DNA from: a bacterium
Lineage (GTDB): Bacteria > Patescibacteriota > Gracilibacteria > Absconditabacterales > Absconditicoccaceae
Reading direction: 5' to 3'
DNA: 64,000 nucleotides
Assembly (NCBI GenBank): GCA_023245855.1
Contig: JAHFJL010000001.1
Span: 19,975-83,974, forward strand
Position numbers and translations under genes: made by a program. Shown here one piece after another: positions 1 to 64,000 of the stretch; position 1 is the first letter of the stretch, and the number at the start of each line of letters is the position of its first letter. The notes below the pieces were generated by a model. That model saw nothing but the letters and a program-made list of their open reading frames with translations. It was not told the origin of the DNA and ran no database searches.

Positions 1-1
1 G

Positions 2-1837
2 GGAGGTTCTTGTGTACTTGTAACCCAAGCAATCGTCAATAACGCATGCATCAACTATCAATATAATAATTCACTCGGATGAATAACAACCGGTCAAACC
101 TGCAGCTCAGTCAATGCAGCGATTACCCTTCCTCCTGTCGTGGCAAGTGGATGACAATGCCAATCCTTGACTCCGCTCAATGGAACTATCGCACTCGTAA
201 ATTCAAATGGAAATGCATCTAGTATGTTTAGATGTTCAACTACCAGCTGAACAACCGCACAAAATATCACTATCAATTGTTGAGATGGTAATATACATAC
301 CGCGACTAATGTTTCCACTTTGGATGCGACATGTATCTATACTAATGTCAGCACACCTCACACCTATCCTGTTTCCTGTTCTGTCGACGGAGCAACCTCA
401 CCTGCTTGTCAGCAAAATCTAATCGCTGATCAGTGAACATTCTGAAGATGCGGTGATGGTATCCGTCAATGATATGAACAATGCGACGATGGAAATCTCA
501 ATTGAAGTTCTCAATCAAGTTGTTCTGTAGGATGTAATCTTAACTCTACTACAGCAGGACTTGCAGGATGTTTCAATATCGGCGATGCCAACATCTCTGT
601 ACAAGAAAATGAACTCTTGCCGTTTTGGCGAACCGTTGATGGCGATCAAAACGCAGTCTCCACTTGTGATTCTCTCAACACAAATAAAGTGCAAGCAGAT
701 AGTCTGCAATGTGTATTCCAAATATACAACAGCAATGGTGTAGCGGGCAACACTATCAATGTCCCATGCAAACAGCAAAATTCTGCTGCTATCTTCGATT
801 ACTTCAGCAGCATCGGAGTCTCATCAATGCTTGATGCATACGGAAAATTTTATACTCCTATAGATAGTAGTATAACTAACGGAATGTATGGAGAATATAA
901 AATCAGGCTTCAGGAAGTCAAATATAACTACTGTAATGGCACTACCTTTGTAAGCTGATCACCGCTCCAAAGGGTCTGTGAAACTAATTTCACTGTTACC
1001 AAACCTTATCTCGCACAGAAGAATTCCTTTGGTCTGACGCCTAAAGCTACGAATATCAGACTCGATGGATACAGCACATTGAATGGAACGAATCTGATCG
1101 ACAGTACGGATCTTTCTGACATCATGATACTCAATGAATCAGCATACGCTCCTGGAAATAACATTCAAGCGATGATCAATACCTTCATCACCAAATATGA
1201 TAAGCTCGCTATCCCTGTTCCTCAAAGCTCATTGAAAAATACGGCTTTTGATGGATTAGATATCACAGTAAAAATCGTCCCTCAACAGAAAATCTATATC
1301 TTACAATCTGACACCAAGAAGACGATTACCTTGAAAAACATCACTTCATTTACCGCTCCGTTTACGATCGTCACAAATAATATCGATCTTATAATCAAGG
1401 GAGATGTGAATTATAATGGTATGTTCTTGGTCAAAGGAGGAACGATCTCGTTTGAAAAATCAGATGATATCGTAGGTAATGATAGATGTCCTACTACGCA
1501 GACCGTCAAATGAATATTTGTTACTGACGGCGGATTTGTCGGCTGAGCACCACTCGCAAATACTGATGCCAATCAAAATCGATGTTCTCATGGAGGTTTA
1601 TACGTCAAATGAGTTTTGATCGGCGATAATGTTGAAAGCATCGTCCAATCCAGAAGATCACAGCTCAATCATCGGTTTATAGCTGGCGGATCATCTGACG
1701 CAGCAATCAAAGCTGAAAGAAGAAATGAGATTTTCAACGGTGCTGCTGTACTCATAGAATACAGTCCAAGTCTATGGAGTTCATTACCTCCAGGTGCAAG
1801 CGAATTTACAACTGCATTGAATATCTACAAGCAATAA
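2..1837 (+). CDS. Secreted cysteine-rich-repeat surface protein, C-terminal 611 aa (5' end outside window)
   Basis: Sequence from base 2 plus track fragments 617-958, 1079-1513 and 1616-1837 form one frame interrupted only by TGA. The motif RCGDGIRQGYEQCDDGNLNG (about 440-510) fits the Myxococcus-type Cys-rich repeat, with TGA at conserved Gly positions. TAA stop at 1835-1837. Confidence 0.7.
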
Positions 1838-1927
1838 AAATAGCCGAAAGCTAAAAGCTTGAAGCGAAAAGCAGCAAAACAGAAAAGAGGCGGAGAGTAT
1901 CTGTCTCTTTTTTTATTTATCTTTTTT

Positions 1928-1995
1928 GTCCTCCTTTGTGAAGGAGGGGCTTGTCCTTTGCGAAGTCAAAGGGAACCCAAAGGGTGGAGGATTTA
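1928..1995. repeat. GC-rich hairpin cluster (REP-like), probable terminator of upstream gene
   Basis: Hairpins cctcctt-tgtg-aaggagg (1930-1947) and cctttg-cgaagt-caaagg (1955-1972), followed by a T-rich tract. GC-rich in AT-rich surroundings. Track ORFs 1859-2132 are just translations of it. Confidence 0.5.
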
Positions 1996-2104
1996 TTTTT
2001 TTCTTTTTTTATTTCAAATTCCTTTTCTTTCGGCTTCTCCTTTATCCACGAAAGTGTTTTTTCATAAATTATTTTTCAAAACACAAAAATAAACCAAATA
2101 TTTA

Positions 2105-2139
2105 CTTGACATTGTTTAGTAAATATTTATAAAATTAAA
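2105..2139 (+). promoter_or_regulatory. Sigma70-like promoter candidate
   Basis: TTGACA (2105-2110), 17-18 nt spacer, then ATAAAAT. Lies about 40 nt upstream of ATG 2178. Confidence 0.45.
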
Positions 2140-2177
2140 CATTCAATCCAAACTTTTATACTTAATATATCGCACAC

Positions 2178-4424
2178 ATGAAACTTTTCTCTTTAAAAAC
2201 GCTCTTAGGTTTGTTTCTCGTAACCCTTGCAGGAGTGATAGTATGAAACGGTGGTGCGCAAGTTTTTGCGTATGATAGTTTATACTATACAGGAAACTTT
2301 ACTCCAGCAAATTGTGACCCTACGCTTATGAACGTAGTCAATCTTTCTGGTGTTTCATTTGTGGGTGGAAACTTAGCTGTTAACAGCATCTATGTATTCG
2401 ATGCAGGGAATTACACTATCCCAGCAGGGAATATTACGCTTAATGGAAATTGTATTTCCATGGTAGCAAATGGAGACACTCCAGGAAATGTAGTGCTTAA
2501 TTTTGCGGGAGGCGGATATATCTCCAGCAATGGATTCAGTAATCTTATGATTGCGGGTTTTGATGCTACTCACATGATCACCTCTGATTTCCTTTGGAGT
2601 TCTTTCTTAGGAATCTATCTTCAGAACTGATCTAATGCAACGATTAAAAACGTATCTATGAATGATACAGTGACTAACGGAGCATGAATCGCAATTGAGA
2701 ATTTTAGCTGAGGAACGATCTCAAATACTACTTTATCCGGAAATCGTTCACTAGGATTGACTTTGAATGCCTCTTCTAATATCACTATTACGAACAATAC
2801 ATTTACGGATAACAATGTTTGACTTTCATTGCAACTTGCTTCTTTAAACAACACTATTTCCAACAATACCGCAAATTTCAATACGGACAAAGGTATCTGG
2901 TTACAAGCTTGAGCTAATGGCAATACGATTTCTAACAACACTATAAACAATAATACTAATTATGGAACACTTTTGGAAGGGGTATCAGGTTCTCTGGTCT
3001 CTAACAATACCATCACGAATCAAACCCTTGGAATCTGATTAGCACTATCTTCAAATAGCAATCAAAACAATGTTATCTCCAGCAATACGGTTACTGCTAA
3101 TTTTATCGGAGTATATATTGATGCAGCAAAAAGCAATTCATTTTCAAATAATATTATCTCTTCAAACGCTAACTGGGGATTAAACCTTGTGAATACTGCT
3201 ACAGGGAATATTTTCACTTCAGATATGCTCTCTTCAAATACTAATGAAAACATAGATATCTCCAATGCGCACAACAATCAATTTATCAACACTACGATAC
3301 AAAGTTCTGCATTAGGTATCAATCTCATCAATGCAAATTTCAATGTTTTTTCTGGTGTAAATGTAGCAGGTAATACCAGTGGAATAACCCTTACCACTTC
3401 ATCAAACAACACGTTAAATCTTGTAAACAATACTAATGGCATCTCATTGTATGCTGGATCAAATACCAACAACGTCATCAATACTCAAGTTGTCGGGCAG
3501 AATATGATCACTATCGTAAATGGATCTAGCAACATCATCACAGGATGACTCTTTGGTGCGAGTTCTACTACGAGCTCAGCAGTAAATATCACCCTCAAAA
3601 ATAATCAATGAAGTCCAACGTATGACATCACTTGATCAGGATTAAGTGGAAGCTATGCTGGCTTAATGAGCGGTTCTTCACAAACATTCGCTATCAATCT
3701 CACTTCTGGTCTTTGAACAAAAAATATTCTTGTCACCTATAATAATGGAAATAAACAATACGATACTCTCACTCTTAATGCTGTTCCTCCTCCCCCAGAT
3801 GGCGGTTGAGGTTGATGAGGAGGAGGTGGTTGAGGCGGATTTGTAGCTCCCACAACATGAACTACTACTCAAACAAACATATTTACTGGGATTTCTCTTC
3901 CTGTATGAAATATTGTAGGATCACCATATACGACTGAAATGAATAGTGCTTATCTCTGGGCATATGCAAATGGCATCACCACTATGGATACTATCCAACA
4001 AGCAGATATGGAAGGTAAACTTCTTAGATCACATATGGCAAAAATGATGAGTAATTTTGCGATAAAATTATGAGGACTTATTCCAAATACTTGAGCGCAA
4101 TGTGAATTTACAGACATTGAAAATCAAACTACTGAAATGAAATTCTATATTAAACTTTCATGTCAGCTTTGACTTATGGGTGTAGGTATCACTACTTTCG
4201 ATCCTAATAGCGAAGTGACCAGAGCTCAATTTGGTACTGTTTTATCGAGATTAATCTGGGGAACAACATATAACAATACAACTCCTTATTATCTTTCACA
4301 TTTGAATGCACTTAAAAATGCGGGCATTATGACAATCATCTCAGATCCAAGTATGGAGGAAATCAGAGGGTTTGTTTTGATCATGATGAAAAGGACATAT
4401 GATTGAGGATTTTTAAATAATTAG
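2178..4424 (+). CDS. Secreted parallel beta-helix (PbH1/NosD-like) repeat protein with poly-Gly linker and C-terminal SLH-like repeats
   Basis: ATG 2178 with signal-peptide-like MKLFSLKTLLGLFLVTLAGVIV. Track fragments 2328-2630, 3189-3548 and 4176-4406 are the same frame joined through TGA; I checked 2631-3188 and 3549-4175 and found no TAA/TAG. Many N..IS.N.......GI repeats. G13 linker at 3801-3839. SLH-like segment FDPNSEVTRAQFGTVLSRL. TAG stop at 4422-4424. Confidence 0.8.
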
Positions 4425-4566
4425 GGGAAAGCAGAAAGCAGAAAGGGACAAGGAACAAGGTGAAAGGAACATGGGATGAGGCGAAAGTATAAAGTTTTAC
4501 ATTATAAATTATACACTCTAAATTATACCTTATAAATTATAATTTCTGAATTTTTAATTCATCAAA

Positions 4567-4596
4567 AATGAGCACTTCGGTGTTCATTTTTTTTTG
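4567..4596 (+). terminator. Rho-independent terminator
   Basis: Stem atgagcac / gtgttcat (one G-U pair) with ttcg loop, followed by T9. Confidence 0.6.
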
Positions 4597-4734
4597 TTAA
4601 AAATATTACGAAAAATGAAAATCATATGTTATCTAAAATCATCAGCGTGTATATAAATCAAAACGTAGTTCATAAGCCAGAAAAATATATTATATCACCT
4701 AACTCATCTTCTTGCTATTTTCTTCCAATTATAC

Positions 4735-4768
4735 TTGACAATTATCAGGAAATATTTATACATAACTT
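4735..4768 (+). promoter_or_regulatory. Sigma70-like promoter candidate upstream of adhesin block
   Basis: TTGACA (4735-4740), N16, then TATACA. The context tacTTGACA...AAATATTTATA is nearly identical to the element at 2103-2135. Confidence 0.35.
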
Positions 4769-5121
4769 ACTGCGGTAAGTATACCGACAGAACTGACCCT
4801 GGGAAATATTATGTTTCCCTAGGTAGATCCTTAACAAAATCACTAACCAAAAAAACTTATGAAAGGAGCAAAAAGATCATGACTCTAAAATTTTTGGTTA
4901 ACAACATAAAATATATCTTTGAGATTAAAAATAAAATGCTTTTGATACATCATAGAAAAATCTATGCAGAAGATCTTATTTTTTATTCGGGATAATTTTG
5001 TGCTGTTGACTAGCGTTTATAGGCTTTCTGAATATTGCCTGCTTGCGCGTAAATAAATACAAGCGAAAAAAAAATTCTGTCACTAAACCTGAAACAAAAA
5101 AACAAATTAAATCCAAAAATT

Positions 5122-5892
5122 ATGAAAAAAATCATGTATCTGTTGGTTCTGATGATCATTACGATATCAGCCCAACTGGTTACCGCGCAAACCGTAACCA
5201 TCGCTACAAATCCAAATCCGGCCGATATCTGTGCTGGAAGCGGTACCATTGTGTCGCTAACTGCTAATCCTACGGGTGGGATAGTCATGGGATATTCATG
5301 GTCAAATGGTGGAAACACTCAGACGATCAATGTATCTCCTCTTGCTACCACTCCTTACACGGTTACTGTTACCTTTTTGGGTGGCTTTACTGCTACTGCT
5401 TCACAAACTGTCACTGTCCTGCTTTCACCTACACCAACAATCACTGCAGGTGGTTCATTAAACATCTGCATCGGAAATTCGGTTACACTCACTTCATCTG
5501 CTGCTGCTTCATATCAGTGGTATTTGAATGGTACAATCATTCTCGGTGCAACATTACAAACATACTCAGCTTCTACCTCTGGTTCTTACCAGGTATTCGT
5601 AACTGTAGGCACTTGTACTGGTATGTCACTTGCTTCTGTGGTAACGGCAAATCCATTACCCACTGCAACTGTCACACCTTTAGGTCCTCTTACTACGTGC
5701 TGGGGAACACCTATCACTTTAACTGCCGCTGTCGGTGTTGGTTATAATTATCAATGGCAAATGTCTCCCAATGGACTTGTTCCATGGACAAATATTATTG
5801 GTGAAACCAATCAGACTACAAATATCAATACAACCGGCTATTATCGTGTACAAGTGATTGACGCAAATGGATGCGTAAATTATTCATTGTAA
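5122..5892 (+). CDS. Secreted Ig-like repeat protein (Bacteroidota-style adhesin family)
   Basis: Uninterrupted 256-aa ORF with signal peptide MKKIMYLLVLMIITISAQLVTAQ. Thr/Gly-rich Ig-like modules carry YQW..NG..I.GAT..tY motifs. No in-frame TGA. TAA stop. Confidence 0.75.
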   Translation: MKKIMYLLVLMIITISAQLVTAQTVTIATNPNPADICAGSGTIVSLTANPTGGIVMGYSWSNGGNTQTINVSPLATTPYTVTVTFLGGFTATASQTVTVLLSPTPTITAGGSLNICIGNSVTLTSSAAASYQWYLNGTIILGATLQTYSASTSGSYQVFVTVGTCTGMSLASVVTANPLPTATVTPLGPLTTCWGTPITLTAAVGVGYNYQWQMSPNGLVPWTNIIGETNQTTNINTTGYYRVQVIDANGCVNYSL

Positions 5893-5938
5893 ACATCAAC
5901 TCACTAACTCATTAAAAACTAAAAAAACGTAACTTCAT

Positions 5939-7420
5939 ATGAAAAAAATCTTCGTATTCTGTTGTTTGATGGCAATGCTTTCTACAACACAGACAATAAC
6001 AGCTCAAACTGGTATACATATCACTGTATGGCCTCAATTTGTAGCTGGGACATTATCCGGTGGTATCTCTCCATTATGTTATAATGGAGCTACTGGAATC
6101 ATTACAGGAGTCGCTCCAATAGGAGGACAAGGAGTATATACCTACCAATGGCAACAATCATTGGATGGAGGAACTACTTGGACTAATATTGGTGGCGCAA
6201 CTGGTATCAATTATGATCCTGGAAATCTTCTTGTAAGCACAATGTTCAAAAGAAATGATACAGATCCTTGCGGAACTGTACCTACCAATAACATATCAAT
6301 TATTGTATATGGGCAATTCTTAGCTGGTGTAACAACTGGCGGAACTTCTCCTATATGTAATGGTGTTTTTGGTGGCGCATTAACTTCAACTGCAGGAAGC
6401 GGTGGTGCTCCTGGCACTACGTATCAATGGCAATTATCCACTGATGCTGGAGTAACTTGGAATGATATCTTAGGGCAAACTGCCCTAACTTTGAATATCG
6501 GTGCTCTTACCCAATCTTCCTCATTCAGATTAAAATTTATCAATCCAAGTTGTGGTGCAATTTATGGTAATGTAACATCCTTTACCGTGTATGCAATATT
6601 CTCTGCAGGAACGGTAACTGGCGGTAACACTCCTATGTGCTACAATACCAATGCAGGTATTTTGACAAGTACAGCTCCAACAGGAGGTGCTCTTGGAACA
6701 ACCTTACAATGGGAAAGTTCAAATGACGGTATCACTTATATTGATATTGTTGGTCAAACTACACTTACAACCAACTTGGGTAATTTAACTCAAACTATGT
6801 GGTATCGGTTACGATACACCAATCCTTGTGGTATTACGTACAGCAATGTAAGTAATATCGTAGTGTATGCTCAATTCGTAGCGGGCACTATCTCATTGGT
6901 TGGTTTAACTCCAATCTGTAATGCTACTGATCCCGGATCATTTAATGGAACGGCTGCTGCTGGTGGTGCTCCTGGCACAACTTATCAATGGCAACAATCT
7001 GTGGATGGTGGAACAACTTGGACTAATGTCCTAGGAGCTACACTGGCTACGTACGATCCGGCTAATTTAACTATTACAACTATGTTCCGCCGTCAGGATG
7101 TGAACAGTTGTTTAACTCTTCTTACCAATATCATTACCATTACCGTTTACCCTGCATTTAATCCTGGGGTTATCGGAGTTGCTCAAACAATATGCTGGGG
7201 ATCGACACCGAATTCGTTAAATTTCACTACTCCTCCAAGTGGCGGAGATGGAACGTATACGTATCAGTGGGAATCAAGTTCTAATGGTCTTGTACCTTGG
7301 ACAACAATTCCAGCAGCTATAGCAAATACCTATCAACCACCTTCATTAACAAGTGGCATCTGGTACCATGTAGTAGTCACTAGCGGTTCAGGCTGTGGCA
7401 GTGGCCCAGCTCTTCCATAA
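5939..7420 (+). CDS. Secreted protein with five tandem ~92-aa Ig-like repeats
   Basis: Signal peptide MKKIFVFCCLMAMLSTTQTITAQ. Repeat unit is FVAGT..GG.SP.CYN...G.....A..GG.G.Y.YQWQ.S.DGGTTWTNI.GAT...Y.P.NL...TMFRR, five copies. No in-frame TGA. Confidence 0.75.
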   Translation: MKKIFVFCCLMAMLSTTQTITAQTGIHITVWPQFVAGTLSGGISPLCYNGATGIITGVAPIGGQGVYTYQWQQSLDGGTTWTNIGGATGINYDPGNLLVSTMFKRNDTDPCGTVPTNNISIIVYGQFLAGVTTGGTSPICNGVFGGALTSTAGSGGAPGTTYQWQLSTDAGVTWNDILGQTALTLNIGALTQSSSFRLKFINPSCGAIYGNVTSFTVYAIFSAGTVTGGNTPMCYNTNAGILTSTAPTGGALGTTLQWESSNDGITYIDIVGQTTLTTNLGNLTQTMWYRLRYTNPCGITYSNVSNIVVYAQFVAGTISLVGLTPICNATDPGSFNGTAAAGGAPGTTYQWQQSVDGGTTWTNVLGATLATYDPANLTITTMFRRQDVNSCLTLLTNIITITVYPAFNPGVIGVAQTICWGSTPNSLNFTTPPSGGDGTYTYQWESSSNGLVPWTTIPAAIANTYQPPSLTSGIWYHVVVTSGSGCGSGPALP

Positions 7421-7445
7421 TACATACAATAAAAAAATATACTAT

Positions 7446-9533
7446 ATGAAAAAAACAATCAAAATCCTGTTGTGTGTTGCCGTATTATTCACGGTAACCA
7501 CAGTAGGGCTCTCTCAAACGGGAGTTCAGATTACAATAAGCCCTTCCCCTACGCTACATAGCGTCATGGGAGGCGGACAATATTGCGCTGGACAACCAGG
7601 GGTATCTGTATCACTTTCAAATTCGGAAGGTAATATCAGTTATCAACTGGTACGTAACGGCATGAATACTGGTTTACCTGTAACGAATGTAATAGGAGGA
7701 ATCAACTTTGGAATACAAATTATTCCAGGGATATATACGGTTGTTGCTACGGATGTTAATACGGGTTGCTCTATCCAAATGAGTAATTCTGCAAATGTAA
7801 CAATGAATCCTATACCTTCTATTACTATGAGTGCATCTGGTCCCGTTGTTTTCTGTGGTTCAGGAACAGTTACCTTGTCAGCGAATGTTGCTGGAGGTGG
7901 TTGTACCTATCAATGGAAACATAACGGAACAGCAATCCTGGGGGCTAACCTCAATCAGTATGTAGCTAACCAAACCGGTATGTTTACCGTAGTTGCTACA
8001 AACGGAAGCGGATGTTCCAATACCCATGATACCATGGTTACTGTTAATCAGTTACCTCAACAATTCAATGTCTCTGGCAGTTCAGCAACGTTCTGTCAAG
8101 GCAGTGCCGGTGTAACTATCAATCAGAATGGCTCTCAAAACAATACCAGCTATCAATTGGTATTGAACGGGTTTTCTCAAGGAGGACCTGTAGGTGGGAA
8201 CAATTCTGCCTTAGCATGGGCAAACCAAGCTAATGCGGGTATCTATACCGTTGTTGCAACAGATAATTTAACAGGTTGCACTAACGTAATGAATGGAAGT
8301 GCAGTTGTTGCTATGGATCCTTTACCAAGTGCTGCTTCAGCTATTGTTGGAGTAATGTCTCTATGCCAAGGAGCAACATCTACATTTACTACAAATACAA
8401 TCACCAATGCAACCAGTTATGTCTGGTCAGTACCTACCGGAGCTACTATTATTTCCGGTCAAGGCACAAACATGATACAAGTTAATTTTACTGGCGCTTC
8501 CAGTGGAAACATTGGAGTGTCTGGACAAAATGCTTGTGGTAGTGGACAATCTTCTACAATTCCAATTACTATTAACTTAGCACCAACGCTTATAGTTACT
8601 GCTACGAGTACAGACATCTGTACTGGTGCAAGCACTAATTTGACAGCTAATGGTACTGGAGCAAGCTTTAATTGGACTGGAGTAGGCATAACCCAAACAA
8701 TCACAATTAGCCCTATAATAACAACAACCTATACCGTTACAGTAACTGGGAATAATTCTTGTACCGCTACTGACAATATCACGATAAATGTTCATGCATT
8801 ACCTATAGTTAGCTTAACCTTAGCTCAGGACAATTTCTGTACTGATGTTAATAGCGCTGTAATTAGTGGCGGTTTACCTGTAGGTGGTAGCTATATCGGT
8901 TCTTGCGTACTGGGTAGCAATACCGTTTACCCTCCAGTTTCAGGAACGGGAACGTATATCGTAACTTATACCTATACCAACAATTGGGGATGCGGCAGTT
9001 CTGCAACGGACAATCTAACAATCAACCCTCTCCCTACTGTAATGTTTACCAATATCACTGGACAAATATTTGTTAATACCCCGGCATTCAGTTTATCAGG
9101 GTTTGTCAGTCCAAGCGGTGGAACATTTACAGGTACTGGGATGACAGGAAGCATGTTTGATCCGGCTGTTGCTGGAGCAGGAAGTTATATGATTACTTAT
9201 ACGTATACCCATCCGATCACGGGATGCAGCGCAAGCCAAATCCAGTATATCAATATCGGAGCGGTTGGTATCAATGAAATCGCTGCTGCAACCAAAAATA
9301 TTACTCTTTACCCAAATCCAACCCATAGCCAGTTGAATTTGTCTAACATCAATACCAGGGAAATAAAAAGCATTCGCATTACTAACATTATTGGCGAGGT
9401 AGTTTCTACTACTGAAGTCATTACTGAAAATATGCAGCTTAATGTTTCCAATCTTGTACCGGCTACTTATCTTATTCAATTCATAAATGCTGACGGTATG
9501 TCTGCCAGCAAATACTTTATGAAAACTGAGTAA
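7446..9533 (+). CDS. Secreted Ig/PKD-like repeat adhesin with T9SS type A C-terminal sorting domain
   Basis: Start moved from 7395 to ATG 7446 (MKKTIKILLCVAVLF signal peptide). The C-terminal ~80 aa (ITLYPNPTHSQLNL...IRITNIIGEVV...LNVSNLVPATYLIQFINADGMSASKYFMKTE) fit the Por/T9SS CTD pattern. No in-frame TGA in 695 codons. Confidence 0.8.
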   Translation: MKKTIKILLCVAVLFTVTTVGLSQTGVQITISPSPTLHSVMGGGQYCAGQPGVSVSLSNSEGNISYQLVRNGMNTGLPVTNVIGGINFGIQIIPGIYTVVATDVNTGCSIQMSNSANVTMNPIPSITMSASGPVVFCGSGTVTLSANVAGGGCTYQWKHNGTAILGANLNQYVANQTGMFTVVATNGSGCSNTHDTMVTVNQLPQQFNVSGSSATFCQGSAGVTINQNGSQNNTSYQLVLNGFSQGGPVGGNNSALAWANQANAGIYTVVATDNLTGCTNVMNGSAVVAMDPLPSAASAIVGVMSLCQGATSTFTTNTITNATSYVWSVPTGATIISGQGTNMIQVNFTGASSGNIGVSGQNACGSGQSSTIPITINLAPTLIVTATSTDICTGASTNLTANGTGASFNWTGVGITQTITISPIITTTYTVTVTGNNSCTATDNITINVHALPIVSLTLAQDNFCTDVNSAVISGGLPVGGSYIGSCVLGSNTVYPPVSGTGTYIVTYTYTNNWGCGSSATDNLTINPLPTVMFTNITGQIFVNTPAFSLSGFVSPSGGTFTGTGMTGSMFDPAVAGAGSYMITYTYTHPITGCSASQIQYINIGAVGINEIAAATKNITLYPNPTHSQLNLSNINTREIKSIRITNIIGEVVSTTEVITENMQLNVSNLVPATYLIQFINADGMSASKYFMKTE

Positions 9534-9568
9534 ATATAGAAATAATTAACTGAAATATTCACTTAACA

Positions 9569-9599
9569 GGCGTCGGTTTTTTACCGGCGCTTTTTTTTT
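9569..9599 (+). terminator. Rho-independent terminator
   Basis: Stem ggcgtcggt / accggcgc (one wobble) followed by T9, 36 nt after the stop at 9533. Confidence 0.7.
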
Positions 9600-9912
9600 G
9601 TTTAAAATAAATCTAATGAAGTATGCTTCGTAGAAATGTAGATTTTCAAAAATATCTATTTTTCACTGATTCTGATCCAGATAAAATTTCTTTCCACTCT
9701 CATTCCTCATTCATTATTCATCATTCCTCATCCATTTTTTGGATATTCATTCATTTTATGTCAATTTCGTATTGATTTCACAACTATTTTCTATATATTC
9801 ATCCACACGTAAATTTTTTGTTTATTCAGAATTTTTGAAAACCTAATTACCACCTATAATAGCTTCAAGCATCAGGCTTCGAGCATTAAGCTTTAATATT
9901 TAAGTTATGTGT

Positions 9913-10341
9913 ATGCCTACTATCAACCAGTTACTTAAAAAATGAAGGACTAAAAGGACTTATAAATCAAAAGCTCCTGCTTTGCAGTTTGGTATCAACA
10001 AACTCGACAGCAACAAAAGAGTAGATAATCCAGCTCCTTTCAAGAGAGGGGTTTGTCTCAAAGTATCTGTCATGGGACCAAAGAAACCGAATTCAGCGCA
10101 AAGAAAATTTGCGAAGGTAAGATTATCTAATGGAGCTGAAATACTTGCATATATTCCAGGAGAATCTCATACGCTTCAAGAACACAGTGTCGTACTTGTA
10201 AGAGGATGAAGAGTAAAGGATCTTCCAGGTGTGAGATATCATATCGTCAGAGGAAAATATGATGCCAATCCTGTAGACAAGAGAAGACAATCAAGATCTC
10301 TCTACGGAGCAAAGAGACCAAAAGCAACTGTTAAAAAATAA
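9913..10341 (+). CDS. rpsL: 30S ribosomal protein S12
   Basis: [14 protein letters not shown]...[19 protein letters not shown]...[27 protein letters not shown] at 9943-9945 and 10207-10209 both sit at conserved Gly. Track ORF 9982-10209 is the internal fragment. Confidence 0.95.
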
Positions 10342-10404
10342 CATTAGGTCCTGGACGTTAGTCCTTGTACCTTGTACCTTTTACCTTGTACCTCAGTCAC
10401 TATC

Positions 10405-10857
10405 ATGTCAAAATTAGTTGTAGGAAATATGTCTAATCCAAAAATCGAAAAAATCATCAACTATCTCATGAAGCATGGGAAGAAAAGTGTTGCTAAAAAA
10501 ATCTATGATGATACTTTAGCTGAGATCAAATCTAGTGGACATATGAATCCAGAAATCGTATTGGAAACTGCTATAGAAAATGCTTCTCCTACTTTGATGA
10601 TTAAGTCAAAGAGAATGGGAGGTTCAGTATATCAAGTTCCTGTGGAAGTGAGACAAGATAAAAAATTATTTTTCGCTTTCAAATGGATTTTGGATGGAAC
10701 TAAATCTAAAAAAGGAAAACCTATGTACAAAAAATTGGCTGAAGAATTATTGGCTGCTTACGGTAACCAAGGATATGCAGTAAAAAAGAAGGAAGAAACA
10801 CTTAAGATGGCGGAAGCTAACAAAGCGTTTGCTTACATGGCTAAATACGTACATTAA
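10405..10857 (+). CDS. rpsG: 30S ribosomal protein S7
   Basis: MSKLVVGN...HGKKSVAKKIYDDTL...KSKRMGGSVYQVPVEVR...KEETLKMAEANKAFA. ATG 10405 chosen inside track ORF 10372-10857. Confidence 0.9.
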   Translation: MSKLVVGNMSNPKIEKIINYLMKHGKKSVAKKIYDDTLAEIKSSGHMNPEIVLETAIENASPTLMIKSKRMGGSVYQVPVEVRQDKKLFFAFKWILDGTKSKKGKPMYKKLAEELLAAYGNQGYAVKKKEETLKMAEANKAFAYMAKYVH

Positions 10858-10924
10858 ACATAACAACCAAGCGTTTCGTCGCTTAAACATTTCAAGGATT
10901 TATCTTCTATAAATTATTAAGAAA

Positions 10925-11176
10925 ATGGGAAATACAAGTGGTGCAAAATATAAACACATGATGTACAACGTATCGCGAGCAAGCCAAAAATCTGGTAGAA
11001 AACTAGAAAAAGCTCTTGATCGATATGTTGATCTTATCAAAAAAGAAGCTGCACAAGGAGAGACAAAATGGATCTACAAGACAAAAGAGAGAGCACAAGC
11101 AAGACTTAAAAAATTTGGTATTACACAAAAGATGGTTGATGCTGCTTTGGAGAAAAAATGACTCCTTAAAAAATAG
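10925..11176 (+). CDS. Small Lys-rich hypothetical protein (83 aa)
   Basis: Track ORF 10925-11161 extended through TGA to TAG at 11174-11176. No family recognised. Confidence 0.4.
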
Positions 11177-11249
11177 ATTTAGATACTAGATTCAAGATTG
11201 CAATCATGCATCATATATCGTGAATCGTTTTAAATTATTTGTTTATTAG

Positions 11250-11393
11250 ATGACTAGATTAAAAACCAACGCAAAAAGAAAACTCAACAAAGCTTTGTTT
11301 AGAGTTGAAAAAGTAGTAATCATGGACGTAAGAAGAAATCTTGAGCAACAGAAAAAATGGAAAGCTAAAGTAATGAACAAAAAATCTAAATAA
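11250..11393 (+). CDS. Very basic 47-aa hypothetical protein (possibly ribosome-associated)
   Basis: MTRLKTNAKRKLNKALFRVEKVVIMDVRRNLEQQKKWKAKVMNKKSK. Sits between ribosomal protein genes and is below the track's length cutoff. Confidence 0.3.
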   Translation: MTRLKTNAKRKLNKALFRVEKVVIMDVRRNLEQQKKWKAKVMNKKSK

Positions 11394-11465
11394 ATCTTTA
11401 GATGCTAGGTTCGATACTACAAATCCTGTATTATGAAACAAATTTATATTATTATATATTGGTAA

Positions 11466-11891
11466 ATGAATTTTGACAGACTAAAACATTTCTACGAAAA
11501 CAATGGAAGCAAAATCCTTGACGTACAACCAGGTATGCAATTGGAAATCCACGAAAAAGATGTAGAAACAAATAGAATTTGGAGATTTAAATGTCTCGTG
11601 ATCAAAGTAAAAAAACCTGGTCATGCTGATGGTTCTTTCACGGTTAGAGGAACTGTTGCTGGTGTGGAAGTAGAAAAGATCTACCCACTTTCTTTCAATA
11701 ATTTCGATAAAATCATCCTCTTGGATGAATATAAAGTAAGAAGAGCTAAACTCTACTACATCAGAGATAAGGTAGGAAAGGATGCAAGATTCAAGTCTAA
11801 GATCACTGCTGCAAAAAGAGATATGAACCTTCTCGACAAAGACGCAGCAAAAGTAAAAGAGAACAAAGGAAAGAAAAAAGCAAAAAAATAA
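11466..11891 (+). CDS. rplS: 50S ribosomal protein L19
   Basis: ...RIWRFKCLVIKVKK...FTVRGTVAGVEVEKIYPLSFNNFDKI.LLDEYKVRRAKLYYIRDKVGK is the L19 signature. Confidence 0.9.
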   Translation: MNFDRLKHFYENNGSKILDVQPGMQLEIHEKDVETNRIWRFKCLVIKVKKPGHADGSFTVRGTVAGVEVEKIYPLSFNNFDKIILLDEYKVRRAKLYYIRDKVGKDARFKSKITAAKRDMNLLDKDAAKVKENKGKKKAKK

Positions 11892-11972
11892 CATTTAGAA
11901 TGTAGTAATTAGAATTTTCAGCTTTATGCTTTATGCTTTGAGCTTAGAAATTATCATTTATCATCTATCATT

Positions 11973-12644
11973 ATGTATAAAATGGAACTTATTGTAACCT
12001 CTCGCCAAAATATGAAGGCAAAAGACTTGAGAAAAGAAGGATTGATTCCTGGAATAATTTATGGAAAACATCTCGATACCCCTATCATGGTCGCTTGCAA
12101 AAGAAATGATCTTATCAAAAAATATAAGGAAGCTGGATACTCTACTCCGCTTACTATTACAGGTGACAACAAACTTGATCAGCTCGTTTTGATCCAAGAT
12201 ATCCAATTAGATCCTGTGTCTGATGTACTCTTGCATATAGATTTTTTGGCGGTTAACAAAGATGAAAAAGTTACTACGGAAATACCTATCAAGATGATCG
12301 GTGAATCTCCTATCGAAAAATTGGGACAAGGAAAAATACAGCTTTTGAAAGACTTTATCGAAGTTGAAGCGTTCCCTCAAGACTTACCGCATGACATTAC
12401 TGTTGATATCTCAATCATCCAAAATATGAATGATACGGTAGTCGTTAAAGATCTTAAAGTATCAAGTAAAGTCAAAGTACTTGATGATCCTGAACAAGCT
12501 ATTATTACCGTTGTTACTATGCAAGAAGAAGTAGAAGAGACTCCTGTAGTCGCTGCTGCTGAAGGTACGCCTGCTGAAGGTGCTGCTGCTCCAGCTGCTG
12601 GTGCTGCTCCTGCTAAGGATGATAAAAAAGATGCTAAAAAATAA
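11973..12644 (+). CDS. rplY: 50S ribosomal protein L25 / general stress protein Ctc
   Basis: LRKEGLIPGIIYGKH...IQLDPVSDVLLHIDFL...IEVEAFPQDLPHDITVDIS plus an Ala/Pro/Lys-rich tail. The start could be the Met at 11982. Confidence 0.85.
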   Translation: MYKMELIVTSRQNMKAKDLRKEGLIPGIIYGKHLDTPIMVACKRNDLIKKYKEAGYSTPLTITGDNKLDQLVLIQDIQLDPVSDVLLHIDFLAVNKDEKVTTEIPIKMIGESPIEKLGQGKIQLLKDFIEVEAFPQDLPHDITVDISIIQNMNDTVVVKDLKVSSKVKVLDDPEQAIITVVTMQEEVEETPVVAAAEGTPAEGAAAPAAGAAPAKDDKKDAKK

Positions 12645-12675
12645 TTCCCTTTATATATATTAACTGCTAAATACA

Positions 12676-12864
12676 ATGGCAAGAATATGCGACTTTTCTG
12701 GAAAATGAACTAGATCTGGAAATATGAGATCTCACTCTATGAGAGCAACTAAAAGAGCGTTCAAACCCAACTTGATCAACAAACAAGTGACTTTGGAAGA
12801 TGGTTCAAAACTCAATGTAAAAATCAGCTCTAAGATATACAAGAAACTTAAAGGATTCATCTAA
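12676..12864 (+). CDS. rpmB: 50S ribosomal protein L28
   Basis: [33 protein letters not shown]... The TGA encodes the Gly in the GK-G-T segment. Not in the track because it is split by that TGA. Confidence 0.9.
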
Positions 12865-12892
12865 AAAAAACCTGTATATATTTCATCGACAT

Positions 12893-12965
12893 GGGGTGGT
12901 AGCTCAGTCGGTAGAGCAATGGCCTTTTAAGCCAGTGGTCCAGGGTTCGATCCCCTGTCACCCTA
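12893..12965 (+). tRNA. tRNA-Lys (anticodon UUU)
   Basis: Cloverleaf folded by hand. Acceptor GGGGTGG/TCACCCT; D arm GCTC-AGTCGGTA-GAGC. Anticodon stem ATGGC/GCCAG with loop CTTTTAA. T arm CAGGG-TTCGATC-CCCTG. No encoded CCA. Confidence 0.85.
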
Positions 12966-13000
12966 GATGAAATATGTTTCTTGTTTTCATATATATTGAA

Positions 13001-13027
13001 ATATCTGAGCAATCAGATATTTTTTTG
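13001..13027 (+). terminator. Rho-independent terminator after tRNA-Lys
   Basis: Perfect stem atatctga / tcagatat with loop gcaa, then T6. Confidence 0.65.
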
Positions 13028-13228
13028 TTTTTTTTAGTCCAGGTTTTATCTAGAGGACTCCACTACTATTGCCTTAGATGAAATAGGTACTAATCTAAAG
13101 ATATTAACAACAAGTTACTCTAGTATTTTTTTATTTAAACGATTTTTTTAGTTGAAATACGGACCAAATACAGTACATAAGAGTATTGAATTTTCGCTTG
13201 CTAGTATGTTTATCTCTCATATATCGCT

Positions 13229-15619
13229 ATGAAAAATCTTGTTATCGTTGAGTCTCCCGCTAAATCAGCCACTATCAAAAAATTTCTCGGTGAATGATTT
13301 GAGGTCAAAGCATCATTTGGGCATGTAGTTGATCTGCCTCAAAAAGAGCTCTGAGTGGATGTGAAAAATAATTTCGCGCCAAAATACGTCGTCTCTCCTG
13401 AAAAGACTAAGGTCGTAAGCGAGCTGAAAGCTCTAGCGAAAAAGGCTGATAAAGTCTGGATCGCTACCGATGAAGACCGCGAGGGGGAAGCTATTGGTCG
13501 ACATGTAGCTAACGAGCTATGATTAGATATCAAAAAGACTGCAAGGATCGTATTCCATGAGATTACAAAAGAAGCGATCGATAAAGCCGTAAAAAATCCA
13601 AGAACCATAGATATGCATTTAGTGGATGCTCAACAGGCAAGAAGAATCCTTGATAGACTCGTAGGATTCGAGCTCTCACCTGTCCTCTGGAAGAAGATTA
13701 AAATGGGGTTGAGTGCATGAAGAGTCCAATCCGTCGCCGTAAGGTTGATCGTAGAAAGGGAAAGAGAAATCCAAAAATTTGAGTCAGCATCGTTCTTTAA
13801 AGTTATTGGAAATTTTGTTGGTGATGCGAAAAAGGAGTTTAGAGCTGAATTAAGCAAGGATCTCGGCAACGCCGACGAAGCGAAGAAATTTTTGGAGTCC
13901 TGCAAGGATGCGAAATACGCTATCGAAAACGTCGAAGTCAAACCCGGAAAAAAATCGCCTTCTGCGCCGTTCACGACTTCTACGCTCCAACAGGAAGCGA
14001 GTAGAAAGCTCGGATTCTCCGTAGCGAGAACGATGCAAGTCGCTCAGAAATTATATGAATGAGGGTTCATCACCTACATGAGAACCGATTCCGTGAACAT
14101 GTCAGATTTCGCGGTGAAAGCGGCTCAAGACGAGATCATCAGCAGATATGGGAAAGACTATTCGAAACCGACGCAATATACCACTAAATCCAAATGATCG
14201 CAAGAAGCGCATGAATGTATCAGACCGACACATATGGAAAACAATATCGCTGGAGGCGACGCTTCTGAAAAGAGGTTGTACGAACTTATCTGGAAGAGAT
14301 CCATCGCATCCCAGATGGCGTCTGCTGAAGTAGAGAAAACTAAAGCGACTATCAGCATCTCAACGAATAATAAATTCAATTTCATCGCGAGCGGTGAAGT
14401 CATCAAGTTTGAAGGGTTCTTGAAAGTATATCTGGAATCTACCGATGAAGATGAAGACGAAGAAGAGTCTGGGATGTTGCCGAAGCTCACGAAAGGAGAG
14501 ATCCTTGCGATGCAGCAGATCCTTGCGACAGAAAGATTCAAGAACCATCCGCCAAGATACACGGAGGCGTCGTTGGTCAAGAAGCTTGAAGAGCTTGGAA
14601 TCGGACGTCCGTCTACGTACGCGCCTACGATCTCTACCGTCCAAAAAAGAGGATATGTATTGAAAGAGGATAGGAATGGAACGGAAAGAAAGTACCAGGA
14701 ATTTGTGCTGAGATTAGGCACCATCAAAGCGGATACCAGGACACAAAATACCGGAGCTGAGAAACAAAAACTTTTCCCGACTGACATCTGAATGTTGGTG
14801 AATGATTTTTTGGTGACGAATTTCAAAGATATTTTGGATTACAACTTCACGGCGAGCGTTGAAGGGGAATTTGATGAAATCGCTGAAGGGAAGGTGAAAT
14901 GGGCGGAAATGATCAAACATTTTTATGGGCCGTTCCACAAAGAGGTCGCTAAAACGATGGAGTTTGCTGAAAAGCAAAGCGCTGAAAAAGAGCTCGGAAT
15001 CGATCCCAATACCGGAAAGAAAGTCATCGCAAGGATCGGAAGATTCGGACCGATGGTGCAAGTAGGGACCGCTCAAGATACTGAGAAGCCGAAATTCGCG
15101 TCATTGAAACCTGGGCAGACTATCGAGATGCTTACCTTGGAAGATGCATTAGGATTGTTCGCGTTACCAAGGATTGCAGGAAACTACGAATGAGAGCCTG
15201 TGACCGTGGCTGTCGGTAAATTTTGACCCTATCTGAAATACAAGACGTTCTTTGTCTCGATTCCGAAAACGCTTGATCCGTATACCATCACCATGGACGA
15301 AGCTACGCCGCTTATCGCGAAGAAAATCGATACAGAAAAAAATAAATATATCAATGAATTTGATAACAAGTGAAAAAAAATAGAAGTGCTTAATGGGCTC
15401 TATGGTGCATACATCAAGTTTGATGGTAATAACTACAAGATCCCCAAAGGATGAAAGGATGCAACTGATCTTACGATGAAGGATTGCCTAGAGATTATCG
15501 CTAATGGTCCTAAGCCAAAGTTTGGTAGTAAAAAAGAGGCTGCACCTGTAAAAAAGGCGCCTGCTAAGAAAGCTGTTGCTAAAAAACCAGCCGCTAAAAA
15601 AATCACTAGGAAGAAGTAA
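13229..15619 (+). CDS. topA: DNA topoisomerase I
   Basis: [21 protein letters not shown]..., [10 protein letters not shown] (Toprim), [32 protein letters not shown]. Track fragments 13745-14062, 14234-14791 and 14792-15193 are in one frame joined by TGA. Lys/Ala-rich tail. TAA stop at 15617-15619. Confidence 0.95.
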
Positions 15620-15631
15620 AAAATATGTGAA

Positions 15632-15652
15632 TCCGGCGAAAGTCGGGTTTTT
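15632..15652 (+). terminator. Rho-independent terminator after topA
   Basis: Stem ccggc / gtcgg with GAAA tetraloop, followed by T5. Confidence 0.6.
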
Positions 15653-15803
15653 CTAAAAAAAATTATTTCTATCAAATAAACAATCCAAATTACTTTATAT
15701 TTAAAGCGGAATTGGTACATTAGAAAAAATCAATTTTTTTGACCTAAAGGATAAAAAGTGTTCTGAGTACATCAAAAAATAGCTTTATTTTCAATCATAC
15801 CAT

Positions 15804-16355
15804 ATGCCAATAAACAATCCATTACATCGGGATAAGAATGCTTTTCTATTAGTAATAAACGATATTCTAGATAGATTATATACTAAAGAACTCCATTTAT
15901 TTACTAATAATGAAGGTAAATGATTGACCGAAAGATGTTTGGTATTTAGAATATCATTTTTCTTACAAAGATTTTTTACAAAATACAAATATTATGTAGA
16001 TTGTGACTATAATAGTTCTCTCGAATTAGTCTATACTCACGATGGACGTTACCAATGGAAAAATAATCCAGGAAAGCTAATTACCTGCAAAAACTCTCAA
16101 TGAAATCTAGTTATGATTAAGAGATTCATTGATATTATTATCCATAAAAGAGTTAATAAAAGAACTGATTTAATTTGTTTTGAAGTAAAAAAACGAAATA
16201 ATCAAGACTCAAAAAATATGGAAAAAGATACGAACAATTTAAAAGTTTTAACTTCCGACTATTGATATAAATTTTGATTCCATTTAATTTTATGACAGAC
16301 CAGAAAAACTTGTAAAATACATACTTATGCCTTTTGATCAGAGATTATTGAATAG
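15804..16355 (+). CDS. Hypothetical protein, possible PD-(D/E)xK nuclease fold (183 aa)
   Basis: Continuous frame with 7 TGA=Gly. RFIDIIIH ... DLICFEVKK resembles a D...ExK catalytic motif. Invisible in the track because of the TGA splits. Confidence 0.5.
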
Positions 16356-16413
16356 CAATCTCATTCATTTTTTTATTTCTCACTAAAATATATATTTTTT
16401 ATAATTTAGAATA

Positions 16414-16893
16414 CTAATGTTTCCAACTCCGTTTGATAAATTTTACTATCAAATAAATAATTAATAATATTCATACTAAAGAAATAATATATCGTTTAAT
16501 AGCCCATAAAAATCCAAGTATTCATATTACAATATTTTCTAAACTCATTCATCGTGTTCGATAACTCAATAACACAATTATTGCAAGAACCAACAAAAAT
16601 CGAAATATATTTGCAATATATTCTCAAATATATTTAAATGAAAGACCCATATTTCAAAGGAACAATAAAAATCACATTGTGCTCAGTGGTATGGATATTA
16701 TTAATCACACAATTATTCAATCTTTACCTCATATAATTCATCAAATTATAGGTAGAATTAACCGAGATAAGATGGTAAGCCATAATAAACATCAATTATT
16801 TTGGATCTTGTTAATTATAGACAATTTTTGTTGTCCTTCAGATATTTTATTAATTTTTTCTACTTTTTGATAATGATTGGACTTCTTAGACAT
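16414..16893 (-). CDS. Small Gly/Ile/Leu-rich integral membrane protein (159 aa)
   Basis: ATG at 16893-16891, TAG at 16416-16414, and 13 in-frame TGA codons. Hydrophobic segments such as LLWLTILSRLILPIIGGIIGG. Confidence 0.55.
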
Positions 16894-17160
16894 GTGTATT
16901 TATAACAATAAAAACAAACATATAATATATAAACTATCACTATAAATATTCAAGATAAGGAATAGATTTTTCATCGTACAAATTTCTACTAAAAACACAC
17001 TTTAACTCATCTTAAATACTAGCTTCCCCATATAATTTCTATTTCTGTCAAAAATAATCTTGATAATTAAAATATGATGTATATAATTGATACGCAAAAA
17101 AAATCTGAACTTTTGTGAATATTTTTTAATGTCGAATTTTTATTTTTTTATGACAGGAAG

Positions 17161-18183
17161 ATGGAGAAGAAAATTACAGAAGCACCGAATAAAGGTGATA
17201 TTATGCTCTACAAGGATAAAGAGGGAAAAACTGCGGTCGAAGTGAAATTTGAAAATGAGACGGTGCGGTTAAATCAGAAACAGATTGCTATCTTGTTTGA
17301 TAGAGATACCAATACCATCTGAGAACATATACAAAATGTTTTTCATGAAAAAGAATTAGATAAGACAGCAACTACCCGGAAATTCCGGGTAGTTCAAAAA
17401 GAGTGATGAAAAGCAGTAAAAAGAACTATAGTACACTATAATCTGGATGTGATTATATCCGTAGGATATCGTGTAAAATCTATGAGAGGCACTCAATTCC
17501 GTATCTGGGCAACACAAAGACTCAAGGATTATCTCATCAAGGGATTCGCTCTCAACCAAAAAAGGCTTGAAGAGACTAAACTCAACGAGTTGGAACAAGT
17601 GGTCGCTTTGATCAAAAAAAATATCGATTATAAATGACTTTCGTATAAGGAGACTGCCGGATTGCTCCAAGTCATCACTACCTATACCTATTCATGGATC
17701 TTATTGCAAAAATATGATGAAGGAACACTAAGTCTACCCAATCTTCACGATGAACTGAAAGCTGAACTTACCTACAAAGAAGCTATCGAAGCGGTGCAGG
17801 CTATGAAGAAAGAATTCCTGCCCAAAAAACAGGTATCAACGCTCTTTGGTATCGAAAGGAATGATGAGTTGAAAGGGATATTGCAAAGCGTGTATCAATT
17901 TTTTGATGGACAACCACTCTACTCGAGCATCGAAGAAAAGGCAGCATACCTCTTATATTTTATCATCAAAAATCATCCTTTCGCTGATGGGAACAAGAAA
18001 ATCGGGGCGTTTCTTTTTCTCCGATTTCTTGCTAAAAATAGCTGTCTCTATCATGCCAATGGATCTAAAAAAATCGATGATGCAACCGTGGTTGCGATAA
18101 CGCTTTTGGTCGCGACTTGCGATAAAAACCAAAAAGATATGATCATAAAATTGGTTCTCAATTTCCTAGCAAAGAAAGAATAA
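17161..18183 (+). CDS. RhuM-family N-terminal domain fused to Fic/Doc domain protein
   Basis: N-terminal part: VVHYNLDVIISVGYRVKSMRGTQFRIWATQRLKDYLIKGF (RhuM-like). C-terminal part: HPFADGNKKIGAFLF (Doc-type Fic motif). Fragments 17449-17637 and 17662-18183 join through TGA. Confidence 0.8.
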
Positions 18184-18289
18184 TCATTATCTTGTAATTT
18201 CTCGCTAAAAACATACCTTGGAGCTAGTTTAAAACCAATATCATTTCCAGATTATAAATTATAAATTTTAAATTATAAATTCTTTTCTC

Positions 18290-19333
18290 GTGTTTTATAT
18301 CCGATACGAACATCTTTCCGAATCCCACCCGAGTTTTCGTGTCTACAAAATCCGTGAAAAGGATCAGATTTTGCAATATATCCTTCATGAAGACCTTATC
18401 AAGATCACTGAAGAATCACGAGAATACCCCAAATATAGCCATTATTTCATGCTCGATGAAAGCAGATTTTCGTTTTTCAGGTTTGATGTTTTCCAGACGT
18501 TCGACAAAAAATTCACCTATGATGATCTCAAAAAAATCATCGAAGAAAAATGCCAATCTACAAAAAAACATCATGATGTCGATGGTGAAAGGATTATGAT
18601 CTACGTCGATAGCGTCTTCGTCAACGGCGAAGAAAAGAAATATGTCATCGGCGAACAAGGCGAGATATTCTTCAGATTGTATGTCGTATATCTCAATAAA
18701 CAGACTATGAATATCATCAATTCCGTCTACGGAAATCTCCTCGAGGTAAAAAATATAAGCATCCTGCCGCAGTCGTTCCACACGCTCCTCTTCCTCAGAA
18801 ACAATCTGAAAAAAGATAATTTTGTGCTGCTGTATATCACAGAAAATTCGTGCAAGGCGATCAAGATCCAGAACGGGTTCTATTATAGCGTTGAGACATT
18901 AAATCTGGGGATGGCGGCGTTAAAACAGATGTACAAAGACAACGGCATCGTCCAATACCGGTACAAGACTTATGAATTCATCGAGTCAAACCCGCTTGCG
19001 AAAGGGCTTGTAACCGATACGCTCCAATTCTACTCTCAGCTTTTCTGTAAACGATTCCATGAAAAAAATCTTACCTGAACGGACGTGATCGTCATTTCTC
19101 CTATCACGAAAAACGTCCATTTCATCGAGACTTTCAACCAAGAATATAAGAAAACGACCAACAATTATATCGTGCCATTCCATCATTCCAATGTACTGAA
19201 TACGTTCAATAAAATACGGGAACCTGATGATATGGATGCAATCATATTGATGAACCGTGACGAAAAAATAAGGAACACGCTCCTGCAGAAAGATGATGAA
19301 ACGATAAAATGAGAAAACGACCCAACGATGTAA
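18290..19333 (+). CDS. Hypothetical protein (347 aa), weak resemblance to actin-like PilM/FtsA fold
   Basis: GTG start. Track ORFs 18290-19078 and 19085-19312 are in the same frame joined by TGA. TAA stop at 19331-19333. The function call is speculative. Confidence 0.5.
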
Positions 19334-19454
19334 TTTCGTTCGATCGCTTCTTCGATTGTGAGTTGTTCCGTATACTGTGTCTTGAGTGAAATTTAAATGG
19401 TCGTCTAAATATTTCCCCTCCTTCATTCTTGTCCCGATGGTTCGAGATAAACTA

Positions 19455-19958
19455 CTACAAAAATCCTTTCATTTGTTTTACTTTTTTTAAAAATACAATA
19501 TCTCTTTGGTGAATAAAAGAACCTCCATAATTTTCTGGTTTATCATTTTTTATTAAAGAGATAGCTTCATCGAGAGATACTCGAATGATCTTAAATCATT
19601 GATTTAATTCCTTTTCTGTAAAATTAGGATCTCCCTTTGAAAGCACTTTACATAAATAACAATATGAAGTCTGTTTTTGATTTCGTTCTGTGCGAAATTC
19701 AATAATTTTTCAAATCTCTTCGATGACTTTAATTTCACATCAGACTTCTTCTTTAGCTTCTCTTCTTAGTGCTTTTTCCTTATTTTCTCCTATTTCGATA
19801 CCACCACCTGGTAATTTATGGTAGTTGAATTTTGAAACAAAAAGTAAAGGAACCAATTCATTTTCATCGAAAATTACTGCTCTTGAAGCTTCTCTGATTT
19901 GTAGGTTTCATTCCGTTTCAGGGAATTTCGTATCGGTTATCTCTTTTAATAGTTCCAT
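19455..19958 (-). CDS. NUDIX hydrolase
   Basis: Nudix box GGGIEIGENKEKALRREAKEEVGCEI. 167 aa with 5 TGA=Gly codons. Confidence 0.8.
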
Positions 19959-20027
19959 ATTAGTAAGGTTCTTTTTTAAATAACAATTAGGATAAATTAG
20001 CAATAGCGTACAACTCTTAACTATGGA

Positions 20028-20048
20028 TTCCGGATCAAGTCCGGAATG
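20028..20048. repeat. Perfect 8-bp-stem GC hairpin (REP-like)
   Basis: attccgga-tcaag-tccggaat, lying between two minus-strand genes. Confidence 0.5.
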
Positions 20049-20070
20049 ACGGGTTTGAGTTCTATTTTGT

Positions 20071-20748
20071 TATTTTTTTCTTGAGCGTACCCCTAAATAT
20101 TTCTGACAGATTGAAACATAATTCCGACAATAAATACATCTGATGCAACGAGGCAATCTCGAATATCTTTTGTCATTCCTTCAATTTAGAGAAGTCTATC
20201 TCGATATCGAGACCGTACTCCTTGCTTCATTTCCGTTCTGTGAAATAGTCTGCGTATTTGAAGTTGAATCTTATTTTTTTTAGTTTCTCGCCTTTGAGTA
20301 TATAGTCTTTCTGTTTGATAAAATCAGTGATTTTGAGCTTAATATCTGCGGTCTCGATATGGTTGAGCACGTTCCTGAAAAACCTGATCACCTGTTCAAA
20401 CGCGAAATAATTGTCTTGCAGTTTCCTTTGGAGGAATATCTGAAAATCTCATTGGGTGTCAATCATCTCTCTCGTCACCGAGAAAATCCCCCTAAACGAA
20501 TTGATCTCAACCATATATCAGAATATATTCTTTTTGTCAGGATGCGCGTAGATGTCGGACAACAATTTTTTTATCACGTTCCCTTTCAACACAAATTTCT
20601 TTTTATCTGATGTGCTGATGGGCAGATCGACTACCGTTCCGGAGATATCCTTTTTTTTGATGACATCTTCGAGGAACTTTCAGAGATACAAGAATCTATA
20701 GAATCATTGTAAAAGCTCTAAATTCTGTAAGATTTTGTTGCTTGCCAT
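20071..20748 (-). CDS. Hypothetical protein (225 aa)
   Basis: I translated every codon from ATG 20748 to TAA 20073-20071. Only TGA interruptions (6). No family recognised. Confidence 0.55.
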
Positions 20749-20778
20749 CTGCTAAGATTAGCGATAAAAAAATCTGTT

Positions 20779-21330
20779 TTATTTTTTTGGGATCTTATAT
20801 TCTACACCATTAAGTTTTCTATTGGGGTCCAAGGTATCCTTTGTTTGTACTCTCTCTTCCCCATCAGCATCTCTCTCAATAATTCATCACAAAGACTCCG
20901 CTATCTTTCTACTCGGGATATTGTCCTTATCTACTGGATAATATAAGTATTTAAACTCCAGATTGTTTTGTGCTCGATCCGCTAATCCAGCAACAGCCTC
21001 CCTTCCTATCTTTTTTCCGAACGCTCACTTCTTGATCCGGATACCCAGTTCCGGAGCTTCAGGATTTTTGAAATGCAATCCTCAACATCCTAAGAACTCT
21101 TGGGTGATCTTATCCAAAATAGCTATTTGATAATTTTTTCAGTTGGTATTTTTATCGATAGATTCTTGGATAAATTTTTCCGTCTCGGTGATATGTTTTG
21201 GAGATTTAGGGAACATATATGTAGTGATCTCTGGTGTAAACTCCTTGAATATCTCTTGAGCATATTGTATTGAAATAGGCACGAGAAGCAAGCGTTCCGT
21301 CTCTATCGTTAGTGTGTTAAAATTTTCCAT
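20779..21330 (-). CDS. GNAT-family N-acetyltransferase (RimJ/RimL-like)
   Basis: MENFNTLTIETERLLLVPIS... is a typical RimJ/L N-terminus. Later ...LGCGGLHF...PELGIRIKK.AFGKKIGREA. Start moved to ATG 21330 inside track ORF 21139-21396 and extended through TGA. Confidence 0.7.
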
Positions 21331-21368
21331 TGTAGTATATGTACATGATAAAATGATTACGTATTTTT

Positions 21369-23159
21369 TTATTCGTTTTCTCCTATGAACCCTCATGACT
21401 GGATATCTCGCAGTTTCTTGTATTGTCCGTCTTTCTTAGCCAGCAACTCCTTATGACTTCATTTCTCTATGATCTGCCCCTTATCCATCACGATAATCTT
21501 ATCCATCTTCATGATGGTCGATAATCTATGTGCAATCACGATAGCCGTTTTGTTTCTGAGGACCTCATCCATCGCTTCCTGTATAAGTTGTTCTGATTCT
21601 GAATCAAGTGATGATGTCGCTTCATCCATGACGAGGATATTCTTATTTTCTAAGATCGCTCTAGCGATAGCAACTCTCTGCCTCTCTCCTCAGCTCAGCT
21701 TGATCCCTCTTTCGCCGACCAATGTCTCATACCCGTCCTGGAAGCTCGTAATAAACCCATGACATCTCGCCATCTTGGAAGCGGCGATAATCTCTTCTTC
21801 GCTTGCATCAGGCTTACCGTAGGCGATATTTTCTCTGAGCGTACGATGGAAGAGAATCGGATCTTGCGGCACCATAGAGATATGTGATCTCAACGACTCT
21901 TGCGTAACCTCAGCAATATCCTGGTTATCAATTATTATCTTTCCTCATTGAATATCAAATAATCTAAACAGAAGTTTTACGATGGTTGTCTTTCCTCCTC
22001 ATGATTGACCTACTATCGCGACCTTTTCTCCGGGTTTGATTCTTAAGGATAATCATGTGAAGACATCTTTATTCGCTAGATATTGGAAGTTTACGTTTTG
22101 AAACTCGATCCTTCCCTCTCTAACAATCAGCTTCTTATCTGATCTATCTATAATCTCATGCGGTGTATCTAGGATCTCAAGCATCTCTGCTGATTCTCCG
22201 ATAGCTTTATTGAGCTGCTTCAAAATCTGTCTGATGCCGAAGAGTTGCTCGAATATTTTGAAGATATATACCTGGATCAAAATAATGACGCCCGCCGAGA
22301 TTGCTCATCTCCCTCGTGATTGGATCGCTAAATAGATTGCTGAGATTTCAAATATCAATATCAGTATCGAACTTCAAAAGAACATCCGTTCTCCTCTCAT
22401 CCGTTTCACTTTCGTCAAACGTTCCCGTTCTTTTACTACACCGCCAAATCTTTTGATCTCTCTCGGCAATGATGCGAAAGTGATGATATTAAAATTATTG
22501 GTGATCGTATCAGATAGCTCTCCTGTCAATTTTGAATCCTGGATATTAGATTTTATTTCGTATGCGGTATTTCGCTTGAAGAAGAAATATTGCAGGACTG
22601 AAAATATGATAATGAATGCTAGAAATACTAGTCCTATCCTCGTATCTTTTCTTATCACTACAACGACTATAAATGGCAGATATAGTACTGTCTTCATGAT
22701 ATTAAAGATAAAATTATCGATGATGTTTTCATATGAGAATACTAATTTATTCAATTTCTTTACCAGCGATCCAGAAAAATTGTTGGTAAAAAATCTAAAT
22801 GAATGCTTATGCAGATAAGCGAACGTCTGCTCGAAAATCTTTCTCATGACTTTCGGTTCTAAACTCACTAGACCAAATCCTATCATCCTCCATGCGCTAA
22901 TATTGATAATTTCTAAGATGGTCATAGCAACCAAAATTCACATCAATAGCGGCACTAATTCGGCTCTGGTTTTTGTGGTCATCTGTACGATATCTATAAT
23001 CTTGGTGTAATAGATAGGTAAAAGCAATCCCGTTCATGAAGCAAAAATGATTCCTGCTAAAGCTATAAAAAACGGCCATCTATTGGTCATCGTCATTTTC
23101 CAAAAATACGAAATCACTCTTCGTGTTCATATCTGGGTATTCTTGTTTTCGTGTATCAT
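21369..23159 (-). CDS. ABC exporter, fused permease/ATPase (MsbA-like)
   Basis: Walker A GQSGGGKTT (the first central Gly is TGA at 21999-22001). Signature [14 protein letters not shown] (first Gly is TGA). Walker [14 protein letters not shown]-loop [10 protein letters not shown]. Six-TM N-terminal half. Fragments 21690-21893, 22053-22280 and 22374-22934 share one frame. Alternative start at 23096. Confidence 0.9.
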
Positions 23160-23414
23160 AATAATAATTGCATAAAAAATAAAAAGCTACGGAATGTCTT
23201 GTTCCATAGCTTGATATCATGAGGTGAATATTTTTTACTTGGTAAGCATAAAATCTTTCTCCTGTAAGCATCAAGCTACGGTCGAATCTGGTTGGGCAAC
23301 TACAAACAACATCACTGTTTTCATCGTATTTAGAGGAGAAATAAAAAAGGGGTGGCTACTCATATATACGAACGAGTAGACATTTTGTGACAGGAGGAAA
23401 TATTCCAATCGTTA

Positions 23415-23930
23415 TTATTTGTTTAATAAGAGATCGCTATATGAGACAGAAATCAAATCCTCTTGCGGTATTTTGAATAGATCAAGATATATTTTACATT
23501 GTTCCAAAAGTTTCTGTTTTGCTAGAGTTCCATCGCTGTCGATTGCTTCGATCTCTATGAACGTTCCTAAGTCTGCAACCGTATCGATATGAAATTTTAC
23601 GTTGTCGATGAAATAGATCTCTCTCTTTTTGTCGATGACTACTAATATCCCTAACGCTTTCGTTAATATCTCTTTCAAAGAAGAACTAGGATCTGATTTG
23701 AATAATATTACGTCTGATTGTTTCGGACCTTCCTTATTTTCTCTTTGGTAGTGGATCAAATAATTCTCTATCTTTCATTCTCTGAGTTTCAGTCTTCAGA
23801 AATGTACGTTGAAATACGTATCGATCTGATGATCTATGCCTTTAAAATCAGCGTGGTGTGCCTGCAATATCTGTCTCACCTGATCTTGCTTGTTTGATCT
23901 CGCTTTGATCTCGATGTTTAGATGTTCCAT
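23415..23930 (-). CDS. CYTH-domain protein / class IV adenylate cyclase (CyaB-like)
   Basis: MEHLNIEIKARS...QIDTYF...GRLKLRE...FIEIEAID. Track ORF 23415-23759 extended upstream through two TGA codons. Confidence 0.75.
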
Positions 23931-24027
23931 GCCAGAGTTTTTTTTAAACTAAAGATTTTCATGTCATCTCTTTTGGGATAGCGATCCCCATGCATTTCAA
24001 AACAGTCGGAGCTATATTGACGAGGGA

Positions 24028-25470
24028 TCAAGTTTTTTTGATGGCTTGCACTTTCCCGTGGACGATATATCGGCATGGGACAGGGTTCATCGTGTGTGCG
24101 GTGATCGGTGCTTCAGGTGTGCCTTCGTCGTCGCTGTTTCCGTGGTCTGCAGTGATGAGCAATTGGATGTTGTTGGTGTCACAATATTTTATGATGTCGC
24201 CGATGATTTCATCGAGCGTTTGGATAGCTTTAACTACTGCCGGCATTTTACCGGTGTGACCTACCATATCTCCGTTGGCGAAATTGACTACAGTGAAATC
24301 GAATTCTTTTGCATGCTCTAAAAACTGGCTGCAGATTTCTGGAGCTGACATCGCAGGATCGAGATCATAGGTCGCTACTTTATGGGAAGGGACTAAGATA
24401 TCCTTTTCTCCATCAAACACGATCTGTCTATCTCCGTTGAAGAATTTCGTAACGTGAGCGAATTTTTCCGTCTCTGCGAGATGGAGTTGACGAAGCTCAT
24501 TATGTGAAATCACTTCAGATAAAATATTTTTTATTTTCGTTTCTTTGATAAATACCGGTCATTCATATTCTTTGAAATACTTGGTCATCGCTACAAAATA
24601 CACGTCGTTCAACCTCTTGAGCGTAAAATGTTTGTTTCGCATCGGATACTGTTCAGCGTTTTTTTTGTCCATAGAAACCATAAGCGCTTGTGCCATCTGT
24701 CTCGCCCTATCGGATCTGAAGTTGAGAAAAAATACGGTGTCGCCGTCCTCTACCTGGTCCGCACCTACAAAACTCACTGAAGGAAGGAATTCGTCCGTGA
24801 TCAGTTTTTCGTATTGTTTCGCAATATACGCGCTTGGGGTGTCGCTGGTCTGGAGCTGACCGAATACTATCTCATCATACGATTTCTGGGTTCTTTCTCG
24901 GTTATTGTCCCTATCCATGCCATAGTATCTTCATGAGAGACTTGAGATTTTGACGTTAGGAAATTTTTTGAGGAATATCTCGAATTTGTTCATCAAAGCA
25001 AGCATGCTGTTGGGAGCGAGATCTCTTCCGTCGCCAAACAGATGAAGCGAGACATTGATATTTTTGGGGATGATTGCAATGATTTTTTGGAGATGGGAAT
25101 CCATCGCATGCACGCCTCCCGGCCCGAAAAGCTGGATCAGATGCAATATAGAACTATTTTCTTTGCAGTGTGCGATCCCTGCTTTAAATTCCGGTAATTT
25201 AGCGAATGATCAGCTATCGAGCATATCATCGATCTCTACAAGATTTTGTTTTATGATTCTTCCTGCACCGATAGTCGTATGTCCGACTTCCGAGTTTCCC
25301 ATCTGAGCTGCAGGCAAACCTACCGCTTTTCCTGAGGCTTCGAGCGAAGCATACGGTTGTTTGAATAATTTTTTGAATATCGGAGAATCCGCCTGAGTGA
25401 TCCCATTTTGTTTGGGTGTCTTCGTGTTTATGCCAAATCCGTCGAGGATGATCAGAGCGAGTTTTTTCAT
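24028..25470 (-). CDS. gpmI: 2,3-bisphosphoglycerate-independent phosphoglycerate mutase
   Basis: MKKLALIILDGFG...MGNSEVGHTTIGAGR...ITADHGNSD... Four track fragments (24028-24513, 24559-24918, 24931-25146, 25210-25470) share one frame joined by TGA. Confidence 0.92.
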
Positions 25471-25657
25471 AGGGATGCGGAATATGTATAAAGTGCAAAG
25501 TATAAGTTATATACTAGTTATTTCCTAGGGAAATTCAATGATTAAAAACTGGATCTCTATTATCGTTTTATAAACATTTTTTCAATCATATATTTTAATT
25601 ATAACCACTTGTTGTAATAAGTCTACTACACATATATTATATACTAATTATATTTAC

Positions 25658-25691
25658 TTGACTTTTATATACTATAATATATAAATATATT
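25658..25691 (+). promoter_or_regulatory. Sigma70-like promoter candidate
   Basis: TTGACT (25658-25663), N16, then TATAAA, about 190 nt upstream of ATG 25883. Confidence 0.3.
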
Positions 25692-25882
25692 ACAAAAAAA
25701 ACAAAAAAATAAACCTAAAAAAAATATGTATGGATCCTTAAAAATTCTATAGGTTATGGTGATTACCCCAAAAAAATCACATGAGGTTTCTGATAGATAA
25801 CCAAGAAAAACAACATTTTATCCTACTTGTGGCGTTGATAAACCACAAATAGTAATGTATCAAAATAAAACAAAAACAAATT

Positions 25883-28207
25883 ATGATAACAATTATTTTA
25901 ACTTATGCGATACCTATCATTATAGGTATTGTGGTAGTATTTATACTATCAAAATTCTTCGTTAATGTCGGAGCTGATCAATTAGCTACCGTAGAAAGAC
26001 GATACCTCGGCAAAGAAATGTCCGATGGTCGTACTGTGGCTTTGCCCGGTGAAGTTGGTATCCAAGCAAAAATTTTGGGTCCTGGTCTTCACTTTCTGAT
26101 ACCTTTTTTACAGGTAGCTAAAAAATACAAATATCTGGTTATTAATGATGATGAAATTGGAGAAGTGGAAGCAATCACTGGAGCATCAATCCCTAGTGGA
26201 GAATTTATGGCTGCTCATGTAGAATGCAACACGTTCCAAGATGGAGAAGAATTTTTGAAAAACGGTGGACAGAAAGGTCCTCAGATTGCAATTATTCCTC
26301 CGGGAGAACACAGAATCAATCCACATCTTTTTAATGTAAGTATCAAAAAAGCTACTACAGTAGCACAAAATGAAATTGCAACTGTTGAAGCAATTGCTGG
26401 AAAACCGATTGAACCAGGAAAGATTATGGCACAAACCGTAGAGTCTGATTTATTTACTGATGGTGTATTGTTTTTGAAAAACGGTGGACAAAAAGGTCCA
26501 CAGGTACAGATCCTTACCCCTGGTATGTATCGTATCAATACCTATCTTTTTAGAGTGAGAATATCTCCGGTAACCGTAGTCGATGGTGGACATATCTGTA
26601 TGGTAACTGCTATGGACGGTGCTCAAATACCTGACGGCAGATTACTTGCTGATAAGGTTGACGGACATTCCAATTTTGAAAAAGGTGAAGAGTTTTTGAA
26701 AAACGGTGGTCAGAAAGGTCGTCAGATTCAACATTTGATGCCTGGTACTTATCGTATCAATACTACATTATTTCAAATCAGTGAACCACAAAAATGGATT
26801 CAGATTGCAAATGATGAAGTTGGTATTGTAACAATTCTTGAAGGTAAGGCAATTACTGATCCTACTAAGATCGCTGCTGAAGAAATTCCTTTAGAAAAAC
26901 ATCAAAACTTTCAGAATACTGATGAATTTATCAAAGCAGGTGGACAAAAAGGTCTTCAGATTCCTGTACTTAGAGCCGGTGCTTATGCCATCAATCCTTG
27001 GTTCGCTAAAGTTGACTCTCAAAAAATGGTCGAAATAGCGATAGGAGAATGTGGTGTAGTAACCAACTTTGTTGGAGATGAAGGTGAAGATACTTCAGAA
27101 GAAACAGTAAATGCTAAGATTGTTCAAAACGGCAAAAAAGGGATCTGGAAAGATCCATTAGGTCCTGGAAAACATGCGTTAAACTTACAAATCTGCAAAG
27201 TAGATAAAATACCTACAACACAGATTTTGTTGAGTTGGGCAGATGATGAATCCAGCGCACACAAATTTGATGCAGGTTTGAAAACGATTGTTTTACGTAC
27301 TGCAGATGCATTTAATGTCAGTATGGATGTGAGAGTTATTATCCATATCGCTATGAAGGATGCACCGAAAGTTGTTGCTAACCTTGGTTCAGTAACCAAC
27401 ATGATCTCTCAGGTTTTAGAACCAGCAATTAGTTCACATTTCAGGAATGCTGCACAATCCGTAGAAGCGCTTAAATTGTATACTAATCGTTCTGAACTGC
27501 AGGAAAAAGCGAAAGCACACATTCAGATGGTATTGAAAGCTCATCATATTGAGTCCAAAGATACTATGATTGCTGATATTCTCTTACCGGAAAAATTAAC
27601 TAAACCGGTTACTGATCGTCAGATTGCTGAGCAGGAAAAGAAAACTTTTGATACACAAAGAGAAGCCCAAGAAGGACGTAACAAACTTGAAAATGCTACT
27701 GCACAAGCAGATATGCAAAAAGATGTGGTTATCTCTGAACGAGGAGTAGATATCTCAAAAAACCTTGCTAATTCTAAAATCAAAGAAGCTGAAGGTGCGG
27801 CCGAAGCTACTAAAATCAAAGCTGCTGCTGATGCTACGAATCAAGAAGTTATTGCAGCAGCAAATGCTAAAGCCACCAAACTCAATGCTGAAGCAGATGC
27901 AGAAAAAATTACAAAAGTAGGTAATGCTGATGCCGCGATTATCCTTGCAAAAGGTAAATCCACAGCTGAAGCATATAAGCTTTCTGTAGAAGCAATGGGC
28001 AAAGATTATGCTAAGCTGAAAATGATTGAGTCTATAGTAGCAGGAAAAGTTAAACTAGTACCGGACAATATCATCGTAGGTGGTGGTGAACATGGTGGAA
28101 ATATGATTGAAAATTTTATGGGCATATCCATGTTGGAAAAAGTGACCGGCAAAAAATTCAATGAGATTACTTCTGGAGCTGACACCGAAGAAGAAAAAAA
28201 ACAATAG
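25883..28207 (+). CDS. SPFH/flotillin-like membrane protein with tandem N-terminal repeats
   Basis: N-terminal TM segment, then 4-5 copies of a ~74-aa module (EFLKNGGQKGPQ....PG.YRIN..LF). This is followed by an SPFH-like core and an Ala/Lys/Glu-rich coiled-coil typical of flotillins. 774 codons with no TGA. Confidence 0.65.
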   Translation: MITIILTYAIPIIIGIVVVFILSKFFVNVGADQLATVERRYLGKEMSDGRTVALPGEVGIQAKILGPGLHFLIPFLQVAKKYKYLVINDDEIGEVEAITGASIPSGEFMAAHVECNTFQDGEEFLKNGGQKGPQIAIIPPGEHRINPHLFNVSIKKATTVAQNEIATVEAIAGKPIEPGKIMAQTVESDLFTDGVLFLKNGGQKGPQVQILTPGMYRINTYLFRVRISPVTVVDGGHICMVTAMDGAQIPDGRLLADKVDGHSNFEKGEEFLKNGGQKGRQIQHLMPGTYRINTTLFQISEPQKWIQIANDEVGIVTILEGKAITDPTKIAAEEIPLEKHQNFQNTDEFIKAGGQKGLQIPVLRAGAYAINPWFAKVDSQKMVEIAIGECGVVTNFVGDEGEDTSEETVNAKIVQNGKKGIWKDPLGPGKHALNLQICKVDKIPTTQILLSWADDESSAHKFDAGLKTIVLRTADAFNVSMDVRVIIHIAMKDAPKVVANLGSVTNMISQVLEPAISSHFRNAAQSVEALKLYTNRSELQEKAKAHIQMVLKAHHIESKDTMIADILLPEKLTKPVTDRQIAEQEKKTFDTQREAQEGRNKLENATAQADMQKDVVISERGVDISKNLANSKIKEAEGAAEATKIKAAADATNQEVIAAANAKATKLNAEADAEKITKVGNADAAIILAKGKSTAEAYKLSVEAMGKDYAKLKMIESIVAGKVKLVPDNIIVGGGEHGGNMIENFMGISMLEKVTGKKFNEITSGADTEEEKKQ

Positions 28208-28224
28208 CAAATAAGAAAACAAGT

Positions 28225-28253
28225 AAGGCGCTGTATTTCAGCGCCTTTTTTTT
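28225..28253 (+). terminator. Rho-independent terminator
   Basis: Stem aaggcgc / gcgcctt followed by a T-run. Confidence 0.7.
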
Positions 28254-28355
28254 ATGCAAAAAATTTGATTTTTTTATATGAAAGGGATATAATTGAGATG
28301 TACTCCTCATGCTCTTATTGGGATATCCTTTTATACAAGAAAAATCTCTACTCAT

Positions 28356-29507
28356 ATGAATAAAAATCCTAAAAAAAACATCATATCTTCCTGACAGGAA
28401 AATATCGGCGATATTCCAGATATTCTGCGTACCGATATTTTGCATGTGCTCGATCGACATCATATTCTTGAAAAAGATATCCAATCAAATTTTGCATATA
28501 TCGATGACAAGTTATCACTATTTTCAAATCTGAAAGAAAATTTTGATACTATTCCTCATCTCAAGACTCTCCTTTCCCTCTATATGATCATCTATAGGAA
28601 GTGCAATGATCATGATAGGGATATATTAAAAAAAATGATCAAGAAACACCTCATATCTGCAGGTGTATATAATAACCAACAAATATTGGAATTCTGCTTA
28701 TTGATCTCAGAAAGAAAACGTTCATTTGTAGATTGTCCGTCACATGTATCAGATGAAGATCTTGGAAAATATTATTTCAAAAAATACAAAAATAACGAAA
28801 AACGAGCTTCTAAAGATTTTCGTTTTTATCTCAAAAAAACACATAGTTATCAAACGGATAATAATCGCAAAATAGAAGAAGTGATTTTGTATATGATTTC
28901 ACAAAGCCGTTGAAATTTAGCTGGAGTTATCCCTTCACCAGACCCTGGCATCATCACTACAATCAACGATGCGGAGACATATTTTCAGAATTCTTTCTTG
29001 TCTCTATTCAAAAAAAACGCTCCTTTATCTCTCCGTTCTGTTACCCGTATAACTGATGAACTTACTGAACATGCTGATCGTATCAGTGGACACACTTTTA
29101 TCAATCAATGAAATTTTTATCGCAATAGAGATGAGTTTGTGCATCTTGTAATCCATGAAGGAATGCATCTCTGTTTTGATGGATTTGATACCACTATGAT
29201 CGAGGAATGACTTATCGAATATTATATCCAGAAAATGTATTTTCAATATCCATCCGATAAATTCTCGTACAGACCTATATCAGCAACATATGCCGAATGG
29301 AAAAATTATTTTTCTATGATATTTAAATCATTTCCTAAATTAGAAGACTGTTTTACAAAATATTTTTTGACTGGAGATATGAGTGACTTGAAAAAATATA
29401 TTGCTGTACATCTCTCTGATGAAGCAATTCATAAGATTGAAAATGAGCAATATTTGAGATGATTATCTGATTTTCTCCAATCATTGAAAAAATTAGCAGA
29501 AGTATAA
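28356..29507 (+). CDS. Hypothetical protein with HExxH motif (383 aa)
   Basis: ATG 28356. Track ORFs 28440-28913 and 29235-29462 share one frame joined via TGA, and I checked the gap for stops. VIHEGMHLCFDG suggests a zinc metallopeptidase-like site. Confidence 0.55.
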
Positions 29508-29540
29508 ATCTCGCTCTTTGCGCTCTATCCATAAAATAAA

Positions 29541-29783
29541 TTATATTCCCTTATATACATCACCCCTGACATCTATTTTCTTTATCACTCAAATATTCCC
29601 TTCTTGAGTAAATATTATCCTAAATTTTCACTTTCTGATTCTTCGCAGTCATGAAGTTCATTGCAAAGGAGACATATCATATCCTGACACACGGAGTGCT
29701 ATAATATCTTGGACTATATGCAGCAATATCACTCTCATATTCGCCGGCATCGCATCTATTTTCTTTTGTCGGGCTTTGGTCAT
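29541..29783 (-). CDS. RelE/ParE-family toxin
   Basis: MTKARQKKIDAMP...LQGTSGLRRIRKGKFRIIFTQEGNIGVIKKIDVRGDVYKGI shows the typical (Y/F)RIR.G.(Y/F)RII...R..VY pattern. Overlaps the upstream antitoxin by 28 nt. Confidence 0.7.
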
Positions 29784-30019
29784 TGTTTTGAAGTACGTGC
29801 TAAATATTCTACGAAATCTTTCTGGTCGATGTGTTCCTTATCAAAATCAAAGAGCTTATTCCATTTTTCGAATTGCGAAATATCTACAAGCACGGCAACA
29901 GGTTTATTATTTATGAATACGTATTTTTCATGGCGTCATAATCCTGCAAGACATTCTTTGGTTTTGAATCTTAAGTCAGTGATGGATACACATTGTTTTG
30001 CTAGCATTACGATTTTCAT
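29756..30019 (-). CDS. Phd/YefM-family antitoxin
   Basis: MKIVMLAKQCVSITDLRFKTKECLAGLGRHEKYVFINNKPVAVLVDISQFEKW is Phd/YefM-like. Sits directly upstream of the RelE-like gene. Confidence 0.65.
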
Positions 30020-30104
30020 AGAAAATAAATATAACGAATTTATATATAAATTCGTAACGAATACAAATAATAATTTGAAATTTATAATTTATAATTTTAA
30101 AATG

Positions 30105-30449
30105 CTAGTATGTCTTCACTTTTTTGGCTATAGTATTGAAAATATACATTATTTCTTTTGCTTCGTTTATTAATTCCTGAAGTTCTGGTGAATATATTTT
30201 CAAAACACTTTGTAATAATTCCAACCAATAAAATGTTTCTTTCGCTTCTTTTTTGCAAATATGTATTTTGTTTGCAAAATCTTTTTTACCATTAGCTCAA
30301 TTTGCTTCATGGTAATTTGCTCCAATACTTGTCCCTGATCTCAATACCTGATCAATAATATTTCTATTAATATACTCAATACGATTGTCTCTTATATATA
30401 AGAGCAATCTTTTACTGAAATCCAAAAGTCTTCTTTCCAAATCATACAT
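30105..30449 (-). CDS. Four-helix-bundle protein (23S rRNA intervening-sequence protein family)
   Basis: ...QVLRSGTSIGANYHEANGANGKKDFANKIHICKKEAKETFYWLELL is the family signature. Confidence 0.75.
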
Positions 30450-30529
30450 GTGTCTAACTTATACAACTAAAATACTTGATGACGTTTTCAAATTGTAAAT
30501 TTCAAATTCAAAATTTAAAATTAATGTAG

Positions 30530-32074
30530 TTATTCCGCTTCCACGAACATCGTCTTGCTTCTATACTGCATCGCTTCAGCGAGATGATTGATTGTCACCG
30601 TTTCCTGGCCTTGGATGTCGGCGATGGTCCTTGCAAGCTTAATCGTACGATGAACGATTCTCGTAGATAAGGTCAATTTTCTCGCCGCTTCCGCCAAAAA
30701 GTTTTTGCAAGGTTCGTCGAGAGGGATCAGTTCGTCGATATGCTGTGATGTGATCTGCGAGTTGGATGTGATGTTCAGTCAGATAAATCTTTTTTGTTGG
30801 ATCCTCCATGCAGAAACGACTTTTTCTCTGATGCTTTCAGAGCTCTCTCATTTGATGTTGTCGAGAATCCTATCGATATTCTCTCTCGGGATTTCAAGCA
30901 CCATATCTATCCTATCGAGCAACGGTCATGAAATTTTCGCTTGATAACGCTTGATATCCATATACGAGCAGCCACAATTCTTTTCTGGATCTTTGTAATA
31001 TCCACAGATACAAGGATTCATCGCCGCTACGAACATGAAATTTGCCGGATACTGGATGGTGCCTGAGACGCGGGAAATCACAACGCTTTTGTCTTCGAGC
31101 GGTTGGCGCAGTACCTCAAGCACTTCGCGTGGAAATTCTGTCAGCTCGTCAAAAAACAGGATTCATTTGTGTGCGAGCGAAATCTCTCACGGCGTCAAAC
31201 GCGCTCCCCCTCAAGTAATAGAGATTTTAGAAGCGGTATGATGCACCTGACGGAACGGTCTCTTGGTGATCAATGGCGTCTCTTTACTCAGCTTTCCGAC
31301 GATGGAATACACTTGTGAAACTTCCAGGATCTCCTCGAATCCCAGTGGCGGCAGGATGCTCGGCAACGCTTTGCTCAGCAATGTCTTTCCGCTTCATGGC
31401 GCTCCTACCATGATGATATTATGTAGTCCCGCTGCTGCGATACTCAATGCTCTCTTCGCCAACAGCTGTCATTTGATATGTGCGAAATCCACCTCATGTG
31501 TGTTGTTTTTTTGGTAGAGATGCTCGATATCTTTTGCTTGGTCGATAGACGAGAACGCTTTGCCGGAGACGAAATACTCTACGATCTGTTGAAATGTTTT
31601 GAGCGGATAGACCGTTATGCCGGGCACGTATTCCAGCTCGTACACGTTCTCTTCCGGCACGAAAAAATGTTTGTATCCGTTCGTCATCGCGCTGATGACA
31701 CAGGGTAACAACCCGTTCACTCTCTTGATATTTCCGTCGAGTCACAGCTCTCCAAAAAAAAGGAACTCGTCCGTCTGGAGCGAAATTTTCTCTTCATAGA
31801 TCAGCAATAAAATCGCGACCGCCATCGGCAAATCGAAGCTCGTCCCGACTTTTTTGATGTCGGAAGGCGAGAGATTGAGCACAATCTTTCTCTTGGGGAG
31901 CTCGATGTTGACATTGCGGAACGTCGCTCTCAAACGCTCTTTTGATTCTTTGATGGCGGTGTCAGGCAGCCCGACAATCTCGATGGTGGGCAGCGATTTG
32001 CTGGAGTCCGCTTCGACTATAATCTCGTGGCCTTCGAGTCCCACATTGGCATACGTCTTCACTTTTCGGATCAT
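30530..32074 (-). CDS. comM: YifB/ComM-family Mg-chelatase-like AAA+ ATPase
   Basis: N-terminus [24 protein letters not shown]...[11 protein letters not shown]. Walker region in the middle. C-terminus ...[11 protein letters not shown]...[16 protein letters not shown]. Fragments 30926-31123, 31469-31720 and 31742-32074 are in frame, and I hand-translated the 3' end to TAA at 30532-30530. Confidence 0.88.
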
Positions 32075-32143
32075 GATATTTCAACTAACAACTAAAAGTT
32101 AATAACTAACAGTGATGGAATTTTTTTATCTAAAAAACAATAA

Positions 32144-32938
32144 TTATTTTAATTTTTTCTGGTTGTTTATCCTTTTCTTTGCCTCTTTTATATGTTCTGC
32201 TGCAAGTAATTTTTCTGGCATAGTGCCCCCAATTTCTTGGATTGTTTTTCTTACTTTTTTTCCAACCTCAAAATGAGTCAGACTTGCTTTATCCTGTCAT
32301 CTGATTCATTCTCTTTTGATCTTTGATTCTGTCTGAGTCGCACGAAACAGATTTGCTGCCATCTCTTCGCTTCAGATATGGTCAAATAAGTTTTTCCCTT
32401 GCAATCATTTCATCTCCTGGATCTGTTTCACTCTTATACCATACAATCATACATATCCTGCATCATTGAAATTGGCATAATCATTCACTCCAGCCTTCTT
32501 GGCTGTACTCATCAATTTTTTATTGTGTGTTTTCATCTCTTCTCTCAGATACATCCTTTTACTATCTTCTATATACTGATCCTGTACTTCCTGCTTCCTT
32601 GTCTGAAAAGCAAAATAATTTTGTCCAAGTGCAACTATCTCTTTTGCAGGATCGGCGTTCTGTACGATAAGATAACATGCATAACGAGATAGAGCATAGC
32701 TTGGTAATGATCTCTGGCTTCATAAGCCAACTTCTACCATCTCGTTGATATCACCGAAATGGTAAGATACCGCATTACCACTGTTTTTACACGCTTCCTT
32801 CGCTTTGTCGATTACATTGATAAAATTACGATAATCTGAATACTCGAGAATCCTGGCTAACTCACGAGCTTTCCAATACTCTTGACGGTATTTGTTCATG
32901 TGTTTATACGCGTCAAACGTCTTTAATGTCATATTCAT
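32144..32938 (-). CDS. dinD: DNA-damage-inducible protein D
   Basis: Close motif-by-motif resemblance to E. coli DinD: LSRYACYLIVQNADPAK, YFAFQTRKQE, GYVGLYG (the central Gly is TGA), AANLFRATQTE, IQEIGGTMPE. Confidence 0.85.
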
Positions 32939-33111
32939 GGTAGTATGATAAAGGATAAAAAAATATACTTCATCCTTTTTTTTCTCCTCACAACAAAAAA
33001 AAGATGCTAAAAGTTGAGCATCTCATTCCATAGGCTTGCATATAAATTTTGGCAACAGCTGAATTGTAAAAATTTTATTGAGGATTGCAAGTGGACATAT
33101 CTTACAATCAA

Positions 33112-33140
33112 CAAAAAAACTCTCCGAAAAACACGGAGAG
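33112..33140 (-). terminator. Rho-independent terminator (minus strand)
   Basis: Stem ctctccg / cggagag with a 7-nt loop; A7 on the plus strand gives a U-run on the minus strand. Lies downstream of 33171-33860. Confidence 0.7.
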
Positions 33141-33170
33141 CACTATCTGGTTTCGATACCCAGCAACTTA

Positions 33171-33860
33171 TTACATTCTTTCACTTTTGCGCAGACTTCT
33201 GAGCATATTCAATAACATATTGATGATATCTATATATACATCCACATACATACATATACAGACATCCAAGGTATTATCAATCGTCTTTGGCATCTCATAT
33301 GCGCGGTGCATATTGTAGCCTATGTACAATGCGAATATCTCTGTTCCAAGATACTCAGCTCCGCCAATATGCAATGATGGAATACTGATAGCTACAATCC
33401 CTACCCATGCTAATGCAGATAGACCGAGCCACAAAGAACGTTCTATCTGTTTAAAGAAGTTGGGGAATATTGCCCCTATGCTTCCCATAAACACACCTAT
33501 ACCTGCAGTCAATCCAAAGATATTCCTTATGATCACAGGACTGTGCTGATACATGATACTGCAGAGCAAGACTCCAAAAGGTATCACAACCAAATTATAT
33601 CCGATAAAGGAAATAATCGTATTTTCGCTTTTGAAAGCCATAACGATTCCTAGCAGAGGCACGCCTATGCCTAGCACTAATGCCTGCCAAAAATTAAGTA
33701 CAAATGGATATTTTATAGCGAAGTGAGCTACCCCTGCGGTGCCAAAAAAGCCCCAAAAAAGGAATGCAGTCATCACCATATAAAATGTTCGTGTTGATAT
33801 GGTATCATGGTCATACCGGTCAAACACTCCTGTCGAAATTTTAAAGTCATTTGTTTTCAT
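33171..33860 (-). CDS. BAX-inhibitor-1/YccA-family membrane protein
   Basis: Seven hydrophobic segments and a C-terminal ...YVDVYIDIINMLLNMLRSL typical of the BI-1 family. No in-frame TGA despite about 20 Gly. Confidence 0.65.
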   Translation of the reverse strand: MKTNDFKISTGVFDRYDHDTISTRTFYMVMTAFLFWGFFGTAGVAHFAIKYPFVLNFWQALVLGIGVPLLGIVMAFKSENTIISFIGYNLVVIPFGVLLCSIMYQHSPVIIRNIFGLTAGIGVFMGSIGAIFPNFFKQIERSLWLGLSALAWVGIVAISIPSLHIGGAEYLGTEIFALYIGYNMHRAYEMPKTIDNTLDVCICMYVDVYIDIINMLLNMLRSLRKSERM

Positions 33861-33931
33861 GAGAGATATTTTTTTGTTTAGATCTCATTTGTATATATTT
33901 CCATACAAATGTCAATCTCAAGGAAAAAAAT

Positions 33932-33960
33932 AAAAAAACTCTCCGACAATACGCGGAGAG
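33932..33960 (-). terminator. Rho-independent terminator (minus strand)
   Basis: Same ctctccg / cggagag stem as at 33112-33140, preceded by A7 on the plus strand. Lies downstream of 34055-34453. Confidence 0.65.
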
Positions 33961-34054
33961 CAACTTAATCTACAGACAAGCATTCACATACGAGATGATC
34001 CAATGGATGCATTTTATCACACTTGCTGGTTCCATACTTTTGTTTCTTTTGGGG

Positions 34055-34453
34055 TTACTTGAAATACATTCCTGCATTTTTTGAGTATTCTAAGAATATC
34101 TCTTTAATCTCTTTGATTTCTGCTTTTATCACCGGGGTCACAGAAAGCGGTTCAGAAAATTCAGATTCTTGTTTGTCTTTTCTTGATCTCTTTTTCTTGG
34201 CATATATTGCAATACCTGAAAAGTAAAATTTAGAATCCGAAATAGGACAGAGTATAAACTCTCCGCTAGAACATTGCCATGTCATGAAACAACGTCCATT
34301 TTTGCTATTTTCTATGATCTCTAAATTTTGGTAATATCGTGAAGCTCTCAACCTTTCTATAAAAGATACTTCATGGGGAGATATTCCGCTTTTAAACAAT
34401 TGGAATCGCGGTGATCGCAATACTGCTGTCAAAATTTGTTGGGGAGTATTCAT
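34055..34453 (-). CDS. Hypothetical protein (132 aa)
   Basis: Uninterrupted ORF with a TAA stop and its own terminator. No family recognised. Confidence 0.5.
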   Translation of the reverse strand: MNTPQQILTAVLRSPRFQLFKSGISPHEVSFIERLRASRYYQNLEIIENSKNGRCFMTWQCSSGEFILCPISDSKFYFSGIAIYAKKKRSRKDKQESEFSEPLSVTPVIKAEIKEIKEIFLEYSKNAGMYFK

Positions 34454-34652
34454 GATTTTTTATGGTTTTTAGATTGTTTTATTTTTTGTTTGTATATTCT
34501 TATATTTATTCGCTTATAAATGTCAATTGCTTCAATTCTTTCTATTTTCAGTTAAAAAACAGATATATCATTTAGAATAAAGCAAAAACAATACTATTGA
34601 CTTATATATACAAAAATATATCCTCATATAAACAAAAAAACCAAATAAAACT

Positions 34653-35885
34653 ATGAAAAAACAAACAAACAACAAAATCGCCAGCAACGGTACACTTACC
34701 GTTTATGGTATCACTTCAAACATCATCAAACTCATCAACAAAACCACTGATGTACTTCCTGATCATCTCAACTGGCAAGAACTTGCCTGTCTCTATTTTT
34801 ATGCACCACAGCTTAAAGAACACATTAAGCCCTGGATGGATAAAATACAGAAACATTTCGCTCAAAACGATTCAGAAGTATATATCATCATTACGCTTGC
34901 GACAGAACATAAAGAACTTGAACATTTTTTACTCGAAGAGATTGTACATATCAAGCATACTTTGATCTTGCACGATTTCGGAACGTTATTTCAGCTCTTC
35001 CCAAAACTTGATCGCAAAAATAAAAAAATCGCTATGCTTTGGATACTCAATGATATCCAAAATGAGAGTAATCCTGGACGTAAAAAGGATAAATTAACGA
35101 TGTATCATGAGATCTGCACTTCCAAGAACGAAAAATCCGATATCGTAGATCAGATTGTAAAATTATCTTCCGGTATGACTGTTCATTATCTCAAAGAGGT
35201 CTATAAAAAGATTCCTGATCAACGTATCGAGGACTTATGGTTCAAAGCGTTGGATCAAGAAAGACCGTTGGATGTCTTTATCGATGCCGCATTGATGACG
35301 AAAAAAGATGCGTTCTTCGAGAAAGCTAAGATGGTGAAAATCTACGATCTCGCACCAGAATCTTGTAGAATGCTTGGAGAAAAATATGAAGCATCCAAAG
35401 ACGTCCGTGTGCTTGATGTGCTGATGTATGTGATAGAATATTTTTATGGAAAGAAAGAACCGCATATCATCACGTATGCAATCGATGCATTTGCATTGAC
35501 CAAGGATATCCGTTTCTTTGATTTTGCAAAAAAGCATAGCGAACATTTCGATTCTAAGCTAAAATTGTACTGGTTAAAACCGGATTCAGAGCTTCTGGAA
35601 TCTATGAAGCTCACCGTTAAAGATTTTAGAGGTGCAAAAGAAGGCTTATTAGCAACCGGAGACGATTACTTCCTCACTGAAGTTAAAAAGCATATCAGTG
35701 TAAGTTGGGAATCAAGCATCGATCTTAGCATCCACATTTATAGGATATTGCTGGAAAATCCCAACAAAAACAAACAACATATCAAAGATCTGAAAAAATT
35801 CATTGAAGATAATCTTGGTATAGTATGGACACATTCAAGAGGCGATAAAGATAAAGAAGTGCTTCTGGAGATGTTAGCATCCTAA
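34653..35885 (+). CDS. Hypothetical helical protein (410 aa)
   Basis: Uninterrupted ORF with no TGA, followed by a strong terminator. No family recognised. Confidence 0.6.
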   Translation: MKKQTNNKIASNGTLTVYGITSNIIKLINKTTDVLPDHLNWQELACLYFYAPQLKEHIKPWMDKIQKHFAQNDSEVYIIITLATEHKELEHFLLEEIVHIKHTLILHDFGTLFQLFPKLDRKNKKIAMLWILNDIQNESNPGRKKDKLTMYHEICTSKNEKSDIVDQIVKLSSGMTVHYLKEVYKKIPDQRIEDLWFKALDQERPLDVFIDAALMTKKDAFFEKAKMVKIYDLAPESCRMLGEKYEASKDVRVLDVLMYVIEYFYGKKEPHIITYAIDAFALTKDIRFFDFAKKHSEHFDSKLKLYWLKPDSELLESMKLTVKDFRGAKEGLLATGDDYFLTEVKKHISVSWESSIDLSIHIYRILLENPNKNKQHIKDLKKFIEDNLGIVWTHSRGDKDKEVLLEMLAS

Positions 35886-35893
35886 GGTAGTAG

Positions 35894-35923
35894 CAGAGTC
35901 GGTTTGTCCGACTCTGTTTTTTT
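35894..35923 (+). terminator. Rho-independent terminator
   Basis: Perfect 9-bp stem cagagtcgg / ccgactctg with loop tttgt, then T7. Confidence 0.8.
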
Positions 35924-35929
35924 GTGGTA

Positions 35930-35956
35930 GAAAAAAATCCGCCGGAGAGGGCGGAG
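35930..35956 (-). terminator. Rho-independent terminator (minus strand)
   Basis: Stem tccgcc / ggcgga; A7 on the plus strand gives a U-run on the minus strand. Marks the end of the minus-strand defence locus. Confidence 0.6.
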
Positions 35957-35995
35957 ATTTGTGGTGTGTGCGGGGAGGGGAAAATTTTTAACTGA

Positions 35996-36244
35996 TTATC
36001 CTTTATATTCTTCTTTCCATATTCTTGCTTTTTCTCTTTCTTTATTTTCTCGTGCCTTATGTTTATGCCTATTTTTCAATCGAGCAAAAAACAATATCAC
36101 TGCAAATATTATAAGTAGTTTCCATCGATTACCGTTAGCGCCAAAAACCTTTCGTAGACCGTTTCAAAGATCACTCATCATTTTTCATTGATCTATATTA
36201 AGATTTATTATACCACCGGTTGAAATAGTAACAGTTGGTTCCAT
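35996..36244 (-). CDS. Small membrane protein (82 aa)
   Basis: MEPTVTISTGGIINLNIDQGKMMSDLGNGL...WKLLIIFAVILFFARL plus a basic tail. Two TGA=Gly. Lies 18 nt downstream of the antitoxin gene. Confidence 0.45.
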
Positions 36245-36262
36245 ATTAGTTTTAATAAAATT

Positions 36263-36940
36263 TTAAAATATCTTTTCTCAGATCCTTTCGTTTCATCACA
36301 CAGTGCATCATTTCATAGGTTCCAGTTTATATGTATATTCCATAAGATTTGTTGCCGACATATGTCAAAATTTTTCTATAATCAAATCAATAAATTTCTT
36401 ATCATTTTTTTCTAATACAAGATACGTCTTGCATGATATCGGTTTATATATCTGATGCTTACCCTTAGCAAAAATATTTTCTGCATCGTAGATTTCTCTA
36501 TTAAAAGGTCATCGATTCCATCTTCGATATTCCCGTCAAATCAGTTTTTCCTTATTCTTCTGTAAAGATTCATAATCTATGATAAAAAGCATTTTCATAG
36601 CTTTTAGTGTATCTATGTCCTTTATCTTAGCTGTTATATAATCTATTGTTTCTATCATTTTTCGCGTGATTTTTCTTTTGGTCAGAAGTTCGTAATCGAT
36701 ATCCAATGCTAATGCTATTTTTTGAAGCACTTCCAAAGACGGATTATAATCACCGTTTTCAAGTTCTGATATGATACTCTGAGTAAGTTTCGCATTTTGC
36801 GCTAATTCCTGTTGAGATAATCACTTATATTTTCTCCAATGAAAAATATTACCTCAAACAATAAGTTGTAGCATCTGCTGTCATCCATCGTCCTTGAGGT
36901 ACTTAACTCGTTTTGGTTTGTGATTTTTGATGATAGGCAT
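36263..36940 (-). CDS. XRE-family HTH fused to Panacea (DUF4065) antitoxin domain
   Basis: HTH: LSQQELAQNAKLTQSIISELENGDYNPSLEVLQKIALAL. Panacea-like: KAMKMLFIIDYESL...LIGREYRRWNRGPFNREIYD. Track ORF 36536-36736 extended both ways through TGA. Confidence 0.7.
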
Positions 36941-36963
36941 CTATCGGTATAAAAGAATAAAAA

Positions 36964-37410
36964 TTATCTGATTTCCGTATAGGTGAACTTCTGGTGTTTT
37001 GTGAATCTAAAATCCTCATAAATCTTCTTGGATTCTTGTATCTTCTCGTCATATAACCTATCTACTTGTTGAACATTCTTTTTGTCATCGTATTTCTGCG
37101 GTTTAATGAGATAACTCGTCAACAATATTAATTTAGATTTTTCGAGGGCAAAAAATATCCTTAAAAAAAAATTTGAACAAGGTATCGAAATTCTGAATTC
37201 ATGGATCGGTCAATCAAGATGCTTAATGTAATGTCAGTCAGGAATCATGTTTGATTGAAGAAAAAAAAATATTGCTTCGTCTATTTTCTTGGACATTTTC
37301 TCAAAAATCTTTTCATCTGTAAGACGTATGATACTTTTGGCAAGCACGGCATCGATGCTTTGATCTATGATATCATGATTGTTTATAATCAATGAATATA
37401 CACTCACCAT
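36964..37410 (-). CDS. Gp49/HigB-like (RelE superfamily) toxin
   Basis: IKHLDGPIHEFRISIPCSNFFLRIFFALEKSKLILLTSYLIKP matches the phage Gp49-like (DUF891) pattern. Lies 23 nt upstream of the XRE-Panacea gene. Confidence 0.6.
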
Positions 37411-37583
37411 GACTATCTTAAAAGTAAATATTGATGTAATTTTACCAAATTCCGATAAAATTGCAAGTTAATTTTCACTTTTATATGTTATTACATATTT
37501 TATTGTCACAAAATCGCTTCTCATTCGTATATAGGAGTAGAGGTAGCTTTTATATTATTACCGATTACCAATGGCATGTTGAA

Positions 37584-37614
37584 GAAAAACCTCCGCGTCC
37601 TGGTGCGGCGGAGG
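37584..37614 (-). terminator. Rho-independent terminator (minus strand)
   Basis: 7-bp stem cctccgc / gcggagg; A5 on the plus strand gives a U-run on the minus strand. Separates the macro gene from the toxin-antitoxin pair. Confidence 0.55.
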
Positions 37615-37761
37615 GTTGGTTGAGGCATGCGGGGAGGGAGGAAGTGTAAATACATTTGTTCCTGTTTCATTTTTAAAGGCATCGAATTCGATGCTGTTAA
37701 AATTTAGATTGTTTATAGATTCCCATAATCACATATATTCGGTCGTGGGTATGAGAGAGAA

Positions 37762-38286
37762 TTATATTAATTTCTGATATACTCAATAATCCTTATTTGA
37801 AAATAATACAAATCTAACTTCTTCGATTTCTGGATATAATTCAACAAATCCTCTTACTGTTTCTACTGCGATTTTACTACATTCCTCTATCGGACATCCA
37901 TAAGCGCCCGTACTGATCGATGGAAACGAAATCGTTTTTATCCCATGATCCAATGCGATTTTCAAACTATTTTCGTAACAATGAAATAGATCATCTTTTC
38001 GGTCATCGTTTTTATAATCCGAGAATCTTGGACCGACCGTATGGATCACTCGTTTAGCGGGAAGATTTCATCATACGGTAGCTACTGCTTCACCTGTAGG
38101 CAAGCCTTTGGGATATTCAATTCTTGTAATATTTTGACACGCTTGTAAAATCATTGGTCAGCCTGCACGATGAATTGCTCCGTCTACGCCTCATCATCAC
38201 AAAAGAGTACTATTCGCAGCATTAACGATAGCATCAGTATTTTGAGTAGTTATGTCTCAGAGGATGAGAATAATAGTAGCAACCAT
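37762..38286 (-). CDS. Macro-domain protein (YmdB / O-acetyl-ADP-ribose deacetylase-like)
   Basis: [35 protein letters not shown]...RVIHTVGPRF...ISFPSISTGAYG. Three consecutive TGA (38191-38199) encode the conserved Gly loop. Confidence 0.9.
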
Positions 38287-38304
38287 AAGAGATATGAAGA
38301 TAAA

Positions 38305-40512
38305 TTAATTTTTCCAATGAGATTGAATGTATTTATTGGCTTCACTTATTGACATAGGTTCTGCACTAGTCCCCGCTCTAATATAAAATTCTTCTTTATT
38401 GTTATTATTCACAAAACATGGTCTATCGCTCAGCGATATTTTTATTACCGCAATATCTTTATCGTCAATGTTTTTGATGCTAACAGAAATGAATTGATGA
38501 AACTCTTTTCAAAGAAAATTATTGATGAGTTCAGTAAATTTTAGTACGAATCAATCTTTATTCTGCTTTTTTCACAATGTCTTATAATCATTTTCTAATC
38601 CTAGTATATTACTATTATCGTCAATACCTATAAGTAGAATCCCTCAGTTTGTGTTAAGGAAGGCACAAGTTTCTTTCATTACCTTTATCTCTAATTCTTT
38701 ATTAATCTCATTTCTAATTAGATCCCATCTTATAGATGATTTGAATTCTATCTTCTCTGTTTCTCATTCTTCAATAAGTTCTTCAATATCCATTTCATTA
38801 CTCATTTTTTTTCCACTTTCTATGTTCTCCATGAATTCATTTATCTTGGTCGCTATTTCATTTCTTCTGAATTCTATAAACGATTTATAACTATCTAGCT
38901 TCCATAACTCTTTTTGAGAAGGGATTAGTTGTGAGTCCAATGCTTCCATTTTGCGTTTCTTAATGATATCTTGGAAGTAAACGATTGGCTCTTTGTTGCT
39001 TATTGATTTATTCGTACCTCACGATATAAATGCTAAATTTGCTATTTCATTAATCTCCTTTTGATCATATTTATCTTTCATTAGTGATTTTGGGAAAATG
39101 TGATGGAATTGTATTTTATGCGATTTTCAAATATTCTTATCAGATAAACCCAGTCATGTCTTTCGATCCTTCGCTCCATTAGCTTTCAATACAAAATAAA
39201 GCATTGAGAATAAAGGACTTCTTATTGATTTATACGCAATATCCTCGCTATCAACAATAAACTTTTTAACATGTAATTTTAGTTGATTAATAAGCTCATC
39301 AACACTATTAGTTTTAAACAATATGGATACATCAGCATCCAACAATCATTCGCTTGATCACATACCATAATGTCCTCTCATATGAGCCAAGAAAAATCGT
39401 TTTAGTAATTTTCTTTCATTTTCAGAAGAAAGTTTTTCTTTATTATTAATTGCATATACTGCTAGAGGCAATAATAGGAATGGTGAAGATAGATATCCTA
39501 AATCATTTATTTGTGCGTTATTTCTCAAAAAATCTACAACAAAACGCAATCAGTCCATAACAGCGGGTCGATGCTTCTGGAACGTCTCTTTGTTTATTTT
39601 TGATACGGTCTGAAACTTACTTTGATGTGTAATGAGTATAACCAGCAAACGTATGGTAATGTTGGTATCAACAATATAGTCTGCATCATTTCAGAATTCT
39701 TTAGAAAATATTTCAACTTCATTCATAAATCCTTTCCACTTTGAGGTTATTTGTGCCAATGCCAAATCACTTCATCTCAATTTTATACCTAATGAATTCA
39801 CTCTAACAAAAATTTCCGTCACTTCTTCATATGACATTGATTTATCCAGAACCTGCATTACATATGGATATTCTTGAATTCATTTTAACTTTTGTATCCT
39901 TGCAGAATAAAAATCCCATATATCGTCATCAGAATTTATACCCTTTGGCTTTAAGAGTTCTTTCTCTGTCTTTCTAAATACATCTGATACTGAAATCCGA
40001 CTAGGATTATTCTTCAATGTTTTAGTGGCCACAACAAAAGTTCTTTTTTTAAATTCTTCTTGAATATCATATTTGGCTGTTTCTTCATCTTCTAACTCCT
40101 CGAAATCTTCTGGTATATCAGTCTCGTCATCCTCTATAACTTCTGATAAGGTTCACTCGGGATGATCTAAATTAAATAAAATATCTATTGGTTTTCTGCG
40201 ATACTTTACGATAATTGGTTCTCAGTTTATGACAGCAGATAGAGAAGTGATCCTTTGTTGTCCATCTAATAGTAATTGTTTTTGATTTGTCTGTTCCTCT
40301 GTTGGTCTTACAGCCAACTCCCTTTCATTACCAAATTCATCTGTTGCTCGTACTAATATTGTACCAGAAGGGTATCATCTATATAAAGAATCAATCAAAT
40401 CACGGACACGAGATGATGGCCGAACATATTTTCTTTGCATTTCTGGAAGAGCAAGCTCTCACCTTTTTACCTTATCAACTAAGCCTCTGACGGTAATATC
40501 AACTTTCTCCAT
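38305..40512 (-). CDS. GmrSD-like DUF262-DUF1524 nuclease fused to a C-terminal AlbA_2 (Schlafen-type) domain
   Basis: DUF262: LPEMQRKYVR...YRGYPSGTI...LLLDGQQRITSL. DUF1524 (His-Me finger): HKIQFHHIFPKS...NLAFISGGTNKSISNK. AlbA_2: ETEKIEFKSS...AFLNTNGGILLIGIDDN. I verified all 735 codons line by line; about 18 TGA=Gly and no TAA/TAG. Confidence 0.8.
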
Positions 40513-40597
40513 TAGAATAGATTATCAATAAAAGTCTTTAATATAATTATACGTACTTTAAAATTATTGTCAAATTTAGTAGATAAATAACATTGTA

Positions 40598-42094
40598 CTA
40601 AATCATCTTTTCTACTTCATCCAAACCTTTTTGAATCTGACCTTCAATTTCTTTAATCTGACCAATCAATACTTTTGGATTTTCATACTTCACTGCTATA
40701 TATTCTATCTTTTTATACTTGGAGATACTGAGGTCGTAATTATTTTTTTTAATCTCTTCCTTATCTACTCGGAACCATTTATCTCACTTGCTAGGCTCAT
40801 TATCATACTTACGATCAGTTACACATTTTGCAAAATTAGCTAATACATCAGGAATATTGTTATCGTTGATTGGAGATCTTTTGTCATCCAAACTAAAGCC
40901 ATCGGCTTGCAGATCATAGAACCACACTTTTTTTGTCTCATCTCATTTAGTAAATATAAGTACGGCTGTACTTACTCCAGCGTATGGTTTAAATACTCAT
41001 GATGGTAAACTAATAACTGCTTTGAGGTCTGTATTTTCTAACAATAGTTCTCTCAATTTTTTGTGAGCGTTGGATGAGCCAAACAAAACTCCGTCTGGAA
41101 CGATTACTCAACATCTACCCCCTACAACTAATTTATTATAAATTAATTCCATAAACAATAATTCTGTTTTCGTTGTTCCAAGTGTAAAATCAGGATTAAT
41201 ATCTCCTTTATCTATACTCCCCTTAAACGGTGGATTCATCAAAATCACATCAAATTCTGGAGCATGAGAAAATTGCTTCCCTAAGGTATCTTGATATTTT
41301 ATATTTGGTGTGGCAATACCGTGCATGATACAGTTCATCAATGCAATTCTAACCATCGTACTATCAAAATCAAACCCCGTCAATCCATCAGACTTTAGTC
41401 TTTTCCGATCTTTTTCATCAAGTAAATCTGCGGGATAATGGGTTCCGAATTCATCAGAAAAAAGAGCATCTTTTGAGGTATTTTGTTCTAAAATATGCTT
41501 GTAGGCATTGATCAAAAATCCTGCGGTTCCTGCTGCTAAATCAGCTATTTTATCGTGTTTATTTGGATTAACGACATCCACTATCATTTGGATGATATGT
41601 CTTGGTGTACGGAACTGTCCGTTTTTTCACGCACTTGCGATTTCATTCAAAAGATATTCATAAATATCTCCTGAAGTATCTTCGTTTTGTTCTGTAATAT
41701 GAAGATTTTCTAGAATATTTACCGCAGTAACTAACATGCTTGCTTTGGGAATAACGAGATTTGCGTCTTTTAGATTTCCTGCAAATCATTCTTCTGTATG
41801 CAATGTTTTGATAAATGGAAAAACAGCATCTCTTACATACGTAAACATTTCCTCTGCAGGCATTTGGATCCAGTGGCTTCGTCTAAGCTTTTCATTGCCC
41901 TCAAAAAGTGAGGCATATTTAAAAGAAGAAACTCTGTTTGCTTTAAGCACATTTTGTTTGTCTAATTCGTCCAATCTTTTCATGAAAATAAGAAAAGAAA
42001 TCTGTTCTATAGCAGTCAATGGATTAGCAATCCCTCATGATCGAAAGGTATTTCGTAATGAGTTAATCTGTGATTTAAGTTCGGGGTTGAGCAT
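40598..42094 (-). CDS. hsdM: Type I restriction-modification system, N6-adenine DNA methyltransferase subunit
   Basis: HsdM N-terminal domain ([23 protein letters not shown]), SAM-binding region ([10 protein letters not shown]), and catalytic NPPF (ILMNPPFKG). I verified the frame to TAG at 40600-40598. Confidence 0.92.
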
Positions 42095-42098
42095 GAGA

Positions 42099-43004
42099 TT
42101 AGTGTTTGAAAGATAAAACAAAATTGAATATCTGGTCAAAATCAAAATCAGGATATTTTTTTCATAAAACAGGATCGAGATCATTTGCTATCTGTATTTT
42201 CAAAGCATCATAGTGATCATCAATAGTATATCCACTCTCTGATTCTGCTACTTTGTGAGCAATAAGATCTTGAATGCTAACAAAATCAAAGCCTTGCTGC
42301 TGCATATACCAGATATCAAAGAAATCTCTGATCGCTGGTAATTGACGTGTCAGCGCAGCTCTCATCTTCTCTGCCATCATCTCTTCCAAAGACAGGCACG
42401 TGATACTCATCTCATCAAAGATGGGCTCTTCAAGAATCGGATCAATAAATACAGCATGGACTGTTCATGTTGTTGATGGCAAGTATTGTTTGCTGGTATA
42501 GGTCACTTCTATTTTGATTGTCTGTTGTTGCTGACTAAACATACTCGTGTAGCTAATCACGTATTTGAGATAGGTGTATTCTTTGGTTTTTAAAAAATGG
42601 TTGCCTTGTGCTCTTTTGTGATGATATTCATCAGCATTCAACTTCCGATTCATAATTTTGCAAACTTTTTTCATTTTTTCTCTCAGATGTTGAGCAAATT
42701 TCTCTCTTTTTCCATTGGTATTTACTAGAGGATCTTCAATACTTATAGAAAAATCTAAATCTTCACTCAGACGAAAATAGGGATAATATACCTTATTGAG
42801 GCATGTTCCTCCTTTGAAGGTTATCTCTGGGATGTTGATGGAAATCCGTTGAAGAAGTATGGTCAGATAAAAATCTTTTTCAAATTTTTCTTTGTCAAAA
42901 TTGGCTGTATTGCTTTTTTCAAATATCGATAAAAGATCTTCCTCGTTTTCTATAGGAAGCGCTGTTCACAAAAGTGTATCAATACGATCTATCAGCGTGG
43001 TCAT
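42099..43004 (-). CDS. AbiEii/AbiGii-family nucleotidyltransferase toxin
   Basis: ITFKGGTCLNKVYYPYFRLSEDLDF is the hallmark motif. Fragments 42162-42410 and 42465-42674 are in frame. The stop lies 4 nt before the hsdM start. Confidence 0.8.
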
Positions 43005-43633
43005 AGTTCCAAAAATTGTTTTACTAAAATTTGTACTCTTTGGCTACAATATTTCTGAGAAAGAGAAATAAGTTTGGTTGGAGAGATTATTTTCTTTTTG
43101 ATCTCTTGATAAATATCTTCGACATATTCCATCTTTCCATCGTTTTCATCAATCATCTGGATAAGCGCTCTTTCACTAGTCATACGATTGTACGTCCCAT
43201 ATCACTGAGCATCCACTTTTTCTATCCCTCGAAAAAATGACGGTCTGACCTGACGAAAAATAAACGTATATCCGGCTATATTTCTCTCGCCACGGGTACT
43301 GGCATTGTATACTGTAATCTTGTTCGCAAGCTGCTGGGAAAAATGATACTGATTGTACAGATACATTCCTCCTATGGAATACAATTTATTTTTTCCATAC
43401 TGTGCTAAGATTGTCGTAGCCAGCAGTCATTTTTTTTTGCTTGAGAGCAGATTGAGATAGAGTTCTCACCTTAGGATAGGAGAGAGTAATCAACGACTAC
43501 ATAAAGTATCTATTCTATATTTAGGAGCGAATTTATCCAAAATTTTTTGCAACAGAGAAATTTCTATGAATGGTTTATCATAGATTCTGAGTTTTTCTTC
43601 TATAGTTTTAAACTGATTGATCGGTATATTCAT
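42989..43633 (-). CDS. AbiEi-like antitoxin / transcriptional regulator
   Basis: 214-aa ORF immediately upstream of AbiEii and overlapping it by 16 nt. SERALIQMID segment is typical of AbiEi. Fragments 43001-43183 and 43202-43384 are in frame. Confidence 0.6.
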
Positions 43634-43780
43634 TTTTATTATTGTCATCTAAATCCAGCAATATTGTGTTTTTTTGATGACAGATTGCAAGAGGAAATTT
43701 GCATCTTATTTTTCTAATGCGTAAACAATATTAAAAATAAAAAAAAACAGTCGAGAACTGGAATCTTGTGGCTAGTGATG

Positions 43781-43835
43781 GAAGAATACTAAACTTCGGA
43801 ACAGGTATGGTAGTTACCGAAGTTTAGTATTCTTC
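43781..43835. repeat. Perfect 19-bp inverted repeat with 17-nt loop
   Basis: gaagaatactaaacttcgg - N17 - ccgaagtttagtattcttc, in the 380-nt gap between the Abi_C gene and abiEi. Confidence 0.8.
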
Positions 43836-43860
43836 GACGGGGAATCAAGTATTTGCAAGT

Positions 43861-44009
43861 ATATGTTAGATTTTCTTCGTTTTTTTAACATATTTATGAG
43901 ATATGTTAGATTTTGGAGATAATGTATACCCAATACCTATAAAATAATTTTATAGATATTTGCGGATTTTGATGAATAACTATAAAAAAATTAGGGATAT
44001 GTTAGATTT
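43861..44009. repeat. Three direct copies of ATATGTTAGATTT (operator-like)
   Basis: Copies at 43861, 43901 and 43997. The first is also half of the palindrome ATATGTTA-N16-TAACATAT. Confidence 0.7.
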
Positions 44010-44013
44010 CTTA

Positions 44014-44994
44014 CTATTCTTTAATGTATATTTTTCTTAATCTCACTATTCACTCTAGGGATAATTTAAATAGTTTGTTTCAAATTTTTATAGCATGATC
44101 ACCAGGAAAACTTTTTATAATTTGTATTAGCTCATTAAATGATTTTACTTCTGCAGGCAATGGGAAATTGGATATTTCTTTCTTTTTAATTTGATATTCA
44201 TACGAATCATTCAAAAACCAAGTTAACGTCTTTACAGAATTTAACATCAATAATGCATGATGTTTTAGCGGTTTAATTCTTATTTTTCATTCTTTATCTT
44301 TCAATTTTCTATGTCTATCTCACATAGAATTACATAATCTATCTATCGCATCTACTATTTGAGAAAATCACATTAACATTTGTTTAATTAGTTGATCCGC
44401 ATGTCAGTCAGGCACTAGATTTAATAAATTCTTAATTTTAACAAAATCTTTTTTAAGATCAGCACTTTCTCATAAAGATTCTCAAGTAATTTTTATATGT
44501 AATCATTCAAAAAACTCCTCTAAAAATGTAGATAGAGTGCCGATTGCTCAATCATAGTCTGTTTTCTTAATTTCATCTTCTGCTTTTTTTAAATGTTTTC
44601 CAATTTCCTGAGAAAGATCAATTTCTGGCTTTATCTCTAAGTCATCAGATTTTTGCTCTAATAGTTTCATTCATATTTTTTTTCATTCCTTTAATCTAGC
44701 ATCCGGAAAATCTATCTGTTTTAAATAACCCATAGCAATCTTGGTTTCAATATATTCAATGAGCTTTATTATGCTCTTGGCAATCATTTGATTACTTTCT
44801 AAAGTCCAAAAACTTCTCATTCTACTAGCTTTTGATTCTCCATTCTGGCTATATTTTTCGTCATAGATATTGATACCAACATCATCGTGGAAAAAATCTA
44901 ACATTGTTCTATTTGAAAAATCAAGAACATATCATCCTTTCATTTGGAATCATTGCTCTAATATCTGTTTATCTATTGATGATAGATCTGCCAT
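44014..44994 (-). CDS. Abortive-infection family protein (Abi_C-like C-terminal domain)
   Basis: 326 aa, every codon checked, about 19 TGA=Gly. C-terminal IDRLCNSMGDRHRK resembles the Abi_C motif (RN..G.aHG). Starts 6 nt after the hsdS stop. Confidence 0.5.
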
Positions 44995-45000
44995 TATTCC

Positions 45001-46134
45001 TTATAATTTAAAACTACTCTGCATTGTCGCCTGATACAGTTCCTCCAACTTCGCTAATGCTTGCTTATGCTTATCAGTACTAGCTTGGAGCTTGGTGATG
45101 ATGTCGGCAAATTTTTGCTGAAGAGAAAGCGGCGGAAGTGGAATATTTAAATTTCTTAAAACATCTAAGCTTAAAAATCATTGCGCTCATCATTTTCAAT
45201 TATTTCATAGTAAGGTTGTCTTAAATTGTTGAAAATTCAATAGGTGGGTTAAATAATATCATATTAAATTATTTCTATTTGGTTTAAATAATGCAACGTT
45301 TTTCATACTAAAAGGGAACTTAAATGTATTTAATACCGCTGTTCACATATTAACTCAAATATTTGTATATAATACATCTTCATATTCAGGATTACATCTT
45401 TGATATATGATTTCATGAACTTCGGAAGATACATAATCTAGATCAGAAAGATCAAATTGGAACTGTCTAATGTTTTTTCATGTTATAAACATGATTCATT
45501 TTTTTAATCTTTCTGGTGTGTCGTGGGTTCAATCAGTAATTTTATTACAGATACTTTTCATTTTCCTCACTTCCCATCCTTTCTCATTCGTCATTGGATC
45601 GCCAAACATCTCCAAAAATATCGCCTTCGTAAGTTCGTTAGTCTTGGTGATTGCTTGCTTTTTGAGGTCGATGAGGGACTGGAGTTTATCAAGTTTATCG
45701 ACGATGGTGCGTTGGGTAGCGAGAGGTGGGAGATTAATCTTTGTGTTCATGAATTCTGGTTTGGTTATATGTACCATAGTTGCTCCATGAGTTCTGCTCT
45801 CAAAATTTTTAATAAGAGAAAGCAACAAATAATAAAAGTATTTCTTATCAATAATTTGTTTATTTTGGATTATCTTAAAAATATGTTGGTTTAACCATGC
45901 GTCACCTCTATTTCGTATAAATGCTCACAAAGATCAAGATCGCGCGAATAACAAATCTCAATCTTCAACTAAATATTTTTTATCAATATTTTTTGAAGAA
46001 TAATTAAAAATAGTATCAGAATTATTTAGATTCTGTATTCTTATAATAGGCAATCCTTCCATTTCTCGCTCTGTTGGCTTAAAGGCTCTACCATTAATAT
46101 AGTCTGCTATTTCTCAAAGTTTATAAGTTTGCAT
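45001..46134 (-). CDS. hsdS: Type I restriction-modification system, specificity subunit
   Basis: Two target-recognition domains. They are separated and followed by the conserved helices PPLATQRTIVDKLDKLQSLIDLKKQ and PLPPLSLQQKFADIITKLQAS. Confidence 0.88.
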
Positions 46135-46141
46135 ATTATTA

Positions 46142-48109
46142 TTATTTTTTTAATGATGCTAAAGATTTGCTTATTTTTTTATCTCATTGAGTTTTGTTTT
46201 CTATTTTACTATGTTTACATATGGATTCATATGTAGTTTCTAGCTGTTGTCTTAAATATTCCAAACGTGTTCTATTCTCCTCAATAATATCTGACCATTT
46301 TCTACAATATACAGATACGTTATTGGTTGGAACCTTATGTATAAGTCATCTATCCTTCTCTCCCCAATTTTGATGGGATTCTATCAATTGATTGATTTCT
46401 CCACTGGTATCAAATTTATCTCAAACTAAGAAAAATTTCCAATCATAGTTGGATCAATTAAAGCGAGGCTCTTTTGTTATTACATTTAGATAATTCTTCA
46501 CCTGATCTACCTCTTTTCTTCATAGACTTATTTTAGGGTGTTTCAATTCAATCACAATATTCTTTACGTTTCATCATCTCCTGTCTTGTCTGCACATAAA
46601 AATATCCAACTCTTTGTTTTTATGCTCATTTTCGATATAAACTTTCTCATCGATCCCATAAAGAACAAACAAAAATTTCCTTAGATTCTGTTCAAAGTCA
46701 GGTTCTGCTGCTCAGATTAAAAAGTATTCATCTCAAAATAATCGATAATGGCTCTCTACCAATTTTTGCAAATTATGTACTTCATCTGCCTTTAGTTCCT
46801 CATCAAAAACATATTGCTCTAAAAACTTTATTACATTTAATCTCTCGTTTATTATATCAATAGTCCTAATTATATTAGATAGTTTTATATCTTTAAGTAA
46901 GGTACCAAACCTTTCTTTTTCCATGTCAGAAAGGGCCAAAACGTTATCTATAATATCAAAAAGTTTGTGACTATTTCCTTCTTCCAATATCGCCGATATT
47001 AATCTAATAAATATTTTTCTTTGGTCGTCTCATAATTTGGTGAATATCTTAGGCTCAACCAGATAAATTTTTTTTATTGTTTCTTTTATAATTCCTGTTT
47101 TCATTTCTCATACTATGGAATCTTCCTCATTAGTAATATCTTCGATATTGGTGTTAACATAAGTCTCGGCTAACGATTCAATGAATGGTCTTCTAAATTC
47201 ATTTAATTGTTTGTTTAGCTGAACCATAAAATCTTTGAAAGTTTCTCTATTATTTTGACTATTCTGTCCCTCAAATAAGAGATTATCTCATCCATCATTT
47301 AATATTTGCTTATCAAAAAAAGATGACTGAATAAATACGCTATGGTGGAAATCATCGGATTGTCTATTTAAGGAAGTTCATTCTTTTAATATTTCCTTGT
47401 CTGCAGAATTTATAAAATAATTTTTAGATTCTTCCTCTATGAGTTTATCTTCCCATTTTATAAATTTTATATCAAATTTTATCTTGTCTATAATTAAAGA
47501 ACTTAGCTTCTCCATAGATATGTACTTTTTATATTCCAATTCTTTCTTATTTATACGTATTGTAATTCCTTTCAATAATAAAATCCAAGAAAATCTAGCG
47601 ATTAAATATTTTTCTAAATCGGTTTCCATGAAGAATTTACTTACGCCAACATCTTCGAAACTAACTTTGGTTCCTGTATACTTACTTTTCTTAGAATTTT
47701 TATCTAAAATGTCATATTTGCTTAAATCTCTAGAAGATACTTTCAATTTTATATATCATCCCTCTTGTCTTGATTCCCACGTTGCAGAAGAAGAAAAACA
47801 GAAAAATGTCAGTCTTCATACTCAATCTTTGCCGAAGACATCTGACTTATTGAGAGATCTATTCTTCTTTGAAAAAAGAAAAACATCAAAAGTCGTAGAT
47901 AAATCTTTCTCAGAAAATCCTCCTCAATCATCAATTATTTCAAATTTAGAAATATATCAAGTATCATCAAAAACATAATTGATATCGATATTCTTTGCTT
48001 GCGCATCAATTGAATTCTCTATATATTCTGAAATCGCTTTATCGGGAGTGTAGTCCTTTAGTCTCTTTCTTATTCAATCATTAGTTACAATTAAATTTTT
48101 TTGTGCCAT
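46142..48109 (-). CDS. GHKL (HATPase_c) ATPase fused to a C-terminal PD-(D/E)xK nuclease-like domain
   Basis: N-terminus: AISEYIENSIDAQAKNIDI...FEIIDDGGGFSEKDL...FGKDGVGRLTFF (Bergerat fold motifs). C-terminus: ELDIFMCR...NIVIELKHP...VDQVKNYL (D..ExK, Shedu/DUF4263-like). 655 aa verified, about 19 TGA=Gly. Confidence 0.65.
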
Positions 48110-48135
48110 AATAGCAATTTACAAACTAAATATAT

Positions 48136-50139
48136 TTATTTATCTTTCTGACTTAAGATAAATTGATAGATATTTTCAGCAACTTCTTTAGCCTCAGCAG
48201 ATAAATCTTCATAATTGTTTATATATTTAATTGCGGTTTCATAAAATTTAACCTTATCTCGTATAGTTCATCATTTGGCCTTATATCTTGTTTTCATCTT
48301 TTTTACCAATAATTTTTTTTCTATGAATTCACCTAACTTAGTCTTTCTGTGATCTCCTATTCTTGTTTTAAATTCCACAGACTGATTTCAACATTTTTTT
48401 TCTAATTCCGTTACGGCATCTTTTAGCACGTTCAATGACAATAGATTTTCTATTTCTCTCACTGGTAATTTATTATATCTCTTTTCTAGTTTTTCTTTTA
48501 ATTTTTCTTTCCTCTCTTTTTTTCTATTTTCTCAATCTTCATCTATAATCAAAAAAGACTTACCACATAATCTATCAATATTAACTTGTTCATGTCAATT
48601 TTCATCATCTAAGAAAGAAAAATGAGTAATATTATTACCTCAATATTCAACAAAACAATAATCAATGTCTTGTTTAACTTCTATAAAATTTGGATTCTCT
48701 TTTTTTTTCTGCTTTTGATAAAGATCAAGATATCTACCTAAATACAATCTATCAGTAATACCTTCGACCCATATTGTGCTATTAGCAATAAATATAGATG
48801 ATTTTTGCACTCAGAGTTCTAGCAATATATTTTCATCACCTGACTTAATATTTTCTATGATAAATTGTTTGTTTTCTGTCTTTCTAGCCTTAAAAATTGA
48901 TATATTGTCAAAGTCCAGGGTCAGATCCAAAAAGTTATTTGAATGTGTTGTTATAAAAAACTGATGCCCAATAAAATCAGAAGTTTTAATCAAAACTTCA
49001 ATGAGTTTTCTTTGCATTCAAGGGTGTAAATATAATTCTGGTTCTTCTATAAAGAAAAGCCCGTTAGTGCATTCAAATAGCGGTAATGTAATTGTTATTA
49101 ACGTTTGTATTCAGTCTCACAGATCATAAATAGCCCTATCGTCTTCGTCTCATATTTTTATATGTAATATTCCATTTTCTTTATCTCGTTTGTCTTTATT
49201 AACATCTCTTCATAAAATATTATTATCCTTTGATATCAAAGTAATATCCTGCCCATCGAATAAATTCTCCTTCAAAAATTCCTGATATTTCTTGATTTTA
49301 TTTCTTTGATCTTGTGTTCACAAAAGCATCTTTTTTACTATTTCGTTAAGCTTTTGTCAAGAATTTATATCCACTTTATAGTCTTTCCCAGCTGTTGTAA
49401 AATAATCTTTTTTTACTTTTTCTTCAAATAAGTCATTATTAATCAAACCTCTCAAGGAATCTACTACTTTGGATGTTACGTCTGATTGAGTTCAACGTCA
49501 AGAGAACATATCTTCCACCCATTTTACTAAAGGTCATCTTATGTTATTAACAGATCTTAAGGCTGGAGTATAATTTTTTGTATAATCAACAAATTTAAAT
49601 AAAGCTAATTCATTAAGATTCTTTATAATATCTGATGCACTAGAAATTTTTTCTTTTAGTGAATTAATGAATTTAACATTTTCCATATAGATAATTCATC
49701 AACTTTGTTTTTGAGGATCACATAAAAGTATTTTATTCAACGTATTTTTCATTGATAATATATCTTCAATATTCTTTTTAGAAAAAAATATATCAAAATT
49801 TCAAGTTAAAGTTGTTTTATCTAAACTGAAAGATCACATATTAAAATTTCAAAATCAAGCATTTTGTTGGTCTCGAACTTGAAGCAAGGATTTTATTAAT
49901 TCATTTAAAGAAGTAATAAAGTCTTTAAAATTGAATGTTAATCTTGTTGGTATAAATTTAAACTCTTCTATCTTTGAAATTTCCCTCATAAAGCGACTCT
50001 TTCCAGAATTATTTGGTCATATAAAAATATTTATTTTTGATAAGCTATTTAATTCTTGCAATCTATTCCCATCATTTCAGAGAAAATCCTTAAAATTTTC
50101 ATTTTGCGGTATTTGAATTTCTTTGAAAATATAGGTCAT
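48136..50139 (-). CDS. OLD-family / PARIS-like ABC-type ATPase fused to TOPRIM (DUF4435-like) nuclease domain
   Basis: Walker A IFIGPNNSGKSRF, signature-like LGDGIQTL, Walker B GLFFIEEPELYLHP, and H-loop FFITTHSNNF. TOPRIM-like region: TIWVEGITDRLYL...FVEYGG...LIIDEDG. 667 aa verified line by line, with 25 TGA=Gly. Confidence 0.75.
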
Positions 50140-50149
50140 ATTGCAACTT

Positions 50150-50245
50150 TTACAAACTAAATATCTCTACAAACTCTCCCGCTGAAGACGGGATAGACAT
50201 CCTTTCTTCGCTTCCTTCTGCTTACGCAGCCAATCAAATGCTCAC
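50150..50245 (-). pseudogene. Degenerate duplicate of the last ~25 codons and stop of hsdR
   Basis: The first 28 nt are identical to 51030-51057, and the last 43 nt are about 80 percent identical to 51063-51105. A 25-nt hairpin-containing insert interrupts it. Confidence 0.7.
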
Positions 50246-50277
50246 CTATTAAATATTGGTTTGTCAAGCAAATTCTC

Positions 50278-50306
50278 TTGCAAAATAAGGTAGATATGAG
50301 TATAAT
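50278..50306 (+). promoter_or_regulatory. Near-consensus sigma70 promoter on the plus strand
   Basis: TTGCAA (50278-50283), exactly 17 nt, then TATAAT (50301-50306). Confidence 0.45.
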
Positions 50307-50312
50307 AATACT

Positions 50313-50382
50313 GGAATTGAAGCTCTTATCGAACTGTGGTCTTTATGGCCTGCGTTCCCTTACGGGATAGATAAGGGTTTTT
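50313..50382 (+). ncRNA. Putative ~70-nt small RNA (promoter-to-terminator unit, no ORF)
   Basis: Bounded by the promoter above and by the hairpin ccctta-cgggataga-taaggg plus T5 (50357-50382). Convergent with the DUF3800 gene, whose stop is at 50389. Confidence 0.3.
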
Positions 50383-50388
50383 CCTTTA

Positions 50389-51021
50389 TTATAATTTTTG
50401 TCTGGGTCGTTGTTGGACATTGATTTCTCTATGAGATATAAAACGACGAAAGTCATTTTTACTTTTACTGTCGCCATAATAGCGATGTATTACTCAGCAT
50501 ACATAATCTACAAGTTGGACAAGATTGTCCGTATGTGAACGGTGCATAGCTACTTTTTTAATCCTCTTACAATTTTTAGTATTCAGTTTGTTTCTTAAAT
50601 ATTTTCATAAGGCATATTTAAAACCTTCGGATCATGTTTTATCTATAATAACGGTAGCATTTTCTATTTTATCTTTTGCGTTTTCGAAAACATATCAACA
50701 TATACATTTATAAAAAGAATCTTTATACTGAAATCATTTTCATGTTACGATTTTCTTATTTAAGACAAAACCATGATAGAAAAAATTGTAATTTGCTACA
50801 GCTTCTAAAAACAATTGTCTGATTTTGTCAGAGTTTTTTTTAAAATGAAATTCAAAATTATCGTGGAGTCAAAGCTCTCTTCTTAATAAATCTATTCTTT
50901 GACTACATGCAATTGCTTCATCGTGATCGTTGAAGACAACTAATGCTATAGAAAAAAATGGACTTGATCATTGATCAAACTTAAAACCCGAATCTCCACT
51001 TTCATCTATATAAATAAGCAT
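50389..51021 (-). CDS. DUF3800-family protein
   Basis: MLIYIDESGDSG... and C-terminal HRSHTDNLVQLVDYVCGVIHRY are DUF3800 hallmarks. 210 aa, 9 TGA=Gly. Starts 8 nt after the hsdR stop. Confidence 0.7.
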
Positions 51022-51029
51022 ATATATGA

Positions 51030-53729
51030 TTACAAACTAAATATCTCTACAAACTCTATCAATTTCTTCGCTTCTTCCTGCTTAAATAATCTATCAAACG
51101 CTCACATGCCAAAGGTTGTCTCAAACACGGGACTATAAAAGTCGTCGTAAGTAATATGCTTCTTCTGAATAATCAATGACTTCACGATCTGCAAAAACTT
51201 GATCTGCGCAGAGTTGAAGTTATTCCCATGGATATGCTGTTCAAAGATTTGATTTACCTCTTGTTCCCAACCAGGCAAAGTACCTTTACCTAACGCCACC
51301 TTGATTAACTGTTCAAAGCTTGCTGTAGGTCTCCCATAGGCTTTCCTCAAATTAAGGACGTTGATATGATACTCGGTATTATTGAGCATCGTTTCAAGTT
51401 CTATAATGTCGCCTTGTGTTAACTCTTCGTTGTTAAGTATCTTCTGGATAGCTTTGGAACTCTTGGCATAGTCTTCCAACTGATGCACAAAAAGTTCCCG
51501 ATACTTATCAGAAGCCATCTTTTTGCCTTCGGTGTATTCTATCCATCTCCTTTCGATGACGGTATCTTCGATATCTGTGATCATAATCTCCGGTTTGGTG
51601 GTGTCCTTGTATTTCATCAGTCAGGTAAACTCTTTTTTTAAGTCTTGGATCTTATCCAAAGATATTTCTTTCCAGTACTTAGGACTAAGTACTTCTTTGA
51701 TAGAAGTTTCTTTATCTTTTACTTTGCTGATATTCCTAGATAGGGCGTTAATATCTGAAGCTATCTTATTTACCAGCACTTTTGTTTCATCGCCCTTTAC
51801 TAAGGCGACTACAAACTGTTCATTCTTAATTAAAAATCTAAGTTCATCAGCACTATGTTTGTCATAGTATCTTACTAATGGTGCAAGTTTTTGAAGCTGT
51901 TCATATGGATTAACTGCCATATTATCAAAAATAGATTCTGACATTACATTATCAATCAAATCTTTGTGAGCGAGTAGTTCGTCGTTTGGTTTCAATCCTT
52001 TGACAAAAATCAGTATCTCTTTTTTTGTCTTCTCGAAATACTTAGTATCTTGTCTATTCTCAAATAGCTTAAGTTGTTCTATCTTAAGTTCAAAGTATTT
52101 TTGTTGGAGCGATATTCATTGTTGGTTTGGTGGTAGGAACTTGTGTGCTTCATCGAAATTGAGCGCGAAATCGATAATCAGAAAATCTTTTTTATCTTCT
52201 CCAGGACCGTAGACATTAGGACGCAACCTCGTTCACCTTCCTACCATCTGCCAAAATTTAGCTTCTGATAATACCTTTTTGGCGAAAACGAGATTTACTA
52301 ATTCAGGAACATCTACGCCCGTATCTAGCATATCTACTGATATAGCGACTCTGTATTTCTTCTCTGTCTTATATTTTTTGAAGTCTTTAAGTAATTGGTC
52401 AGCCCTTTCTACATTGGAAGTAATGACTACGGAAAATTTGTTTAAGTGAGGATAGAGTTCCTCGAATGTTTCCTGTAAGTGTTCGGCATGTTTTTGATTC
52501 ATCGCAAAAATAATAGTTTTCCCCGGAAGTCCGTCTTCACCTTTATATGCTTGTTCCATAAATTCTCTGATGATAGCTCTATTAGTATCTTTGTTGTCGA
52601 TTTTTTTGCCGATCTCAGAACCCTCGAAGTTATAGTCCTCAGGATTTTTTCATTCTTTGATAAGTTGTTCTCTGAGGTCTTTCGGTAATTGTCTTCATTT
52701 GATTCCTTGAATCTGAAATTGTGTCCTTGCCATCAAGACTCTGTACGGCACGAGATATCCTTCCTGTACCGCCTCATCGAGTCAATAATTGTAGGTCGGT
52801 CATTTTTCATGACAATCAAATTCCTTGTACGTACTTCTATCGATAAAATCCACGGGCGTAGCGGTAAGTCCTACATGGTAGCAATCGAAGTGGTCAAGAA
52901 TAGCTCTCCATTCTCCATAAATTGATCTATGTACTTCATCCACGATAATCATATCAAAATATCCACTACTGTATCTGTCCAAATAATTAATCATTGTCTG
53001 ATAATTCGCTGAATAGAGCCTCGCGTTATCATCAGTTTTTCCCGTCTCTATTTTAGTTTTTGGCTCCTCCGGGAAATATACTTTAAATCCATCGTCAAAT
53101 GCCTGATCCCTCAAAGCTGTCCTGTCTGTGAGAAATAATATCTTTTGCGCATTATGCGTTTTCAACATCACATCAATCAATCCCATAGCGGTTCTCGTCT
53201 TTCCGCATCCCGTTGCCATCACAAGCAAAAATTTTCTTTTACCGACACTTATTCATTCTGTAACGGATTTGATTGCTGCTATCTGATAGTGTCTACTTGC
53301 TATATCTGGATCCACTTGTTGACTATTTGGTGATGTTTGAGTCTCATTGAGAAATTTGAGTCTATGTAAGTCATGCAGAGTGAAAAATGTCCTGACTTTT
53401 CTTGGTGATTCTTCTTCAGCAGAATTATAAAAATGAATTTCTTTTCCATTAGAAAGAAAAATAAACGGTTGAAATCACTGTTTATCTTTGAGAAGGATAG
53501 AATATTCCAATGCTTGATATTCTCCATCTCTTGGTGATCTGCTAAACTTTTTTGCTTCGATAATAGCGAGAACTTTTCCATCAGTATCTAACAAAGCATA
53601 GTCTGCAAATAAGGTAGTTCAATTTCTATCTATAGGAAACTCTAGGACTACTTGCCTATGATTATTTATATCCCAGCCAGCTTTCTTGAGTTTGGTATCT
53701 ATCAATAAACGAGTCTCTTTTTCGAGCAT
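51030..53729 (-). CDS. hsdR: Type I restriction enzyme, R (helicase-nuclease) subunit
   Basis: N-terminal nuclease motif ADYALLD...AIIEAKK. Helicase motifs VMATGCGKT, DEVH, LTATP, DMLDTGVDVP and QMVGRGTR. Long C-terminal helical domain. Fragments 51102-51617, 51621-51995, 52233-52559 and 52800-53228 are all in frame with ATG 53729. TAA stop at 51032-51030. Confidence 0.92.
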
Positions 53730-53757
53730 AACGAAAAAATAGAAATAAAGTATATTT

Positions 53758-53785
53758 TTTATAGTGATTTCGGGGGAAAATCCAA
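53758..53785 (-). promoter_or_regulatory. Candidate promoter of the hsd/defence operon
   Basis: On the minus strand: TTGGAT, N16, TATAAA. The -10 lies about 30 nt upstream of ATG 53729. Confidence 0.35.
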
Positions 53786-53790
53786 TCGAA

Positions 53791-53820
53791 TAAAATAAAA
53801 AATCCCCGCTGAGACGGAGA
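53791..53820 (-). terminator. Rho-independent terminator (minus strand)
   Basis: On the minus strand: tctccg-tctcag-cgggga (one G-U pair) followed by TTTTTTATTTT. Insulates the membrane gene from hsdR. Confidence 0.55.
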
Positions 53821-53926
53821 TCTTTTCGTTAAAAATAAAATCAGATATATATTTTTTAAATAAAAAATACAATTTCGATATCATGAAAACACTTCGATAT
53901 CTCAGGTTTTCATTGTATCTCAAACG

Positions 53927-55240
53927 TTAGTTTAAAGTTTGAATCCTTCCTAAATATCTCGCTGCATAATATACAATCATCGACTGCAATCCCACATACA
54001 CCAACACCAAGAAGAAGATAAGCTCGCCTGGCAATTGCGTATAGATCAGCAATATCACGTTCACCACCATCGCTGCGACACAGGAAACAATCCAGTACAT
54101 ATAATCGGTCTTGTTGAATATCTTCGCCAGCATCGGTACCCTATGCGCATAGAAAATCATCGCTGTACTAAAGATATTTCGGAAGATCCCTCGGCTCGCT
54201 ACTGCGCCGATATCGCCGTTGAAATATGAGAACAAGCTCACATAGATCGCGAAATTGATTACGAGGAATACTACGAGATTTTGCAGGATGCTGTTGTATC
54301 AGACTTTCTTGAGCAGCAGCACATTGGCTACGAATGCGAGGATTGTGAGCCGATAGAAAATATGGTTGATGTTTGCAAAACTGCCTACATGTCATATGTA
54401 ATAGATGATAAGGATTGTGACTAGTACGATATTGAAAAGCTCTAGGATCTGCTTTGTAGCGCCCGGCATCGCCGCCAAGAAACCGTATAACTGCTCTATC
54501 CAAGCTGAACGGAAATATTTTTTTTCTGTAGTGATTCTCTCGCCTGCGAGGATACGTCTGACCGAGATATTCTTTTTTTTCTCGTCGGATTGCGGCGTGA
54601 ATTGGAAGACTTTGTAGATGAGGTAATACAGCCCCGTCAGGAGCAATGCATTGATGGATAATGAGATATATACATTTTTTATCTGATCGAAAACGAAGAG
54701 GAAGATGGTTCCCAACGAGAGGATCCCTAATTCATATCGGAGATACTTTTCAACGTCTTTGTGGATATTGACGATAAAAATTATGAACGCGGTGATTGCT
54801 AGATGCATCACCCGCAGCATCGCAAACACGTTCCCCAGCGCTGCTCGTCATCCAAACGCAAACGCTGTGATTAGGATAAATAATATGGAGAGATAGAATC
54901 AAAGTTGAAAGACCGCTTTCCCGTCTTGATATTCAGCGAGAGATGAGATTATCCGTAAAACGAGGTTGAGCGAAAGTATTCATAATGCGGTGTAAGTTGC
55001 ATCCATTCAGAAGTAATTAAGCATCCCGACCAGCCCTGCGAGGATGATGATCCATGCGACGTAGAGCGAATATTTTTGCAGGACTTCAGATCATTTGACT
55101 TTGATGGTCTGGGTCGCTCCGTAATATCCAAAAAATATCCCGATAAATATCATCGGTATCAATGCAAGATATCGTAGTCCTATCCCATAGAAGAAGAGCA
55201 CGAATCAGATGACTACTGTTGAAAGGAGCAATAAAGCCAT
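53927..55240 (-). CDS. Polytopic integral membrane protein (437 aa), function unknown
   Basis: Fragments 53927-54241 and 54392-54829 plus the 5' part up to ATG 55240 form one frame joined by TGA. About 10 or more hydrophobic segments. Confidence 0.6.
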
Positions 55241-55291
55241 ACTAAATAAACTAACAACTAAAAGTGAAAAACTAAAAGTGGTGGTATTTTT

Positions 55292-55651
55292 TTAATATTC
55301 TTTTTTCGCTTTGGATGTTTTGATAGTAGCTACTAACATTCTTAATATTTCTTCTCATTTGCCATGTAATGTTTGATACTGTTGTTGATCTATATATAAT
55401 GTATCTTGTAACAAGTCCAACCGATATAATGTTTCATTTGCTTCCTTAAGTGCAATACTCATCTTATTGATAAAATCTGCTTTTGACTGTCCAAACTCTG
55501 CTTCACGTATCATAGCTCAAACACTTGTTCATGATCTTATAAGCTGTTTGCTTATAATGAATTCTTGTTTTTCTTTGGAAAGATGTTTATAGATTTTCAC
55601 TATTTCAATACTGAACTCATAACTTTTCGTTTTAAGTATACTTTCACCCAT
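55292..55651 (-). CDS. Four-helix-bundle protein (23S rRNA intervening-sequence protein family), second copy
   Basis: QLIRSGTSVGAMIREAEFGQSKADFINKMSIALKEANETLYRLDLL is the family signature. Confidence 0.75.
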
Positions 55652-55726
55652 AATACTAGTTAAAAACTAAAAATGAAAAACTAAAAGTGTTTGTATTTTT
55701 ATGTATAATATTCTCATCATTATTAG

Positions 55727-55860
55727 TTTTTCACTTTTCACTATTTATTTATCAAAATATTCCATCGTTTTTCACTTTTCACTATTCACTTTTCACTATT
55801 TATTTATCAAAATATTCCATCGTTTTTCACTTTTCACTATTCACTTTTCACTATTTATTT
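55727..55860. repeat. 55-nt tandem repeat, about 2.4 copies
   Basis: Unit tcacttttcactatttatttatcaaaatattccatcgtttttcacttttcactat, starting at 55731, 55786 and 55841. Intergenic. Confidence 0.85.
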
Positions 55861-57040
55861 AAAGGGCGAAATTCGTCGTGATCGCTCGCATCCCGATATA
55901 ATGCAATATGATGATACACAAGATGAATAATAATAATCTGCCGAATATCTTTTTTTTGAAAGAGTTAGCGATAAAGAGTCCGATGCTTCGGATACCCACG
56001 CTCATCAGCGAGAACGCTAATCCGTAGCCATTCGTAGAAAAAAGGAATACATCATTTGTTGTGGCATATACTCCCAGCAACACCAGTATGATCAGCATCA
56101 CCAATTCTGTCAGATCAAACGCATAATAGAGCAAGTTCGTGATATCGGATACTTTGAGCAGCAGATCTTTCTGCAGAAATTTCCGGAAGATCGCTGATGA
56201 TCCGAATACCGAGTAATCCTGGTTCTTTAGCGATATTTTCGCACCAAGCGATTTGAGGATCCTGATATTCTCCATCCTCTCAAGCTCTTTGTCTACATCG
56301 ACCGGAGTCACGACCGAATCTGAGATAATCGTATCGTTCGGGTTTTGGATGCTCGCGTAATAGTCGTCGTTCATCGTTTCGATCAGTTTGAATATTTCTT
56401 CGATCGTCTCCCTGATCTTTTCAAAATTTGTCCCCATTCTCAGCTTCTTGAGCTCTTCCGTGAGCGATTTCATTTTTTTCATATCTTGGATAGAGATTTT
56501 TCCATCTGACCTTTTCAACGTCTCATCTACCTTTTCAAAGACCCTCGAGATCATCTTTTTCGCGGATTCGAGATTCTCGTCGCTATATATTTTTTTCTCT
56601 GATTGCTCGGTCTGCTGCGCTTCAAGCTTTTGGATATTCTTTTTGGATGCAGCATCCGCGATTCATTTGCTGATGATCGCTTCGACCTCTTTTGCAGGCA
56701 ACGGCTTGCTATAGCTATTGATGGTCTTGATCTCAAAGCCGATGAATGTGAAAAAATTACAGGCTTCCTGGATATCTGCGTATTTGGTAACGATCTCTAT
56801 AGTCTGGAAATTATGTTCAATCTGAAAATAGATGTCGCCAAACAGCGTCTTGTCCTGGGAAAATTCTTTGACGGAAAGAATCAGTATATTGGTTGTTTCG
56901 AGGATTTTTCTCGCAATTGAAGACGCATCAACACACACCAGCATCTCAACGTTATATTTCTCGTCATTCTCTTCTTTTATACCATTTACGCTAAAAGTCA
57001 TCACAAAAATATTAGGTAAAAAGCCATAACTTACGCTCAT
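55859..57040 (-). CDS. Membrane-anchored coiled-coil protein (393 aa), function unknown
   Basis: Track ORFs 55859-56554 and 56663-57040 are in frame and joined through TGA. C-terminal hydrophobic segments. Confidence 0.6.
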
Positions 57041-57315
57041 TTTATGCTTTTATATTGAATTTTCAAAGAAAATCAATATATACAACCTTGTTGAAACAAC
57101 CAATTTACAAGTAATCATATTTGTGATTTATAGACACCACGAGTAAACAATTTGATACCATCATCAAGGACGGAATTTATTCCAAGTCCTTTTTTCTTCT
57201 GCTGATTTAACTCCACAATCAAATACCTCTCTGTCAGAAGAGGGGGACCCCGGATTGCCGGGGTGGAGAGATTGAACCTCTGGCTTGATACCTTTTATTT
57301 TCTAGCTTATATGTA

Positions 57316-57984
57316 ATGAGGAAAATTATTTTCTGGTTACTCTTCATCGTCCTTCTCCTCTGAGCCGGATTTACTTTTATCATCCAAAATCCTGACTTAC
57401 CCGTTTCAAAATCAATATTAACTACTATAGGAATCACCACTACAACACCTATTGTCCAAGACCTTACCGGACAAACAAGTACCGGCATCGATCTTACAGA
57501 TTGTGTCAGCTATTTTGATGGCTGCAACCACTGCAGCGTCAAAGACGGCAAACCGGATGCATGTACGCTCATGTACTGCGAAACCCCAAGCACACCAAAA
57601 TGCTTACAATACGCTACCGGCAACGAAGCGATTGTCACCCAAGCGACAGGCGCTGCTGGGATAGCTAACCCTGCTTCCGTCTACTGCCAAAACAATTGAG
57701 GAACACTGGAAATACAGACAGATACGAGTGGCTGACAAATTGGGCTCTGCCATCTCCTTGATGGCACCACCTGCGATGAACGAGCGTACTTGAGAGGCGA
57801 ATGCAAACCGGACAAATGAAATACGGTATGCACCGCTGAATATGCGCCTGTGTGTGCAAGCATCCAGATCCAATGCATCAGAGCTCCTTGCAATCCTATA
57901 GAACAAACCTTCAGCAACACCTGTACCATGGACGCCAACAAACTCGCAGTATTCTTGCATGACGGCGAATGTGTAGCTAAATAG
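57316..57984 (+). CDS. Secreted DUF333-domain plus Kazal-like-domain protein
   Basis: Signal/TM segment MRKIIFWLLFIVLLLGAGF. DUF333-like: IANPASVYCQNNGGTLEIQTDTSGGQIGLCHLLDGTTCDERAYLRGEC. Kazal-like: CTAEYAPVCA...FSNTCTMDANKLAVFLHDGEC. Four TGA=Gly. Confidence 0.7.
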
Positions 57985-57995
57985 CTAAAAAAAAT

Positions 57996-58060
57996 TGTCA
58001 TTCTGAACGAAGTGAAGAATATAGTAATCACTTATATCCTTCGTTTCACTCAGGATGACA
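57996..58060. repeat. Imperfect 24-bp inverted repeat (REP-like, gtcattctgaacgaagtgaagaa type)
   Basis: Left arm 57996-58019, right arm 58037-58060; mismatches are mostly wobble-compatible. Probable terminator of 57316-57984. Confidence 0.6.
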
Positions 58061-58092
58061 ATAAAAATTAAATTTTATGAAAAATATTCCAT

Positions 58093-58209
58093 CATTATTC
58101 ATTATTCATTATTCATTATTCATTATTCATTATTCATTATTCATTATTCATTATTCATTATTCATTATTCATTATTCATTATTCATTATTCATTATTCAT
58201 TATTCATTA
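58093..58209. repeat. Heptanucleotide microsatellite (CATTATT) x16.7
   Basis: Sixteen perfect units from 58093 to 58204 plus a partial unit. Ends 28 nt upstream of ATG 58237. Confidence 0.95.
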
Positions 58210-58236
58210 AAATTTTACTTAGTAAAATTTTCATTT

Positions 58237-59667
58237 ATGGAACAAGTTATCTGAAATTCACTCCTCGATAAATACTTCGACGAGAATACGATGTCCTTTC
58301 ACGTCAAAGAAAACAGGCAGATGATGAGGAAAAAAGGGACACCAGGAAACTGGAAACCGGTCCTCGATGAACACATCATGTCCAAAGACGATATGAAAAA
58401 ACTTATCGACGATATCTACAAAGAGATAGAAAACAGAGATGACGGATTCTTGGAAATAGATAGACCGCTCTCCAAAGTATTGCAACTTGGAGTGTATAGG
58501 ATCGTTATCGTGTATCCTCCGCTTTCAGATGGATTGGAAATGACGATAGTGAAACCGATAAAAAAATTGGTCATCGAAGATTATAATCTAGATAAAGAGG
58601 TGTTTGAATTATTGAGAAATCAAGCGAAAGGTATCCTGATCTCCTGATCGCCAGGCAGCGGAAAAACCACATTCGCTCAAGCGCTTATCGACGTCTATCA
58701 CAAAGATAATAATGTCATCAAGACGATCGAATCACCGCGTGATCTCTTGGTGAGCGACGATATCGTGCAATATAGCTTCACCTACGGAACGCATGACGAA
58801 GTGAGAGATATCTTGTTGCTTTCGAGGCCTGATTATACGGTCTATGATGAAGTGAGAAACAAATCTGATTTTGAATTATACAAGGATCTGAGATTGACGG
58901 GTATCGGGTTGGTCGGCGTAATCCACGCAACCAGAGCCGTAGACAGCATCCAGAGATTTATCGGAACTATCGAGATGGGAATCATCCCGCAAGTGATCGA
59001 TACGGTCATCTATATCGATAAATGAGTCATCCAAGAAATATTTACACTCCAGCTGACCGTCAAAGTGCCTGAAGGCATGGAGTCGCAAGATCTTGCAAGA
59101 CCGGTCATCATCATCACTAGTTTCCTCACGAAACAAGTGGAGTACGAAATCTACACCTTCGGTGAACAGATAGTTGTCATGCCGCTTTCCGGCGACGCTG
59201 ATGGCAATGGCAAAGTGACTAGCAAATGAAAGACCGCCATCTCTGAATATGCTAAACATACCATCAACCAAAAATTAGAACAGATCCTTCCGTGCGATTT
59301 CATCATCAAAATCAAAGGATCATCTACCCTTGATCTCTATATCCCTGAATTCTACAAAGGACGCGTCATCGGAAAATCAGGCGCTACCATCAACGAGCTG
59401 GAAAAAAATCTCAAGCTCAAGATCAACGTAAAAACATTTGATGAACTCCAGCTCTTGGATGTCCCTACCCAAACTGAAATGCACAAAGGCGGCATCAATG
59501 TCAGTTTCCCTGTAGAATTCGCAGGCCAGATCATGTGTTTCCTTATCGGAGAGCAGATAGCGTATTTCACAGCTGATGACAAATCTACCATCACCATCAA
59601 AAATAAAGATCTCGTAAAAGTCATGAACAAAAAAGGTTTTGTACTCGTGGATACCAATAAATTGTAA
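58237..59667 (+). CDS. P-loop ATPase (PilT/PINA-like) with C-terminal KH domain
   Basis: Walker A GILISGSPGSGKTT (first Gly is TGA). RPDYTVYDEVR (Walker B-like). KH motif GRVIGKSGATINELEKNL. Fragments 58291-58647, 58747-59025 and 59455-59667 are in frame with ATG 58237. Confidence 0.7.
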
Positions 59668-59768
59668 ACAAATCCACCCTCACCCTCCTTTATCCTTTAC
59701 AGGATTCCCTTTGGTCTCAAGGAGGGCTGCTCCTCCCTTGACAAAGGGAGGTCGGGAGGGATTTGTTA
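59667..59768. repeat. GC-rich REP-like composite hairpin
   Basis: Outer arms aacaaatccaccctcaccctcc / ggaggtcgggagggatttgtt. Inner perfect hairpin cctccctt-gaca-aagggagg (59732-59751). Confidence 0.65.
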
Positions 59769-59818
59769 AAAAAGAAATTCATTCACTTTTCACTTTTAAT
59801 TATTCACTATATTTGAAT

Positions 59819-61225
59819 ATGAACAATTTCCATTTCGCAAAAGTCATCGCAGGTGTAGGACCGACATTAGCCAAAGAAACTGTGCTTTCCAAAGTCATCA
59901 ATATGGTCGATGTTTTTAGGATTTCTCTTTCAGGAGGGTTCGACGACAACAACAAAAAATACATCGATACGATTATGAAGCTTGATAACAGCAAAACCAT
60001 CATGCTTGAAACTAGAGGATCAGATATCAGAGTAAAAAACGTCTTGGATATCAAAGTGAAAGCTAAACAGAATATCGAGATTGATTATTCTGAATACGCT
60101 CAAGAACATGATAAAAAAATCTTCGTCGATGCTCCGTTCCTCCATGAATTGAAGACAGGGCAAGTGATCAAGTTCCAGCAAAGCGGTGTCGTGATCAAAA
60201 TCAAATCCACCAAAGATAATATGGTGCTTTGCGAAGTGATCGAATGAGGATGGATCATCCAGTTTGATAGAACATTCTTTCAAAACTATGATCTCAACTT
60301 GCCTTTTCTTGGTGAAAGAGATTTCAAAGATATTTTGTGGGGATTGGAATACGGGGTGCATGTGATAGCGCCTTCTATGGTAAGAACTGTGGAAGATATC
60401 TTGGAGCTCAAAAAATTCTTGGCTACGAAAAATGCAGACAAGATGAAAATCCTTACAAAGATCGAGACAAAAGAAGCGTTAGAAAATATCGATGACCTTA
60501 TCGAAATCTCTGATGGTATCATCTATATCTTTGAAAAAATAGAAAAGGAAATGAAAGCCATGAAACTCAACGAAGAGATCCTTGTAAAAAAATGTAAAGA
60601 TGTAGGGAAACCTGCTATCGTGACCTTTGTCGGCAAGATTGAAAAAAACAAATATCAGCTCATCAATGAAAATCAACTCAAAAAATTCTCGAATATGGCA
60701 GCTGATGCCTATATGATTGACACTCTGCTTCAAGAGAACGATCCGCTTGAAATCATCACTCAGCTTTCAGACGCTTTAGATAAATTAGAACTTAAGATAC
60801 AGACACCGGAATTGCTTCGTTTCTATGCGAACAACGAATATATGGTGAGAGATTATATCATCTATAATGCGTACAGGACAACCCAAGAAGTCGATGTAAG
60901 AGCTATGGTATTGTATACGGAAAACGGGTATTCAGCAGGAAGACTTTCTAGTTTGAAACCGAGAGTGCCTATCATCGCATTCACCAAAAACGATGAGAAC
61001 TATAGATACCTCAACATGCTTCGAGGAGTGAGAGGATACAAGATATCCCAGTCCTTCAGCTACGATAATCTCAAAAGAATCGGAAAAGAGATGATCAGAA
61101 TCATATTCAAAGGGAACATCTCACTCGATGACAAGATCATCATTGTACAGGCGAATGAGATTACTACCGACGAAAAGACAGGTATGATCAATGGTTTGGA
61201 ATTATATAAATTCAAAAATATCTAG
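59819..61225 (+). CDS. pyk: Pyruvate kinase (divergent)
   Basis: AKVIAGVGPTLAKE...VDVFRISLSGG...IMLETRGSDIRV...ILTKIETKEALENIDDLIEISDGI. C-terminal alpha/beta domain. Real start is ATG 59819. Joined to 60299-61225 through TGA. Confidence 0.7.
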
Positions 61226-61257
61226 AAATATTTCAATACTATACATACCTATCAGAC

Positions 61258-61288
61258 AGGAACTTCGAATTACTCGGGGTTCCTTTTT
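61258..61288 (+). terminator. Rho-independent terminator after pyk
   Basis: Stem aggaac / gttcct followed by T5. Confidence 0.5.
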
Positions 61289-61401
61289 GATATCTCCCAA
61301 TCCTTTTTTGCCTTCTATTTTTTTCCTTTGAAAAATGGCTTTTTGAATTGCCTTTTCCTTATAATTTTTTCTAATGAATTTTCTGTTGCATTAGGTACTT
61401 G

Positions 61402-61417
61402 ATACTATATATAGTGG
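61402..61417. promoter_or_regulatory. NrdR box 1
   Basis: atactatatatagtgg compared with the consensus acaCwAtATaTwGtgt. Confidence 0.6.
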
Positions 61418-61434
61418 CTACGTTTTTTTTCATA

Positions 61435-61450
61435 CCACAATATATTGTGT
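61435..61450. promoter_or_regulatory. NrdR box 2
   Basis: ccacaatatattgtgt, with a perfect 14-nt palindrome core. Its centre is 33 bp from box 1, upstream of nrdD. Confidence 0.7.
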
Positions 61451-61600
61451 ATTCTGCATCTTTTCAAAGAATTGTAAATACAAAACAATATATAATGAAA
61501 AATTAATAATGAATAATTAATAATGTCGGAAAATATTATATAAAAAGATTCCATCATCATTCATCATTCACTACACTTTTAATTGTTAGTTGGTAAAGTA

Positions 61601-63811
61601 ATGGCTATCTACAAAATCAGGAAACGTAATGGAGCGATCATCGACTTTGATATCAGCAAAATCGAATATGCCGTAAAAAGCGCTATAGAATCTGTCGGAG
61701 GGACAGACTTCACCCAAGTATCTTCGCTCGCAAACAAAATAGGAAAAGAGATAGAGAAGAAAGTGAACAAAGAGATTCCTGATGTAGAGATCGTGCAAGA
61801 TATCGTAGAACAGGTCTTGATTAAAGAAGGACATGATAAAGTAGCAAAAGCCTATATCCTCTACCGCAAACAAAGAGAACAATCCAGATCAGAAAAGAAT
61901 GTTGTCGTAGAAGTGGGAAAGACTATGGATGAATACCTCCAACAAAGCGATTGGAGAGTCAACGCAAATAGCAACCAAGGATATTCACTCGGAGGACTTA
62001 TCTTGAATGTTTCCGGAAAAGTGATCGCTAACTACTGGCTTTCTCACGTCTATCCTGCAGAAATAGGAAACGCTCACAGAACGGGAGAGATTCATATCCA
62101 TGACTTAGATATGTTTTCTGGATACTGTGCAGGACGAAGTTTGAGGCAATTGCTTGAAGAAGGATTCAACGGACTTTCAAATAGGGTGCAATCCGCTCCG
62201 CCAAAAAATCTCCAGGCGGCGGTCAACCAGATGATTAACTTCTTCTGAACTTTACAGAACGAATGGGCGGGTGCTCAAGCATTCTCATCATTCGATACTT
62301 ACCTTGCTCCGTTTGTACACAAATACAGAATGGAATTAGAAAAAGATCTTGATGACTTGTGAGTACAATTCCCTTCTGAAGAAGCAAGAAAAGAACATAT
62401 CGCAAAAACTACCCATAAATATGTCACTCAGCAGATGCAAAATTTCGTCTTTGGACTTAACGTACCTTCACGCTGGGGAACGCAAACACCGTTCACGAAT
62501 ATCACGCTTGATCGGACTTGTCCTGAAGATCTCAAAGAAAAATCGCTTATGCTTTGAGGGATAGAGAAATGATATTATTACAAAAAATTCAGCGAACTTG
62601 ATGAAGAGATGAAGCTCATCAATAGAGTCTTGATTGAAGTCTATACGGCAGGAGATTGGACAGGATCAGTATTCACCTTTCCTATCCCAACTTATAATAT
62701 CACTGAAGACTTTCCACGAGAGGATCCAGATGTAAATCTTCTCTTCGAAATGACAGCTAAATACGGGATCCCTTACTTTCAAAACTTCGTAGGATCGCAA
62801 TTCAAAGTCAGCAAAGACAAAGACGGGAAAGTCACTAAAGTAGAAAATCCTGATGCCTACAAACCGGGAGCAGTAAGATCGATGTGCTGTAGATTGCAGC
62901 TTGACCTTACCCAGCTAGAAAAAAGATGAGGAGGCCTCTTCGGATCAGCAGAAATGACGTGATCCATTGGAGTCGTAACTATCAATATGGCCAGAATCGG
63001 ATATAATTTTAAATGAGATATGGCGGGGTTCAAAGCACATGTCCATTACCTTATGAACCTTTCAAAAATATCTCTTGAGCTCAAAAGAAAAGAGATTACC
63101 AGATGGTTGGATATGGGTCTCTATCCTTATACCAAGAGATATCTCCATTCATTCAGAAACCATTTCTCTACTATCGGCCTCAACGGTATGAACGAAGCTA
63201 TCCAAAACTTCACGAACGGTAAGGAAGACATCTCTACTGATGAGGGAAAGAAATTCACAATCGAGATCTTAGATTTTATGAGAGATATCCTCAAACAATA
63301 CCAAGAAGAGACGGAAAACCTCTACAATCTTGAAGCTACACCAGCAGAAGGGACTACGTATAGATTCGCTAAAGAAGATAAGAAGCAGATCCCGAACATC
63401 ATCCAAGCAGGAACGAATGATGCTCCTTACTATACCAATTCAACCCAGCTGCCTGTAGGATATACTGACGATCCGTTTGAAGCGCTCGAACAGCAAAATG
63501 AAATGCAATGCAAATATACATGAGGAACAGTACTTCACCTGTATATGTGAGAAAGACTTTCAGACGCTAAAGCATGCAAACAATTAGTAAAAAAAGTCAT
63601 TGATAATTATCAGCTTCCGTATATAACTATCTCACCCGTCTTCTCTATCTGTCCAAAACATGGATATGTCATCGGAGAACACGATTTCTGTCCAAAATGC
63701 GATAAAGAGCTTGGATACACGGGAGATGAATTTAATATTGATATCAGACAAAAACATACTTCTGACCCTGAAAAACTCAGGATTATCAGAGAAAAACAAT
63801 TCACGGAATAA
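61601..63811 (+). CDS. nrdD: Anaerobic ribonucleoside-triphosphate reductase, large part (lacks glycyl-radical tail)
   Basis: ATP-cone MAIYKIRKRNGAIIDFDISKI. GEIHIHDLDMFSGYCAG. SMCCRLQLDL. GGGLFGSAEMTGSIGVVTIN. Zn-site ICPKHGYVIGEHDFCPKC. Fragments 61583-62248, 62609-62929 and 63020-63523 are in frame via TGA. TAA stop at 63809-63811. Confidence 0.9.
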
Positions 63812-63876
63812 TGTATAGCATAAAGCCAAAAGCGTAAAGCAGAAAAAAATCTTTTAACTTTTAACAAAATTGCCCC

Positions 63877-64000
63877 ATGAAAGCATTCTACAACAAAGAA
63901 GGAAAAGAAATTCAAAGAACTCCCTGCCAAGTCTATACGAGAGTTATGGGATACCTCAGACCGGTGAGTCATTACAATATCGGTAAAAAATCAGAATTCT
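63877..64000 (+). CDS. NrdD glycyl-radical C-terminal domain as a separate ORF (3' end outside window)
   Basis: MKAFYNKEGKEIQRTPCQVYTRVMGYLRPVSHYNIGKKSEF contains the RV.GY.RPV...N.GK..E glycyl-radical signature. It is in a different frame and starts 65 nt after the nrdD stop. Confidence 0.7.
   Translation, partial: MKAFYNKEGKEIQRTPCQVYTRVMGYLRPVSHYNIGKKSEF

What the first reader, a model, noticed from the sequence alone, without database searches (positions are those of the whole stretch)
46142..50139. Candidate novel two-gene module between hsdR and hsdS: ABC-ATPase-TOPRIM protein followed by GHKL-ATPase-PD-(D/E)xK protein
The gene at 48136-50139 has ABC/OLD-type Walker A, signature, Walker B and H-loop motifs plus a DUF4435/TOPRIM-like VEGITD...DED domain. 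This is the architecture of OLD nucleases, GajA, or fused PARIS AriA-AriB. Twenty-six nt downstream, the gene at 46142-48109 combines a Bergerat-fold GHKL ATPase (IENSIDA, IIDDGGGF, GKDGVG) with a C-terminal D...ELK nuclease core resembling the Shedu DUF4263 domain. I know of no described system that pairs an OLD/PARIS-like protein with a GHKL-nuclease protein; Gabija pairs GajA with a UvrD helicase and Septu pairs an ATPase with an HNH nuclease. The two genes could be one system or two stacked single-gene systems.
Basis: inference. Interest (0 to 1): 0.8.

Follow-up and report, generated by a model that had tools for sequence, protein, structure and literature searches.

The report
Two stacked single-gene defence nucleases
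The two genes are real, but they are not a new two-gene system: each belongs to an already described family of stand-alone anti-phage ATPase-nucleases (an OLD-family nuclease and a GHKL "paraMORC3"/Shedu-type nuclease) that happen to sit side by side in a restriction-modification operon.

Summary
Read with genetic code 25 (TGA=Gly), the window has two intact minus-strand genes, 48136-50139 and 46142-48109, 26 nt apart. They lie between hsdR and hsdS of an EcoEI-type type I R-M operon.

- **Gene A** is an OLD-family ABC-ATPase/Toprim nuclease.
- **Gene B** has a GHKL ATPase, an S5-type transducer, a helical linker and a C-terminal E-D-ExK nuclease.

The proposed novel two-gene module is not supported.

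- **Gene B's architecture is known.** It was named paraMORC3 in 2008 and later classed as a GHKL-type Shedu. One such protein, VcSduA, was shown in 2025 to defend alone.
- **Gene A's family stands alone.** It has more than 2,500 homologs and no conserved partner, which fits Class 1 OLD by context.
- **The two families do not co-occur.** None of 88 gene-A loci holds a gene-B relative. Of 80 gene-B loci, only three hold any ABC-ATPase neighbour; two are complete Gabija systems and none is a gene-A orthologue.
- **Each occupies the hsdR-hsdS slot without the other.** Nine loci, mostly Bacteroidota, read hsdR-B-hsdS. The closest gene-A relative reads hsdR-A-DUF3644-hsdS.

Best reading: two independent single-gene systems stacked in an R-M insertion hotspot of a dense defence island. 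Interest is low.

The parts
48136..50139 (-). Gene A, 667 aa under code 25 with 25 TGA-Gly codons. An OLD-family ABC-ATPase/Toprim nuclease of the stand-alone (Class 1-like) type.
   Evidence: ORF under TGA=sense. Pfam AAA_15/AAA_21. PADLOC AriA, GajA and Old models; GajA PDLC00091 covers aa 361-661. The only solved relative found by sequence is 6P74, Thermus scotoductus Class 1 OLD. More than 2,500 homologs of about 620 aa, several named 'OLD family endonuclease'.
48925..50043 (-). Gene A ABC ATPase module (aa 33-405): Walker A GPNNSGKS (49996-50019), signature LGDGIQ (49105-49122), Walker B FIEEPE (49036-49053), LHPG (49018-49029) and H-loop TTHS (48940-48951).
   Evidence: Motifs are invariant in alignment A3; coordinates.
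48445..48792 (-). Gene A Toprim nuclease core: WVEGITDR with E459 (48748-48771), VEYGGNNITH (48622-48651), IIDEDG with D533 and D535 (48532-48549), and REIEN (48445-48459).
   Evidence: E459, G460, R464, E498, D533 and D535 are invariant in A3. PADLOC GajA models span this part. Pfam OLD-like_TOPRIM gives only E=0.13, and DUF4435 is absent.
48110..48135 (-). 26-nt A-B intergenic spacer (ATATATTTAGTTTGTAAATTGCTATT).
   Evidence: No terminator-like site lies on the minus strand between hsdR and hsdS.
46142..48109 (-). Gene B, 655 aa with 19 TGA-Gly codons. A paraMORC3 / GHKL-type Shedu-like ATPase-nuclease.
   Evidence: ORF. Pfam HATPase_c_3. Full-length family of about 670 aa in about 500 species genomes. 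Architecture described in the literature.
47717..48052 (-). Gene B GHKL ATP-binding domain (aa 20-131): motif I EYIENSIDA with E28, N32 and D35 (48002-48028), IIDDGGGF (47915-47938) and GKDGVGRLTF (47804-47833). An S5-type transducer follows, to about aa 290.
   Evidence: Invariant columns in A1 and A2. The AF2 model of homolog P0006 superposes on MutL LN40, MLH1 and Hsp90 over 300-320 columns.
46280..46792 (-). Gene B C-terminal PD-(D/E)xK (E-D-ExK) nuclease domain: E443/Q448 helix (46766-46789), D502 (46598-46612), E521-x-K523 (46535-46555) and Q536 (46490-46510).
   Evidence: Invariant residues in A1, A2 and A4. HSDR_N_2 matches 40/45 members and SduA_C 1/45. PADLOC SduA models match 18/45 and 10/45 weakly. 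The AF2 model shows an alpha-beta-beta-beta-alpha-beta core at pLDDT about 80-90.
51030..53729 (-). hsdR, the EcoEI-type type I restriction subunit and upstream flank of the slot.
   Evidence: Pfam ResIII, EcoEI_R_C and HSDR_N. Its C-terminus is 81% identical to the hsdR of L089.
50389..51021 (-). DUF3800 gene, a separate cassette between hsdR and gene A.
   Evidence: Pfam DUF3800 4e-15; PADLOC PDC-M04A 3e-10.
50320..50384 (+). DUF3800-IX RNA motif (Rfam RF02968) in the DUF3800-gene A gap.
   Evidence: 50.2 bits against a gathering score of 36.8; E 8e-8.
45001..46134 (-). hsdS, starting 7 nt after the gene B stop; downstream flank of the slot.
   Evidence: Pfam Methylase_S, two stretches, 1e-41; gap.
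40598..42094 (-). hsdM. It is separated from hsdS by an AbiJ-like gene (44014-44994) and an AbiEi/AbiEii pair (42989-43648 and 42099-about 43004).
   Evidence: Pfam N6_Mtase and HsdM_N; Abi_C/AbiJ, AbiEi and AbiEii hits.

Best explanation
Genes A and B are two independent, self-contained anti-phage ATPase-nucleases. Each was inserted as its own cassette into the variable hsdR-hsdS slot of a type I R-M operon, in a TGA=Gly (code 25) bacterium. Gene A is an OLD-family enzyme. By analogy with P2 Old and T. scotoductus OLD (inferred), its ABC ATPase head binds and hydrolyses ATP as a dimer and controls a two-metal Toprim nuclease that nicks or degrades DNA. Gene B is a paraMORC3 / GHKL-type Shedu-like enzyme. 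By analogy with VcSduA (inferred), an ATP-driven GHKL plus S5 clamp gates a C-terminal PD-(D/E)xK nuclease that cuts invading DNA directly. Shown here: the gene models, the genetic code, the domain architecture, the intact catalytic residues, the lack of co-occurrence, and the fact that each family occupies the same R-M slot without the other. Inferred: the biochemical activities, the triggers, and the independence of the two proteins in this particular host.
For: Gene B's family keeps the GHKL motifs, an S5-type module and the E-D-ExK nuclease motif. This is the published definition of paraMORC3, which is also described as occurring stand-alone without conserved neighbours. GHKL (HATPase_c_3) Shedu homologs with an Hsp90/MORC-like middle domain are described, and 602 Shedu genes lie inside R-M loci. 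VcSduA, a protein of this architecture, protects alone, and its E27A and K557A mutants are inactive. Gene A's family has a full ABC and Toprim motif set and its only solved relative by sequence is the Class 1 OLD 6P74. Its members sit alone in Bacillus, Moraniibacteriota, Methanosarcina and 80 metagenomic loci, with no neighbour cluster shared by more than 3 loci. On co-occurrence, 0 of 88 gene-A loci contain a gene-B relative, and 47 of those have at least 2 kb downstream. The gene-A HMM finds three ABC-ATPase ORFs in the 80 gene-B loci. Only the L006 one is full length, and it is a GajA of a complete Gabija system; blast clustering shows a second Gabija in L067. On slot sharing, 9 of 80 gene-B loci read hsdR(EcoEI type)-B-hsdS with 1-4 bp upstream gaps and no gene A. 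The closest gene-A relative (55% identical, beside an hsdR whose C-terminus is 81% identical) reads hsdR-A-DUF3644-hsdS with no gene B. In the window, a DUF3800 gene with its own Rfam RNA motif is a third cassette in the same slot.
Against: The two genes are co-directional and only 26 nt apart, and no terminator-like site lies between hsdR and hsdS. They are therefore probably co-transcribed, so functional cross-talk cannot be excluded. Both have similarly low GC, 0.26 and 0.29, against 0.36 for the window. No heterodimer model and no experiment was possible. Contexts of the closest gene-B relatives (46-47% identical, recoded organisms) sit on contigs too short to show what lies upstream. Equivalence to VcSduA rests on architecture and motifs, not on a sequence comparison, because its sequence could not be obtained.
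Confidence: 0.8

Rival explanations
1. One reading: A and B form one novel two-gene system in which an OLD-like ATPase-Toprim protein works with a GHKL-nuclease protein.
For: The gap is 26 nt, both genes are on the same strand, and no terminator is predicted between them. Both have similarly low GC. ABC-ATPase plus REase-fold pairs do exist as systems, such as WonAB and PD-T4-4.
Against: The pair is seen only in this genome lineage. None of 88 gene-A loci holds a gene-B relative, and no gene-B locus among 80 holds a gene-A orthologue. Each family is full-length, catalytically complete and widespread on its own. A protein of gene B's architecture works as a single gene. The closest gene-A relative has DUF3644 in place of gene B.
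Confidence: 0.05
2. Gene B is a functional accessory of the EcoEI-type type I R-M enzyme, the paraMORC role proposed by Iyer et al. (ATP-driven DNA looping or cleavage linked to the R-M complex). Gene A and DUF3800 would be unrelated insertions.
For: Nine of 80 gene-B loci read hsdR-B-hsdS, with 1-4 bp gaps to hsdR; most overlap hsdS by 11-17 nt. About 8 more have hsdM, hsdS or hsdR adjacent. In the window, gene B's stop is 7 nt from the hsdS start. Iyer et al. proposed R-M-linked roles for paraMORCs, and Gu et al. suggested Shedu may complement R-M.
Against: About 60 of 80 loci have no R-M gene within the flanks. Iyer et al. noted that nuclease-bearing paraMORC3s are mostly stand-alone. VcSduA protects when expressed alone in E. 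coli.
Confidence: 0.12
3. Gene A is a Gabija GajA or a fused PARIS AriAB whose partner has been lost or replaced by gene B.
For: PADLOC GajA, AriA and AriAB models are among gene A's top hits.
Against: Those hits are weak and partial: about 65 bits on GajA, and AriAB covers only aa 358-469. True GajA proteins score 778-970 bits full length and have an adjacent GajB. No UvrD-like gene lies near gene A or its homologs. Pfam DUF4435 is not detected.
Confidence: 0.03

Closest known systems
paraMORC3 (Iyer, Abhiman and Aravind 2008), also Shedu with a GHKL N-terminal domain (Type 1D of Gu et al. 2023); validated example V. cholerae VcSduA (Adams et al. 2025)
   Same: Gene B has an N-terminal GHKL domain with intact ATP motifs, an S5/Hsp90-like middle module and a C-terminal E-D-ExK PD-(D/E)xK nuclease. 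It is about 650-680 aa, sporadically distributed across phyla, has no conserved partner, and often lies in R-M loci and defence islands. The motif-I glutamate is at E28, against E27 in VcSduA.
   Different: The window protein misses Pfam SduA_C and the PADLOC SduA models at normal thresholds. Its nuclease scores better against HSDR_N_2. It is encoded with 19 TGA-Gly codons in a recoded organism. Direct sequence comparison with VcSduA was not possible.
Class 1 OLD-family nucleases (P2 Old; Thermus scotoductus OLD, PDB 6P74)
   Same: Gene A has an N-terminal ABC ATPase with OLD-type motif variants (LHPG after Walker B) and a C-terminal Toprim with conserved Glu and DxD. Its family occurs as a single gene without a conserved partner. 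6P74 is the only significant solved-structure hit by sequence.
   Different: The relationship is distant (E 4e-6, partial). Gene A is longer, 667 aa against 528 aa for the 6P74 chain. Here it sits inside a type I R-M operon, whereas the 2023 review describes Class 1 OLD genes as not lying near other defence genes.
Gabija (GajA plus GajB; Class 2 OLD)
   Same: GajA has the same ABC-ATPase-Toprim architecture as gene A, and PADLOC GajA models are among gene A's best hits.
   Different: No UvrD-like GajB is present. Matches are weak and partial: about 65 bits, against 778-970 bits for genuine GajA in L006 and L067.
PARIS (AriA plus AriB, or fused AriAB)
   Same: It uses an OLD-type ABC ATPase with a Toprim-family nuclease, and AriA models hit gene A's ATPase part.
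   Different: The AriB-type DUF4435 is not detected. The AriAB model aligns only to aa 358-469.
WonAB / PD-T4-4 / 'OLD-ABC ATPase + novel REase' operons
   Same: These are the known two-gene systems that pair an OLD-type ABC ATPase with a PD-(D/E)xK nuclease.
   Different: Their ATPase lacks a Toprim domain and their nuclease is a small protein without a GHKL module. Their pairing is conserved across genomes, whereas the A-B pairing is not.

Membership tests
paraMORC3 (gene B) | N-terminal GHKL domain with conserved ATP-binding motifs | tested here: met
   Pfam HATPase_c_3 at 2e-18. E28, N32, D35, D60xGxG and GKxGxGRLTF are invariant or nearly so in the family.
paraMORC3 (gene B) | S5-type (transducer) domain after the GHKL domain | tested here: met
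   The AF2 model of family member P0006 (37% identical; mean pLDDT 80) aligns over 304-322 columns with MutL LN40 and MLH1 N-terminal GHKL+S5 fragments, E 2e-11 to 1e-10. The test used a homolog, not the window protein itself.
paraMORC3 (gene B) | Conserved C-terminal globular domain with the E-D-ExK motifs of the restriction-endonuclease fold | tested here: met
   E443, D502 and E521-x-K523 (plus Q448 and Q536) are invariant. The PD-(D/E)xK family HSDR_N_2 matches 40/45 members.
paraMORC3 (gene B) | Sporadic, laterally mobile distribution; nuclease-bearing members have no conserved neighbourhood | tested here: met
   About 500 species genomes across many phyla. No neighbour cluster occurs in more than 11 of 80 loci. 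The family is also on plasmids and in 2 phage records.
Shedu (SduA) | DUF4263 / SduA_C nuclease domain | tested here: inconclusive
   The window protein has no SduA_C hit at E<=0.01 and no PADLOC hit. In the family, Pfam SduA_C matches 1/45 (9e-4), and PADLOC SduA models match 18/45 and 10/45 with best E 7e-5. A C-terminal profile found no PDB sequence hit. The literature places this architecture in Shedu.
Shedu (SduA) | Homology to the validated GHKL-Shedu VcSduA, and defence that depends on the ATPase Glu and the nuclease Lys | not testable with these tools
   The VcSduA sequence and homolog table are truncated in the held supplement. No experiments were possible.
OLD-family nuclease (gene A) | N-terminal ABC ATPase linked to a C-terminal Toprim nuclease with conserved acidic residues | tested here: met
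   Pfam AAA_15/AAA_21. Walker A, signature, Walker B and H-loop, plus E459, E498 and D533xD535, are invariant. PADLOC GajA models cover aa 361-661. Pfam OLD-like_TOPRIM gives only E=0.13. 6P74 matches at 4e-6.
Class 1 OLD (gene A) | Single gene without a conserved partner (class is defined by genetic context) | tested here: met
   Variable neighbours in 4 hosts. Among 88 loci, no neighbour cluster is shared by more than 3 loci.
Gabija (gene A as GajA) | [quoted passage not shown] | tested here: not met
   The neighbours are DUF3800 and the GHKL protein. No helicase partner appears near homologs. Genuine Gabija in L006 and L067 shows what a true match looks like.
PARIS (gene A as fused AriAB) | AriB-type DUF4435 Toprim domain and a full-length AriAB match | tested here: not met
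   No DUF4435 hit, even at E<=1 on the C-terminal part alone. PADLOC AriAB aligns only to aa 358-469 of 667.
Proposed novel OLD + GHKL-nuclease two-gene system | Conserved co-occurrence of the two families across genomes | tested here: not met
   0 of 88 gene-A loci contain a gene-B relative. The gene-A HMM hits 3 ORFs in 80 gene-B loci, and the only full-length one is a Gabija GajA.

The most novel reading that the evidence does not exclude
In this recoded lineage the co-transcribed OLD nuclease and GHKL-nuclease have become functionally coupled, with each other or with the type I R-M complex whose operon they occupy. For example, one might sense stalled or inhibited restriction and activate the other. 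That would make the hsdR-hsdS slot a platform for integrated rather than merely co-located defence.
Probability: 0.06. Interest if true: 0.6.

Novelty: new member of a known kind. Interest (0 to 1): 0.17.

Why it matters
The finding matters little as a discovery, because both proteins fall into described families and the pairing is incidental. It has three modest uses. First, it shows that OLD-type and GHKL/paraMORC3-type nucleases are carried, fully adapted to TGA=Gly, by a recoded organism. Public protein records translate both genes with the wrong code (Trp at 44 glycine positions), which would hamper defence-system detection. Second, it documents the hsdR-hsdS and hsdS-hsdM gaps of EcoEI-type type I R-M operons as cassette hotspots. 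Across relatives these gaps hold paraMORC3, OLD, DUF3800, DUF3644, Abi, RT, Fic and Schlafen genes. Third, gene A's large stand-alone OLD clade sits inside R-M operons in two recoded genomes. That is circumstantial support for a defence role of Class 1-like OLD nucleases, which a 2023 review lists as an open question.

Tried and rejected
- **Table-11 ORF calling** gave only fragments, so I replaced it with my own code-25 translation.
I modelled the homolog P0006 instead.
- **A C-terminal-only, single-sequence AF2 model** failed (pLDDT 36) and I discarded it. This used the second and last structure job, so gene A was not modelled.
- **Foldseek of the full-length model** against PDB and BFVD returned only GHKL-module hits in the top 50. 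The fold neighbours of the nuclease domain could not be listed.
- **A C-terminal profile against PDB sequences** gave no hit.
- **Gabija and fused-PARIS assignments for gene A** were considered and rejected.
- **The 45-residue ORF end upstream of the closest gene-B relative (L090)** could not be assigned to HsdR or gene A; all E-values exceeded 1.
- **Cross-checking my loci against the published VcSduA homolog list** failed because the supplement is truncated.
- **Promoter and terminator scans** were uninformative: promoter-like sites were no more frequent than in shuffles.
- **A tRNA-Gly(UCA)** was not found in the window; it holds only tRNA-Lys.
Full report
**Gene models and genetic code**

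With the standard bacterial code the region 46-50 kb holds only short ORFs. Treating TGA as a sense codon more than doubles the ORF-covered bases in the window. It also restores two long minus-strand ORFs at 48136-50166 and 46142-48118.

TGA falls on glycines that are invariant in the relevant families: Walker A GPNNSGKS, GHKL IIDDGGGF and GKDGVG, and the macro-domain GGGGVDG. The code is therefore 25 (TGA=Gly).

The public protein records for both genes (P0054 and P0001, on a 91-kb NCBI contig) carry Trp at every one of these positions. They were translated with the wrong code.

**Neighbourhood**

All genes from about 38.3 to 53.7 kb run on the minus strand. In transcription order they are:

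- hsdR, 51030-53729 (ResIII + EcoEI_R_C + HSDR_N)
- a DUF3800 gene, 50389-51021
- gene A
- gene B
- hsdS, 45001-46134
- an AbiJ-like gene
- an AbiEi/AbiEii pair
- hsdM, 40598-42094
- a GmrSD-Schlafen fusion

The gaps are 8, 249, 26, 7 and 6 nt and so on. No terminator-like site lies on that strand between hsdR and hsdS. Rfam places a DUF3800-IX RNA motif at 50320-50384, in the 249-nt gap next to the DUF3800 gene. The DUF3800 gene plus its RNA therefore looks like a cassette of its own.

**Gene A**

Pfam finds AAA_15 and AAA_21. The best PADLOC hits are AriA, GajA and Old models, and GajA models extend over aa 361-661, the Toprim part. An alignment with 19 homologs shows these features as invariant:

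- Walker A
- signature LGDGIQ
- Walker B FIEEPE, followed by LHPG
- H-loop TTHS
- Toprim residues E459-G, E498-YGG and D533-x-D535

The only solved structure reachable by sequence is 6P74 (E 4e-6). A review identifies 6P74 as the full-length Class 1 OLD of Thermus scotoductus. No NCBIfam model reaches its cut-off. Pfam DUF4435 is absent, and OLD-like_TOPRIM appears only at E=0.13.

More than 2,500 homologs of about 620 aa exist, several labelled 'predicted ATP-dependent endonuclease of OLD family'.

Gene A is not Gabija. Genuine GajA proteins, found by chance in loci L006 and L067, score 778-970 bits full length and have an adjacent GajB. Gene A scores about 65 bits and has no helicase neighbour.

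It is not fused PARIS either, because the AriAB model aligns only to aa 358-469.

**Gene B**

Pfam finds HATPase_c_3, plus a sub-threshold HSDR_N_2 (PD-(D/E)xK) match at aa 487-544. PADLOC finds nothing. Full-length homologs of about 670 aa exist in about 500 of 185,579 species genomes, spread over many phyla.

The family conserves two sets of motifs:

- the GHKL motifs E28/N32/D35, D60xGxG and GKxGxGRLTF
- a C-terminal E443...Q448...D502...E521-x-K523...Q536 pattern

An AlphaFold2 model of family member P0006 has mean pLDDT 80. P0006 is 37% identical to gene B, uses the standard code and keeps all the motifs. Its first ~320 residues align with the MutL LN40, MLH1, Hsp90 and Topo II ATPase regions, so this part is a GHKL plus S5-type transducer. 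The C-terminal part has an alpha-beta-beta-beta-alpha-beta core at pLDDT about 80-90.

Of 45 family members, 40 match HSDR_N_2 weakly and one matches Pfam SduA_C. PADLOC SduA models touch 18 and 10 of the 45, with a best E-value of 7e-5.

**What is already known about gene B's architecture**

Iyer et al. (2008) defined paraMORC3 as GHKL + S5 + a C-terminal E-D-ExK restriction-endonuclease-fold domain. [quoted passage not shown]

Gu et al. (2023) list Shedu homologs with a HATPase_c_3 GHKL fold plus an Hsp90/MORC-like middle domain among the enzymatic N-terminal types. They also report 602 Shedu genes encoded inside R-M systems, including Type I.

Adams et al. (2025) showed that V. cholerae VcSduA, a GHKL + DUF4263 protein, protects on its own when expressed in E. 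coli. The E27A and K557A mutants are inactive, and the authors state that such proteins were previously annotated as paraMORC3. Gene B meets every architectural criterion of paraMORC3. Membership of Shedu by the DUF4263 model is only borderline at the sequence level.

**Test of the two-gene hypothesis**

I fetched 80 genomic loci encoding gene-B relatives.

- Single-sequence and HMM searches with gene A's family find three ABC-ATPase ORFs in them. In L006 it is a GajA of a complete Gabija system on the opposite strand. In L015 it is a 388-aa Septu/AriA-like ATPase without Toprim. In L028 it is a 258-aa fragment 7 kb away.
- Clustering of all neighbours shows no partner in more than 11 of 80 loci. 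The top clusters are HsdM, HsdS and HsdR.

For the reciprocal test I collected 88 loci encoding gene-A relatives: 80 metagenomic, plus contexts in Bacillus, Moraniibacteriota, Methanosarcina and others.

- None contains a gene-B relative under either code, and 47 have at least 2 kb downstream.
- Gene A's family has no conserved partner at all.

**The shared slot**

Nine gene-B loci, mostly Bacteroidota, read hsdR(EcoEI type)-B-hsdS, with 1-4 bp gaps to hsdR; most overlap hsdS by 11-17 nt. Several continue with a Schlafen/AlbA_2 gene and then hsdM. About eight more have hsd genes adjacent.

The closest gene-A relative (P0055, 55% identical, from another recoded organism) lies beside an hsdR whose C-terminus is 81% identical to the window's. 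Its operon reads hsdR-A-DUF3644-hsdS-(274 aa)-RT-Fic-hsdM.

Each family therefore uses the same slot without the other, and the slot's content varies between related operons. In the window the cassette genes are AT-rich (GC 0.26-0.29, against 0.37 for hsdR). They use TGA for glycine more often than GGN. Their closest relatives are also from recoded organisms, so they have evolved for a long time within recoded lineages.

**Mechanism (inferred from the families)**

- **Gene A:** the ABC heads engage on ATP and regulate a two-metal Toprim nuclease that nicks or degrades DNA, as for P2 Old and TsOLD.
- **Gene B:** ATP-driven dimerisation of the GHKL + S5 clamp controls the PD-(D/E)xK nuclease, which attacks invading DNA directly, as proposed for VcSduA.

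The steps actually shown here are the intact catalytic residues and the architectures.

**Rival readings**

- A true A-B module: about 5%.
- Gene B as an accessory of the type I enzyme: about 12%. The tight hsdR-B-hsdS arrangement in 9 loci supports it. Roughly 60 of 80 loci without R-M genes, and VcSduA's autonomy, argue against it.
- Gene A as a degenerate Gabija or PARIS: about 3%.

**Verdict**

The 'novel two-gene module' is not supported. These are new members of two known kinds of single-gene defence nuclease, stacked in an R-M hotspot of a defence island. Interest is low.

Noticed in passing
window 50320-50384 (+): Rfam DUF3800-IX RNA motif (RF02968; 50.2 bits against a gathering score of 36.8). 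It lies 4 nt from the stop of the minus-strand DUF3800 gene but is called on the opposite strand, in the 249-nt gap before gene A.
   Followed up: partly
window 46142-50139; public proteins P0001 and P0054: The public protein records of both genes carry Trp at all 44 TGA positions, so they were translated with code 4 rather than code 25. The closest relatives (P0002, P0003, P0055) show the same artefact. This would degrade family and defence-system detection for these organisms.
   Followed up: yes
L004, L005, L007, L008, L012, L021, L022, L029, L064: There is a recurrent hsdR(EcoEI type)-paraMORC3-hsdS arrangement, mostly in Bacteroidota, with 1-4 bp gaps to hsdR and, in most loci, an 11-17 nt overlap with hsdS. 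In several loci a Schlafen/AlbA_2 + HATPase_c_4 gene follows before hsdM. The tight coupling hints at co-expression with the type I enzyme.
   Followed up: partly
L089:1-10426: A related recoded organism has a homologous R-M operon whose hsdR C-terminus is 81% identical to the window's. It carries a different cassette set: an OLD-like gene, DUF3644, a 274-aa unknown, a reverse transcriptase (RVT_1) and a Fic protein between hsdR and hsdM, followed by a Bro-N gene.
   Followed up: partly
window 37762-40512 (-): A GmrSD (DUF262/DUF1524) protein is fused to a C-terminal Schlafen AlbA_2 domain (PADLOC HEC-05, 1e-38). A macro-domain ORF follows immediately; its reading frame abuts the GmrSD stop. 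The macro domain was recognised by eye only.
   Followed up: no
window 42099-44994 (-): An AbiJ-like/Abi_C gene and an AbiEi/AbiEii toxin-antitoxin pair occupy the hsdS-hsdM gap. The type I operon therefore hosts at least five foreign cassettes.
   Followed up: partly
window 46142-51021 against 51030-53729: The cassette genes use TGA for glycine more often than GGN (gene A 25 against 15, gene B 19 against 15, DUF3800 8 against 5). hsdR and hsdM prefer GGN (11 against 34 and 7 against 24), which tracks their higher GC.
   Followed up: no
L006:5656-9500 and L067:12250-15449: Complete Gabija systems (GajA plus GajB) lie directly next to paraMORC3 homologs in Flavobacterium petrolei and Clostridium oryzae. 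This is defence-island co-location, and it served as a calibration for gene A.
   Followed up: yes
phage records OR544134.1 and OR544131.1: Two Pasteurella phage records encode a full-length distant relative of gene B (about 25% identity, 95% coverage), annotated as a hypothetical protein.
   Followed up: no

What the first reader, a model, noticed from the sequence alone, without database searches (positions are those of the whole stretch)
63690..64000. nrdD is split: the glycyl-radical domain is a separate small ORF
The large NrdD ORF runs through the Zn-site (ICPKHGY...CPKC). It then diverges into about 35 non-canonical residues and stops at TAA 63809-63811. Sixty-five nt later, in another frame, a new ORF starts (ATG 63877). 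This ORF encodes ...TPCQVYTRVMGYLRPVSHYNIGKKSEF, the canonical glycyl-radical motif that normally ends NrdD. Relative to canonical NrdD there is therefore an insertion of roughly 230 nt containing a stop and a frame change. One reading is a two-piece enzyme, conceptually like the spare-part protein GrcA/YfiD for pyruvate formate-lyase. The other readings are a fresh pseudogene or a sequencing error.
Basis: partly seen in the sequence, partly recalled or inferred. Interest (0 to 1): 0.6.

Follow-up and report, generated by a model that had tools for sequence, protein, structure and literature searches.

The report
Two-gene anaerobic ribonucleotide reductase
In this uncultured groundwater bacterium, and in about 70 related species, the oxygen-sensitive enzyme that makes DNA building blocks is encoded as two genes: a 736-residue catalytic body and a separate ~72-residue protein carrying the radical glycine. 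The split is real and conserved, not a broken gene or a sequencing error, and I found no description of it in the literature I could search.

Summary

**What is in the window**
- nrdD (61601-63811) encodes the ATP-cone, the barrel and the zinc ribbon, followed by 36 extra residues and a TAA stop.
- After a 65-nt spacer, a new ORF starts at ATG 63877 in another frame and carries the RVMGY glycyl-radical loop. The window end cuts it off.

**Why it is not a pseudogene or an error**
- 74 related loci show the same layout: TAA or TAG stop, a spacer of 11-303 nt, all three frame offsets, and an own ATG behind the lineage's usual T-rich start motif.
- nrdG usually follows directly.
- Both the large-chain tail and the small-chain head are under strong purifying selection (dN/dS 0.05-0.13).
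- An independent assembly of the source run matches the junction exactly.

**Wider picture**
- The closest full-length relatives outside the clade are single-chain, with 8-16-residue linkers.
- Large chains without the radical loop also occur in other lineages; two checked loci carry a separate small radical-loop gene.
- One relative (L077) has re-fused, but this depends on a single A in a homopolymer.

The small protein is the regular radical subunit, not a GrcA-type spare part. I found no paper describing a split NrdD.

The parts
61601..63811 (+). nrdD large chain: 736 codons plus TAA, read with code 25 (9 in-frame TGA = Gly)
   Evidence: NF006126 1005 bits (cut-off 548), profile covered up to 651 of 684; Pfam NRDD 2-529 of 562
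61613..61879 (+). ATP-cone (aa 5-93)
   Evidence: PF03477, 69.9 bits
62885..62890 (+). Cys-Cys of the finger loop (S-M-C-C-R-L), the double-cysteine MCCR type
   Evidence: sequence; invariant C429 and C430 in alignment A4; motif classes described in PMC9669993
63650..63700 (+). Zinc ribbon C-x2-H ... C-x2-C, retained on the large chain
   Evidence: sequence; C684, H687, C697 and C700 invariant in A4
63701..63808 (+). 36-residue clade-specific tail of the large chain (DKELGYTGDEFNIDIRQKHTSDPEKLRIIREKQFTE)
   Evidence: conserved in the related loci; dN/dS 0.049 for aa 1-26 and 0.13 for aa 27-36
63809..63811 (+). TAA stop of the large chain
   Evidence: relatives use TAA 58 times and TAG 16 times
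63812..63876 (+). 65-nt intergenic spacer: unstructured, no terminator, no Rfam match
   Evidence: fold z = +1.43; in 13 close relatives spacers are only 43% identical and 30-176 nt long
63850..63865 (+). T-rich, G-free start-associated motif TCTTTTAACTTTTAAC, 12-27 nt before the ATG; there is no Shine-Dalgarno site
   Evidence: 63 of 74 small ORFs carry TTTTA or CTTTA at -32..-7, against 9.8% of random positions; a similar motif precedes many other window genes, including nrdD itself
63877..64000 (+). 5' part of the small-chain gene (41 of an expected ~72 codons; cut by the window end)
   Evidence: the closest complete relative, L081, has a called 72-aa gene followed after 1 nt by nrdG
63940..63954 (+). 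Glycyl-radical loop R-V-M-G-Y; the radical glycine codon GGA is at 63949-63951
   Evidence: R, V, M, G invariant (Y in at least 90%) in 54 small chains and all five invariant in 38 single-chain relatives

Best explanation
This is a genuine, long-conserved gene fission of the class III (anaerobic) ribonucleotide reductase.

The enzyme is made from two separately translated polypeptides:
- An ~85-kDa large chain: ATP-cone, alpha/beta barrel with an MCCR finger loop, zinc ribbon, and a conserved 22-44-residue tail.
- An ~8-kDa small chain: a short beta-hairpin head, the RVMGY radical loop, a GKKSEFYSR.YF helix, and often a C-terminal Cys pair.

Shown here:
- The two ORFs, their conservation, and their independent start signals.
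- Purifying selection on both new termini.
- The nrdD-large / small / nrdG gene order.
- A break that falls exactly in the linker between the zinc ribbon and the Gly loop. That linker is only 8-16 residues long in the sister single-chain clade.

Inferred:
- The small chain docks non-covalently so that its Gly loop enters the barrel next to the finger-loop cysteines, as the covalent C-terminus does in solved NrdD structures.
- NrdG puts the radical on the small chain's glycine, either on the free chain or on the complex.
- The clade-specific tail and head provide the extra binding surface that replaces the lost covalent link.

Because the large chain has no radical loop, the small chain is the obligatory radical subunit, not a spare.
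For: - Profiles are partitioned cleanly, with no loss: Pfam NRDD 2-529 | 531-556; NF006126 ...651 | 650-683.
- More than 100 relatives at 69-92% identity are nearly all 733-742 aa long.
- 74 loci are split, with TAA or TAG stops, spacers of 11-303 nt, and frame offsets 21/27/26.
- Every small ORF has an ATG, and 63 of 74 have the lineage start motif, against 9.8% of background positions. A similar motif precedes many other window genes.
- dN/dS: tail 0.049 and 0.13, head 0.085, Gly-loop region 0.023, body 0.032. The spacer is only 43% identical.
- An NrdG-type radical SAM gene lies within 1.5 kb downstream in 58 of 73 loci, often abutting. In L081 it scores 190.8 bits on TIGR02495 (cut-off 131).
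- 467 clusters of stand-alone proteins related to the small chain (listed ones 59-113 aa) exist in public data.
- An independent assembly of the source run matches the junction exactly.
- The split clade is monophyletic (100/100), with a mostly single-chain, short-linker sister clade.
- The AF2 model of the naturally fused relative L077 matches solved class III RNRs (TM up to 0.79). The position equivalent to the split lies between a helix and a hairpin, in a region of pLDDT 52-67.
- Other lineages show the same split with a separate small gene (L084 and L086).
Against: - There is no direct evidence that either protein is made. The only RNA run from the sample had no coverage.
- No complex, radical or enzyme activity has been measured.
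- The window ends inside the small ORF, so its 3' end and nrdG are inferred from the 92-94% identical relative L081.
- The AF2 confidence for the tail and head region is only moderate, and no multimer model could be run.
Confidence: 0.85

Rival explanations
1. Recoding produces a single chain. The ribosome would read through the stop, shift frame, or bypass the spacer, so the two ORFs would be joined during translation.
For: In 11 of the 21 in-frame loci, the ORF1 stop is the only in-frame stop before the small ORF. In the L077/L082 lineage, one A in an A5/A6 run toggles between a fused ORF and two overlapping ORFs.
Against: Frame offsets are spread evenly (21/27/26). Spacers range from 11 to 303 nt and are poorly conserved. 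Ten of the 21 in-frame spacers hold further stops. Every small ORF keeps its own ATG and the start motif. The spacer has no structure and no Rfam match.
Confidence: 0.04
2. GrcA-type spare part. A complete NrdD would exist elsewhere in the genome, and the small ORF would only repair oxygen-cleaved enzyme.
For: The small chain is a small autonomous protein with a radical-glycine loop, like GrcA. Earlier notes from this scan report lone copies of such genes on phage contigs (not tested here).
Against: The adjacent large chain lacks any radical loop, so it needs this protein to work at all. The small protein matches the NrdD profiles, not the PFL-type Gly_radical family. Only one copy was seen per locus and in the 64-kb window. 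An earlier scan note says that pre-set tests of the spare-part idea failed elsewhere.
Confidence: 0.05
3. Pseudogene. nrdD would have been recently broken by an insertion and would be decaying.
For: A stop and a frame change interrupt what is a single gene in most organisms.
Against: The same break is found in 74 loci across a clade whose members are as little as 61-70% identical. dN/dS on both sides of the break is 0.02-0.13.
Confidence: 0.02
4. Sequencing or assembly error at the junction.
For: None at this locus. One relative (L077 against L082) does differ by a single homopolymer base.
Against: Logan's independent assembly of run X1 covers 63300-63908 with 0 differences and 0 gaps. Dozens of independent assemblies show the same architecture.
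Confidence: 0.01
5. The pieces are rejoined after transcription or translation, by a self-splicing intron in the spacer or by a split intein.
For: Phage T4 nrdD carries a group I intron (established knowledge). Some related large chains carry inteins (L086).
Against: Rfam finds nothing at E up to 10 apart from two chance-level hits. Many spacers are only 11-30 nt long. Pfam finds no intein domain in either piece. The tail starts with Asp, and the head lacks the His-Asn/Cys junction residues that inteins require (from the sequence).
Confidence: 0.02

Closest known systems
Canonical single-chain class III RNR NrdD with activase NrdG (T. maritima 4COI/4U3E, P. copri 8P23, S. thermophilus 9D3X, phage T4 1H78; NCBIfam NF006126 and TIGR02487)
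   Same: It has an ATP-cone, a barrel, an MCCR finger loop, a zinc ribbon, an RVxGY loop and an adjacent NrdG2-type activase. The fused relative's model matches these structures.
   Different: The polypeptide is cut between the zinc ribbon and the Gly loop. The large chain gains a conserved 22-44-aa tail, and the small chain gains an N-terminal head of up to about 15 aa and often a C-terminal Cys pair.
GrcA/YfiD, the autonomous glycyl-radical cofactor ('spare part') for pyruvate formate-lyase
   Same: It is a small free-standing protein carrying the radical glycine, and it is presumably activated by the cognate radical-SAM activase.
   Different: GrcA backs up a complete PFL that has its own radical domain. 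Here there is no built-in loop, so the small chain is obligatory. The sequence families also differ (NrdD against PFL-type). The 2026 review PMC13450708 states that spare-part proteins are known only for formate lyases.
Split class II RNR NrdJa/NrdJb of Pseudomonas aeruginosa (PMC4520616)
   Same: It is a ribonucleotide reductase whose catalytic polypeptide is naturally encoded as two adjacent genes.
   Different: It belongs to a different RNR class and uses a different cofactor (B12). In that system the detached piece does not carry the radical site (my own knowledge; only the title and the start of the abstract were seen).
Phage T4 nrdD (sunY) group I intron
   Same: It is an nrdD gene interrupted at the DNA level.
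   Different: The T4 intron is spliced out to give a single chain. Here there is no intron-like RNA, and the two ORFs have their own stop and start.

Membership tests
Class III RNR NrdD (NF006126 / TIGR02487 / PF13597) | Catalytic body scores above the curated family cut-off | tested here: met
   NF006126 1005.3 bits (cut-off 548); TIGR02487 422.6 bits (cut-off 326); PF13597 540 bits
Class III RNR NrdD (NF006126 / TIGR02487 / PF13597) | Finger-loop cysteine(s) for the thiyl radical | tested here: met
   S-M-C-C-R-L at 62882-62893; C429 and C430 invariant in A4
Class III RNR NrdD (NF006126 / TIGR02487 / PF13597) | C-terminal zinc ribbon | tested here: met
   C-x2-H-x9-C-x2-C at 63650-63700, invariant
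Class III RNR NrdD (NF006126 / TIGR02487 / PF13597) | Radical glycine loop (RVxGY) on the same polypeptide as the barrel | tested here: not met
   The loop lies on a separate ORF that starts at 63877, after a TAA and a 65-nt spacer. The same is true in 74 related loci
Class III RNR NrdD (NF006126 / TIGR02487 / PF13597) | Cognate radical-SAM activase NrdG encoded nearby | tested here: inconclusive
   The window ends before it. In L081 (92-94% identical) TIGR02495 NrdG2 scores 190.8 bits and starts 1 nt after the small gene's stop. An NrdG-like gene is present in 58 of 73 related loci
Class III RNR NrdD (NF006126 / TIGR02487 / PF13597) | Glycyl radical formation and NTP reduction | not testable with these tools
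   Needs anaerobic biochemistry and EPR
GrcA/YfiD spare-part protein | Homology to the PFL-type glycyl-radical domain (Pfam Gly_radical) | tested here: not met
   The small chain matches only PF13597 NRDD, and NrdD models in NCBIfam. The fold search of the small-chain model gave no significant match
GrcA/YfiD spare-part protein | Coexists with a parent enzyme that has its own radical domain | tested here: not met
   The adjacent large chain ends after the zinc ribbon plus tail. The rest of the genome could not be searched
GrcA/YfiD spare-part protein | Small autonomous protein bearing the radical glycine | tested here: met
   Small chains are 50-86 aa with an invariant RVMG and a nearly invariant Y
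Group I intron-interrupted nrdD (T4 type) | Intron RNA fold between the exons | tested here: not met
   No Rfam match. The spacer is unstructured. Spacers are as short as 11 nt
Split intein | Intein splicing domain or junction residues at the break | tested here: not met
   No intein Pfam match in the tail or head. The junction residues are absent from the sequence

The most novel reading that the evidence does not exclude
The 8-kDa chain could be a free, exchangeable radical cartridge. NrdG would charge it off the enzyme, which avoids the large domain flip that single-chain glycyl-radical enzymes need for activation. It would then dock through its hairpin head and the large chain's conserved tail. 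After oxygen cleavage, only this small chain would need replacing, not the 85-kDa body. Its C-terminal Cys pair sits on the large chain's tail instead in L020 and L046. That pair could shuttle reducing equivalents into the MCCR active site, as the C-terminal cysteines of class I and II RNRs do.
Probability: 0.12. Interest if true: 0.8.

Novelty: new variant of a known kind. Interest (0 to 1): 0.58.

Why it matters
All characterised glycyl-radical enzymes carry the radical glycine on the catalytic polypeptide. The only known free-standing radical module is GrcA for pyruvate formate-lyase. A 2026 review states that it is undetermined whether such proteins exist for other glycyl-radical enzymes (PMC13450708).

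- An obligatory two-chain class III RNR, conserved across the code-25 Gracilibacteria/Absconditabacteria clade and present in other lineages and phage-like contigs, gives a natural system for open questions. How does the activase reach the glycine? How is the radical loop held in the barrel? Does splitting lower the cost of oxygen damage?
- It also matters for annotation. Standard pipelines label the large chain as a complete ribonucleoside triphosphate reductase and the small one as 'hypothetical protein'. Metabolic reconstructions of these reduced-genome bacteria may therefore misjudge whether the enzyme is intact.
- The same architecture has already been noted repeatedly elsewhere in this scan. 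This locus therefore adds a well-sampled clade, a polarity (short-linker single chain, then a long insert, then a split), and a candidate re-fusion. It is not a first sighting.

Tried and rejected
I therefore could not extend the window, search the genome for other nrdD or small-gene copies, or confirm nrdG in this genome.
- The Rfam scan of 63000-64000 gave only chance-level hits.
- The RNA run from the source sample had no coverage.
- Alignment A1 (fused protein plus large and small chains) and alignment A3 were misaligned by MAFFT: the short chains were scattered, or the radical loop was aligned to the tail. Both were discarded. A4, built from single-chain relatives only, was used for the model.
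- The fold search with the small-chain model (pTM 0.29) gave no match below E = 1, so it says nothing about resemblance to GrcA.
- I first read L077 as a clean natural re-fusion, and weakened this after L082 showed a one-base A5/A6 difference. Run X5 supports A6 at ~3x depth but may be L077's own sample.
- There is no Shine-Dalgarno site before the small ORFs (1 of 75). I did not take this as evidence against translation, because many window genes also lack one and carry a similar T-rich motif.
- Six literature phrases for a split NrdD returned 0 papers. Other searches found nothing on it either.
- Whether L045 and L073 (no TGA in nrdD) use the standard code was left unresolved.
Full report
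**1. The observation**

Under the standard bacterial code the nrdD region is a string of ORF fragments. The breaks are in-frame TGA codons. Under table 25 (TGA = Gly) there is a single 736-codon ORF from ATG 61601 to TAA 63809-63811.

Seven of its 9 TGA codons fall in columns that are filled in 37 full-length single-chain relatives. Gly is the majority residue in all 7, and is 37 of 37 in 4 of them. The window therefore comes from a code-25 bacterium. The closest relatives are labelled Absconditabacterales, SR1 or Gracilibacteria, and the reads come from a groundwater metagenome.

The large ORF contains an ATP-cone and the NrdD body up to Pfam profile position 529 of 562, including the zinc ribbon CPKH...CPKC at 63650-63700. 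Thirty-six residues that match no NrdD profile follow, and then the stop.

After a 65-nt spacer, ATG 63877 opens an ORF in another frame. It matches profile positions 531-556 and carries RVMGY, with the radical Gly codon at 63949-63951. The window end cuts it at codon 41. NCBIfam NF006126 is partitioned in the same way, with the large chain covering up to 651 and the small chain 650-683 of 684.

**2. Not an error and not a pseudogene**

Logan's independent assembly of the best-matching DNA run covers 63300-63908 with no difference and no gap.

A protein search with the large chain returned more than 100 relatives at 69-92% identity, and nearly all are 733-742 aa long. I fetched 80 related loci from species-representative genomes, plus the 92-94% identical L081. 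Seventy-four loci have the same layout:
- The large ORF ends in TAA (58 loci) or TAG (16 loci).
- The spacer is 11-303 nt long, with a median of 46.
- The small ORF is 50-86 aa long.
- The frame offset between the ORFs is spread evenly (21/27/26).
- Ten of the 21 in-frame spacers contain further in-frame stops.

This spread argues against any read-through, frameshift or bypass mechanism.

Among 13 close relatives:

| Segment | dN/dS |
|---|---|
| Tail, first 26 residues | 0.049 |
| Tail, last 10 residues | 0.13 |
| Small-chain head | 0.085 |
| Gly-loop region | 0.023 |
| 100 body codons before the tail | 0.032 |

Synonymous sites are near saturation, so these ratios are rough. The spacers of the same 13 loci are only 43% identical and 30-176 nt long. 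Both new termini are therefore translated, in the annotated frames, and are under constraint.

**3. Independent expression signals**

None of the small ORFs has a usable Shine-Dalgarno site (1 of 75). All begin with ATG. They are preceded by a T-rich, almost G-free stretch with consensus TTTTTTTTTTTTTTTAAC at about -28 to -11. Sixty-three of 74 have TTTTA or CTTTA at -32..-7, against 9.8% of random positions.

In the window, a similar CTTTTA-type motif stands before many of the 43 long ORFs, including nrdD itself. It is therefore likely the usual gene-start signal of this lineage, and the small ORF has one of its own (63850-63865).

The spacer has no terminator, no stable structure (z = +1.43) and no Rfam match. 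Co-transcription with separate initiation is the simplest reading.

**4. Operon**

In L081 the gene order is pyruvate kinase, nrdD (736 aa), a called 72-aa gene with a Pfam NRDD hit, and a 236-aa radical SAM gene that begins 1 nt after the small gene's stop. That last gene is NrdG2: TIGR02495 at 190.8 bits, cut-off 131.

An NrdG-like ORF lies within 1.5 kb downstream on the same strand in 58 of 73 loci, often overlapping or abutting. In some Absconditabacterales loci another gene sits in between; in L001 it encodes an HD-domain protein.

**5. Where the break falls, and how the pieces probably fit**

[quoted passage not shown] It shows that this domain is highly mobile (PMC11226230). Here the cut lies inside that domain, in the linker between the zinc ribbon and the Gly loop.

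In the sister clade of single-chain enzymes this linker is only 8-16 residues long.

In the split clade the large chain carries a conserved tail, D-E-GY-G--[FY][DN]---R--[HY]T-D--K... The small chain in many lineages carries a head, M--F-NK-G-E--RT-C.

An AlphaFold2 model of the one naturally fused relative (L077, 785 aa, pLDDT 78.8, pTM 0.76) matches solved class III RNRs; the top 36 hits have TM up to 0.79. In that model:
- The tail region is a short helix, then a low-confidence stretch (pLDDT about 52), then a helix at 723-729.
- The head forms a beta-hairpin (732-734 and 740-742) next to the Gly-loop strands.
- The position equivalent to the split lies between that helix and the hairpin.

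The small chain modelled alone keeps the hairpin and the Gly-loop strands at pLDDT 78-85, but overall it has no confident globular fold (pTM 0.29).

I infer the following, without having shown it. The small chain docks non-covalently with its loop in the barrel. The tail and head supply the binding energy lost with the peptide bond. NrdG activates the glycine on the small chain.

**6. Evolution**

In a careful tree of the region up to the zinc ribbon:
- The code-25 split clade is monophyletic (100/100).
- At its base lie L073 (split) and P0391 (a single chain with a 56-residue linker containing a KFDLETR-like stretch; its position is only weakly supported).
- The sister clade is mostly single-chain with short linkers.

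The likely order is short linker, then a long insert, then fission.

The exhaustive representative search shows that the phenomenon is wider. Of the 150 best representatives, at least 63 end just after the zinc ribbon with no radical loop, and 56 have the loop. I checked two of them:
- L084, in a phage-like context with MazG and DnaB, has the order nrdD, DUF7487, nrdG, 61-aa small gene.
- L086 has an intein-bearing nrdD, then a 45-aa small gene, then nrdG.

Loop-less forms fall in several clades of the tree, so the fission seems to have happened more than once. This agrees with earlier notes from this scan on other phyla, which I treated as leads only.

**7. The apparent re-fusion**

L077 nests deep inside the split clade, as sister to the split L042 (100/99). 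Relative to L042 it lacks about 64 nt: the stop, the spacer and the start. This joins tail to head in frame.

A contig from another run (L082) is identical across the junction except for an A5 run in place of A6. That difference leaves two overlapping ORFs.

Contigs of run X5 support A6 at about 3x depth, but X5 may be L077's own sample. If the fused form is real, it shows that the two chains can work as one. I do not rest the case on it.

**8. Comparison with known systems, and novelty**

By sequence and fold this is class III RNR. It fails one defining feature of the family as described, namely that the radical glycine sits on the catalytic chain.

It works like GrcA/YfiD only in being a free radical-bearing mini-protein. 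It is not homologous to GrcA. It is also not a spare, because the large chain has no loop of its own.

A split RNR is documented for class II: NrdJa/NrdJb of P. aeruginosa (PMC4520616).

I found no paper that describes a split NrdD. The 2026 glycyl-radical-enzyme review says that spare-part proteins are known only for formate lyases.

Public annotation already calls the small ORFs as separate genes, naming them 'hypothetical protein' or 'anaerobic ribonucleoside-triphosphate reductase'.

I therefore rate this as a new variant of a known kind. It is real and conserved, and of clear interest to RNR and radical-enzyme specialists. It has, however, been seen repeatedly elsewhere in this scan, and no biochemical evidence exists yet.

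**9. Limits**

The 3' end of the small gene and nrdG in this genome are therefore inferred from L081. The absence of other nrdD or small-gene copies is untested beyond the 64-kb window.
- No expression data were available.

Noticed in passing
window 1-64000 (e.g. nrdD 61601-63811): The window needs genetic code 25 (TGA = Gly). nrdD has 9 in-frame TGA codons; 7 of them fall in columns where Gly is the majority residue of the single-chain relatives. This code is already known for this lineage.
   Followed up: partly
window, upstream of many gene starts (e.g. 61571-61600, 63850-63865; minus-strand starts near 32074 and 55240): Genes lack Shine-Dalgarno sites. Many instead carry a CTTTTA / TTTTA...TTAAC-type T-rich, G-free motif 10-30 nt before the ATG. 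Longer variants such as ACTTTTAGTTGTTAGTT recur before several genes, and GATATTTAGTTTGTAA stands before three consecutive genes at 46142-51021. Whether this is a promoter or a translation signal is unknown.
   Followed up: partly
small chains of L001-L015, L029, L030, L043, L048, L079, L081; large-chain tails of L020 and L046: Many small chains end in a Cys pair (CGC, CPC, CAC, CEC). Thirty of 71 have at least 2 Cys in the last 15 residues. In two loci whose small chain lacks the pair, it sits on the large chain's tail instead (CECC, CC). Many loop-less large chains from other lineages also end in Cys pairs. This resembles the C-terminal redox-shuttle cysteines of class I and II RNRs (PMC5704485). 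The finger loop here is the MCCR type.
   Followed up: partly
L077:8168-8178 against L082: A single A (A6 against A5) switches this lineage between one fused 785-aa nrdD and two overlapping ORFs. Both contigs lack ~64 nt (stop, spacer and start) that are present in the sister L042.
   Followed up: partly
P0121-P0270; L086:22-1920: Many of the nearest loop-less NrdD representatives are 900-1800 aa long and align in 3-5 separate stretches, which suggests inteins or other inserts. L086 has a Pfam Intein_splicing hit.
   Followed up: partly
L084:2501-6523: On a phage-like contig (MazG and DnaB upstream) the order is loop-less nrdD, DUF7487, nrdG, then a 61-aa radical-loop gene. So the small gene comes after the activase, not before it.
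   Followed up: no
L001:8753-9730 and the equivalent gaps in L003, L007, L008, L010, L011, L013, L030: Between the small gene and nrdG there are 500-1300 extra bases. In L001 they encode a 325-aa HD-domain protein (PF01966), possibly a nucleotide phosphohydrolase linked to dNTP metabolism.
   Followed up: partly
spacers of L017, L032, L038, L041, L050, L076: These loci have unusually long spacers (222-303 nt) between the large and small genes. Their content was not examined.
   Followed up: no
L045 and L073: These two split loci have no in-frame TGA in nrdD at all (GC 53% and 37%). They may be standard-code or TGA-poor lineages, which would place the split outside strict code-25 users.
   Followed up: partly
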